From Paraphysomonas bandaiensis (taxonomy: Eukaryota; Protista; Chrysophyceae), in contig CBFFRP010000296.1 in assembly GCA_965644295.1 (NCBI GenBank), positions 186,001 to 250,000 of the forward strand: a stretch of DNA of 64,000 nucleotides, written 5' to 3'. Below the pieces are notes generated by a model. It saw only the letters and a program-made list of their open reading frames with translations, did no database searches and was not told where the DNA came from. Numbering within the stretch: the stretch's first letter is position 1; each line of letters begins with the position of its first letter. Both the position numbers and the translations under genes were made by a program. This document shows positions 1 to 64,000 of the stretch, in pieces.

Positions 1-2212
1 TTGATAGGACTAGTTATCCAGGGTATGTCGGCCCGACTTGGCATAGTAACTGGCAAGCATTTGGCCCAGCTCTGCAGGTACAACTTCCAGGACTTGCATA
101 TACTCTGTGAATAGCATATATCATGTGTGGTATACAATATATTTTCCACTCCAATTGTACTGTCTGTGCTGAGTTGTACTTTCTGTCAATATTGTGTGGT
201 ATATTGACAACATGGTGAGCAGACAGGAATACTCTGCCACCAAATGGGTGAGCTTGTGGGTTATGTCCGAAATATCAATCATTGCGAGCGACGTCCAGGC
301 AGTTATCACATCTGCAGTGGCTCTCAAGATTCTGTTCGGTCTACCCCTCTGGATGGGATGCATCTTAACCGCATTCGACGCCCTTACATTTTTGTCACTT
401 CATCTTCTGGGTATTAGAAGCTTGGAAGGGTTTTTTGTTGCCATAGTTGCGGTTATGTCGATATGCTTTTTTTACACATTTTCTTTGAACCCTCCTAGCC
501 CTGTGGAGGTATTGCAGGGTGTTGTACCTACAATACCATCTTATGGACTCAGCACCGCAGTAGGTGTGGTAGGATCACTTATTCTACCACAGAACTACTA
601 TGTGCACAGGTACTAGAATAAATGACGTAGTTGACCGTATTTAAGCGTGTTTCTGCGTGTGTCCTTAGTGCGGTTGTACTGAGTCGAAAGATTGACAGAA
701 GGAATGCAGTTGAGGTATGAATATACTATATGAGCTTTTTGTGGTGGTCAGGACTGTATTAGGTCAGGGAGGCGAATAAGTATATGCTAGCGGATGCGGG
801 AGTGGCCCTATTTGTTGCCTTCCTTCTCAATTTTGCCGTCATTAGTAACTTCGCTGAGCTTTTTTTTCATATAGGTAGAGGAATATTGTTATTGCTGATG
901 TCCATGTATTATACGATGCAATGTCATTATCTACAGATATTTTTGACTGCCATGATATATACATGTAGATTGCGCAACAGCGTCCACGACATCGGCTTGT
1001 ATAGCTGATTCAGATGGCTTCCACCACCACCACTACGGTACCTGTACCACTCAAGATAATGTAAGTTGTTCAATGGGTAGCAAGGAAGAGATAGGTTATA
1101 TGCAGCATTGTTGTACGGCTGTAGTACTTATGTGTGTTTCGTCACTCTACGATGTTTTCTCACGTACGCTTAGGAACAAGGATTTTGTCAACATATCGGC
1201 CTCAGTGATGCAGACGCTGCCCTTGAGCACGTATTGGGACATACAGCTGGGTACGTATGGGCACTTGGGCTATTGGCCTCTGGACAGAGCTCTACAATGA
1301 CTATAACATATGCGGGACAGTTTATAAATGAAGGATTCGGAGAGGTACTATCCTATTTGTGTTTATAATACTCGACTGTAGTTTTACCAAGCTCGTGCTA
1401 CATGTACTGATGTGTACCCCGTATATTCCATCGTTTTATGTTTTATTCTCGTGCAGTTCCATATTCCTCTTTATCAAAGGATATCTCTGTGTCGTTTGGT
1501 TGCGTTGATACCCTCTGTTATTGCTGCTGTTCTTGAGGCCACTTATCCCTCGTCTATGGATGATGCAACGCAAGTGGGAAACATCATTGCCTCTATTTGT
1601 GTCCCGTTCGCTATTCTTCCTATGCTTAAGTTCTGTACATCTACGCGTTTGATGGGGGTGAGTGCTGAACTTGTATTGTGCTTCGATGTTTGTAAATTGA
1701 AAATACTTAAATTTATCGAGCTACAACTGCTGTTCACCAAGCACATGCAGAAACATTGCGCCACATATGAATAACCAACTCTTCTCACGTAGGAACACAC
1801 AATGAGTGTCTGGAGTGTGTATCTGGTGTCTGCGGTGACAATATTTCTGATCATATTAAATTGCGGACTCTTCTTTGAGTACATCATCGCTCTCAAGTAA
1901 ATACGCAACTATCGTTTCATTGGCATATTTAACGATGTCTCCCGCAGGTTTCTACCAGTATTTTTAACTACATTCTTATCATGTCTAGCTTCGGTGGGAT
2001 ATCTTTACTTGAACTATCAGATGGTCGACGAAGAGATGAATATTCTTGCTTTACGATGCATAGATTACTTAGAAAGATGTTACTGTTGCTGCTTTTGTAC
2101 GAGTGGCAGTGACAGGCCGACGAGAAATGGGCAGAAGAAATCAAACGTGGAAATGTCCGATAGTCAATGTTTGGATACAAGCAGTACTGCACTCTTTAAC
2201 GGCCATCAGTAA
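1..2212 (+). CDS. NRAMP/SLC11 family divalent metal transporter (multi-exon, 5' end outside window)
   Basis: Spliced exons give [73 protein letters not shown] (NRAMP consensus transport motif), [14 protein letters not shown]; GT-AG introns. The 3' exon structure is approximate. Confidence 0.9.
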
Positions 2213-2301
2213 TGTGCTTTCCTGAAAGCGGAACACATTTCACTCAATAGTTCTCATTAGGATGCAGTTTTTTCTTTCTTGTTTGGTGTAATACACTCTG
2301 A

Positions 2302-3021
2302 AGCAATGCTACTACGTGTGGTGTATTTTTTAGATGCGACATTAATACTACTCGCTTGAGACTGAGTAAGCGGGCTTTTATGATGATAAAATCTATAGTA
2401 ATAATGTGAAACGTATATTGACACATACATACATACACATCATACACATGCATGCGTTTGCTGCACATACACATGCATGCGTTTGCTGCAAATTAACGAC
2501 AAATCTTGAGCATATATAAATTTCACCTAAACTCATAGTTCATTACAGATTATAGTACCATCTACTAGTTCTCATTATTGCTAGCGCTTGTAACAGAAGA
2601 GCAATAACTGTACATACAATGAATAAACTGATTATTACCCAACAGCCCAATAGTACTCCAGCTCCGTACTCTACTACTCTAGTACCACTACTTATTACGT
2701 GATACTAGCCGGGGTCTCTGTAGCTGAAAGCCATTTCTGATACATTTCTCTTTTTACCACGACTGAGAGCATTGCGCAGTAAGTCGAGCTTATCCACTAC
2801 CTCACCTGCAACCTGCATGGTCTTCGTTTTCCATTTCGAACACGGTTTCATGCTGTAAATCAGCGCATAAATCAACGACGTACTCGGACTGAGCTTTCAC
2901 TGCGCATTCCAAATGCTTTACTCCACGTTTCCCTCCAATGTTAACAGGCCTAGTGCTTGCGTCATCGTCAATAACCTCGAGACACACAGCACAAATTAGT
3001 AATTGATGCACTTCCATCCAC
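2302..3021. repeat. ~700-bp dispersed repeat, copy 1 (copy 2 at 8468-9150, same orientation)
   Basis: Near-identical text from agcaatgctactacgtgtgg to gcacttccatccac at both sites, with scattered substitutions and a small indel. Confidence 0.9.
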
Positions 3022-3426
3022 ACTCTCCGCATTCCTACCGGTCATGGGAACCCACTTGTCATGCTCATTCTGTCGAGTAATTAAATTACCCTACAAAAAG
3101 CTTATTTTAGCTACATATTATATACATAATGAGGCATAAACCTTTACAATAGCTCTCCCGCATAGACAGCTAGTATTGAAGCTTGCTATACGAACCATGT
3201 ATCTGCATTCTTTATTTCTAGAGGAGCACATCACAAAGACTTCTGGGTCATATAAATCTTTCTCTTTCTTCCATACTTGTAAACGCCCTTCACATCGGTT
3301 GTAGTTTGGACAGGTTTCGTGTAGTTGCTGTACCATTTCACATTGTCGTCTCTTGAAAGGGCTGCGGTAGCTACTTGAACACGAAGATGACGACGACTGA
3401 GAGTCAGTCCTACTGTTTGAACTCAA
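2705..3426 (-). pseudogene. Degenerate Cys/His-rich zinc-finger-like ORF fragments
   Basis: CPNYNRC...VMCS...C, then SCLCGRAIVK-intron-GNLI...KW, then CAVCLEVI...KHLEC in another frame; frameshifted; the 3' part lies in the duplicated repeat. Confidence 0.4.
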
Positions 3427-4123
3427 AGTGTGGACAGTATCTGATGAAAATCTGACCTATGGTTTTTATTTCGTCAGCATTTTGCCTCGACATATATCGT
3501 AACTACCAAAAAAAAGTGATCAGGAGTATTTCGTATATAGGTCTCCTAGAACCTATATATTGTTTCCTAGAACTTAAAACTGATTATTTCCAATCGCTCC
3601 ATTTTTAAAGTTCATTGTGAAACTTTGTAAAATATTATCTGACACAGACCATTGAATGGTGTATCTGTAAGTAACTGAACTTAAAACTTACTCAATTAAT
3701 GAAAATTGTAATCAGCACCTCTTTAACTCACTAAAATTATATCGTCACAAATAAACAGACCACAATTCTAACTGAAAAATAAAATGTTAGATGAAGCATA
3801 AAATGTGAATATTACGTGAAAGAAAAGAATAAACAATAAAATTCAGTATTCTGTGGATATTATTTTAGCTGCTTTTTATTTGAGCATTCAGGTTAAATCA
3901 GCAAACGCACATTTATCACTATCCGAAGCGGGTTTTCTCTTCAATAAGAGACGATAACGTATCATTCATATAAGCATTATTTTCAATGCACAAATAGGTA
4001 CATATACATAGGTGTGAGGTACTATAGAAAGTATACTCTCGAAACTACACTCGGCGTAGCTGTCTATTGAAATATTCCCAGTAAAAGTGGTAACTAGTCA
4101 CACATGGCATCAAATATCGCGAG

Positions 4124-5381
4124 CTAAAATTCTCCTGCAGAGCAGTCGCTTCGCGATCCAATATAGCTGAAATAGGACGACTGTTGACTTGACTGCACAT
4201 CAGAACTCGGATTAACATGTAACTGTGACGTATCGGACATTGAGTCATTAGTGGACGAGTTCCGAAAAAAAGAAAAGTACGTAGCAATGGACAATGCAAC
4301 AGACAAGAAGTATGTTTTCCACTTGTTGAGCACATTAGGCGTAGCACTGTAGGCTAAGGCATCCAGGAACCCTTGCGTTCTAATGATGGTCGCGCCTATC
4401 AAAGAATATATCTTGTAGTTGGGCAGACCAACAGTCACTTCTGCAAGTCTGAACGCATAGATATCATTCGATGGCATAATGTAATACAGACATAGTGGTA
4501 TATAATAAGCACTCCTGGCATACAATATACTGTTGCACGGTTGAACTAAGTGGTATATCAAAGATTTAAAAAGGACTCATATACCTGTGGTACAACTGGA
4601 AGGCATAAACGATGACCAAAATAATTGGATACCATTTTATTCTATCAACCAATTTTATTATTCGATGTGCCTCGGTTGCGTTGCTTTTCTGTAACGCAAT
4701 ATAATTTATATACAAACTTGTATATATATGCAGTGAACTTGTACCTGCCATGATCGGACTCGACGAAGCACCGAGATATACGTGCACCCATTGAACGTAA
4801 TAGACAATAATAGTGGTACGTAGAACGTCACCATGACCCAGATAAAACCTAACTCATTTCTGTGTTCATTCGAAGTGTCGAACTTTATCCAACAAAATAT
4901 GTCGTCATCATTCTTACCAAAGCTGTTTGTTGTGGCCGGAAGCCAAACCATTAGCAATGGGCATCCAAACACAAAAACGTAGTGCCATCGATGCACCCGA
5001 ACAAAATATTCTTGCGTCAAAGAATTACGACTGAGAAATATCTTCCTCATGCACTCCGCTACTATGACAGTCGTGAAGGTGGACACCAGATTGAAGTATG
5101 TGGATATCGGCCCATAGAGCTTACAGGCGAAGTCATTCATATAACATATCTGTACAAATGTAGATATCGAGTATCCTGTTAGCACCAGTAATATCGTCAG
5201 AGAGGAGGGGTGTTACGTGTATCGCATGCTCACCATAAGAGCCGATAGCCAGCCACAGTGCGAATACTTGAGAGGGATTCCGTAACTCAGGAAACAATAT
5301 GTATGTGAGTAGAGTGAAGGTGTTCCCAATACAGGAAAACACTGTTGCGATAATGATACTAATGGGCACCTCCATCTTCAT
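4124..5381 (-). CDS. cAMP-receptor-like (CAR/GCR1/Git3-type) 7TM GPCR
   Basis: Four exons; seven hydrophobic segments; FCWI, FYVPL, YPII, QGFLDALAY motifs; Ser-rich C-tail. Confidence 0.8.
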
Positions 5382-5706
5382 GCATTTCTCTGAGGTCGAG
5401 AGACGCTGCTGGCTATTGTCAGATCCTGCCTCTTAGCTCCTGTACCTGTACACTGCATGCTGTACCTATATATAGTACTGTACATGCTGCACTGCTGAAT
5501 ATTAGATTATCTACTGTATATATTCCAATTTTTAGGATAAAACCCCCTATTTTATGGATAAGACATGGCAATATACTGTGCTGTTCCTACTGCTGGGTGC
5601 AGTTTGAATTGCACGCCATGAGCGACATGTAGCCTAATAGTTATATACTTGCCACCACATGAGCACATACAGTGGGCTTTCAATTACCTATTAAACCTGT
5701 AGTATA

Positions 5707-6155
5707 ATGTCGTCGAGTAGCAGTGGTAACGATGATCTAGAGGAGAATGAGTCCTCTAGAGTGCTGGGTATTGGGGCCGGAACATTCACAGTGGCCTTTA
5801 TGTTCTTCATAACTGTATTGGTGTGGATACTCACTGCACCTCAAGCAGGATTACTGAAGAACATGATGCGAATCACAACGATAGTCTTATTCCTCTCTGT
5901 GTTTGCGATATTGCTATTTGCGGATCGCGACAGTCAATACAAAAACCAAGAGGAAGAAGTCAAGGTAGTGACCAGAATATTTCTCATTACTTTACTAATT
6001 CACGAGTTCGAATACAGGACTACGATGATAGTTTAGGTCCGCGAATTGCGATTTCGGTGTTGATGATATTCAGTACTCTCCTGTCTGGAATGATGGTGTT
6101 TTTCAATCACTGGACAATCCCGTTCAATGTACGTTCACTTCAATGTAAATTGTGA
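5707..6155 (+). CDS. TMEM218: TMEM218-like ciliary transition-zone membrane protein
   Basis: VLGIGAGTF start of TM1, three TMs, EEVK-intron-DYDD linker, and H before a C-terminal P, matching TMEM218 as recalled. A further intron could move the stop to 6234. Confidence 0.7.
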
Positions 6156-6769
6156 TGCTACTCATTAATTCGTTTCACTATGGTCCTAGGCATCAAGTCA
6201 AGATCTTGACAACTCTGCTTTATGGCAAGAATAGTTAGTGCAGAATGTGTGCAGTTATTGCAGTTCCTGGCCTTATATATATAGATTTGATGTACGTTGC
6301 CAGTTTTTGTCTCAGAGTATTTGTATCTATAGTAGCTGGAAAAACTTACAATTAAGTATGTCAAGTGTTTTTGTTATATTTGAAACTATATATTTTGGTG
6401 AGCTAGGGGCCTCGGAAAGAGGTTTACCGTGTCTAGTTTCGGTTGGCGACCTCGGTTGGAAACAAGCTACGCGTAACATTTTATATATTTTTAATATTAA
6501 TCAGCATTGTCCTGTAATCATTAATATTGACGTTGTGCGTGCTATGTATGCTTAATGAGAGCATTGTTCACTGAATATTATGTCGGGTAGCTACTTGAGA
6601 CTAACAAAATCCAAATATTACAACTTCAGCAGAAGTATTTTAGAGTTCGATAAGTACAGTAGTATTTTATATACTAAGGACGAAGGTGCAGTTGTTTTAC
6701 AGTTGAACCATTGAATTACGATTCAGTATAACTCTACAATCAGACACGGCAACAGAATATCACAGTGCT

Positions 6770-7490
6770 CTATTCGTACTTATAAGTGGTAAAAAGTGGT
6801 CCTTCAGTGTAGGGTTCATATCTGGATGCCACCTTCGGATGTGTACCAACTTTTTTTCGGTAATTGGTTATGGCGGGAAATTGCTCAAGATATTCCTTTG
6901 CAGGAGGAAAGCCATCCAAAAATCCAGAAAATGGAACCGCAATGTTCACGAAGAGTGCAATGTCACCCACAGTAAGTTCTTTTCCACAGACAAAGTCATC
7001 TTCAAACTGGGAGATATACGTCTCTATCTTAGACAGAAGGACGTGTAGAACTCCGTCAGTCGCACATAATGCTTGACGGGCAGCAATTTTAGCTTCAAGC
7101 TCTTGAATGCCGAACGTAAATTGAAAGCATGCAAATATACAGTCTGTCCAATCTATGCATTCATTCATTTTCAATTCGAGAATCGGATCGGATGGTATCA
7201 TTCCTCCCATCCTACCAGCATAGCGCAAAATGGCTTTCGATTCGGAGAAGTACTTCCCATCAACTTCAAGAAGAGGTAAATTCATCAGAGGAGCGGTAGA
7301 AATCAAATCTTTCTTCATTTCAGTATACGAAGGTCCCTGAACAATGTTATTTTCCCAGTTAAGACCTGCGAAATAACTGTAAGTAGACATAGAGGGCACC
7401 TGAGAGTTAACCTGCACAGTGCAGAGCCAGTCGGCACTGCTCTCCCCTGCCAGGAATTCCCCAATAAGTAAGTTTATGCAACGCAGACAT
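6770..7490 (-). CDS. Glutathione S-transferase (sigma-like)
   Basis: Exon 1 MSALHKLTYWGIPGRGEQCRLAL, one intron, then LPLLEVDG...SESKAILRY and GKELTVGDI GST motifs. Confidence 0.9.
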
Positions 7491-8467
7491 TTTAACTAGC
7501 GGTTTAGATGAGATGTAGGACTTATCTTTGTATAGTAATATCGATGCAGGTGTCAGAGTATATCACCCGCCTTGCAAAGAAATCAACCTGCAATATGCAT
7601 CATATGATACACACGTCATCTTGGATACGCATGCCATCAAACCTAAAAATCTGGGATTTATAAATTCAGTGGAATTCCAAAAGTACAACAGAAAATTTCA
7701 CGTGCGATGTTGTAGTACTGCATATACTGCTGTAGTCACCTGTGCTGTCCGTGCTCCATGGGCATGTGCGTGATCAGATATGGACCATTTCCACTTTAAC
7801 CGTGAGCTATAGTGGCCCCAAGTGCAAGCTCGCTGGATACCCGCAAATTACGCTGATTCTACGCAGTTACCCTCCCTGCTGTTCACCATCTTGATGGACC
7901 TGACAATATCGGTCGCACTCATGTTTAAGATTGTCCTTCCCGTCCCCCGACAAATATTACGCTGGGCTTATCGCGACCCTGCATAACTCAGTATAGGCCT
8001 TTCATGGCACTAGCTGAGTGACCCCCTACCCGCAAACAAATAATGCGCAGGGATATTGTAAAGGTCTATTAATTGCTTTGCTTAATCAACAATAGCCCTA
8101 CACTACGGTTATATTCTTCCACAACCGTATAACGCTGCGCACACCTTCTAGAACCACAGCACATAAGGTCGAATGCGAACGTGGCTATTAAAATTTCTGC
8201 ATGTCTCATGCTCCAGTGGAGTTACTTGTAGATCATTAGTCATTATTTTGTACACAACGTGATAAAAGGAGACGTCAAGAGTGCCGTGAAGCAATCTTAC
8301 TTTGATTGCGTACTAGTAACGTTAATATATGTCAATGACTAGCTGATATTCGGGAAATGTACTCTTCATGATGCTGTGATCTTGAAAAAAGTACATTGTA
8401 TGCTACAATTCAGAGTCGACTAATAGTACATCGTACACATGCATCTGCAAATTAACGACAAATCTTG

Positions 8468-9150
8468 AGCAATGCTACTACGTGTGGTGTATTTTTTAGA
8501 TGCGACATTAATACTACTCGCTTGAGACTGAATAAGCGGGCTTTTATGATGATAAAATCTATAGTAATAATGTGAAACGTATATTGACACATACACATGC
8601 ATACACATGCTTGCGTTTGCTGCAAATTAACGACATATCTTGAGCATATATAAATTTCACCTAAACTCATAGTTCATTACAGATTATAGTACCATCTAGT
8701 TCTCATTATTGCTAGCGCTTGTAACAGAAGAGCAATAACTGTACATACAATGAATAAACTGATTATTACCCAACAGCCCAATAGTACTCCAGCTCCATAC
8801 TCTACTACTCTAGTACCACTACTTATTACGTGATACTAGCCGGGGTCTCTGTAGCTGAAAGCTATTTCTGATACATTTCTCTTTTTACCACGACTGAGAG
8901 CATTGCGCAGTAAGTCGAGCTTATCCACTACCTCACCTGCAACCTGCATGGTCTTCGTTTTCCATTTCGAACACGGTTTCATGCTGTAAATCAGCGCATA
9001 AAGCAACTTTACTTGGACTGAACTTTCACTGCGCATTCCAAATGCTTTACTCCACGTTTCCCTCCAATGTTAACAGGTATAGTGCTTACGTCATCGTCAA
9101 TAACCTCGAGACACACAGCACAAATTAGTAATTGATGCACTTCCATCCAC
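8468..9150. repeat. ~700-bp dispersed repeat, copy 2
   Basis: Matches 2302-3021. Confidence 0.9.
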
Positions 9151-10408
9151 TATACAATCACAATTTCGCTGCAATCAAGTCAGAGTTATCATCACTACAA
9201 AGATTCTTGTCCCCTCAGTGTGTTGGAGGGACTCTTTTTTATTGGCAAGCTCTATTTCTGATTGGCTTCTGCGGTATGCGTTTTGGACAAGACGATGAAA
9301 AAACGACGCTTTTGTTCTCGTTAGCACGAAGGGCATCCCAGTAGAGCTCATAGAACTCCCATACATACACTCGTATCCAGAATATACTCCAGAGCGCAAG
9401 TAAAAATCCCTTGCCTGACGATCCTGCAGAGTATTCGATCATGGAAGTCCGCAGTCCTGATCCCTTATATCAGACATTGATTGCATGCTCTTACTTGTCC
9501 AGATACACTGTATGAAATTATTCAAATCGTTACTTATATTCGCCGCAACAGAATGGTTATTTTAAACGAGCAGCAGCATTCATTCGACACTTAGTAACAC
9601 TATCAATATAATATACAGTATTTTGTTTAGTAACATTCGACACTTAGTAACACTTACTTCTATTCACACTTAGTAACACTATCCATATATATAGTATTTT
9701 CATCATTTTTTCAAACTATCAATATTTAATGTGAGTGGAGACTTTCTGTGTCCTTCACACATAGAGGAGATTGTGTATAATCTTTTCGTTTAAGCAACCT
9801 TTATCTATCCGTGGTTGAACGCTTCCTTGATTTTAGACTAAGATTCGGTAACAATATAGGGGGTGAAAGTCTTATTATTAGCAGTTGGCGTCAAGAATCG
9901 ACACCAGGTAAGTAGTTAGATGAAATCTAGTCAAGGTACCTGTAACTAACTATACTATAATTACTATAATTACTCTCATATCCTACTATAATTAAACACT
10001 ACAGAAGCTGCTTGTGTGCCGACGAAAGCACCAAGGTGCAACCACTTCTGTTCTTGTGTATGAGAGAGAAGCTCTCTGCGGACGTCTGTCCTTGAGGTAC
10101 TGAAGGTTCAGTCAGGAGGACGCCCCTTAGGATAGGGCTCCTCGGGACTTTAAGGAGAAGGATTCTATATCAGTGAGTCAAGTGTTATTGAACTGAGATA
10201 CATGGACGAGGGGGTATGTTGGCGTGGCGTCTCCGCTCAATATACAGCAGTAGCGTTGTGCTCAACCATATTGCAAAATCAAGCGTTACATTAAAGTACT
10301 GTAATAAAATGGTCGAAAATGTAAATAACAAATGTATTGGCCACAACAGGAGGAAAGGCAGTGTAACCAGTATTTGTATATAGTTTAACACGGAGTGCGT
10401 TAGTTGTA

Positions 10409-10510
10409 TTTAACCACGTTTATTAAGGAGGCATATCATCCTACGCTGAATATTTTGAAACGAGGGCGAAAAGTCCAAGTATTATAATTTAGATAAGGGA
10501 CGATACTCCC
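10409..10510. repeat. Degenerate palindromic element (family of 38654-38771)
   Basis: ttaaccacg...aaggaggc...ttttgaaacgagggcgaaaagtcc...aagggacgatactcc shared with 38654-38771. Confidence 0.7.
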
Positions 10511-10925
10511 GAAGATCGAAGTTACTTTTTTCCAATGAAAAGTATTGTAAATGTACGTAAAAATCGACCTAAACAGATGTACAGATATAGTGATATATTA
10601 TCTCGTAGACATACCTTTCGTAATTCAGGTGAAAAAGCAGCAATCTAATTATGTTTATAAGTCGTTAATTCGATGAGTGTTATTAGGTAAAGTACATCGC
10701 AGAAAAATTGTCTGAATTGTAAAAGACTAGTCCGTTATATAATTTACTTATCATCACATGGACACAGTGTTAACATACACCATTTATCACACGAACAAAA
10801 CATGACAAAATAATAGCTGAGTGCTTTGAACTTGGCTAACTCAATTTTAGCACAAATCAGAACGAGAACATCAAATTCAAGTATGATATCAGTATGCCCT
10901 TTTTGGCACAATAGATTGAATAACT

Positions 10926-11663
10926 TTAACTGTCATCTTGGCTGTGACTGTGACTCATCCCAAACGCTATACTCGCAGTAATCATGGTCTTAGCCCGATG
11001 CCATCTACTCATTACTAGTTGACGGCCGGTTCTTAGCTTTCTGACGCTATCAATAGGAATATTTCGTTCAACGTCGTCCTCTTCGTCGCCATCAAAAAGT
11101 ATGTCAAGCGTCCCATTTCCATTGATACCGAGAACACGACCATTAAAGTACAACACACTACCATTAGGACATGCGCTAACTAAATCACCGACTTCATAAT
11201 CGAGCCCGTGCATAACTAACGAGCAGTTTTCAATGGGAATTTCTTCGATGTCATCGCCAAAATCTACATCAAGTGTGGTCGACTTCACACCAACAACGAC
11301 ACCTTCAAACATCATAAACCCCAACTTTGCTTTAACAATATCACCAATCTGAAACACACAAGGTGATTCTGCTGCAAGTACATCTGCTACAGATCGTCCT
11401 GTACGAGTAGCTGCCTCTTTCACCATAATCTCCTCAAACCTATTCTTGAACAACGAAAATCCAGATGCCCCATTCTGCCATGGTTAAATCAACTAATTCT
11501 TAATGAACATATATACATTATACCAATTCCCCAGACTTATACTTCGGCAGGTACTCTTCTTCGTAAACTTTCGATAAGTGCTACAACACATATTAGAGAC
11601 AATAAGAAAAAATACATACTGCTACCTTAAAAACTTCAAGTTGAACGCTCTCAGGCTGTTCAT
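10926..11663 (-). CDS. Small tandem Tudor/Agenet-like domain protein
   Basis: Three exons (MNSLRAFNLKFL / HLSKVYEEEY / NGASGFSLFK...); two beta-barrel repeats FQIGDIVKAK...LDVDFGD and YEVGDLVSA...GTLDILFDGD. Confidence 0.7.
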
Positions 11664-11893
11664 GAAATGATGCAGCAGCACCCATAATAGATCAGGAGCT
11701 TCAAAATTCCCCTACCTCAGAGTTCTTATAAGTACAATGGGCACCTTCCTCACAGCCAACACAACGAAGCGAGTGATAACTTCATCAATAAAAAGCAACA
11801 ACAACAAAATTCGTAACGTTTTACTTCAACAGTACAATTTACGGATAGGAAACCGTTACCGTAGCCCGTTCATATATCACACATTGTATATAT

Positions 11894-12132
11894 GTGTATG
11901 TATGTATGTATGTATGTATGTATGTATGTATGTATGTATGTATGTATGTATGTATGTATGTATGTATGTATGTATGTATGTATGTATGTATGTATGTATG
12001 TATGTATGTATGTATGTATGTATGTATGTATGTATGTATGTATGTATGTATGTATGTATGTATGTATGTATGTATGTATGTATGTATGTATGTATGTATG
12101 TATGTATGTATGTATGTATGTATGTATGTATG

Positions 12133-12166
<34 letters not shown>

Positions 12167-12840
12167 TGTATGTATGTATGTATGTATGTATGTATGTATG
12201 TATGTATGTATGTATGTATGTATGTATGTATGTATGTATGTATGTATGTATGTATGTATGTATGTATGTATGTATGTATGTATGTATGTATGTATGTATG
12301 TATGTATGTATGTATGTATGTATGTATGTATGTATGTATGTATGTATGTATGTATGTATGTATGTATGTATGTATGTATGTATGTATGTATGTATGTATG
12401 TATGTATGTATGTATGTATGTATGTATGTATGTATGTATGTATGTATGTATGTATGTATGTATGTATGTATGTATGTATGTATGTATGTATGTATGTATG
12501 TATGTATGTATGTATGTATGTATGTATGTATGTATGTATGTATGTATGTATGTATGTATGTATGTATGTATGTATGTATGTATGTATGTATGTATGTATG
12601 TATGTATGTATGTATGTATGTATGTATGTATGTATGTATGTATGTATGTATGTATGTATGTATGTATGTATGTATGTATGTATGTATGTATGTATGTATG
12701 TATGTATGTATGTGTGTATGTATGTATGTATGTATGTATGTATGTATGTATGTATGTATGTATGTATGTATGTATGTATGTATGTATGTATGTATGTATG
12801 TATGTATGTATGTATGTATGTATGTATGTATGTATGTATG
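11894..12840. repeat. (TATG)n microsatellite, ~950 bp
   Basis: Almost perfect tetranucleotide array with two single-base interruptions. Confidence 0.99.
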
Positions 12841-12987
12841 AGATGTATGATTATCTTTAACTGTCGTTGACTGGGTTACTGGGGATGATCATACGAAAGT
12901 AATCGTTGAATAGTGTCTTGGAAGACACTTCTTGGAGTGCTAATGTGATGTAGTTCTAGTATTAAATATATATAACAGTATATACAC

Positions 12988-14321
12988 ATGAGTATGATCA
13001 GCAGTGACTCCTCATGTGAGAGTATTGAGCTCAGGGATGCTGTTGTTGTCTCATCTAACATAAGCAGTGGAGCTTATAGAAGAAAAGTCGCACCTGACTG
13101 TGATGAGATCGATATGAAGAAACAGGTGGCTCAAGTGTCATACAGTGCTGTGAGGGCCCCTACTGATGATGTTGTTGGTAATGGCGGCTATAACAATAGT
13201 CGCGATGTTGGTTGTGTTGGAATTAAGTGGAGAGTACGCATAGTGAGAGTGTATGATTCTGAAGAAGAATGGAAAGGTGTTGTAGAAATATATTTTCATT
13301 GGAAAAAAGATGCCTCGAAATCGTCGAGCATGAAAGCGTTTCATGATCCTGGTCGTTCAAATCATCGCCGCAGGTCGTCTATTTCTGTATCACATATGGA
13401 TACAATGGCAACAATTGAGGAGCCTGACGTACATCCCATATTTCTTATTCTGAATGACGAGAACTCACATTCTACTGAAGAAATATATTATACCTGCAAA
13501 GACTGCCCGTCTTTGTTGTTCGGGTATATGGAGTATACTGTCAACGTGCATGAGCGTTTGGAGTTGCAGGTTTGTGACATTGTATGTTGTTTTTACCGCT
13601 GTTAATGTGTGTAATACAGAGATATCCATTTGATAGACAATTTTTCAAGCTTGAAATTGAGTGCAATAATGGTATCATCGTCCCTTGGAGCTGTCGAACC
13701 TTATCCCCTCTTGTGCTTTCTCGGCTTGAGGAAGGTGCCGTGAACAATAATTTCTTTGGTACATGTGACACGCCATCGTGGAAACTTGATATCATGGAGG
13801 TGTCACAGAATGGACGCCCAGCATCCGCTACAATGAAACTCGGACTCTCACGGCTGAGTGGGTTTTATGTGTCGAATGTGGCTTTGCCGTATTTTTTGAT
13901 TGGGACAGCAGCTGTACTTACGACTGGGATAGAATCCGAAAATTATGCTGATAGGTTTTCATGTATGATAACATTATTCCTCACGATAGTGGCCATCAAG
14001 TTTGTGGCCAATTTTGTCCCAGTCATTAGCTATTCCACATTGCTAGATTACTATACCCTCACAGCTTATATATTTTTATCATGCTGGATGATAGAGAATT
14101 ACGTCGTGTCTCCTTTTGTTCTAGGTGCTGGTAAAGAAGAGGTAGCCCGGCAAATAGATATATGGGGTGGAATTATATACGTAGGTTTGTGGTCAATGCT
14201 CCATGTGTTTATTATGGTGGCAACTAAGTATGACCTCTTCCGCAAGAAGTGGGAAGATGTCGTATTGGATGACAACAAAGCAGATCCCGATACACACAGA
14301 GAGGCCGTAAAGTTTGACTAA
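12988..14321 (+). CDS. Pentameric ligand-gated ion channel-like (Pro-loop, Cys-less) subunit
   Basis: Intron 13570-13618 joins LELQ to RYPFDRQF (Pro-loop); R..GFY pre-M1; M2 ADRFSCMITLFLTIVA; M2-M3 loop PVISYSTLLD; four TMs. Confidence 0.8.
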
Positions 14322-14869
14322 TTTGTTTTGATATTAATGAAACCTGTCAGCGCACGGTATACGACGATATATTGTAGGCTATTGTATGTATTTTATGAGT
14401 TTTTAGGAGCACAATGTGACAGCAGACCTATGCGTATGTACCAACTTTCAATTATCTTATGATGTGTTTCATAATGAGTACTTTTCATCATATTATTAAT
14501 TCAGATGATGACCTTGTGAAAGTACGTATTTGATTTTGTGCCCGTGATGTATTAATAGAGTTTAGCAGAAATGAAGAATGTAAACAACCTCAATTTTAAT
14601 AATTCAGATTAAAGTAATCCCTAGTGTAGATGCTTAGTGTCTACGTAGCAGTATCTGCCAAATCTCTGATAGTTTCATGTACCAAGTGATTCGGGAAATA
14701 CTTTTAGCATAGGCTATCAACATATGATATTTGAAAGGTAAAATAAGGACGTAAGTAACTGAACTTTTTACTCACAAAATAATCAAAGAGCAAAGTTATA
14801 ATCAGTATCACTCACGGCTGCGTGGAATTAATTTGCGCAAGCTATAGTCAATGGTAATTGAAATTAAAT

Positions 14870-15425
14870 TTACTGGGGATTTATTATTCAACCTCTAGTC
14901 AAAATGGTTGAACTACTTAGTCACACCAAAATTGGTGTAAAAACCTAGTCACGATATATCAAACGAACTGCAAATCCTTTCAAGATGCGTTTTGGTTTCG
15001 TAACCAAACGTTTTGAGTATGTTGTTTTGTGTGTAAGGTCGCTGCATGTTGTTTTCATATCTGTGCATTGTAATTGATATAAATATAAAGTGACGCTGAT
15101 AATTCCCCAGACCGCAAGATTTCATGACATTTGGTTAAACTTGAAGAATATATGGAAATTCTGTTCAGAGAACGAAGAAGAGATTATTCATGTTTTTGCT
15201 ACTTGAGCGGTGGAGTCCTGTCTATATGCTACTATGAAATATCTTTTTTTCTATGCAGTACTCTAACTCTGCTTTGACCTGATCTATGGTGCATACTAGT
15301 ACGATTATAAAACTAAAAATGACTACGTTGAATAATTTATTACTTTGACTAGGTTATTCCACCAAAAATAGTGTGACTAGAGATAATTCAACCAATTTGA
15401 TTAGGTTGAATAATATTTCCCAATT
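14870..15425. mobile_element. Non-autonomous DNA transposon relic with ~80-bp imperfect TIRs
   Basis: 14870-14951 (tattattcaacc...tagtcacacc...aacctagtca) is an approximate reverse complement of 15346-15425; no ORF inside. Confidence 0.6.
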
Positions 15426-15897
15426 TACTGTCTCAATCATTTGGTACTACATACGTACATTTCATTCCAGATGCGACGATTCACAAGTAGAAACATGAAT
15501 AATCTTTCAACCTTATTGTGTGCGGCATGCATGTGCTTCATGTTACGATATATATCAAGTTTGCTTATTAAGGTCTGTTCGCTTCCGCCGTGATCATGAA
15601 AAAAATGATGTGCTCTCAGCATCATAGAGGTACTAATACTATCTATAAATAAATTATAGTCGTGTGTTCAATGGTTGCACTATAAGCAGAAATATAATAT
15701 TCTATTGAAGCGTAAAATATTATTATTACAGCTTGGATGTATACATGCATGCATACGACTTCACTAGCCTACTGCCTCTCTTTCACCCAGCCATACATAT
15801 ATATACGTTGTTCTAACCTTACAATATAGTATATAATGTATATATATGATGTTGTATCCTGACCCTATTATATATATAATATGGTATATAGATATAG

Positions 15898-15991
15898 ATG
15901 CTTAGTCTGTAGCCTATTGGATTTAGTTAAATCCCATATTTTTGGTGTTTTGCGTTTGCATTTAAAATCCAATAGGCTACAGACTAAGCAT
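15898..15991. mobile_element. 94-bp MITE-like hairpin
   Basis: Perfect ~27-bp TIR atgcttagtctgtagcctattggattt / aaatccaataggctacagactaagcat, flanked on both sides by ATAG. Confidence 0.75.
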
Positions 15992-16979
15992 ATAGGACAT
16001 TACATGGCTCAAGATCCAACCAATGGCCTGTACTTGCACATATATATATAGCTTCTATTACCACGTGTAGTACTTAAATATAGGTTGTTTATACAAACAA
16101 CTCGTGCATAACCTTTGTGCACAACCTTTGCATTGTTTAGTTTGTCACCAAGGTCGAGTACTCTGATAAATCTATGCACGAGATGAGCATAATTGTGAGG
16201 AGAGACTAGGACGTCCTCAGCTGCTGCCCTTAGTGTCTGTGTTAGTGCAGGGGGGTACAGGCTGAGGCATATATATAGGTGTATGTGAAAGAAAGATGAT
16301 GGCAAGGTATGAGAGTCGAAAGGAGAGGAAATAGTTTGTCTGGAGGTTTTCAAGGAGGTGGAATGTAACTTCTCACAAACATTACTGGTAGTGACAACAT
16401 ACATATACAAATGCTGCATTCAACGATATCGTGATGAGGTTTGGTGCGCGCTTCAATGCTAACAGATAATGGATGAGTAACTATTCTTTATCAATTAATA
16501 GGTGTATTTCTAAGGTATTGATATTATGACCGTCACTTGAATAAGACAGCAGTGATTTAACAGTACTACATGAACTGAAATACGATAATTGGAACTGTAG
16601 CAGTGAAAATGAAATATATATCTCTTGAATGTATAAGCTCGTGTCTATCTATGATATATATCATGAATTGTAGTTAAGAGAATATAATTGTAGCAATTAT
16701 CAATAATGAACGATGAAATATGTTGATTAGAATTTTACTAATTGATAACTGTGTGAGTACAAGTGAAAATCAATTACTTGTTATACAAGCCCGGTAATAC
16801 GAACTACAATGAAATTTCATTTTTATAATATATATTATACGTTATTGCGGTGTTAGGCCACTACGAAAATTCATATATTGCATGTCATCCAGTAAAGAAG
16901 TTATGTTTAATCATTTTTATGGTATAGTTCGTTCATATATAGAACTCTTCAAAAATGATTGCTTTCAATATACGACTGA

Positions 16980-19900
16980 CTACAGGTAAAGAGATGCAGC
17001 GAATACAACACCCCGTCTAATTCTATCAGCTCCTGACTCAAACTTCACCTTCAATTCTGTGTTACCAATAGCGCTTGACGCCGATCCTAGTTGTCTAAGC
17101 AGCTCTTCCAGCCGGCGTAAGACGCGTATAATACTTCCCTCAAAAACCTCCGTTAGCTTACAAACATCAACAAATTTAGCTCCTGCACTCCAAGCGAAAG
17201 CAACCTCCATAAGCTCAGGATTAAACGAAGCGATATAGGCTTCCTCGTCGCAAACAATTTTGGCATCAATTTTTACTCGGGCTATTTTTCTCGCGATGGT
17301 CTGGAGTTGTGTGTACATCGGTTGCAAATCTTGTCGTATCTTGTTGCCAGATCCTGATTTCGAAGGTTCAGAATGAACAAAGCAACTAAGCAGAGCAACA
17401 CATTGGTCGACAGAGAGTTCATTGAAAACTCCCTCGAATATCATGTCCGTAAGAAGCAACTCATTCGCGCTATTGAGCTCACACGCGAAACGCCCTTTCG
17501 TCTCCAATACCCCATCTGCAGAGGTATAACCCAACCGCCGCAAAACTCGCTTCATCTTTCTCAGCTCATCGCGCATGGAAATTGTCTGTGACTCACGAGC
17601 AAGTTGACGAAAATGTCGAGCTTCCTCCAACAAACGCATCTGTCTCGATAAAAGTTACATGTTGATCAGGTTAGAGAAGGCCGCAATACCCACCTTCTTT
17701 TCATACTCTTCCAACTGAGTTACTTTGCTTTCGCCAAGATTATGAAAAGCACTCTTGCCAATACGCGATTTCAACTCTTCACATCTTTCGCTGAGTTCCT
17801 TGAAGGAGTCTTCTCGAATTCCCATATCACATACTGGATCAAGGGGTGGGATCGACGAGCCGTTGTCAAATCTGCGTCGGACTTCTTTGAGAGCCTTGTG
17901 GGTATTTTGTCTTGCTGCTGCCCTACGAAGGTCGCGAGGGAGATTCAAGCGTACTGCGCTTATTGCACTTACGGCACTCAGTGCGACTTGCAAGACGACC
18001 AGCTCAACTACACTCCCTGTGCAGGTGGAGGTAACCGCTGGAATAATTCCTTTTAGTCCTGCTGATTCGCTTCTGGAGTGGTTGTCGTCGACATTCGCTT
18101 GGTCAGTTTTTACAACCTCCAACAAAACATCAAGTACATATTCGGTCTTTTCTCCGTCTTGTAACCCGATAACAGACTCGACAAGGTCGGACACCGTAGA
18201 AGTGGAAGCTTCTGTTTTCCGGCAATTGACTACAACACCCCACCCCCATTCCTGGACGGGCACATTAAACGAGGATACTCTAATGAGACGCCCCCCCTGA
18301 AAGAATGGGATGCAATACTGGGGCTTTAATACGACGGTCATCATATCACGTTGGGCACGTTCAAGCTGTTTGCAGCAAGAGTGATACTCGGCCACCACAC
18401 TCTCAGACTCGATATGGATAGCTGCGGCACTTCGCTGCAACTCCATAGCTTGTCGCTCCATATCTGGGGCATTTTGCTCTTGTTGATATTGATGAAATGA
18501 AGCACGCAAGATATTTTCCGGGTCGGCATCTTCTACTCTCATCATATTAAGGACCATATTGTAGCTCACATGATATGAACTGAAAAGCGGATCTGGATCA
18601 CCGTAGAGCATCCCTTTAGCCACATCAGGCTCCATTTTCTCGTCAAGCATTTGGATTACAATACCCCTATCGTCCTTTCCACGGCGCCCAGCGCGACCGC
18701 TCATCTGAGCAATAGAACATTGAATCAGCACATAAAAGAATACAATATTGCGTGCAATAGTATGAATTCGCACCTGAATGTACTCTCCCGAGGTAATCCA
18801 CCGGAAATCTTCCCCATCGAACTTCCTCGTAGAGGTGAACACCACAGTCTTTGCAGGCATGTTGATACCAATAGAAAAGGTTTCTGTAGCAAACAGGCAC
18901 TTAATGAGGCCCTCTTGAAAGAGAATCTCGATGACCTCTTTAAGAATGGGCAGAAGCCCTCCATGGTGTATGCCAACTCCTCTTTTCAGCAGGGGTAACA
19001 GAGTATCCACTTGAGGAAGCTGTCGATCATCGTCCGAGAGGGCCTCCATAGCATTTACAAAAACCTGCTCCACAAGATCTTTCTCGTCATCGTTGTTGAA
19101 ATCAAGCCGTGACATCTGAAGAGCATACGTTTCACATTCTTTTTTACTGAAGGAAAATACAATGCATGGATCTAGCTGTCTGTCCATAATCAACCGCACT
19201 ATTTTGAAGAGCTCGCTATTGGAGCCCCCCTTTTGTCCACCTGACTTGCGTTTCTTTCCTTTGGAAACATCATCGAGCTCTGACGGTGCGTGCAAGCAGC
19301 TCATTGCTCGTTGAAAGTTGTCTTCACGAAATTTGCCTTTCTCGTCCACTACCAAATATAGCCCTTCGGCCCCAGAGGGAAAAACAAAGTGCTGCAACGG
19401 AACCGGTCTATAGTCTGTATACACAACGTGGCAGGGCTGATGGTGGGTCTTCGCCACCCACCCAACAAATTCCTTCGCATTGGGAATTGTAGCAGACAAA
19501 AAGACAAACTTGACCTTATGAGGAAGTAAAATAATTGATTCTTCCCACACCACCCCGCGTTCCTTGTCGCGCATGTAGTGGACCTCGTCATAGATAACCC
19601 AAGCAACTTCACGCATCACCTCTGAGCCACGGTAAAGCATCTACGTAGATGTTGTTAGATATTGATGCAATAAATACGAAATAAAAACAAGACTATAGAA
19701 ACACACTTACGTTTCTCAATATCTCAGTTGTCATGATTAGACAAGTAGCAGTAGGATTGATGGTCATATCGCCTGTCATTAGGCCTACATCATTAAACTC
19801 CGCTTGCATATCACGGTACTTTTGGTTACTAAGCGCTTTGATTGGAGATGTATATATCACTCGTTGTTTCTGCTTTAATGACTTGGCTATGGCATACTCA

Positions 19901-20460
19901 GCAACGGCGGTTTTCCCTGCAGAAGTGTGGGCAGCAACAAGGACAGATTCGTTGCGCTCTATACAGTTGACGGCCTCTTGCTGAAAAGGATCTAATTGGA
20001 AAGGGTATACTTTAGCAGGCTCGTTATTAGATATATCAACTTTATCTGTAGGAAACTCGATCAAAAACTAAGCCACAGAATCCACAAATTACATACCGGT
20101 CGCAGGTGCATAATCTACTGGCATCGCAGTCATCTACACAAAAACACGTCAACCACTACATATCATATAGTAGCGCCATTGTCCCACCGTCGTTATATGA
20201 GTTCCTTCATCATTAGTGGAGGTTGTTTGTTCAGTGAATATGGGCACCTCCACATCCACTGCAGATGTCACCTTATCTGTTGGTTTGTCAGTCGACTCGT
20301 GGCTTATTTTCGCTCTCTTTGCTCTCATGTCATGTCCTGAATCACCAGCATGTCGAATCTGTCCAGTGGCAGTGGAGTTGGAGGCTATCTCTCCCTCTGC
20401 GCCGTGTGTTAAGTTATTATTACCAGAGCTCTCAAATACATCAAATAAATCAAGATCCAT
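16980..20460 (-). CDS. MTR4: Exosome RNA helicase MTR4 (Ski2-like DExH)
   Basis: [51 protein letters not shown], arch/KOW insertion, and DSHCT ending FAASLYL; multi-exon. Confidence 0.95.
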
Positions 20461-21567
20461 CTCTCCTGAGCGACACCAAATACAGGTATGCAATAGGGAG
20501 AAGTGAATGAGTCTATTGGTAGGGTTGGAAGGTCGCTATGGAGGCTATTCCACCTGTGGCTATATATATGTGCGTGTATATGCGTGTATGTATGTGTATG
20601 TATGTGTATGTATGTGTGGAGATATTAATTGATGGAGTGTATTCTCCCTCATTATACAGTGCATACCATACCATACCATACTATACCATACTAACTGTAC
20701 ATACCATATACACACATCCATGTCGTATGCATACCACACCTACCATCAGTTCACGCACCAGGTGTGGATGGCAGCGAGGATTCCTGGTTTGATGAATAAA
20801 TACAAGAAATCCAAGTATTTTTGTACTATTAGCAGTGTATAAAAACCAAAATAACAGGATTTTGATCAATAGTCGTCTTTTTTATGCAGCAATAAAGTGT
20901 ATGTGCATGATATGCAAGCAAGAAAGTTGTTCATGAAGGATCGTCTCGTGTCCATATTGTGGACCACAATAGCAATGGAAACGCATGATCTTAACAGTAG
21001 AATGAAAGGAAAGAGGAAGATGGTGGCGGAAGTAAAGTCATAATCTAAACATTCGATGACAATCTTATGGATATAGCAGTCAATGGGATTGACAGCATGT
21101 GTACTGTCAGAGTACCGGAGTCGGAGACACACCGCAGCATATAAACATAATGCAGGCAGTTCGAATACAACCAATAATGCAAGCCTTACACTGGATATAT
21201 GATACTTATATGCACACAAGTGAAAGAGGCTCGAGAACATTATATTTCGTAAATAAAATGTCCATAGCATATGCCTATTGTGAAAATTAGAAATGCAAGA
21301 ATTGAAAGTTTTGAATAACAAGCAAGAATCTAATCAAGCCACTTGTATTAAACCAGTAAGTATACATGCTTTAACTAAAGGAAAATCTGCTTTACTCAGA
21401 TATAGAAACATTATTTTACACAGATTAATAGATTCTTAACAAAATGATGGATGCGCATGCTGAACAATATGTACACATGGCGCCTATCTGCCAAACGCAT
21501 ATAGATTCACACTGTCAGAAATTCATATTTATATATTATGTACCAGTCTATAATACATATACACAAT

Positions 21568-24500
21568 CTAATCCTTCGGTAAACTGGAAACAATTACGTG
21601 TGGTAATTTTTGTGCAGATTTCCCCTTGACTCCTACTTGAGGGGTGCGCATATGTTCCACCTCAAAACTGGCTTGCATCCCATATAAAAACTCTCTAACA
21701 AGCTTAGTGCTGTCGAAAAATCCTGGAGGTGAGTCTCCAGAGCATTGATACATACCACAATTGTATGTAGCACTGGGAATTAAAGTAGGCTCTCCAATAT
21801 GTGTTGCTCTACTGTGTACGCCAGCGTTAGTCACGTGAGCGGAATTCACAGCACGCTGTAATTCATATCGCAGAGACTTCAACGTGCCCTCTGACTTCAG
21901 CAAATGTACCGCCATGTCCTCAAACGCTTTCTTTGAATTCATCACCAGCAAGCTCTCTAGAACACTCCGCACCTCGGATGTATCTGTAGACGGATTGCGA
22001 GAGAATGATTTCAGAAGAGTGGCAGCCACACGGTTGGGAAAAGAATCACCATCGACTGTTAGTACAGGCAGACCCTAAAATAGAAGCTAAATTATCCAAA
22101 GAGTATAAAATTGCTAGAACACAAACTCGAATCATGAGTAAAGATATTCATGATCAGCCTCAAATAGATTAGCAACGAAAATACAACGTACCCCTACGAG
22201 TGCATCTGTAGCAGTAGAATGAGCTCCATATACTAGGGAATCTAAAAACAGATCCGCACCTTTATGCCTGAAGTGCAAAAGAGTGTGGGAAACAATACAT
22301 CGTCAAAACAAGCATATGCGTCAGTCACACAATTTAGCAAGAAGTACGATTCCAACAGTCGATAACATAGCATAAAACAGCAAGACAAAGTAGTAACAGC
22401 CACAAGAGAAGTAGCACGACTTCCTGGTAAATATGTTTACCTTTCTATGTGCTCTTCCTTGTCCAACCTTTCCACAAATTTGATCCGATCTGCAGTTATA
22501 CCTCGCAGCATCATTTCTCTTTTCATATTGCGAACCGTGTGATCTGACTGGTCAGAATCACTCTTTGAGTCCTTTTTAGCAGGATCCAAGAACCAAAACT
22601 CTGATTTCCCGATTCGATGCATGACCTTAACGAAAGTTACAGCAAATACATTTCGAAATTTACACTACTACCATCATAATATAATAATACAGCATACCCT
22701 CAGATATATAATAGTTCATGTACCTGACTCCACACTGCGAATGAATCAATATCTAACTTGTCTACTTTATTGAAGTTACACAGCACCAGCGGCTTCCAAG
22801 CTGCATTGAAACGGCGACGAGCAGTGGACAGCGGTGGTGATATGCGGCTACGCACCTCACGCTGATTAAAGTATCTACAAGACATATGTCGTCATACTAT
22901 AACAGAATGTTTTTTCTAGCATAGGTCACGAACAACGAACATATTTCATGACATCTATCACCAACAGCCACACGACAGTACTGCAATGCCTCGATGGGTA
23001 CGGTATCACCTGTCATAGAAAGACACCTGGTAGGTGGTAGGAAGATACAACAGCGATTCAGAGTAAAAATTTGCGTGTTCAGGAGGAATCTGAAAGTATA
23101 TTGGTAATTATGTTTTGTAAAGGCCTCACATGCGCGGCGTAGCATAAATGGCAGAGCATAAATCGTGTATACATACCACTCCAGAGTCTGCAACAATGTA
23201 TTGTAGAAACGAGGCTCCACTTGTACCTGGGTAAACTAAGTAGTTCATCTGTAATCGAGGAGAAAATTAGAGTGGAATACTATGGTTTTCGCACGCTAAA
23301 TCAATGCCTATATACAGTGTTCAATACATTTATTTCACCTGTATTGAGCTGGGCTGAGCTGCAGTAATTTCAAGCCTGTGACCCAAAGTATGGAGCTGCA
23401 TATCTAGCATTATATCAATGGCTTCCTTCTTTATAGCTGTAATAGATTCCTGGTTACTCAGGAGCACCAAATCCACAAACTTATCTGACAGCTAGTATAC
23501 TATTAAGTCCCTAGTAGGTTAGATACTGCACAAAAAAAGGAATACATTGCGTATGCAGCAGTGGCAGTAACGTGGCAGCATATATTCTGAGTGTATCACC
23601 ACGCACCTTCTCCAGATTTCTTCTATAATGAGAATTATCATCCTTGCCATAACTGAAAACCACTAACTCTACTTTTGGATCATGACTATGCAACGCAGCC
23701 TGGCGGAGTCTACGGACTGTAGAAAATATACCCTCGACTAGATGAGCTGTGGGATGGTCATTAAAGTCACAGCTTATAAATCCAATTCGAAGGGGTTTAT
23801 CTTTACCTACAAAGAACAATAAAGTGTCACTAACCACATCCACTAACAAGGGAGATACTCCTGCTATATTGCAATAAATAGTCAATAGCGTACAACGGCG
23901 CCGCAATGCAAACGTATAATAGTGTATGACACCATATAATATAGACTGCTCTATACCAATATGCTGAATGCGCTTCTCTGAAACAGTTGGGCTATCGTGT
24001 ATTGGTAGTGAGTTGATGATAAGATTAGATCTTGCATTGGCTATGAGCAGCCTGTCATTTAAAGAAACAGAGCTGACGAGAGTATCGAATGGAAGCAGAG
24101 GACCACTTCCTGGAAAAACCCGGGTGTTCAGCAGCCTAAATAAAAGTTTTCAAAATCAGTTATGCAGTACATTTTGATACAACAAATGGCAATGGAAAGT
24201 GCATATACTCTTAAACAACAGTGGTATATAGTCATACACCGTATATTGTATATGGCTAACTTACTCGTCAGAATGACTATATTTCACGCAGCTCGAAGAA
24301 TACCCGTCAGTGCCCGTCAGAGTTCGACACAACAAATACTGCACAATATACTCCTGCAATATAATGATAAGCCACATACAATCTTGACATATATGAGTAT
24401 TATACATAGGTGTTGCAATTACTTACCCTATTTCCAAGAAACGAAACACTTCTCTCAGTGTTAAGAATCATGTTCACTGTAGAGTCGTAGTTAGACTGCA

Positions 24501-25376
24501 TGTCCTCGCATTCAGGGCCCACCTCAGTAATAAGGACACCGTTGGTTAGGTTTTCTTTCGTCGAACCATCTAAACAATAGGATGATATGGTTCTGGCAAG
24601 AATATCACGAAGTGATCGCAACTCGGCAAAAGCCTGGTACATCTGTTACAATGCATGCTAAATGTATAAGCGCAGATGTAACACCTGAGTAATTATGCCT
24701 AATTGCAAATATGCTGCTCCAAGGTTAGATTTCACTTTACTCACAAAAGATATATCCACTTGTTTCTTCTGTAGTACTTCAAGAATACTTCTATAGATAG
24801 TGATTCACAAGTAGAATGATACAGGCTTCTCTACACCAACCTGTAGTGAGCTACAGCCATAGAGATATCACCTCTGAGATGATACATTGATGCCAGGTTA
24901 AGCCGAGATCGGTTGTCATCAGGGTTATAATGAATGGCCTTTTCGTAGCATTCAATAGCCAAGGGGGCATTCCCACAATGCTGCCATACAACACCGAGGT
25001 TGTACCATGCATCGAAACTGTGCGGATATATGGATAACAGTTCTTCGTAGGCTTTGATCGCACCAGAATAATCCCTGGCCCAATATTTATCGAGGCCATC
25101 CTCTAACATATCATCGAAACTTCTTCCGTGATTGTGTATGAAGTGATTTTGATGAGCTCTTTCCTCGCCCGTATCTTGAGTCTCAATGGGCACTGTATCT
25201 CTCTGTAGTGACTGAGCATTCCCCTCTACCTCTATCAGTGTACTCGTTAACTCTTTCTGCTTGCGTATACTATTGGCTATGAAGCTAGTCGTGTCCACCA
25301 ACTCGTTGCTGTTGCAAGCAGCAAACATCAGCATCAGTGCCGCTATAGCGCATAACAGCCTAAGAGCTCTATTCAT
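21568..25376 (-). CDS. TPR-containing GT41 (OGT/SPINDLY-family) glycosyltransferase with N-terminal signal peptide
   Basis: TPRs (AWYNLG, SRLNLA); LRIGFISCDFNDHPTAHL; NYLVYPGTSGA; LCNFNKVDKL; ADLFLDS..YGAHSTATDAL; GLPVLT..GDSFPNRVAATLL; many introns. Confidence 0.85.
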
Positions 25377-26101
25377 TATGGTCGAGTTAATCCAACTACA
25401 TCGCGTATCACGATGAACACCTTAGCAAGGAGGGTATTAAGATGTCGTCGTTGTTTCGTATGATGTGAGCTGTTGTTACTGTTCTGTTAATGCATGTGTG
25501 TGTGCTGTGTGCTCTATATGTAGGGAGGAGTGAGTATACTGTGGATACGTATACCGTATACCGTATATGCGTGCAGCAGTAGTGTACACATGTACACAGA
25601 GATAGGAGGGTACATTGCTCACTGTACCGAAATACAGAAAAAAAACTGATACATGTCCTGCTGTACTGCTGTACTGTATACCAGTACACAGTAGCCACTA
25701 AAAAAGATACAGGATGACAAGATCGCTTCCTCATGTGGGATCAGTACCCAAAAATGGCGACTTTAAAAGCCCAATAGTTTAGTTTATAATCCAATTAGAT
25801 ATATTTGATTGGATTAGAATTCCTTGGAATTCGACATTAGGGAAAAAAACAATATTTTGGTGATATTCTTCTGATGTGTTGAAGCAGAGGTTTGTACTGG
25901 TGTACGCTGTACTGCTGGAGATGTACAGTGATCTCCATACGATACACGGACTCGCTCATGTCGAGTCGATGTTGTTCAGGTAGCTACACAGCACAGCATG
26001 AGAGACACACACCTCTAGATTCACGCACCATGTATAGATAACGATATCTAGTTATTTAATACATCAGTAGCAGTGCGGTGGCAGCAGCATCAGACTATAG
26101 G

Positions 26102-27115
26102 ATGGTAACGGACTGGTATGTCGTTAAGACGATATTGGGACGATTAGACTACACGCTGCTGATGATAACCCTCCGCAAGCTATCCCCTGATCTCGAGGAC
26201 TCGTCTCTATCAGATGAGTTCATTAAAACTCTCAGTCGACCGCACAGTCAGATAGAGGATATACGGGTACGTACGGACCGGATGTTTCCTGGTAGACTAT
26301 CAGTCGCTGAGATCAGTAATTTACAACTGTATGTCTCCATATTCAATCTTGCTCGAGCAGCTAATATCAGTTTTGAGAAATATTGCGTGTCAGTAGATCA
26401 GTATCTCTTGCCCCCTACATTGCTAAGCTATGGAAGATTTGAGAAGAATCACAGCAGGTTGTTTCGGGACTTAATGCTTTCACAGTCGCTGAAGAAGCTC
26501 TCTCCTAATAAGGTAGCCAGTATATCTGGGATTAGTATCAACCGAATCCTCAAAGAAGCTCCGGCACAAAGCCACAGTGTTAATAAAGCTAGTGATGAGT
26601 CGACAACATCTCCTATGGATTCTAGAAACAAGCCGAATGCCGACACCAAGTCTTCCAAGACCACCTCTGTGTCGCTAAAACGATCCAAGTCGAAACGAAA
26701 GGGGAAAAAGTCGGCCGTCTTATTGCGCTCTCACTCTGACCCTCACGAACCTACGCTGCCGCAAGTAGTACCCCCATTACAACGAATGCAATCGATGGGC
26801 ACTTTTGGGAATCATAAGCAATATCCAATCAATACGGGCCGCACAAGTGGCAGAACTACGGGGCGCTCAGGCAATGGTAAAACTACCCTTCCGCAGATTG
26901 AATCTCCTTTAATTCAGCACTCGAGAAGTGAGGATATCATCCCAATGCGACGAGCTAAGTCTCTCGACCGAATGCCTATTTTCCAGTCGTTCAGTGAAGA
27001 CCGTGCGCTTAATGTAATCCCGTCTATTAAGTTGGTCAATGGAGATGTTTATGTTCATGACTTTGTGGCAACTCCCATGGGGTTAATGCGGAGTGACAGC
27101 CGTGTATTCAACTGA
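26102..27115 (+). CDS. Hypothetical protein (helical N-terminal domain, Ser/Lys-rich disordered C-terminus)
   Basis: ~337-codon uninterrupted ORF, divergent from GT41; no recognised motif. Confidence 0.6.
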   Translation: MVTDWYVVKTILGRLDYTLLMITLRKLSPDLEDSSLSDEFIKTLSRPHSQIEDIRVRTDRMFPGRLSVAEISNLQLYVSIFNLARAANISFEKYCVSVDQYLLPPTLLSYGRFEKNHSRLFRDLMLSQSLKKLSPNKVASISGISINRILKEAPAQSHSVNKASDESTTSPMDSRNKPNADTKSSKTTSVSLKRSKSKRKGKKSAVLLRSHSDPHEPTLPQVVPPLQRMQSMGTFGNHKQYPINTGRTSGRTTGRSGNGKTTLPQIESPLIQHSRSEDIIPMRRAKSLDRMPIFQSFSEDRALNVIPSIKLVNGDVYVHDFVATPMGLMRSDSRVFN

Positions 27116-27479
27116 TACGAATCAAATTGTGCTCCTGATATGGGGATGTCTGTTACAATGACATTGCTGCGTGCTGAGCGACTATGGTCTTGCACCATTC
27201 CATTTCATCATGATATTGTATATACTATTTGGCAGGATGTATGGAAGTATTGTATGTAGCTTTATTTGTAGATTTGTTTGCTGCCTGGTGAGATTTGTTG
27301 TGGATGTATGCAGGATGACGTGTTTTCTGTAGTAATTCCAAGTATAACGTGACATGACGCGGTGTATCGTCATGCATAAAAATATAGCGTACACTTTCAT
27401 AACTGAGTAAACGTAAATGTTGATATATTTATAACAAAACAGAGTGTTCGTATTAAGTTTAGTTATACATTCTTGTATG

Positions 27480-28610
27480 AGAATAGGAAGGGCAGCTTCT
27501 AAACTGTGATATGTGTTAAGTAGCTATCTATCCCTGTTTTGTCTTCAAAATGTGCTTTTGATCTGAATTGAGTTCAACAAAACACTCATATTAGCACCGG
27601 GTAAATATAGACATTCGACTTAAAGATTCGGTCAATTGGAACGCTCTTTATGTTTATGTTAATTATGAAATTGACAGCCATATGGATGTGATTTACACGA
27701 TTTTTGAGAAAAGAGAAACCACAATGATGAGTCAACTTTCAAAAACAAACACTCTAAGTTGTATTTCTATTCTTCGTCTGATGTGGAATATTACAATGAT
27801 GTCAGTGCAAGCAATCTATAATTATAACCCGTGGGCTTTGCAACAATTTCAAGAATATTACAGGAGAGTTTAAGTGCCAGGGCCAGGCAAAAAATATATT
27901 GTGTTAGAATTGGACATTTCACTGAAGTTAACTTTGCTCTACACGTAAACCTTAATCTTGCTATGTTGAACACAATGCACTTTCAAGTAAGAAATTATAA
28001 TTATTATTCTGAACACTTCACTACATATTCGTGTAACATATGTTGAAACATCTGTTCTCAGCAATATCTGTTTATCATATGTTCATCAGTCAGTTCTATA
28101 TTTTGTATAGTCATACATCAGTAACTGAATTTAATTCATTTGTACCTATAATCACCCGTTACACCTATGAGTTGACTTCACCTATTGCACACTATTAACT
28201 CAGTCACTTCAATTGCACAATATATATCACATCATATTGCAGAATTCAACATATTGGATTGCAATATATTGCAACATATATTTAATAATTATTATTGGTC
28301 TTTAAAATATTATTATTATTATTATTTACTTTTGCTGGCAATATATTGCAATATATTGTTATCGCCCCCTGTTAAGTGGCATATCTGATGTTATATACGT
28401 GGTTAGGAGCAGTGCCACCGTGCCACCCAGTTCTATCAGGTTTTTGGGTCATGTCATGCTTCTTATCAGGATTGTGTGCCTCATTCTATACACACAGCAT
28501 TCAAACCAGTGCACTAGCAGAGGTTAAGCGTGTTGTATATAAAGGTGATGATTCTAATTAAGGCAATAAGAACCTAGTGCGACTAAAACTTTTCACCTTC
28601 ATCATCACAC
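27480..28610 (+). repeat. Old dispersed repeat family R1, copy interrupted by the hAT MITE
   Basis: Reverse complement matches 38925-39510 and 40490-40995 (e.g. gcaccgggtaaatatagac, aagaatattacaggagagtttaag, ctaattaaggcaataagaa). Confidence 0.75.
27878..28371. mobile_element. hAT-family MITE (494 bp)
   Basis: Ends cagggccaggcaaaaaatatattg / caatatattgttatcgccccctg resemble the TIR of the hAT at 36358; 8-bp TSD ttaagtgc/ttaagtgg; removing it restores R1. Confidence 0.8.
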
Positions 28611-28976
28611 GTACAAAACCTCACAGTTGCTATTCCCAATCAGTACTGTGTTACTACACAAGTATAATTTTATAGTATAAGGTCGTGTCTAAGGCCGTTA
28701 AACTGTTAGCTACACCAGTGGTATCAAAATATCAATATATCAACACATTGAAGGAAGATAGAGAATAAAGAATGGTGAGAAGCGCTTATCACTATTAATT
28801 AAGTTTCCATCACGATCTGTACCTTGCTAATCCCATGATTTTATGGGTACTTATTAAGCAAAAGGAAAGAGAGATGATTTTGAATCCGCAACCAATAGTA
28901 ACACTATTGCTAACTTATTTCGGGCGATAAAATTGGCCAATATAGTAAATAGGTTAGAGCACTGGTATCAATAAAA

Positions 28977-31900
28977 CTACTTAGAATTCTGTTCAGCAAG
29001 CATGTCCTGAAATCCTTCAAACAATACACCCACGGGAATCGAAAAGAGTGCGACCCCGATGAGCGCCATAATAGTACAAACGATCGACCCCAGAGGAGTA
29101 AAGTCGACCACTGCCCATTCTCCAGCTAAAAATATAGCACAGTAATAGAGCGCATCCACAATGGACACAAAGACTGCCGCATCTTCTCCCCCCCTAGCAG
29201 CCGCTTCAACATCTTCATCGTCACTATGTGGCTCAAGATAATAAAATAGGGTAGCTCCTCCGACCCAGACAATCAATGCCACGACACCAGTAGCTTTAAG
29301 AACTGGAGCCGCTTTCACAAAAACGTCGTCCAACAAAGAAAACGCTTTGAAAAATTTCTCCAGCTCCAGTATACGCGCCAATCGGAATATTCGGAACACT
29401 GTGGCATCAAATACGAGGGTCGGAAAGAATATAGGAATTACAATGACCTGGATGTAGTAGGGTGCAATGGCCAGTAGATCTGCCAGACCGATAAAAGAGG
29501 TCATGAACTTCGATCGCTGAAAGTTCCATTTGGGATCATACACAGCCGTGAAACAGTTTGTCAAATACTCAACAGTAAAAAATATTACGGAAAACGTTTC
29601 AAATGCTTGCCATACAGCATGAGGAACCGTCTCTTCAATTGACGGAACACTCTCCAGAATAACCGCAAGGATATTTAAGGCGATCAGAGCTCCCACGAAC
29701 GTGTGGTAAGCTGTCGAGGAGGGAGATTTACGATTCTTCCATATACATATACGAGCACATATAGGGGGGTTGGAAGAGTCCAAGCCACGGAGAACAGCAC
29801 TGTGAGTGATAGCATCTTGTACAACCATCTGAAAGGCTCGTGCAGAGGCACCTGCAAAAGTCCAGAAAATATCAGATGAAATTATAATAGCTGTACAAAA
29901 ATCACTTGGTAAATATAGGCGATCGCATATTGTAGTCCCAAAAAATAATAATAGCACGTAATATCGAAAAAGATTCATACCTGGCATGGCCCCACTTCTT
30001 GCTTTCCTTGCCAGAAACATTCGTTGACATTTGACCGCTGCATCATATCTTGTTTGTCGTCTCTTCTCGGCCTGAGCTTGCAGGATTTCCACAAAAGCCC
30101 CAGCTAGAATAGAGGCCGGCACAGCAACAATTCCTACAGCAACAACCACTGCAACAACGCAGCACAACTTGCCCCACAAAGAAAAGTCAACAATAGGATA
30201 GTCCCCAGTGAGAAGGACCGCGCTATACTGCAGAGAGGACAGTGCGGAGCGAAATCTTTTGTCTTCACTGTGTTCAGCATCATTCCGTTCGGCGAAGTAC
30301 AAACACTCGTTAAATAGGAACCATAGGACAACACCTACAAACAAAAATGTAAGCCTGAAAAACACAACCCTATCGAGCCATATAAACTGCACTGTATGAA
30401 CGTACGCTAATGACTTACCAGCGTAACATGACACGGAGAGACCATCCCAGCAGTCGCGGAACGCATCATCAACAAGAGATATGCTGATGACAACGTAAGA
30501 ATATATTTTACAGCTAAAACTGACAATCTAACGTAGTGTATATAGAGCACGTTTCTAATTTAAGTACCAATATAACTACTAGTAGACAGTGTAAATAGCG
30601 CACGCATGCTTGTGCGTGACGAGACGCTGTATAGTATACCTGGGAGCATACGTATCCAGGCGAACCAATCGCAATAGTCTAATTGCCCTCAGTGGACCAT
30701 CGTATACATCCATCAGACGCGCTAAATGTGGTCCAAACAACCCTCGTGCAAGGTACCAAGGAAATGTTGACACGAAATCAACAAATCCAAGCCAGGAGAA
30801 TATGTAAGTAAACCCATGGGCTGAAGTGCGCAGAATGTACTCCAGAGTGAACCACACGACAACAATCATTTCCAACACACTCACAATGTGCAAGGCTCTA
30901 CCAGTGTTAGTTGCGAACTCACACGTGCTGATTACTTCCAACGTCACAGCGAATAATGTTGCACACACAGATATGGTTTGGAACATTTTCCCTCGGGTGC
31001 CACGACCTTCAACCAATCTTTGAGACCAGTTTAACTCCTCAGAAGAATGACTGGAGCGGTCCTGACTACTCGGGTTCGGCAATTGCTCAGTTTGATCAGG
31101 CTGCTTCATCTCCACCTCTCCACCTATTGACCCATATCCTGACGGCTTATTTAACCGGTTCTTTCCACTTGGACTCTTCTCTTCCCTGCCGTCCTGGATT
31201 TCATTGGCATCCTCCTTGTCACCAGAAGCAATTTCACTTATCACACCCTCAAATCCAGCACCAAGCGCACCTACAGCAATCTACATTAATAAAACAGGTC
31301 TTCTTGTGTTTAACTAATAATATTGCACATGTGCTCGATATCAGTGAGAAACTCACCAACTGGTACAGCGAAAACTGCCACTGCCACAATTGACAGAAAT
31401 CCCACAATGATTCTACCGACTAAAGTATAATCACACAATGGTGCTTCCCCAGAGAGATTTAAGAGAGTCATCCACATCGCAGTGGGCACAGAGCTGTAAT
31501 ACGATCTCATCTTGGGATCCGGGTTATTTCGTTCGGCAAAGTACATCAGTGCTGAGCAGAACACAAGACAACATGAGGCAGCCATTCCACCAATGGCGAG
31601 AATGCCGTGAGATTTCGAAACGACACGTGAGAGTATCTGAAACCCCATAGAGTACCTCTCGTACTTCATCATTCGAAAGAGAGATATAGTGAGAAAAATA
31701 TACGCAGGACACCCCACTACACCGCCCAGTACATAGAGTACAGTGGGTAACCAGGACATTAAGTCAGCCAATGGCAGCAGACTACACCACATTGCCTTAT
31801 ACGTAGCCTCTGGGCCGGCATACAATATACGCAACACATGATCTACAAAAAAGAACACCGCGCACACAATATCCGCCAAATAAAAAATAAATATCCCTAA

Positions 31901-33102
31901 TGCAGGCATTGACTTCATGGTACTGAGTACAGATGCAAAGGCAGAGACACAAATGAATGACCCAGTCAGTGCTTTGTACGCCTTTTTCGTAGTTAACGGC
32001 GGCGGGGCCATTATTACGGACGCTACGGGGGAAGAAGTAGAAGAAGGCGCTCTGTGTAGTAGAGCCTGCGCCTCAGCAGCAATCTCTGCAGCGTCATCAT
32101 CATCTACGTCGTAGTCTTCTTCTTTGCCTGCAATAAAGCCTTGTCACAACATGGAACAGGGTCAAAGCAAAGTGTACATACCAGTATTAAGTGCGCTAAC
32201 AGCACCCTCCAAGGCTGCGCCTATTAACCCCGTGGGGATAGCAAATATACCGACAGATATTACAGCAGTTGCCACTGCAACAAACCTACCCAAAGTTGAG
32301 TGATTCTCAGCAAGTGGATATTCCCCTGACAGATTAAGAAGCACAAAGAACATGGCTGATGGTATTGAATTAAATCGATTTTGACATATACATGACGAGC
32401 CCTCACAACCATCATCGTCACACGTGCAGTGCTTCGACGGTACCCCGTCGGGTGGGTAGCACCACTCCATGTCCTCGTTACCCCTCTCCGCGAAGTATTG
32501 CAGTGAAGCAGTTACAAGCCATACAGCTCCCCCAGCAAAACTAGCTGCGTAAATTAAGGATTTATTCTCATTCCAACTTGATAGAAACGCGGTACTTGCA
32601 GCTGACCCGCGCTCTGATGCTGTAAGGAATTTCAAAAGTCGAAGCATACGTAGAAACTGAAGTGCCGGAAAAGCATCACCAGGAATAATTAAATCAAGCC
32701 ATGACGGCAAAATAGAGAACAAGTCAACAATGGCAATCGGCTGAAACATCCATGATAGGACACTATCCGCGACCCACAATCGCATTACATACTCTGCAAA
32801 AAGTGAAGGTGATAATAGAAGCGCTTGATTTCATAGTAACTCACCTATAGTGAACACTATCACACAGAAGCACTCAATTCCAGAGAACAGAGGGTCATAT
32901 GTCGGGGTGAGAGAATCAACAGTGCTCACAGCGAATGACAGGGTCGATATGAGTACTAAAAACACCAAAATTTGAACTAGAAATGGACCCCTTCATGAGA
33001 CACATGAGACATCACACGACATGGAGATACGCGGCATTACCACTCGCCCTTCCCGTCTAGAGTCTTCGCTATGTCAGACTTCTGCATAGTAGATGGTATC
33101 AT
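28977..33102 (-). CDS. Four-repeat (4x6TM) voltage-gated-like cation channel built from Kv-type domains
   Basis: Canonical GT-AG splices join four Ion_trans repeats in frame; S4-like LRMLRLLK, LFRMMKYER, LRAIRLLRLVR, FRIFRLAR; pore loops LNLSGEYP, LNLSGEAP, LLTGDYP, FLAGEWA; S6 FAIP/FAVP/VAVP/FSIP. Confidence 0.8.
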
Positions 33103-33664
33103 GGGAACTGGAACACACTGTGATGGCTGAATAGTTACAGTACTTCAGTGAGGCTGGTGTGGCGGCATCTCGAATTGCTGATATGATAATCGTCAGCTCA
33201 TGACGCACCTGCCTGCACAGGCGGAGAACACAATTCCCCTGATTTATAGATTCACTGTATCTTATTGGGGATATTTTATATAAAAATCAGTATTTTTGTT
33301 ACAGCGTGAACAAACTCTTCAAGATATGGCAATAAAGTACAGCTTTTCCGATATTTTGAAGGCTTTGTATTTTGGATACAGCAGTATCCTGATACCTGCT
33401 TGATATCACCTACAGACACGTAGGAACTATTGGCTGTGACTGTACATTTCTAACTACAGTAGGACACACACCTCCAAGAGGAGGGTGCATATACGGTATA
33501 GGTATACATGGTCTGTACATACTGTAGCTGCTGTACAGGAGGGTTCCGGGTCGCCCATACCACTCTGCATCTACATGCATGCATCTGCCGTCATAGTTAG
33601 CAGTAGGTGCTTATAACTACTCTCATTGCTCAATCTACCCGCTGAGTTCTCTCCGTAGGCCCCT

Positions 33665-35734
33665 ATGGTGTTTCCGTCTGGCGGTAGCGCTGGTCTCATT
33701 GTCCTCATATGCATGCTTGTGGTTCTTCTATCTGGTCATGCAAGAGCCGGAGAGTGTGTATGCTCAGATATGTCCAGTCAGCGCCGTGCACTGGGTTCTC
33801 GTCGGAGTATCAAGTTCTCTGATGCAGTGGTGAGAGGCGTTGACTATAAGAGACTGGCCACTAAGCGGCACAGGAGACATATCGCAAAATCTGAAACTGA
33901 AAATAATAATTGTGAGGCGGAACAGGTTCATATTTCTCCGGGAAATAGCATCGACTCGATGTTCGTCTCTTATACGAGTAATTCTTTCAAGTCAGAGGTT
34001 TATTATTCACACCGGGAAGCCGACGTGTTAAATGATGCCCACTCGCAATTAACTGCAACGGGAACGCATCGAGCTTATGCGGAGCAGTACTACATAATCG
34101 GCAATCTAGTAGACCCCGGTATGGGCGAGCCAATTCAGACTAGCGAGTATATTAGGGAACTTGAAGACACAACCGCTTGGGCGTATGACAAGGACACTGG
34201 GGAACGTTGGGCAAATTGGTATGCCTACTATTTACTATTTTGTCTTCTAACCTGTTATAGGTACAATGTAACTGAAATGTTCTATAAATTCGGCCAGTAT
34301 AACAACCCTTATATGGTATATCAGTCTCCCTTGGTGCATGCCGTTGAACTAACTGGATTATCTTCTGGAGTTACCTATTACTACAGGGTGGCAGATTCAT
34401 GCACTGTTTTTCAGTTCACCATGCCGCGGTTTACCTTATCCGACACCTCAAAGTCTCAGGAATCTCTTTTTCCATTTTCATTTGGTATGATTGGAGATAT
34501 AGGGCTCACTAACGTTAGTATGATGACTTTCTCTGCTTTGGAGGCGCTAGAGAGCGATGCGGTATTGATTGTCGGAGATCTCTCGTACTCGGATGGTTGG
34601 ATGAATACTTGGGACAGCTTTGGACGGGCCATTCAGTCGTTAGGATCTCAGACACCTTTAATGACAACAGGTGGAAACCATGGTAAGTTTATAGTTAAAT
34701 GTTCTATGTAGGATTGACAGTACAATATAATATAGAACTGCAGTCAGGAGAAAACTGGGTCTCCTATCAGCTACGATATTTGACCCCGTATAGCGGTAGT
34801 GGATCACCAGATCCCGTTTACTGGGGTCGAGAAATGGGGCCTGTTCATGTGATTGCCCTTAACTCCTACGCTGCCTACTCGAATACTAGTATTCAATACA
34901 GGTGGTTAGAAAACTACCTCTCGACTCATGTGAACCGCGACCGCACGCCATGGGTTGTTGTGATGATGCACACACCCCTTTATCACTCAAATACTGTACA
35001 CTGGAAGGAAGGGGAACTCATGCGTCTTGCGATGGAACCCCTGTTATACGCTTATGGAGTGGACGTGGTTTTGTCTGGGCACTTGCATGCATATGAACGC
35101 ACAGAACCGGTATATGATAACTCACTAGATCCTTGCGGCATGACTCACCTTATTCTTGGAGACGGAGGAAATTATGAAGGTGATGGAGGGCCAAATGCTT
35201 TCCTCGCATTGATTGTCAATAATTTTGTATTGTGTAGGGGAGGCCACCCCTTGGAGGATAGAAAACACTTCTACAGGGGCTCCCGTCTGGAGCAGTTTTC
35301 GAGAGTCTTCTTTTGGTGTTGGCTCAATTGTTATTGTAAATTCTACTCACGCTCAGTTTTCTTGGCATCGGCATGCCTGTGGGTCCTCCTCCTCGGATGC
35401 ATACTACATGAATTTCAGTGACTCCTGTTTCAGTCCAGAGGATAATAGTGAGCATGCAATGGAGACCAGTGATTCTACGTGGATAGTGCGACCCGACTCG
35501 ATAACATGTCCTAACCGCCATACAACTACTGGCTACACTCCTACATCCTCTACATCTTCCGGCAACGACGACGACAGCGATGGATTATCATCCACAGCAG
35601 TTGCTCTTATTGCCGTATGCTGTATTCTGGGCATTTTGTGTCTAACTCTCGCCGGAGTGATTGTGTACTTGTATAAGAAAATACGAGTAAAAGGAAGTAG
35701 CGATGGAACAGATTTGCTCCAGGTTAAGTCGTGA
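33665..35734 (+). CDS. Purple acid phosphatase, type I membrane form
   Basis: Signal peptide; FN3-like EQVHIS...YYYRV; metal motifs GDIG, GDLSY, GNHE (split by an intron), VMMH, GHLH; C-terminal TM. Confidence 0.9.
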
Positions 35735-36357
35735 ATCACTGTGATTTTGCTGTAAATATGCTGTGGGTAAAACTGTGTCATTGCCAAATGACTTTGTTGA
35801 GGTAATGAGGTTTCATCATACTGTGGAAACTCAAGTACGATAATTTAGCATATTATTAAATAAATATTCCTGGTATCTGCTTTTCTATTATACCATACAG
35901 TATTTAATGGTTTTACTCAGAGCAAAATTCTAGCATATAGCTTTTAATTGTCGGAGAAGACTGTTTGTATGTTGTTTGTCCATCTATTTTACACTGTTGT
36001 TCGTCTTAGCTTCTATCATGTGATACGCCTTGGGGTTTGCATAGAGGTGTAAGATATAGTGCTATGATTTACAAAGACGACAAGAAGACTGCTACAAGTA
36101 ACCCATTGTTGTATACCGATAGTAATACTGGGGTATTTACACAGACACTTCTTCAGCACCTGATGAGAGTTGCTGTGTATGTACCAACTCATCTACTATG
36201 CTGTGCTCTCTGGTGACGAAGATCGACTGTACCTTGATAATTTCTGTCTTTAATAAATCCCATGCATCACGATGCAGCTACAGATACAAGAAATGTATAC
36301 TCTGTTCTCTAGATGTGATATGGATATCCAGATATGTGGCGGGTGCTGCGTACATAG

Positions 36358-37909
36358 CAGGGATAGGGAACAATATATTGCAATACTATTGTTAGGTAGC
36401 GTTCCATCAATAGTATTGATGGATTTTTTAAACCGGCCCTACAATACTATTGCAATATATTGCAATATATTGTACAATATATTGCAATATATTAGTATGA
36501 CTAATCAGTAAGTAAACACATCCGTAGTTTTCATTTTTAGTACTTGCCATATTTTATAAGGTCTAAGGTCACTTGATAATCAAACCCACTACTCTTAACT
36601 AATTAAAAGTTTCCTCATACTCATCCTCTGAGCCATCATCGGTGACATCATCATCACCATATTCATTCAATATTGATTGAAATATGCTTGCATCCGGCCA
36701 CAACTGTCGGTTAGCTTTCAGAAACAACAGCATATTAAGTGTAGTAGGATGCATACGTTTGCGCAACACTGATATAATCAGTTTTGCTGCGCTGAACAGG
36801 CGTTCACACGTATTGGAAGTACATACTACATGACTCGTGCACCTGTACTTAGATATTTCAACTTTTCGCTTCTTAAGTTTTTGAGCTGATTGAAGTATCA
36901 AACCAATCCGCAGCAGTGAATCCGTAGAATTTCTCTTCATCAGGTAGATCTTCATCGAAAACAGTGTTGTCATCAATATCCTCTTGCACATTACAAGACA
37001 ACAATAACAAATTCGGAGTATTGGTTCGGTCGCAAAAGGTTGCAAATATTGCACTGTAGTGGTGGGAGTCCGACGTCCAACCGTCCATGACTAGACCAAA
37101 TGTTGGTGGTAATATATCTTTAATCATATCACGTAGCTTCAGTTCCAACAGTCTCATATATTTTTTCAGTGTTTTTGTAGTTATCTTACCCAAAGAAGTC
37201 TTATTTCTAGTTAATTTCTTCTCACAGAAATTTAATGGAAGATTTTCCTCGACAATCCACTCCACCCACTCATAAATTGTTTTCGCCTTGTCTGAAGGCT
37301 GCAGAACAAAAGCATCCATGGGACCATTGGTGCAGACAGCCCGTAAATACCTCTTCAATGTCTCCTCCCACACATCATGAGAGAAAGTGTGATCCTTTAG
37401 ATTGTTGTATCCATTCCGAATATTCTGTTGTCGTTTACGTCCGCAGATTTTACACTCGTGTTTGTTCGGGACACCTTCGACCGGACTCCAAAAACAGCGG
37501 TAAATGTCCCTACTCTTGTATGCACTCATCATTCAGTTGTCTCTTCTTGTCACTATAGGATATATATACTATATTAAGAGAAGTACTGTACATACATGTG
37601 GAGAGGTGTAGAGTGCTGTTTGAGCTGGCGATACATAAAAAATAGAAAATAACATCAAAAATAGGCTTTTTTTCTTATTTTCCGGATATTTGTATACAGA
37701 GGCGTATATTTTGCACCATACAGTTGATGATCTTCTCTTATATGACTATCATAATATTGATTGCAATATATTGCAATAGTATTGTGAGCTCTATTAACAG
37801 AAACACTATTGATGGAATATTTGACCAGTCCACCAATCAATATATTTTACAATATATTGCAATATATTGTACAATATATTGCAATACAATATATTGTTCC
37901 CTATCCCTG
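36358..37909 (-). mobile_element. Internally deleted hAT DNA transposon (Ds-like, 1552 bp)
   Basis: Perfect 23-bp TIRs cagggatagggaacaatatattg; perfect 8-bp TSD GTACATAG (36350-36357, 37910-37917). Confidence 0.93.
36599..37532 (-). pseudogene. Truncated hAT transposase
   Basis: BED finger CKIC...H...H and first catalytic D (LVMDGWT), fused out of frame to the C-terminal dimerisation domain (TSNTCERLFS...LLFLKAN...W); central core missing. Confidence 0.88.
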
Positions 37910-38130
37910 GTACATAGTGCGAGTACTTGTACATACAGCTGTACAGCAATATATTGTATATTGGCTATTGAAGGGGGGTTTCCAGTATCAGAATCTACAA
38001 TGAATAATAACGATATAGTAATTGCTGACTCTGAACTTGAAAAGCGTATTGAAGTATTAAAATTAACAAAAATAAAAATATCAATGAAACTTTTTGCGTG
38101 CCTACCCCTATTTGTCATAAACATCGAAAT

Positions 38131-38377
38131 TTAAATTTAATGAAAAAATCAATGAAAAATTTTGGAGTACCTGCTAAATATCGAAATAACCACACACAAG
38201 AAGACAGGCAGCAGGGACAGCGGGGCGGTTGTGCAATTTCATGAAAAAATGAGTTGAAAACAACAATCCAGTAGATCCCCAAACTCACAATTTCACAATA
38301 TATTATTGACAACTATAGTTAATAACAGAAGTATTAAACACGCTGTTAAATTATGGAAACAAAAAACGAACAAGAAG
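38131..38377. repeat. ~250-bp duplicated segment A (copy at 41439-41690)
   Basis: Near-identical direct copies. Confidence 0.9.
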
Positions 38378-38653
38378 ATAGTTATACTATTAATTTTGTT
38401 TTCCCACTTTTGCATATTGTTTACTTATACTCTTATTATACTTAACCACGGGCAATAAGGAGCAGGGCCAGTCAAATATATATTGGATTGCAATTATTTA
38501 TTCTTGCTTGTTGCTGTAATATATTGATTATTATTTTAGCAAAATTTGGCTTTGCAAGATATTGCATTATATATTAATATATATTGCTCATGCGAGTACG
38601 TCTTAGATAATATTCTTGATTAATCATAAACGACTCTTCATAATATAGTTATA

Positions 38654-38771
38654 TTTAACCACGGGCAATAAGGAGGCTATATCGTCCCGCGCTCAAAATT
38701 TTGAAACGAGGGCGAAAAGCCCGAGTTTTAAAATTTAGACAAGGGACGTTACTCCTTATCCCTAGGTTAAA
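38654..38771. repeat. ~118-bp imperfect palindrome centred on gggc-gaaaa-gccc
   Basis: Arms tttaacc/ggttaaa, ataaggag/ctccttat, cgtccc/gggacg, aaattttgaaac/gttttaaaattt; a left-arm fragment also occurs at 38441-38462. Confidence 0.8.
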
Positions 38772-38924
38772 TTGTAGCTTAACCTCATGACGTTGAAAAG
38801 TTAATATTAGATTGTATAGCTATTTGTAGCATGCTTGCTGTATTAAGAAATAGATGTTCCTTGATTAAATTAATAACACAAATGAGAACTCATATAGTTT
38901 CAAATGAATGATATGAATACTGTA

Positions 38925-39510
38925 AGTGTGATCATGATAAATGTAAACAGTTGAAGATGACAGAGAGGCTTCTTATTGCCTTAATTAGCATCATCATCAC
39001 ATTTATATACAGCAGGCTTAACCTCTGCAAGTGCACCTTATCGAAGGATGTGTGTATGATATGAGACACACAATATCCTGAGAAGCATGATATGGCTCCA
39101 ACCCTGAAAGAACTGGGTGCCACTGCTGCTAACCACCTATATAGCATCAGATATGGTACTTAAACTCTCCTGTAATATTCTTGAAGTTGTTTCGAAGTCC
39201 TGGATATGAAGACAGATCATTTGCACTGACATCGTTGTGATCTTCTACAGCAGTCGAAGGATGGAATATAACCTGGAGTGTTAGATGATCTGCTCTTGAT
39301 ATTTGGCTCATGATTGTGGTTTCTCTATAATTGTGTACTATAATAAAATCACGTACATTCGACTGTCATTATCATAATGAAGATAGAAGTGAGCTTCTGT
39401 TCAACCGAATATTGAAGTTGAAGGTCTATATTTGCCCGGTGCTGATATGAGCGCCCTGTTGAGCCCAAATCAGGTCAAAAAAAAGCATTTTTTAGAGACA
39501 AAATGGGGAT
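38925..39510 (-). repeat. Repeat family R1, copy 2
   Basis: Inverted match to 27480-28610; direct match to 40490-40995. Confidence 0.75.
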
Positions 39511-39649
39511 AATCACCACATAACTCAACTACTATTATAACATCGAACACTTATGATAACTATTTGCAACGAAGAACACAATTCATGTTCAATATTACAA
39601 AATCGCACTTTTAGAGTACTAGTTGCTGCATTTTTATTGGGTTTCATCA

Positions 39650-40420
39650 AATTGAGAAACGCTCATTTTACACTAGATCACAGAGAGAATTTGTCGTAAG
39701 ACTAGATAGATTTATTAATATCGTTTACACGAAGTTGTGATAACCAACACTAACTCATTATAATCCCTGCATAATATCCTACATATGCGAACCTCTCGTT
39801 ACTGAACATATCTTGAACGATCAAACTATTTCAGTTTCTCAATATCATCACAGCATTTGTACATCACTATATTTCACTGTATTCTCGTACATTGTCTTGA
39901 AGTTACATACTGAATATACTAGAATAAGATCCGTATTCTAATACTCCCACTCAATGTAGAATGCAGTGAGATAAAACAACAGTGATCACAATAATCTGAT
40001 AATGCTATGACTATCTAGTCCCATAGGTAAAAACAGATGTGAAATCTTTTAAAGATACATATATATCTAGCAGTCAACTAGATATACAGTTATGTGGGAT
40101 TTTCACCCACTAAAACACACCTTTAACCTCTAGAAACGCTCATTTTACACTAGATCACAGAGAGAATTTGTCGTAAGACTAGATAGATTTATTAATATCG
40201 TTTACACGAAGTTGTGATAACCAACACTAACTCATTATAATCCCTGCATAATATCCTACATATGCGAACCTCTCGTTACTGAACATATCTTGAACGATCA
40301 AACTATTTCAGTTTCTCAATATCATCACAGCATTTGTACATCACTATATTTCACTGTATTCTCGTACATTGTCTTGAAGTGACATACTGAATATACTAGA
40401 ATAAGATCCATATTCTAATA
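39650..40420 (-). mobile_element. TRIM-like miniature LTR retroelement (771 bp)
   Basis: Two ~290-bp direct repeats (39655-39943, 40132-40420) with 2 visible substitutions; PPT ctcccactcaat at 39944 identical to that of the Copia; 5-bp TSD CATCA (39645-39649, 40421-40425). Confidence 0.8.
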
Positions 40421-40489
40421 CATCATTATGTTGTAACCTCTACTAGATGTTACTACCGATCGAGCTCATAAGTGTGAAATTCGTTCATA

Positions 40490-40995
40490 AGTGTGATGAT
40501 GAATGTGAACAGTTTTTGTTGCACGAAAGGCTTCTTATTGCCTTAATTAGCATTATCATCATCACATTTAAATACAATAGGCTTAACCTCTGCTAGTGCA
40601 CCTGATTGAATGGTGTGAGTAATAATGATATGAGGTACACAATATCCACATAAGCACAATATGCGCCCCAAACCTTGAAAGAGCTGGGTGCTACTGCCCT
40701 AAACTACCTATACAGCATCAGATATGGCACTTAAACTCTCTCCTAAAATAATCTTGATGTTGTTTCGAAGTTTCGAAATCCTGGTTATGACGGTACGTCC
40801 CTTGCATTGACGACATTATGATCTTCTATCTTCTACAGCAGACGAAGGATGGAATACAACTTGGAGTGATTGATCAGCTTTGTCTACAATTGTGTACTAT
40901 AATGAAATCACATACATATTATGACTGTCAATATCGTAATAAAGATAGAAGTGAGCTTCTGTTGAACCGAATATTGAATTTCAATGTCTACATTT
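40490..40995 (-). repeat. Repeat family R1, copy 3
   Basis: Direct match to 38925-39430. Confidence 0.75.
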
Positions 40996-41025
40996 AAAGC
41001 TCCCTTGAAACCAAATCAGCTATTC

Positions 41026-41385
41026 GTGTGTATGGCCGTATTTCAGATTGGGATGTTTCAAATGCAACCGATATGAGTCACATGTGAGAAGGATGTAAAT
41101 ATTTTAATGAAGATCTATCAAGATGGGATGCATCAAATGTTACTGATATGAGTCGCATGTTTCAACACTGTGATATCTTTAACTGAAACATCCCCATTTG
41201 AAATGTCGCAATTAAATGAATCACAAGCAGCAACATATCACTTATATCCGTAACACTGAAACATCCCATCGAAGGGTCGCCATTAAAATAGTTACATCCG
41301 GCGAAGAAGATACTCACATCTGTGTCACATCAGCAACATATGAACCACCCCATATTGAAAAGTCACTGTTGAATGATGCATATGT
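41026..41385. pseudogene. DUF285/BspA-type repeat pseudogene fragments on both strands
   Basis: + strand [43 protein letters not shown]; - strand fragments SFNSDFSIW, GCNYFNGD, SFNCDISNGDVS; stops and frameshifts. Confidence 0.75.
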
Positions 41386-41438
41386 TGTATACATACACTG
41401 GACTGGACATCCAGAAACATGAAAATAAGCATTTTATG

Positions 41439-42083
41439 TTAAATTTAATGAAAAAATCAATGAAAAATTTTTGAGTACCTGCTAAACATCGAAATAATCA
41501 CACACAAGAAGACAGGCAGCAGGGACAGCGGGGCGGTTGTGCAATTTCATGAAAAAATGAGTTGAAAACAACAATCCAGTAGATCCCCAAACTAGAGAAT
41601 CAATTTCACAATATATTACTGACAACTATAGTTAAAAACAGAAGTATTAAACACGCTGTTAAATTATGGAAACAAAAAACGAACAAGAAGCTATGAGTGT
41701 ATGGCCATATCTCAGATTGGGATGTTTCAAATGCAACCGATATGAGTCGCATGTTTGAAGGATGTAACTATTTTACTGAAGATCTTTCAGGATGGAATGT
41801 TTCTAATGTCACTGATAGGAGTCGCATGCGTGAACACTGTGGCATCTCTAACTGAAACACCCCCATCAGTGTGTCGCAATTAAATGAATCACAAGCAGAA
41901 GCATCTCACATCTCGCTTATATCCGTAACACTGAAGCATCCCATCTAAGGGTCGTCATTAAAATACTTACACCCGGCGATGATAATACTCACATCTCTCG
42001 CATCAGCAACATATGAACACTCCTGTTGATACATACACACACACATACACATACACTGGACTGGGCTGGACATACAGAAACAT
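41439..42083. repeat. Second copy of segment A plus the DUF285 pseudogene block
   Basis: 41439-41690 matches 38131-38377; 41690-42083 matches 41018-41422. Confidence 0.85.
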
Positions 42084-42088
42084 GGAAA

Positions 42089-42224
42089 TCTGTCTGTGGG
42101 AATAAGTCGATCCAGCGAAAAAATCCAGGCTTTTTTGATGCATGTTGTTTTTTGACGAATATATTTCAGAGAAATAACGAAAAAGGTCGATTTTTTGCTG
42201 GATCGACTTATTCCCACAGACGGA
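42089..42224. mobile_element. ~135-bp MITE
   Basis: ~35-bp TIR gtctgtgggaataagtcgatccagc..aaaaaatc; GGAAATC is repeated at both flanks. Confidence 0.75.
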
Positions 42225-42392
42225 AATCATACGGGTGACGTAGGAGCAGAATTTCTATGTCCTCCAAAAAATATCCAGCAGTGTGTACGTATATACAGTA
42301 TAGCAGTACAGCAGTAGATATGTACAGCAGTATATCATGATGCAGAGATATGCAGACAGTCATTGACAACCCAGCTAACCTGATAACTCACC

Positions 42393-43557
42393 ATGCCACC
42401 CATTGTGATCATCGGAGGGGGTATACACGGAGCAAGTATCGCGTATTATCTGAGTGAGCGAGGCGAGAGGTGTCGTGTGGTGGATATGAGTGGAGTAGGA
42501 GCAGCAGCATCAGGGAAGAGTGGAGGCTTCCTTGCCCGGGTATAAGAGTAGGAATACACCTGCAGTGCCCCTGTAACACACATGTATCTTAATGTAGAGT
42601 TGGGGAAGTGGGCTGACAGAGCAGTTGCATGAGGTGTCATTCGATATGCATGCGATGCTTGCTGAGAAACTCGGCCTGAGTTCTTATCGAAAGATACGCA
42701 CATTGTCGGTGGATGGATCCAAGAAAGGACACACGTCCGCTGCATGGCTAGATGGGATGGTTACAAGTAGTCTAATGGATGATAACACCGCACAAGTGAC
42801 CTCGATGGAGCTGACTTCTCGTTTAATGGAGGAAGCTGTCGCTGGTGGGGCAGAGTTGCAAATAGGCCGCGTAGAAGGGCTTGTAATAGAGGAGGGAAAG
42901 GTTAAGGGTGTGAGGGTCCAAGGCAGGGATACGATATCTGCGGAAATCGTTGTGCTTGCAATGGGTCCTTGGACCGGTCCCCTTGCGGAAGATTGGCTGG
43001 GTATAAATCTTCCCATGGTAGGCATAAAGTCAACATCCTTCCTTTTTCAAGGGTGCAATACTATTGCTGAGGACCCCTATGCATGCTTTTGCGAAGAAGA
43101 CAGAAATGGTTGTCACCTGGAGCTCTATCCGCGCCCTAACGGCGACCTATACGTATGTGGATGCGGAGGCTCAGATCATGTACGTGGAGACCGCTTGCGA
43201 GAGGGTGGAGATTGTGAGAACCCTGAGAAAATTCTACCTAATATTGATCGCATAAAAGCCGCTCAAAAATCTCTCCATACAATAGTAACAGCAATACCTG
43301 CCGCCCCTGATATATCACAAGCGTGTATGCGGCCATGCACTCCCGATGGTCTTCCTGTAATGGGAAAAGTGCCTGGTATTGAAGGAGTATATTTGTCCAC
43401 TGGTCACAACTGCTGGGGAATTCTGTGGGCACCGGCAAGTGGTCTTGCAATGACTGAGCTTATACTTGACGGGAGAAGTTCTACAATAGACTTGACCCCG
43501 TTTTCGCCGAATCGCTTTAATACTTCTACAGGGAGAGGGAAGAGAGGTCGAAATTAA
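42393..43557 (+). CDS. FAD-dependent oxidoreductase, DAO/glycine-oxidase family (TDA3-like)
   Basis: MPPIVIIGGGIHG Rossmann motif, ASGKSGGFLA, one intron, ELYPRP, QACMRPCTPDGLPVMG, GHNCWGILWAP. Confidence 0.9.
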
Positions 43558-44091
43558 GTAGCAGTGTATTTTTGTGTCGTATAATATCTTGTTAATTAAG
43601 CTATCATGTAAATAGACACAACCATGCAATGCAACCATACACTCCAACCGTACATTTTCTAATTTAGTTATTATGCCATCTACTAGTGTAGTGATAATGA
43701 TAGCATCAAAAGGTGTATCACCATTCACATACCACATACTATTCGCTAGCTGGTGGCTCACAGCTCACAGAACCTGCAATAATTAATGCAATTCCAACGC
43801 CTATTGATAATAATAAGACTTTCAATGCATATATTATATACATATCACCCCAGTCAAGGAAGATATTTCGGAGTTCCTTGCACCATTACAGTTTTGCTAT
43901 ACCACTACAGCTTTGTTTGACTGGATACAACGTGGGATGCGCTAAAGCTTGCTTAAATATGCGATATCAATTTAAATGTCAGATAAAGAGGAAACGATGT
44001 TATGTTTATGACTATCCAACACGTGACTTGTACTCTCTGCGCGACTCCCTGCGCACATACCGATCAACACAGACTGCAAGGCCGTATGCCT

Positions 44092-44171
44092 CCGCACTGA
44101 CGAGGCACTTTCCACCAGACGTCGGGCCCTAGGACATCGCGCCAAAGGTTTACTGCTCGAAAGCATTGCGG
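44092..44171 (+). ncRNA. Degenerate minimal type-I hammerhead ribozyme motif (Penelope-type)
   Basis: ccgca-CTGACGA-G(gca..long stem II..tgct)C-GAAA-gc-at-tgcgg, followed by AATAAA; the U16.1 position is A. Confidence 0.5.
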
Positions 44172-44249
44172 TAAATAAAGCTTGTAAAAGGAATGTAGTC
44201 TGGGTCCGATCACACCCTGAACGGCGTACCCCACTGATGAATCTGAATG

Positions 44250-45660
44250 GACATAAAAATATGAAGACAAAGGTTTACATTGCAGACGCAATAGCCGGAG
44301 AGGACTGGCTTGAAGTTGACCGACTACTGGAACGACAAAATTACACTGTCTGTAACATCGAAGTGGACCAAGCCATTGAACGAATAGGCACGGCGGTTTT
44401 TTTATGGCACTGGCGCCTATATCCGGGGAACGACGGCCGCTTCATACAAGCCCCCTCTACTCACGGACATCCAATCCCTCCGCAGCCAACGGGCGCTGGA
44501 GACCTACACTGCACTTCGAGATCAACGCTACGGTCACAATTCCGACCTGGCACCTGGATATTGGACCGACAGCGGGGCACTACTTCCGCGCAAACTGGCA
44601 CAAGCAGAGGGTGGTCCATCAAAGGATAAAGATAGTTCACACCTACGCCAGAGAGTGCTCAATGCAGCATTGACATGGGACAAATCTTTCAGCATAGGGA
44701 GAAACCGGGCTAAAAAACCAAACACGGTCTCGACCTGGCCAAAGCCGCATGTTCTGACTGCGGCGTTCGACTAGAGACTCACTCAAGCACATGTGTCTAG
44801 ACTGCACAAATGACACCATCACTCAGATACGGGAGACTGCCTTTCACAGCCACAAAAACGCGCTTCAAGAGGTACTGAGAGATCAGGATGTACCCCACTG
44901 GACCACCAATGCGCTACAGCGGCTCTCCAGCAGGGCCTGGAACCCCTCCTTCCCGCAGGTGGAGAGATTCTGGACAGCACTGCACAACTCGAGATGTTTT
45001 TTGGAGATTACATCCATGAGTCCCTGACAACTCAAGGTCTGCGCAGCCTTGAAGCAGCGGTCATCAGTCTGCTTCTCCCGCTTTTTGCTGCAGCAAAGCT
45101 CATGATCCAAGATCGAAGTCGACGATATATTACCCTACACAAAGGACCCCCTATAGGCTACTCCCGAGACCGCGTCTAAAACAACGTAGACAGCAATGGT
45201 AACGCGGAAGGGTGCTACGATTACTAGGAGTCTGCAGAGACTGGACCACCGCCCACCGTACACACGAACCCCACCACTCAGACCCATAGGAACATATCAC
45301 CGTCCCGCATGAAACCTTCTGGTCCTCGACAACGACACCGTCTCCGGCAACTCTACCTATATGCCTGAGGCCCAAACGGTGCACTAAGACAACGCCACTT
45401 TCCGCCACACCACCCACCTCTCAACACACATCATCTAGCAGTCGGTACACTCAGGACCTTAATACAGAACCCTGTACCTCAGAGCCTGGTGGAATCTCAT
45501 CCCAAGGGGAGACCCCCGGCCAACACGCGCCAGTGAGTCCTAGGACACACGATCATGGCGAAACTCACACACAACATGAAGAACGGAAGTGGTCGCACCT
45601 TGGTGCTTGCGGCGACGCACAAGCAGCTTCTGTAGCGCTAAATAGTAGGATAATAAAATT
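44250..45660 (+). mobile_element. Degenerate 3' fragment of a non-LTR retrotransposon (LINE-like)
   Basis: Frameshifted pieces give WDKSFSIGRNRAK followed by CSDC...DSLKHMCLDC (the CCHC knuckle that follows RT in LINE ORF2); GC-richer than the flanks; bracketed by ~32-bp direct repeats at 43796 and 45727. Confidence 0.5.
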
Positions 45661-46286
45661 TGTACTGATTAGTTACGGGTAGAGGTCTAAATAGTATGTC
45701 TAGCCACTACATTGGTGCAGGTTTTTAACGCCTATTGCTAAGTAATAAAAGACTTTCAATATCCAACGCGTGATTTATACTCTTATCACTCTTTTGCCAA
45801 AATGATATATATTTTTGAGAAAACAAAGCGAAAAACAAACTTGAATAATTAATATCAACAGTTAATTAATATTGCAATAAGTAGTACTTGAGTATTAGAT
45901 TGGATACTGACTCCCCTTCACAATGACGAAATAAAATATATATAAAATACAAAGCATAGTCTATTTAATTTCTGAGAGCAATAATCCGTGATTCGTGGCG
46001 CATATCAAGCATTCGTTCATGGTAATGTCTATATTCTATATACCTAAACTGGGACGTATTTCAGTGTTAAAGCCCTACACCAATGAATCATTACTTAATG
46101 CCACAACGCCACATAGTACTACGTACTTCGCACTACAAATAAATACCACAGTGATACCAAAAACCAAGAACAACACACACAGAACACGCTAGTATACTAT
46201 CCACAATAGTACGATTCGTATTTCCACTATCACAAGAAAAAACTGCGTTTTCGATATGACTACATAAGGAAAACTCCAGATACTCA

Positions 46287-48850
46287 TCAATTCATATGGT
46301 CGTACTTACACACAATGTCACTTGGAGCAATATACCCTACGTGAAACGAATGTTGCGAGCACTCTACGTCCTTCCGCTTATCCCAGCTATCACACACTTC
46401 TGCATGTGAAGGGGGGGGTTCTTTATTAGCATCGTTATTGCCGCAATATCCAAGTTGACTATTCTCATTAGCACTAGAAGAAGTGTGCTTTGTGAGTGCT
46501 CTAGATGATGCAGAGGACTTCATTTTCGGTATTTTACCCATTCGAGAATCAAATATTAAACGTTGCACATTGGCCTGTGATTGGCGTCGCTGCTTTTGGA
46601 TCTACAAAAAATTAGAGAGACATCGCAAGAATCGAACTCAACATATTACCTTAGTGTACTCTCGTTCTGTATCTCGCAATGTGGCGCACATTTTTATGAT
46701 TTGAAATATATGCATTCCATGAGCTGCATCTGCAGGAGATTGATCTACACAAAAATGTTATGAGCACGGAGAGATACAAGGCATGGATATCTTACTTTTG
46801 TCATTTAAAATGCGCAAAGGCTCCGCGCCAGCATCGCAGAGTACTTCCACCAAATCAGAGTTCCCATTCCTTCATAGCCACATAGAGAGTGAACACAAGT
46901 AAGTTTATTCTGGGCGTAAATTACATTGCAGCAAGGTGGAGAGGCGTATTCCCTTCGTCATCTTGTGGATTAAGATCAATTTTGCTTTGAAATAATCGCT
47001 TATATATAGTAGCATTTGGGTTACTTTCCGACTCCACCCATCCGCCACAACCTCCAGTGAGCGCCCGTAGTAACGGCAGGAAATTTCTTATGACGATATA
47101 GTGAAGGGCACGACGTTTGTGTTGCCTATGTATATACAATGTTAGCAGTTCGTGAATCAATTTATTTTCCCGTACTTGTCAGCTTCATTGATATCAGACC
47201 CAAGCATACACAACCTAAATGACATTGTATTATTAGTGTAATACCGACCACACGTAGCCAGTACTGACTTCACCACAGTGTCAAGATCACCATTCATTGC
47301 AGCAGTTTTCAGAGGTGTAAAGTCTCCCACACCAGCAACACCTTCTACACCCACATTAACTTGCGATGACGAGAACTTTGATCCGTCCTGACATTCGTAT
47401 TAGTCGCACCACGGATGTTGTTCTACACACACCTTGTTCACAGCCCCAGCGAGTCGTCGCTTGTCGTTCTTGATAAGCATAACCTGCAAAGCGATGTGAG
47501 CTACACGCCACCTAGAGCGTAAACAAACTTACTTCTTCCCATTTGGATCTCCTACCACACATCCCATCAAGACACATTCCGTACTTTGCATGTTCTTCAA
47601 AACTACACCCATAGCAAAAAATCCCAGCTTCTGCGATACCTTTGCATCCTTCTTTCCTGCAATCATCGTCATATCTAGTTTTTATTCTATGCGAGCACTT
47701 ACATAATACCCGTATCAGTTTCAGCTAAACGGATTATTTGTTGCACTCGGTCATTTGACAAGCGAGGAGAAGTGTTATCAAATAGTCGTTGTACCTACAA
47801 GGAACACATAAATCTCTGATAGACTCAATCGATGTAATTCACAGCTTACATTGTAAGACCCCGGGCCTGCCTGACAAGACTGTATGAGCGGTTCATTAAA
47901 TCGATCACCATTTGAAAATCTTCCTTTGAAATTTCCACTGTGATCAGTAGCTTTAGAAGTGTATGAACTGTCGCCTACACAGGAATGAATATCACTTTCG
48001 AAAATATCAGTAGTGGCTGACCTCTTGCTTTATTTTGGTCAGGAAACCTTGAGGCTACCGAAAATACCCCCCCTTTCAGTGTCCTCATAGACGAATTTGA
48101 TCCACCATCCAACTCCCACACTGTCGGAGAGTCACAGTTCTGAGTAATAGATACCTTGTGACGTTCTCTAGACGGGCCTAAGGTCATCACTCCGCCTGGG
48201 AGTCTGCTTCCGATATCACCAGGACGAACCGCATACTGTTTCCGCTTAATGGGACTTGTGAAGGCACCTCTTATATCATTAGACAAAGCGCTACCACTTT
48301 CCGCGCGGCTGGATCCACGCTGTTTAACAGGTGAGAGGGCAATACTCTCGCTACAGCGGCTAGGAGAGTCCGTACCGAGCAATCCACTACGCAACATTAA
48401 CGAGTCCGTAGCGTCGCTGCTCTCAAGGTCTTCCATAATACTTGGAATACTGTTTATTGGTCCAATAACGTTATTATCAAACGTTTTTCTTCCAGTTGGT
48501 TCTGGTAGAAATGTACACGTTCGAGTTCGAGAGGGTTGGTAAGAATCTTGATAACGAAACGACTTCTTTCCACAATTAGTACCAGAGTTTCTAGTGCTGA
48601 GGTGTTTCTCTGTAGATGACCGAGCAGTGGCGTTTTTCTTCGTTTTTCGTTCGACTATCTTGAGATTGGATGAAAAGTCCCTCCAAGTTGATAGCTTCAC
48701 AGGATCGTTTATGAATCTGGACTCCATCCGTACCGCCTGATGCACAAGATCATCTCTCTCAGGCCTATGACACCGCTCAAAGGGGTCTACTTTCTTATCG
48801 TTCAATGATTTCACCACTTCATCGTGCAGTGTATGTGCCTCTGATGTCAT
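46287..48850 (-). CDS. Ankyrin-repeat protein with N-terminal SHIPPO/PGP-like repeat region
   Basis: Spliced exons give FSVASRF, FSNGDRF..QAGPGSYN, then TPLKTAAMNGD, INEADK, RALHY, DDEGNTPLHLAAM, LVEVLCDAGA; single-gene model inferred. Confidence 0.6.
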
Positions 48851-49398
48851 ATGCTCCTGTGTGTATGTCTACAGCTGCTCTGATACATACATTCTCATAT
48901 ACAAACTATACGCTGACACCCCTCTGAGATAGTGTTGGGGGGAGGGGAGGGGAGGTGGAGGGATGGTCAAGCAGTCTCGTGTTAAGAGCTCGCTTCCATC
49001 TCGTATATATATGTATGTATCAACCACTGTGACAGAACCTCACTGTGTACTAAATTTCCCCACTTTAGCCTTAAAATACAAGCTAAATATTATAAATAAT
49101 GGGGATTTATGGCTAAACGGTTCAGGATATCCCACATTTCCTCGTATTTTATTAGCCAATTAATTTACCTTAAACGTATCAGAATATATTTGATTGGTAG
49201 AATGTAGCATATGTTGAGCTGGGAGCAGTGCTGTCACCGGGCTGTTGATTCCATATATAAACATGTGGTTCGATAGTGGACTATATAATCCACATGATTT
49301 CCATTCCTGACATACGCACGTGATGAAGTACACGATGAGTAGTGCAGAGGTGGAGTTCACTAATCTCCGTAATCGACCCAATAGTATCATCCATTCAG

Positions 49399-50724
49399 AT
49401 GAGCTCTGTTTCTATATCAGCTGCTTTCGACAGCGGTAACATCGAAGTAGTGGACATTAAGGACGGATGCATTGCGCTTAATATCAGAGACGAGCCTTTC
49501 ACTGTCAGTGAAAACAGGCAACACAAGCAATGGTTTCACTTCAGAGCGTTGGGCGTTAAGGATGTAGAGTGCGTGTATACTATACTAAATGCACATGACT
49601 GCTCCTTCCCTGACGCCTGGCCCGGTTTCAATATATGTGCTTCGTATGACAGATCCTTCTGGTTTAGAGTACCAGGTTCTTATGAAGATGGAAAACTTAC
49701 TTGGTCCTTGAAATCAGAACACTCTGAAGTTTACTTTGCGTTGTTTGTTCCATATAGCCAGGAAAGACATCTAGACCTTATTTCCAAGGTTTCTGCTTCC
49801 GACCGAGCCATTGTACGCTCCATCGGAAAGACATTGGACGGAAGAGATCTTGACCTATTGGTCTTTGGTACTGGTCCTTTGAAAATATGGGCAATTGCCA
49901 GGCAACATCCTGGAGAGAGCATGGCTGAATGGTGGATGGATGGGTACATTAATCGCTTGCTTGACCCTGTGGATGCCGTGGTAAGGAAGCTTCTCAACGA
50001 AGCAACCTTTTATGTTATTCCAAATATGAACCCTGATGGATCTGTGCGTGGTCACTTGCGAACCAATGCTTGTGGTGCGAATCTAAACAGAGAATGGGCC
50101 AACAGTGGCATCTATAAAGCCCCTACGTTGGAACGATCACCAGAAGTTTTTCATGGTAGGTACAATCACAACTGGCGTGTTATATATACGCTGACTATAA
50201 CTGTATAGCATTGCGTGAGATTGATGCCGCGGGTTGTGATATGTTTATTGATGTTCACGGCGAGGAGGAACTCGGCATGAACTTCATTGCTGGATTAGAG
50301 GTTGTAGCAATATAATGTTCACAGTGTGACCCTTATATTAGCATGAAGGGTATACCAAGTTGGGGTCCGCGCCTTCAAGATCTTCAATCTAAGTTTCTTT
50401 CTATTCTTGTGGAGGTGCGTGTATTAGTTAATGCTATTTATCACCTGAAATGAAGTTGTTTTACATGCGCAGGTGAATCCGGATATGCAATCAAAGCCGG
50501 GGTATGACATTCCCGGTCCTGAGGGTGCGAATCTTGCAGTGTGTTCTAATCAAATTGGCCAACGCTTTGACTGTCTGTCTTTTACTTTGGAAATGCCTTT
50601 CAAAGATACTTCCTATGACCCTGAGCCCGTCCAGGAATGGAGCAACGAGAGATCACAGAGATTGGGTGCTTCATTTTTGGATTCTATTCTTCGAGTGTTG
50701 CCTGACTTGAGGTCTTCGGAATAA
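49399..50724 (+). CDS. M14 cytosolic carboxypeptidase, bacterial Nna1/CCP-like type
   Basis: FDSGNI, QWFHF, ARQHPGE, PNMNPDG, RTNACGANLNREW, SPEV, DVHG, TLEMPFKD; three introns. Confidence 0.9.
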
Positions 50725-51769
50725 TGTTTCCAGTGGTGGAGGCATGTTTGATTTGTTTAGTTAACATTGACATTGTTTAGGCATAGTATTTACAGTTATA
50801 GTAATAAACACATTACTTTTACACTTTAATACTCATGCATAAAGATGCGATGTCCTGACTGTCAAGTTCATTAACGAAACTAAACAGTGTAAAAAGCACT
50901 CTATTTTATGAGGGATGAGTTTTATAGATTATAGACGTAACAATTGCGTTGCTTGTGTAGCAGCTAAAACTGATCCAGCGTAAAGTTAGAAGTAAGTGTA
51001 CAAATAAAGAAGACAAATAGTAGAGTGATTTTATATCATTATCACTTAAATAATTCGGAGAGTTGTCACCAATAAAACGACTATCTTGCAGTCCTCTTAT
51101 TATGAGAAGAGATATATACATATTTACCTTATACTATACCTGCTGTTCATAATTCAGTGTGGCCATCTCGTTCGTATGCATGAACTATTCGTAAAGATTG
51201 ACTATCCTACAATCGATGTGTTGGTATGCTTAATATTATCAATTTGATGATCTTGGTGTCTGCACTGATTAATCCAGAGTCTGTGTCAACTGTCATGGAC
51301 TATTGAAGCGTTGTAAAGTGCAGAGGTTAGAGCCCAGTTAGTTCTTAAGGCAGCATGATGGGCTCTGCGCTGCAGTTTTGTCCCAATATTCTTGTACTTG
51401 TGTGGCATTGTAGCTAACTCCAGTTGTACAGGAAGGCCACAGGTAGAGGAGTACGTATATAGTTGTAGTGCACGGGTACAAGGAGTAGGAGTAGAACCTA
51501 CATGTACGCTATTCGTACTGCTACACTGCCGTACTGCTATATGGAGAACATGCCCTACGTGGACAGTTCTTCTGCATGCTGTACACGTACACCATATACG
51601 TATATACGTATATACATCTATATACGCTCTGTAGGTTACGGTAACTGCCTGCGCATATGTGGCATAATTCTACACACAGCAGATTCCATACTTAGATATA
51701 GAAGCCAGTGGTGCGCATGCCACAACCCACATAACTATCAAGGTGATTCTATTAATGACGTGAGATCCA

Positions 51770-54700
51770 ATGGGTGGAGGGGTATCTTTAGTGGAGTCTC
51801 CCGATATAACAAGCGAAAGAGATGATGGTTATCATCCCACAACAGCCTTCCGAGGAGGGAAACTCCTAGGCGATGAGAACCAACGCAGGAGACTCATCAT
51901 AGATGACGGGAATATGGATGTATATGATAGTGATGATAGCGGATCAAAGATCGAATCGATCGACTTAGAGAGTAATTTGGATATATTTCATGAGAAGACG
52001 AACGAGTCTTATACTGTCACTATTCGCACGACAGACTTCACGATATGGATAAAGTTTAAGGATGAAGCCTCTCAAGCGCAGTGGTCAGAAAAATTTCACA
52101 AAGAAATTGTAATTGCAAGATCAAAAATGGAGCAAGGGCATTCCCGTGGCCTTGACCGTCTCTTGGATATGATGAAGCCACTGAAACCAGATAATAGTAG
52201 CAACAATGATGTTCCACAGCGAGCAGAAGTAGATAATACTCGCAAAAAGATAATGGCATCGCATCAGAGTATGGTGAGTACGATACCTGCCCCCGCTATG
52301 AAAATTGTGATACTTGTTGTGGGCACCCGTGGCGATGTTCAACCGTTTGTGAATTTCGGTTTAGAGCTCAAATCTCGTGGGCATGATATTAGAATCGCAA
52401 CGCACGCTGAGTATAGAGGAGATGTTGTGCGAGAAGGATTGAAGTTTTATCCCTTGGCAGGTGTGTCTAGTTTCACGTTGTGAATGACAAATGTTGCCTA
52501 GGTATACCGTCATTTACACTTAGCGTTTTCGTGTGCAGGAGACCCAAGGAAACTGTCTGAGTATATGGTGAAAACCGCTGGCCGATTAATCCCAGATTTA
52601 CTTAATGAGGAAGAGCGTGCAGAACTTCCTGAAAAAATGCAAATGTTGCGAGATATATGCTTCTCAACCTGGCCCGCCTGTACGAAGCCTGATCCCGAGG
52701 ATGACAGTAAGGCAGAGTTTGTGGCTGAAGCAATTATATCCAATCCTGTCACGTATGGGCATATACATTGCGCTGAAGCCCTTGCCGTACCGCTGGTATC
52801 TTCTTTAACTTTTATGCTAACTTAGCTAACTCTAGCTCAGCATATTATGTTTCCACAGCCTTGGTACCCGACCAAAGCGTTTCCTCATCCGCTATCCAAC
52901 CTGGGGTTCGAAAATAAGTGGAGTTTAAAAAACCGTTTGAGTTATCGAATAGTGAACGAGTTTTTCTGGATTGGCCTGGGGTCTATCATAAATGAGTTCA
53001 GGAGAAAAGTGCTGCTGTTACCGGTTATACGGTCTGGTGAGGGCGGTGAATCTCTCTTGGTGGATTTAGATGTACCAATTTCCCACATGTGGTCTCCTTC
53101 ATTCGTTCCACGATGTGTAGATTGGCCTTCTCATGTGGATGTTGTCGGAGATTTCCTACGCTCAAGTAATTCCCCGACTGAGGAATACATGCCGGACACA
53201 AGGCTTCAGCAATTTTTACAGTCCTGTGGTGCAAATCGGCCTATATACATTGGGTTTGGAAGCATGGTTATATCTGACCCTCAAAAGTTAGTAGAAGTGA
53301 TAAAGGTAACCGTCGACGCAATTCTGTTTTGTTGTTGATACCGGGGATGAACGTTAGGGGGCCGCAGAAGACACAGGTTTCTCGGTTATCCTTCAGAGCG
53401 GGTATTGAGTTCTTGTTTTTATGGTCTGACTCTCAATTAGTGTGTCTTACAGGTGGACAAAGTATGCAGACGATTACGAGAAAATATCTGACCGAGTGAT
53501 GGTTGTTGGAGCGATGGTACAAATGCTGAGCTGAAAGTATTTTATGTTCTGTAACATTTTCTTTAGCCCCACAACTGGCTGTTTCAGCAGGTTTCGGCTA
53601 CCATCCACCATGGAGGGGCTGGAACAACATCTGCGGGCCTTCGAGCTGGAAATCCAGCTTTTATATGTCCGTTTTTTGGGGACCAACATTTCTGGGCAGA
53701 GATGGTTTATCGAGCTGGAGTCGGCCCAAGGGGTTGTCCTATAGGATCTCTGACGAAAGAAAAACTGGTGGAAGCATTCAAAGTTCTTGAGTCGCATGAA
53801 ACAAAGAAAAACGTAGCTGTATTGAGTCAGAAAATGAATGCTGAGAATGGTGTGCGAATTGGAGCTGAAAGTTTTTTCAGAAACCTTCCGTTGGAAGACA
53901 TGCTGTGCGAAGTCAGTCTGTTTCGTCATAGCAGTCGTATTGCAAGGGTGTACTGTCAGGATTGCGGTCTGAAGATGTGCTCTGAAGTTGATGCAGTTGT
54001 TCATCGCCCTCAGGGCGGGCGGTCAACTCATACCCGCATGCCATATCGGTGTGTTAAGTGGGGCGTGGATCCCCCCAGTGGACTTCTGGAAGGTTTAGAA
54101 CAAGGGGTAGGAGCAGCAATGTACGAATTCGCGGGAGGAATTTATGATCTTGTTGCCAAACCAATTGAGGGAGCACGGGAGGGTGGAGCTGTTGGAGCTG
54201 CTGTGGGTGTTGCCAAAGGCGTTGTAGGCTTAATCGCACGGCCCATCAAGGGAGGAGGGATAATGATTGACCGCATTTCTCAATCAGTAAGTGGAGATCA
54301 TATTCGTCGAAATAGGACTGTGGCGGAAACTGTTCAATCAGGAGTACGCGAGGTATTTTCATTTATCCCCGACAATGCACCGTCAAGTAGTCAAGCCGCA
54401 TTGGATGACACGCAGAATGTTCAGCAGCTGCCAGAGGATGCAGAGAGTCTTACACCTGAAGCTGCATCTATTGAAGAATCGTTCGTCAAAGCATCTCATT
54501 TTCGAAAATTTTGGATGACATTAGATTTATCTGGAGATAGATTTGTAAACTTGGAAGAGTTGAAGAAGTTTATGCCCGCAGAAGGTCTTGAATTCATCAT
54601 TATGGCTGCGGTGTACTAATATTTTACAGAGGCTGAAGCTCTCCTCCAAATGGCCGATTGTAATCATGATGGCGAACTAACGTTTGCTGAATTGGCTTCT

Positions 54701-54844
54701 AATGTACGTGTGCTAAGATTATGAAATCCACGACTGATGATAATATCTTTTCAGATTATTAGGTACGAAGAAAGCAAGAGCTCCAACGGATTTTCAAACT
54801 GTAATCCCTCTCAGGATGCAGTTGTTATCGACACATCGAAATAA
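51770..54844 (+). CDS. Sterol 3-beta-glucosyltransferase (UGT51/UGT80-like) with B-box-like, ATG_C-like and EF-hand C-terminal modules
   Basis: GTRGDVQPF, IISNPVTYGHIH, YIGFGSM, PHNWLF..HHGGAGTTSAG..PFFGDQ; seven introns; DLSGDRFVNLEEL and DCNHDGELTFAEL EF loops. Confidence 0.9.
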
Positions 54845-55161
54845 TGCATCTTTAGCGTGTTCAATTTTAATTCTATCTTAGCACATTTATAGCTGTCCTA
54901 AGTCCTATATTTAGAGTTGTGCGATTAGTAAATGTATTTTTTGGTACTGCACTAGCTAGAAGTTAGAAATATTTATAAGCATGTGTAGACTAGAAACCAT
55001 GCGAAAGAGATAGACGAAGTGTGTAATGAAAGTTATAGTATCATTTCTTTACAAATACAGAGACTCTATTCTATGTCTCCATAATATACTTATAGTGGAT
55101 AAATTTTACTAAGTTCAGTTGAGCTATACACTAAAGACTAAAGATATTCAAAATGATGGAT

Positions 55162-55468
55162 TATTAATTTACGCTTTTAGTTAGTGCAATATTGACTGAT
55201 TGATATTATAGGAGATATAGTAAGTTTATGATGTTGTAGCCCTGTGAGTTAGGAACCACGTCATTCACCAACATCAACATTCTGTTCTACAAATCATATC
55301 TTTAACAGCTACTATATTTTCAGTTTCTTTGTATACTTGTAATAGCTACTCCTATACTGTAGTCATGTATATTCTGTATTTCATTGCTACATAGAATACA
55401 GGATAACTACTAGCGATTGACTTTACCAAACTTCAAGTACGCACGTAGGAGTTGGTTGTAGTTCAATA
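55162..55468 (-). repeat. Copia 3' LTR
   Basis: Identical to 60034-60340; abuts the PPT. Confidence 0.95.
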
Positions 55469-55516
55469 CTCCCACTCAATGAACATATCAGAATATACTG
55501 TGATGAGCAAGTCTAC

Positions 55517-58500
55517 TTAGTGCGATACCATAGTGTGCACATGCTGATAGTGCAGCTTCTCGGACAAGGCTTTAGTCATCACGTCTGCTGTCATCTCTGC
55601 CGTTGGCACATGATTCAGCCTGACGATACAGCCTCCCACTTGCTCTCGAATCCAATGATACTTGATCCGAATATGCTTGGAACGTTTATGATTTACCGGG
55701 TTCTGAGCTAGATCAATCGCACTCTTGCTGTCCATATTCAAGATTGTTGGAGACGCATTCTTACTGAGCTCAAATCCACGAATTCCGAGCTCTGTCATCA
55801 CCCCTCGTATCCATACAATCTCCTGAATTGCAGCATATGCAGCCATATATTCAGCTTCCATAGTCGACGTAGCCACTGTTGGCTGCAGTCTGGACTGCCA
55901 TGCAATTGGAGCACCCCACAGATATACGATATACCCTGTAGTGGATCTGCATGTATCCAGATCTCCGGCCCAATCTGCATCAGAGTACACACATAGAGGG
56001 TCTTCATCTGTGAAATTAGGAAATATGATACCTTGATCAACTGTATTTTCTAAATACAATAAAGTATGCAGAGCAGCTTGACATGCAGCGTACGTGGGTC
56101 TTGTGGTGAACCGGGAGAGAAGATTTACTGTATATGCCATGTCTGGTCTAGTATGCACTGCCAAATACATTAAGGCACCAATAACAGATTGATAGGGAAA
56201 TGCATCAACGTATTCTCTCTGTTTTCGAGTTTCTTCCTCTTTTGCATCCTTGGACAACTTTAGGCCAGGTGGTAGAGGTGTGGTTGCCTTGCACCGTCTC
56301 TTCTTTTCTGACAACAAGTGATTGAATCTGGCCACAACATCTTTAGCATATGCAGACTGATGTAACTTAATCTGGCCATTATGACGCTCAATGGTAAGAC
56401 CTAAATAATGCTTAAGGTCCCCCATATCTTGCATGGCATATTGAGTCTTAAAGGCGCTGATGACTTCTTCAATATGACGGCTGTCAGAGCTGAGCACAAT
56501 GATATCATCTACATACACAAGTATCATATGTAGGTTATCATCAGTACCCTTGAGTACAAATAAACATGGGTCAAGAACACATTGTTTATACCCCATCGCC
56601 TTTATACTGTCCTTCAGCATTGAATGCCAATTTCGAGGCGCTTGTTTTAGGCCATACAAACTCTTCAGAATCTTCAAACAACAGCCTTGTGGAATATCTA
56701 TTCCTGCAGGTGGAGACATAAACACGTCTTCGTCCAGATCTGCATACGGAAATGCCGTTTCTACATCGAGTTGACGGAGTTGCAGATTGTATCGCAGAGC
56801 CAGTGCTAGTGCTAGCCTAAATGATACACCTTTAGCTACTGGGGAGAATGTCTCATTATAGTCGACTCCTTGTTCTTGAGTAAACCCTTTCGCCACAAGT
56901 CGAACTTTGAACTTCTTAATTTTTCCAAGATGGTCGCGCTTTACTTTAAAGACCAATTTAGATTTTATGATTTTTCGGTGTTTCGGCCTTCGGACAATCT
57001 TCCAGCATGTCCTTCGTTCAAGCTTGTGCACCTCCTTCCTGGTAGCTTCAATCCAGTATGTTCTCTGTGGAGTCTTCTTTGCTTCTGCCAGCGTCTGTGG
57101 CTCTTTAATTGTGCTGTTGGAGGAATCAAGAAACAATGAGACATCGCCGAGGACACCAACGTTAACAATGTGCCGTTTTTTTCGAGGTCGTTTTTCAGTT
57201 CTGGGATTTCGATCTGCCCCACCTGTTGAAGATGCGCCCCGATTTGAGCGGTCAGGAGTCCTCTGTTCATTGTCACTGTCATTACAAGTCTGATCCAACT
57301 CATTTCGCAAACTATTAAACTTGTCGGTCTGACACTTTGTAGAGTGAGTCATCTTTACTACATCTTTGATATGAATTGGAGTTTGCTCCTCGGTAGTATT
57401 TCCTTTCATATCTAATCTCCTATATGCAACAATGACTCCTCTTCTCTCTATCACTCTGGTGGTAACATAACACAGGTGTCCATCAAGATGTCTGAGGCCC
57501 ACCAGGTACTGATAGTCATTTACACTCTCTGCTGTTTCTGAGGTGTCGATTTGTAGATTATCTATTTCGTCGAAATACTCCTGTGAACGCTCTGGAATTG
57601 ACTCATCAAACTGTGCATTGACTGCAACAATAATAGCATTCAGGTCTGGAATATATATTTGGTGTCCAACAGGTTGTTGACATTGTCCCATATAGTATCC
57701 AGGTTTTCCCTTTTCTTTCCACTCTTTGCGGCGCTGCTCCTTCGGCACAATAGCCCATGCCTTGCAGCCCCAGATCTTCAAGTCACTCACATCTGGTGCG
57801 GTTCCAGTAATATACTCAAAAGGTGAGATGTATCCTTTCGTTGTCTTCGTAGGTAACCTGTTGATCAGATATACAGCATGCAAGACTGCTTTGAACCAAA
57901 ATACTGATGGCATGCCACTATCGAGCAATATAGCAAGGGCCATCTCCTTCACTGTACGATTAGTGCGTTCCGATAGCGAATTCATTTCGGGTGTGTCACG
58001 TGGAGTCCAAGTAACCTGTACAGTCCTTGTGCTGGTGGTTTCACGTAAGTACTGCCTGACATGTTGCCCTACTAGTTCTCCTGCGCCATCTGCATGATAT
58101 CGTCGTAGTTGCAATCCTTCTTTGACAAGTTGGGTCTCTACCATGTCCTTCATACACTTTAACACTTCACTCCCAGTCTTGTTTTTCAACCCATAAGCCC
58201 ATACATGTTTTGCATCACTGTGCTTGAATAGTAACACATGTTTGTAGCCTTCCATCGATGGCGTGTTTAGGACTTCCATCGTATCTGCACTGAGCACCCC
58301 TCTCTCCTTTGGGTTGTTGTCTAAGTTCATCAACTGGCGTGGAGTCCTGAAGTTCTTTCTCGTGAGTTTCGATCGCATGCAGGTATTACATTTGCATATC
58401 GTTTTTTTGTGTTTTTTTCTGAAATATTTCTTGTCCAGATTTATTCCATCAACTAGGCCTCGGCGGTCGGACTCAGTCAGTTTATCATAGTTGACATGGC

Positions 58501-60034
58501 CAAGTCTTTTGTGCCATAGAATTCGCTGGTCATCAAACCCCTGCTCCTCAAGTGCTGCTGAGGATTCTTCTCCAAGCTGAAGTAAGTCTTCGAGTCGAAC
58601 TGGATATAATCCATTAACACTTCTCTGTCTAGTGAGTGTCTTGTTCGTAGTCTTATTTCGAATGACGACTTCATCATTATCGAACGTCACAACACAACCC
58701 CTATCTGTGATGCTCTTCATATCTACGAGGTTCTTACTTGCTTCAGGTGCGTAGTACACCTTTTTAAAGCTTCCTACATCGCCAACACTGTGTATTGACA
58801 GTTTACCTTTGTTCGCTGTGGACATCTGCCTATCAGCGCGCTGAAGGTTGGTCATGTGGTTTTTGGAGGTAAGGATCATCTTGTTGCACCCGCTGTCTAA
58901 ATAAATAACATCTGACATGCTCTGTGCTAGATTCACCTCTTCTTCCACACATATCATCGATTCGTATCCCGCTTCATCTTCTGAATCATGTACAGACACT
59001 CGCGGTTTCTTCTTGTTCTTGTAGGGTGCCGTTTCCCTTCTAGAGTCTCGCCCCCGTTTAGAACTGACCACTGCAGCTTTAGCAGTCTTCAAGTGGAAGC
59101 AGTCTTTAGTCTGATGGCCTGGGATGTCACATATCTCACACACAGGTAGCTTTGTTTTGTTATCACCCCTGTTTCTGTGATCTCTATCTTTTCTCTGTGA
59201 TCTTGTCCCCTTCATCCTCTTTATGACATGCTCTGGAGTCTTGCACTCCCTAGCAAAGTGGCCAAGTTTCTTGCACTTATTGCATCTGCCCTTTCTCTTG
59301 TGCTCTTTCCATTTACTGTCATCCACTGCTTGATTGACACTGTCTTCCCCTGAATTTTGCAACGCATGCTTGCCGAATGATGTGTTTTCATACCCTTTGA
59401 TTAGGCTGCTTGCTCTTGCGTATGTCACATCGTTTGCTGTATACAGGCTGTGTGCTAGTTGGGAATATCTCTTGTCTGTGAGACCTTCCTTTAGTCGAGT
59501 GAGCTTGTCGTCTTCCGTGACTTCACGACCTAGATTCTCGAGAATCTTGGCCTGGGCTTCAACGCTGTCGACGAACTCTGCTCCTGACTGACTTGAGGTA
59601 ATCTTCATTGAATTGAACTTTGTGACCTCTGCCTGTACTGTATTCTTTTCAACGTTGAGAAATCTCTCTTCCAGTGCCTGTAGTAACCCTTTTGCTGTAC
59701 TTCCTTCGTAGAGAGCCGCTGTTGTGCCTGCTTTTGGGTGAGCATTGCACACTTCCATCAGGAAGGAGTACGCGGTCTCGTTCCGGGTGTTCCAGAGTTT
59801 CTTCGCTTTGCGTAGTCGCTTCTTCTGTGCATCAGTCATATGAGCTCCCGCTGGGACTGTAGAGTCTAGATCATGAATGTGCCTTGGTTTATCCTTTGAG
59901 AGGACAAGATGAGCTCGATTGTGTCTCATGAGGAATGAGGTGAAGAGCTTCTTGAATTTCTTGAAGTTCAGTTCCTCGAAGGGAGGTACCTTTGAGCCTG
60001 AGGCGACATTCGTGAAATTTCCATCCGCTGCCAT
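55517..60034 (-). CDS. Copia gag-pol polyprotein (1505 aa)
   Basis: Two CCHC knuckles, protease LDSG, integrase WHKRLGH..CNTC and DDE, RT LYGLKQAPRNW/YVDD, RNase H DADWAGD/EAEY/KHI; PR-IN-RT-RH order. Confidence 0.97.
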   Translation of the reverse strand: MAADGNFTNVASGSKVPPFEELNFKKFKKLFTSFLMRHNRAHLVLSKDKPRHIHDLDSTVPAGAHMTDAQKKRLRKAKKLWNTRNETAYSFLMEVCNAHPKAGTTAALYEGSTAKGLLQALEERFLNVEKNTVQAEVTKFNSMKITSSQSGAEFVDSVEAQAKILENLGREVTEDDKLTRLKEGLTDKRYSQLAHSLYTANDVTYARASSLIKGYENTSFGKHALQNSGEDSVNQAVDDSKWKEHKRKGRCNKCKKLGHFARECKTPEHVIKRMKGTRSQRKDRDHRNRGDNKTKLPVCEICDIPGHQTKDCFHLKTAKAAVVSSKRGRDSRRETAPYKNKKKPRVSVHDSEDEAGYESMICVEEEVNLAQSMSDVIYLDSGCNKMILTSKNHMTNLQRADRQMSTANKGKLSIHSVGDVGSFKKVYYAPEASKNLVDMKSITDRGCVVTFDNDEVVIRNKTTNKTLTRQRSVNGLYPVRLEDLLQLGEESSAALEEQGFDDQRILWHKRLGHVNYDKLTESDRRGLVDGINLDKKYFRKKHKKTICKCNTCMRSKLTRKNFRTPRQLMNLDNNPKERGVLSADTMEVLNTPSMEGYKHVLLFKHSDAKHVWAYGLKNKTGSEVLKCMKDMVETQLVKEGLQLRRYHADGAGELVGQHVRQYLRETTSTRTVQVTWTPRDTPEMNSLSERTNRTVKEMALAILLDSGMPSVFWFKAVLHAVYLINRLPTKTTKGYISPFEYITGTAPDVSDLKIWGCKAWAIVPKEQRRKEWKEKGKPGYYMGQCQQPVGHQIYIPDLNAIIVAVNAQFDESIPERSQEYFDEIDNLQIDTSETAESVNDYQYLVGLRHLDGHLCYVTTRVIERRGVIVAYRRLDMKGNTTEEQTPIHIKDVVKMTHSTKCQTDKFNSLRNELDQTCNDSDNEQRTPDRSNRGASSTGGADRNPRTEKRPRKKRHIVNVGVLGDVSLFLDSSNSTIKEPQTLAEAKKTPQRTYWIEATRKEVHKLERRTCWKIVRRPKHRKIIKSKLVFKVKRDHLGKIKKFKVRLVAKGFTQEQGVDYNETFSPVAKGVSFRLALALALRYNLQLRQLDVETAFPYADLDEDVFMSPPAGIDIPQGCCLKILKSLYGLKQAPRNWHSMLKDSIKAMGYKQCVLDPCLFVLKGTDDNLHMILVYVDDIIVLSSDSRHIEEVISAFKTQYAMQDMGDLKHYLGLTIERHNGQIKLHQSAYAKDVVARFNHLLSEKKRRCKATTPLPPGLKLSKDAKEEETRKQREYVDAFPYQSVIGALMYLAVHTRPDMAYTVNLLSRFTTRPTYAACQAALHTLLYLENTVDQGIIFPNFTDEDPLCVYSDADWAGDLDTCRSTTGYIVYLWGAPIAWQSRLQPTVATSTMEAEYMAAYAAIQEIVWIRGVMTELGIRGFELSKNASPTILNMDSKSAIDLAQNPVNHKRSKHIRIKYHWIREQVGGCIVRLNHVPTAEMTADVMTKALSEKLHYQHVHTMVSH

Positions 60035-60340
60035 ATTAATTTACGCTTTTAGTTAGTGCAATATTGACTGATTGATATTATAGGAGATATAGTAAGTTTA
60101 TGATGTTGTAGCCCTGTGAGTTAGGAACCACGTCATTCACCAACATCAACATTCTGTTCTACAAATCATATCTTTAACAGCTACTATATTTTCAGTTTCT
60201 TTGTATACTTGTAATAGCTACTCCTATACTGTAGTCATGTATATTCTGTATTTCATTGCTACATAGAATACAGGATAACTACTAGCGATTGACTTTACCA
60301 AACTTCAAGTACGCACGTAGGAGTTGGTTGTAGTTCAATA
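60034..60340 (-). repeat. Copia 5' LTR
   Basis: Identical to 55162-55468; abuts the PBS. Confidence 0.95.
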
Positions 60341-60417
60341 TGGATACAATACTTATTTTACTGATACATGCGTTAAAATATATACCAATCATATTGCTAT
60401 GCTCATTAGTAATTCAA

Positions 60418-62688
60418 TTACATGTTATCCCAACCACGACGCTTATCTTTATGTGAGTTTAAGGTTCGACTGGCCTTGCGCTTTAATTTATTTTTTGGAT
60501 TCTTCCGCGGAACGATTTCTTCATCAGGAATGCTCACAGATTCTACATCTGGGGTGTCATTAGACTCTTCAGCATCTCCGCTAACCCCTTCGTCTTCATC
60601 ACCATCATCGTCACCACTGTGTTCTTCAGCATCTCCACTGACCCCTTCGTCACCACTGTGTTCTTCGTTTGTGTCGACATCCTGAGTAAGACACATACCG
60701 AGTCAGCAACACAAGTATAAACCACAAAAAGCCCTCATACTTGTTACTGGCAACAGACATACATATACCAGTGTGAATAAAACATATGTGCGGCGATTAT
60801 ACTTCTCGATCCACATCGTCGTGAATGGACACCTGTATCACCGCAGGCAGGGAGGTGCTAGACTGACAGGCAAGCACGAAAGCAATGCACAGTCGATGCG
60901 TCGAAACAGCCTCGTACTACCTCAGATACTATTTGGCGTAGTCATGAGAGTAGTGGGGGAGCACTATCTCTCAATAGACATGTGCCTTTGTAATTACACA
61001 TTTACACATACCACATGCATCTTCCAAACACTTGTCGTCTCGATACAAAACAATACCCACCTCAATCTTATCTGTTTCTGTCATAGGAAGTTCCTCATCC
61101 TGCTCATCCTCACCATCATCCTGCTCATCACGAGGAGGTGGTACAAAGTACGGTAGCTTGCCCTGTAGCAAACAGTTAGTCGATGCATACCACATACGAA
61201 TAGGAATTCACATGTTGCATTAATGTGATACATACGTAAGCACTTACCCTTTGATAATCGTTAATGAGCTGAACTGCTAGGTTGTTAATATCAGGTTCTC
61301 CTCCTTTGAGTAGTTTACCCATTTTAAATGCGGCTTTAGCCAGTAGATCGTTACTGTCTTCCCAATCGGACACTCCAAGGTGTCGCTGCAAGTATTTGGG
61401 ATTGACGCGGCTAATGAGCTCGGGTATGTAATCTGTTGGCGATGTAAGTCGCTCTGCTCGCACGACTCCCTTCAACACAGTCTCTGCCTCGTCATCACCC
61501 GTATCGTACACCACACCCGGACAATCGATAAGAAATATTCGGCGAGTGAGGGTGATATACTGCCACACCTTAGTCTCACCAGGGATAGGGGCAGTCTTAC
61601 AACACTTCTTCGACATAAGGGCATTGATAACAGAACTTTTGCCAGTATTAGGGTACCCAATTATACCCACTGAAATCTGACGTTTGTCGGCATGAAGCTT
61701 CGAAAACTGTCTCAACAGACTGATGAGAGCACCTTTTCCGAACGCATTAGTTAAAGATGCGTGGAATGCTAAGGTAGGGAAGTCTTGGGAGAGAATCTTA
61801 ACCCATTTTCTGGTCACCCAAGCCGGAACTAAGTCACATTTATTGATCACAATTACCATCTGCTTGTGAGATGCATTCTTCTTGATATGGTTCTCAATAT
61901 GAAGACATCGGGTCCCAGGCACGTTACGTGCATCAACAATCTAAAAAATAGCATTACGGACTTTACATATCAATATGCACAGCCGACATATACCCCAGCC
62001 AGCATGTACTTACTTGTAGTACAACATCAGAACAATCAAGGACTTTGTATAACTCTGCCCAAATCCGCCTCGATTGACCTTTGGCAAACATATCTTCCTT
62101 ACGCATCTCACCACCCCTTGTGGCCTCCACCTCAATGTTAGAGTCTTTTGATGAGTTGGAAGCATATAAGTCGGAACGCGCTTCTGCATTTCTCAATAGT
62201 GCACTGTAGTCGTTCGAACCATCATCAAGTTTTGGCCGTTTACGCGTCTTCTTGCTACCAAACACGTCATCGAAAGATTCCGTTTCGAGGACATTGACTT
62301 TAGCCACTTTGGCAGAATCCTGAAGTAGTGCCATGGGAATCTTCCGGCGCCTAAGAACAACAGAATAGGGATCCGCCGCTTTAGTGGTCATCTCGTCTTT
62401 GAATTTGTCGAGCTCAGTTTGGGATATGGTTCTTGTGTTTCCGAACCATCTCCTATCGGGGGCTATTCTCGCATTACCAGTAATAGTCTTCCCTCCAGCT
62501 GTGTTATTCATCATCAAATGGCCGCCTACCAGTTCACCGGCCTTGTTTCTAATAGGCTTTCCTCCTTTATACATATTGAGCCTCTGGATAGTGGACTTAT
62601 CCCTCTGTCCACTCTTACTAGAGGCCCGATGAGGATTATTCGGATTATTGGATTTCTTCTTCATCTGTTTGACTGCTTTAGGAGGCAT
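60418..62688 (-). CDS. NOG2: Nucleolar GTP-binding protein 2 (NOG2/GNL2)
   Basis: NGP1NT ([27 protein letters not shown]), circularly permuted GTPase NKCD / GYPNTGKSS / PIPGETK / [14 protein letters not shown], acidic tail; three introns. Confidence 0.95.
60784..60990 (-). ncRNA. Candidate intron-encoded box H/ACA sno/scaRNA
   Basis: Inside the 379-bp NOG2 intron 60682-61060: 5' hairpin, H box AUAGUA, a structured spacer, 3' hairpin GCGGUGAU/AUCGCCGC, then ACA; pocket CAGGU + AGUAU. Confidence 0.55.
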
Positions 62689-62988
62689 GATGTTGAGGTG
62701 ACTTGATGAAAATGAATTCAGCTATTCAACTAATGGACTGTACGTGAGCTTGTCTCCTCTGGTGTGTAGCTCAGGGCGGAGTGGGAAGAAAGATGCATGT
62801 ATAACTAAGAAACGAAACATAATAAAAAGAAAATGAATGGCAGAGGGGCAGTCTGCTGCTCGTGACTTCGAAGTATGAGTGGTATGTGGAGTGTATATAT
62901 AATATATACGATCCAACCACGAGTGTGCCGTATGAATGGAAATGGTACGCCGCAGAGGGTACTCCAGTACTGCTGCAAGGTATATCGG

Positions 62989-63280
62989 TACATACATACA
63001 TACATACATACATACATACATACATACATACATACATACATACATACATACATACATACATACATACATACATACATACATACATACATACATACATACA
63101 TACATACATACATACATACATACATGCATACATACATACATACATACATACATACATACATACATACATACATACATACATACATACATACATACATACA
63201 TACATGCATACATACATACATACATACATACATACATACATACATACATACATACATACATACATACATACATACATACA

Positions 63281-63312
<32 letters not shown>

Positions 63313-63322
63313 CATACATATA
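62989..63322. repeat. (CATA)n microsatellite, ~330 bp
   Basis: Same unit as 11894-12840 in the opposite orientation. Confidence 0.99.
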
Positions 63323-63507
63323 CAGGTGTATCATATGATATGGCTTGGTTTCGATCCCAGAAGTAAACTAAGAGCGCATCTCATACTTTAAATCGCCGTA
63401 TTTTAGTCGGGTTATTTTTCCGTTCGAAGCGAACGAGTTCTCTGTGTTGCTGCTCCTCTGTCTTCCTACTGGTCTCTGTATGAATATCTTCATACTTTAA
63501 CAGTATT

Positions 63508-64000
63508 ATGAGTAGCGGATATCTCATATGTTTAGTGGCGACATACGTCTACTCTGTTATTGCGAGTGATGATGATGCCCCTTCTATACCATGCACGGAT
63601 GATGGTGGGGAGTCCTCTGCCTTTGAAGTGCCTGCACCCTTTAACTATATACTCATAATGCTTCTCGTGTGCTTATCTGCTCTGTTCTCTGGATTAACGC
63701 TCGGGTTACTCGGTTTGGATGTTATTGGACTGGAGATAATTATTGGTGGAGATAACGACATACTGAAGAGGTGTGCTAAAGAAATTTTACCTATTCGGAA
63801 GAAAGGAAACTTATTGCTGTGTACTCTTTTGCTTGGTAATGTTGCAACGAATGCTTTACTGTCTATCTTAATGGCTGATATGACTTCCGGACTCGTCGGC
63901 TTTTTATCATCAACTGTTATGATTGTTATTTTTGGTGAGATCATACCACAAGCCACTTGCTCTCGATATGCGCTGCAGATTGGCCGTCGTTCCCTACCAG
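63508..64000 (+). CDS. CNNM/DUF21 metal (Mg2+) transporter, 3' end outside window
   Basis: LSALFSGLTLGLLGLD, ILPIRKKGNLLLCTLLLGNV, IFGEIIPQATCSRY; ORF open to the window end. Confidence 0.92.
   Translation, partial: MSSGYLICLVATYVYSVIASDDDAPSIPCTDDGGESSAFEVPAPFNYILIMLLVCLSALFSGLTLGLLGLDVIGLEIIIGGDNDILKRCAKEILPIRKKGNLLLCTLLLGNVATNALLSILMADMTSGLVGFLSSTVMIVIFGEIIPQATCSRYALQIGRRSLP

Follow-up and report, generated by a model that had tools for sequence, protein, structure and literature searches.

The window, that is, the whole 64,000-nucleotide stretch of Paraphysomonas bandaiensis DNA analysed here, carries on its minus strand a channel gene of eight exons, whose product contains four repeats of six transmembrane segments (4 x 6TM) in a single chain. 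The neighbouring genes show no evident link to it.

28977..33102, minus strand: channel gene, 8 exons, product 1171 aa, 4 x 6TM (exon frame and transcript-derived protein match)
33041..33102, minus strand: exon 1, short N-terminus, without T1 or other N-terminal domain
32845..32990, minus strand: exon 2, S1-S2 of repeat I
32182..32793, minus strand: exon 3, S2-S6 of repeat I, including a six-cysteine extracellular turret
31357..32127, minus strand: exon 4, I-II linker and repeat II
30640..31270, minus strand: exon 5, disordered II-III linker and voltage sensor of repeat III
30419..30483, minus strand: exon 6, S4-S5 linker of repeat III
29981..30334, minus strand: exon 7, pore of repeat III and start of the III-IV linker
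28977..29851, minus strand: exon 8, remaining III-IV linker, repeat IV and stop codon

The seven introns separating these exons are all GT-AG and 50-156 nt long, and Pfam Ion_trans matches were obtained for exons 3, 4, 5 and 8. The joined exon frame runs uninterrupted as far as the stop at 28977 and gives 1166 aa from a second ATG at 33087; this joined model served as a frame check only, the searches having been run with single exons, exon-reference alignments and database proteins. A homology search with a natural relative surfaced P0165, an MMETSP transcript product (type complete, 1171 aa) from sample MMETSP1103 of the genus Paraphysomonas (chrysophyte, marine flagellate), which is 100% identical to the eight exon translations, taken in their order and with no gap between them. 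Its N-terminus is five residues longer than the second-ATG product and fits an ATG at 33102. Because P0165 equals all eight exons, expression of the gene yields a single protein with all four repeats. A paralogue elsewhere in this genome (G000:C275) agrees with this, as it has fewer introns and holds the counterparts of exons 3-5 in one 735-codon frame and those of exons 6-8 in one 404-codon frame, as does a relative of 1153 aa encoded by an intronless gene (P0008). Separate genes for each repeat are ruled out by these three observations.

An earlier note, made without database searches, had claimed that open reading frame pieces at this locus splice at GT-AG sites into one chain of about 1,200 aa. 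This held, P0165 matching all exons, including the two junctions that had been named (32182/32127 and 31357/31270), with a small correction of the length to 1171 aa. The four pore motifs proposed to replace TVGYGD (LSGEYP, LSGEAP, LTGDYP and LAGEWA) are present as claimed, and the Kv-style framing of each repeat was confirmed except in details, as S5 of repeat IV ends in YYLE instead of YFAE and S6 of repeat III reads VAVP. The description of a single chain of four Kv-like repeats that lost TVGYG and acquired an E/E/D/E ring was therefore correct in all its parts.

Filter ring, voltage sensors and predicted structure

Each repeat contributes one acid to the filter ring:

32321..32323, minus strand: ring residue of repeat I, E227 (from the sequence; E in 94% of aligned relatives)
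31445..31447, minus strand: ring residue of repeat II, E501 (from the sequence; E in 98%)
30201..30203, minus strand: ring residue of repeat III, D807 (from the sequence; D in 99%)
29118..29120, minus strand: ring residue of repeat IV, E1125 (from the sequence; E in 92%)

Conservation was measured on a 124-sequence alignment, and whole rings were counted among the 97 sequences covering all four repeats. The E/E/D/E ring is kept in 85 of these 97, and the preceding GG GG in 65. Essentially no member has TVGYG in any of its four repeats. The position after the ring acid holds an aromatic or small residue, not an acid. A few relatives carry K/R at or before the ring position of repeat I.

Counted from the start of the pore helix, the ring acid has the same offset as the ring Glu in the genome's own Cav-like domains and as the Val in TTVGYG of K+ channels. 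From this position to S6, the loop has two residues fewer than that of Kv channels and contains none of the Cav P2 helix sequence. Likewise, the HMMER alignment to KCNQ1 places a two-residue gap before the filter Gly, and the P2 helix is absent from the structure model, where only a three-residue helical turn follows the filter of repeat I. The sequence register and the model together show that the filter combines a ring of acids in the Cav register with a Kv-type loop, the orientation of the side chains not having been measured. The earlier comparison with the shortened GE-x-P filter of CNG channels failed on this point: CNG channels keep T(V/I)G and change only after it, which rules out a CNG-like filter here. 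The comparison is wrong in register because the two missing residues lie before the Gly and the acid occupies the Cav/Nav high-field position. In some TRP channels (TRPP/TRPM/TRPML), a comparable Gly-acid pair stands where the pore helix ends. No TRP chain occurred among the best 60 PDB sequence matches or the best 50 structure matches, and our tree held no TRP rows.

The ring of the paralogue reads T, none (deletion), S and D, so that most acids are lost, and its orthologues elsewhere display similar changes. The ring can thus be remodelled in one branch.

The voltage sensors of the Paraphysomonas protein differ from one another, with four Arg in S4 of repeat III, three basic residues in repeats I and IV, and two on the charged face in repeat II. 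The sensor asymmetry claimed by the earlier note (four Arg in III, a weak II) therefore holds for this protein. It is not a trait of the family, since it is not seen in the family alignment: the mean R+K per S4 window is 3.8, 4.3, 4.1 and 3.0 for repeats I-IV, and the two core Arg of every S4 are retained at 75-98% family-wide, with repeat II no weaker than the others. Several repeats strongly conserve the S2/S3 acids (Glu, Asp) and the S2 Phe.

The linkers between repeats measure 40-75 aa, and one of them contains a candidate regulatory site:

30003..30041, minus strand: degenerate IQ-like motif in the III-IV linker, candidate calmodulin site (pattern in relatives' linkers and PF00612 in relatives)

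The IQ-like pattern was found in 36 of 115 III-IV linkers vs 0-2 in the other linkers. Pfam IQ (PF00612) was called in some relatives, which otherwise gave only PF00520. The turret of repeat I is variable, six Cys being present in 50 sequences and none in 33.

AlphaFold2, run on P0165 with a 99-sequence alignment, produced a confident model with 24 membrane helices and one pore helix per repeat (pLDDT 87, pTM 0.86). In it, repeat I carries a beta-rich cysteine turret, the II-III linker is disordered, and the III-IV linker is long and helical. Superposed as a whole chain, this model fits Nav1.7, NALCN and Cav (Z 18-23, rmsd 5.7-7.1 A, 12-14% identity), and the whole-chain Foldseek matches are also Nav/Cav/NALCN. 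Single repeats superpose best, over sensor and pore, on Kv4.2, Kv4.3 and Kv2.1 (Z ~15, rmsd 3.5-4.1 A, 16-19% identity), and non-swapped channels align only via the sensor or with high rmsd. Because non-swapped channels fit poorly and Kv-type repeats superpose over both sensor and pore, the protein is likely a domain-swapped pseudo-tetramer. This remains a model prediction, and the predictor may lean on known four-domain structures.

Breadth of the family and origin of its repeats

A profile of the exon-derived repeats matched numerous proteins, 1100-1900 aa long, in four stretches each. With further searches included, at least 143 complete I-II-III-IV proteins were counted (median 1253 aa), of which at least 114 are distinct at 90% identity and at least 64 at 50%. 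Named sources are Aplanochytrium, Mesostigma, chrysophytes, Seminavis, Nitzschia, two Pseudo-nitzschia entries, Attheya, Thecamonas, Symbiodinium, Biecheleria, Nemacystus, Bolivina and Polykrikos, covering Stramenopiles, Alveolata (dinoflagellates), Rhizaria (a foraminifer cluster), a streptophyte alga (Mesostigma) and an apusomonad (Thecamonas). The Atlas also contains diatom- and haptophyte-rich look-alike clusters, with generic names only. Database names like KQT, Shal or 'ion transporter' conceal the members; the expectation that automated annotation would call such a protein a potassium channel was met by relatives named 'gated channel subfamily KQT member 1' and 'Shal'. The presence of the family in an apusomonad, in SAR and in a streptophyte suggests a great age, and the four-repeat form could be very old, with horizontal transfer not excluded. 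No complete one- or two-repeat relative with an acidic filter was identified among the database matches; the shorter matches each cover an uninterrupted portion of I-IV, as fragments would.

Searched against PDB sequences, the repeat profile matched KCNQ2/4/1, Kv2.1 and Kv4 best, at ~110-125 bits over the whole repeat, while the best Cav match reached 91.5 bits summed over four stretches, the top one ending before the filter. The closest single-domain database proteins are channels of 240-450 aa with TTVGYGD, which are likely to be mostly prokaryotic, their taxonomy not having been checked.

In our per-repeat reconstructions, all family repeats form one clade (100/100), nested in Kv-like rows (99/94, 96/82, 98/91), and the Cav/Nav-like rows split off at 100/100. 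The four repeats are closer to one another than to any Cav domain, and each repeat forms its own clade across species, except for the Thecamonas repeats, whose placement is unstable. The rows comprised Kv-like, CNBD-type and Cav/EukCat-like sequences, without Cav domain I, animal Kv/KCNQ, CNG, CNGK or TRP, and the final trees did not include the long-branched Biecheleria and Polykrikos. The AU test rejected orthology with Cav domains III and IV (repeat III with Cav III and repeat IV with Cav IV, p-AU ~0.0004 each); these were the only pairs tested, and the Cav domain numbers were assigned from motif and order. Placement of the repeats inside the Cav/Nav/NALCN domain clades, which the earlier note had named as a result that would refute it, is thus rejected for III and IV, and its claim of an evolution independent of the Cav domains is supported by the per-repeat trees and AU tests. 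The exact attachment point must nevertheless be interpreted cautiously, because sisterhood of the family with the whole Cav/Nav-like group was not rejected (p=0.16). Under either attachment point, the trees support a four-fold duplication independent of Cav/Nav.

Repeats I and II cluster with each other (96; 98/90 once the Thecamonas repeats are added), in contrast to the I+III, II+IV pattern of Cav/Nav and CNGK. However, the order of duplications remains undecided, as the AU tests reject neither I+III (p=0.09) nor II+IV (p=0.07).

Permeation, gating and rival explanations

Taken together, the protein is likely an independently evolved pseudo-tetrameric cation channel that is not K-selective and is probably Ca2+-permeable, voltage-opened and calmodulin-tuned; permeation, gating and calmodulin binding are inferred, in the absence of electrophysiology. 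In the mechanism we propose, a single polypeptide would form the whole channel from four Kv/KCNQ-type repeats, the step that is shown by the transcript, the family and the predicted fold. The four-repeat chain would have arisen by its own duplications of a Kv-like subunit, independently of Cav/Nav/NALCN and CNGK, as the trees support. Before or during these duplications, the K+ filter would have lost two residues at its inner end and gained an acid directly after the pore helix, so placing an E/E/D/E ring at the depth of the Cav/Nav high-field ring, after which comes a short Kv-type loop that lacks a P2 helix. K+ selectivity requires four contiguous carbonyl sites (PMC3082925), and as the shortened filter cannot provide four, we infer that cations pass without K+ preference and that Ca2+ is carried or bound. 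Voltage would probably open the channel, acting on S4 segments that carry 2-4 basic residues and are coupled in a domain-swapped way, with putative calmodulin tuning at the III-IV linker. The likely role, also inferred, would be depolarisation and Ca2+ entry in algae and protists. The acidic ring by itself does not fix selectivity, because the filter acid acts indirectly in NaK/CNG mimics (PMC3082925), and bacterial Nav channels have four Glu yet prefer Na+ (PMC6259924). The earlier suggestion of a Ca2+-permeable or non-selective channel therefore remains an inference.

Several rival explanations should be weighed against this reading. The same architecture and origin could belong to a channel selective for monovalents (Na+ or Na+/K+), in which Ca2+ would mainly be a blocker. 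Four-acid rings are indeed found in Na+-selective prokaryotic channels (PMC6259924), and the family has no acid after the ring residue, a site tied to Ca2+ selectivity in a review (PMC10120453). Nevertheless, the strict retention of an asymmetric E/E/D/E across very distant lineages and the IQ-like motif fit Ca2+ handling, and we regard this alternative as unlikely. We give still less weight to a channel that is not voltage-gated but leak, pH-, lipid- or ligand-gated, perhaps in an inner membrane, with S4 charges that are merely structural. The modest charge of the sensors (2-4 basic residues per S4 in the Paraphysomonas protein, mainly two Arg family-wide) and the cysteine-rich turret of repeat I, suggestive of an outer binding site, speak for it; the high conservation of the S2/S3 counter-charges and the S2 Phe in several repeats speaks against it. 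As this rival concerns gating, it overlaps with our main reading on permeation.

An atypical K+ channel that keeps its K+ preference by means of an unusual filter would be in agreement with the Kv/KCNQ-like scaffold, outer loop and S6. It appears very improbable, however, given that TVGYG is gone from all repeats in essentially all members and that the filter is two residues shorter. Finally, the family could be a very diverged Cav/Nav/NALCN branch that resembles Kv in looks only. Its ring register is the same as that of Cav, its whole-chain fold matches Nav/Cav/NALCN, and sisterhood with the whole Cav/Nav-like group could not be rejected. Yet III/III and IV/IV orthology was rejected, none of the repeats is as near to a Cav domain as to the other repeats, a P2 helix is lacking, and identity is 12-14% to Cav/Nav vs 16-21% to Kv; this rival is largely refuted by the AU test and all but excluded. 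The reading we prefer, a probably Ca2+-permeable channel of independent origin, is itself weakened by the lost ring acids of the paralogue and by the K/R near the repeat I ring in a few relatives.

A bolder form of the preferred reading is that this is an undescribed and very old family, representing a third independent origin of 4 x 6TM channels, in which a Kv scaffold converged on a Cav-type ring and which would let Ca2+ enter under voltage control in many algae and protists, among them pennate diatoms reported without Cav. Considered jointly, with function inferred, these statements seem to us as likely to fail as to hold. The single-chain four-domain channels known so far come from the Cav/Nav/NALCN line and CNGK; if the bolder reading is true, the family is a natural example of a K+ filter turned into a Ca2+ filter. 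In one survey, Cav was missing from pennate diatoms except Seminavis (PMC11085791), and the family is present in Nitzschia and in two Pseudo-nitzschia entries; if Ca2+ passes, algal Ca2+ channel inventories lack a class. With ~1150 aa and no obvious need of large domains, the protein is also a compact natural test case for changing K+ into Ca2+/Na+ filter chemistry on a Kv scaffold, and for why rings become asymmetric after concatenation.

Comparison with known channels

Prior description of such a family, which would have refuted the novelty proposed in the earlier note, was not found in the open-access literature searched (subscription journals were not covered). A broad survey of Kv-like channels reported one- and two-repeat forms only, with TVG[YF]G conserved outside CNG (PMC7576140), and the relevant sections of surveys of four-domain channels contain only Cav/Nav/NALCN relatives and CNGK (PMC5824947, PMC6259924, PMC10120453, PMC12412391). 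A survey of diatom Ca2+ channels does not mention a four-repeat Kv-like family (PMC11085791). The Thecamonas member is absent from the supplementary tables of PMC7576140 and PMC5824947 and was not found in PMC12412391, whose supplements were partly covered; its S4 segments differ from those of the seven Thecamonas channels in the tables of the first two studies.

The closest match of each repeat, in sequence and structure, is to KCNQ (Kv7), Kv2/Kv4 and short single-domain Kv channels, with which the family shares the S1-S6 scaffold, the start of the pore helix, the short outer loop, the P-x-G motif of S6 and an IQ-like helix after an S6. Unlike them, it has four repeats per chain, a G-acid filter two residues shorter in place of TVG[YF]G, and neither a T1 domain nor a long C-terminal tail. 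With Cav/Nav/NALCN it shares the 4 x 6TM single chain, the predicted arrangement and one acid per repeat directly after P1. In contrast to these channels, it lacks the P2 helix, the T-x-E-x-W motif and a Trp two residues after the acid, its repeats are not orthologous to the Cav domains (III and IV tested), and its chain is short (median 1253 aa).

As in CNGK of animals and choanoflagellates, four repeats derived from a K+-channel type subunit are joined in one chain (PMC7576140), but no cyclic-nucleotide-binding domain was found by Pfam, GYG is missing, and the repeats are Kv-like, not CNBD-type. The two-repeat Kv-like channels of protists (PMC7576140) are likewise fusions of Kv-like repeats in a single chain; however, they have two repeats and keep TVG[YF]G, in place of the four repeats and the fixed acidic ring described here. 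CNG and NaK also combine a K+-channel scaffold with a shortened, acid-bearing filter and are thereby non-selective (PMC3082925). Nevertheless, CNG keeps T(V/I)G, carries its acid two positions further out and assembles from four separate CNBD-bearing chains, and the family differs in each of these respects. By the features tested, it therefore fails membership of Kv, Cav/Nav/NALCN, CNG and CNGK, and is placed as a new family within the voltage-gated pore-loop superfamily.

Ring variants and a paralogue in the same genome

Within the E/E/D/E family, the four-repeat relatives carrying one acid per repeat in the filter ring, the family alignment (A2) shows that one subgroup, including dinoflagellate members, has K or R at, or just before, the repeat I ring residue, together with a Trp after the repeat II acid, and that the ring of the database protein P0014 is mostly neutralised. 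The K/R-bearing subgroup and P0014 could possibly represent selectivity variants of the family.

A paralogue of the four-repeat channel gene is present in the same genome, with only about two introns and intact open frames:

G000:C275 about 2750-6545 (locus L009), paralogue

Its ring reads Thr, deletion, Ser and Asp in repeats I-IV. The closest relatives of this paralogue among database proteins are P0050 and P0137, one of which displays a GYGD-like stretch in repeat III. More broadly, the genome contains 144 Ion_trans matches. Five or more Cav-like genes with four domains are among them, and in one of these (L023) a ring position is occupied by Lys.

Genomic surroundings

The following features were found in the window, the coding ones being read by eye:

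12988-14321 (+), ORFs resembling a pentameric ligand-gated ion channel without the Cys loop
33665-35734 (+), apparent membrane-anchored purple acid phosphatase, the divergently oriented neighbour of the channel gene
36599-37532 (-), pair of overlapping ORFs resembling a broken hAT-type transposase
55517-60034 (-), Ty1/copia retrotransposon polyprotein-like unbroken ORF, 1505 aa
11850-12860 and 62700-63350, long four-base microsatellite arrays (TATG/CATA)

Another such array (L009:1-2700) adjoins the paralogue immediately upstream.

Four-repeat Kv proteins with K+-type filters

Two distinct four-repeat Kv proteins, P0065 and P0047 (1748 aa), retain TVGYG-type filters. The former is encoded on a metagenome contig, and its four repeats are closely alike:

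L044:160-4641, intronless ORF of P0065, 1493 aa

Neither protein clusters with the E/E/D/E family and, therefore, the four-fold concatenation of Kv repeats arose more than once.
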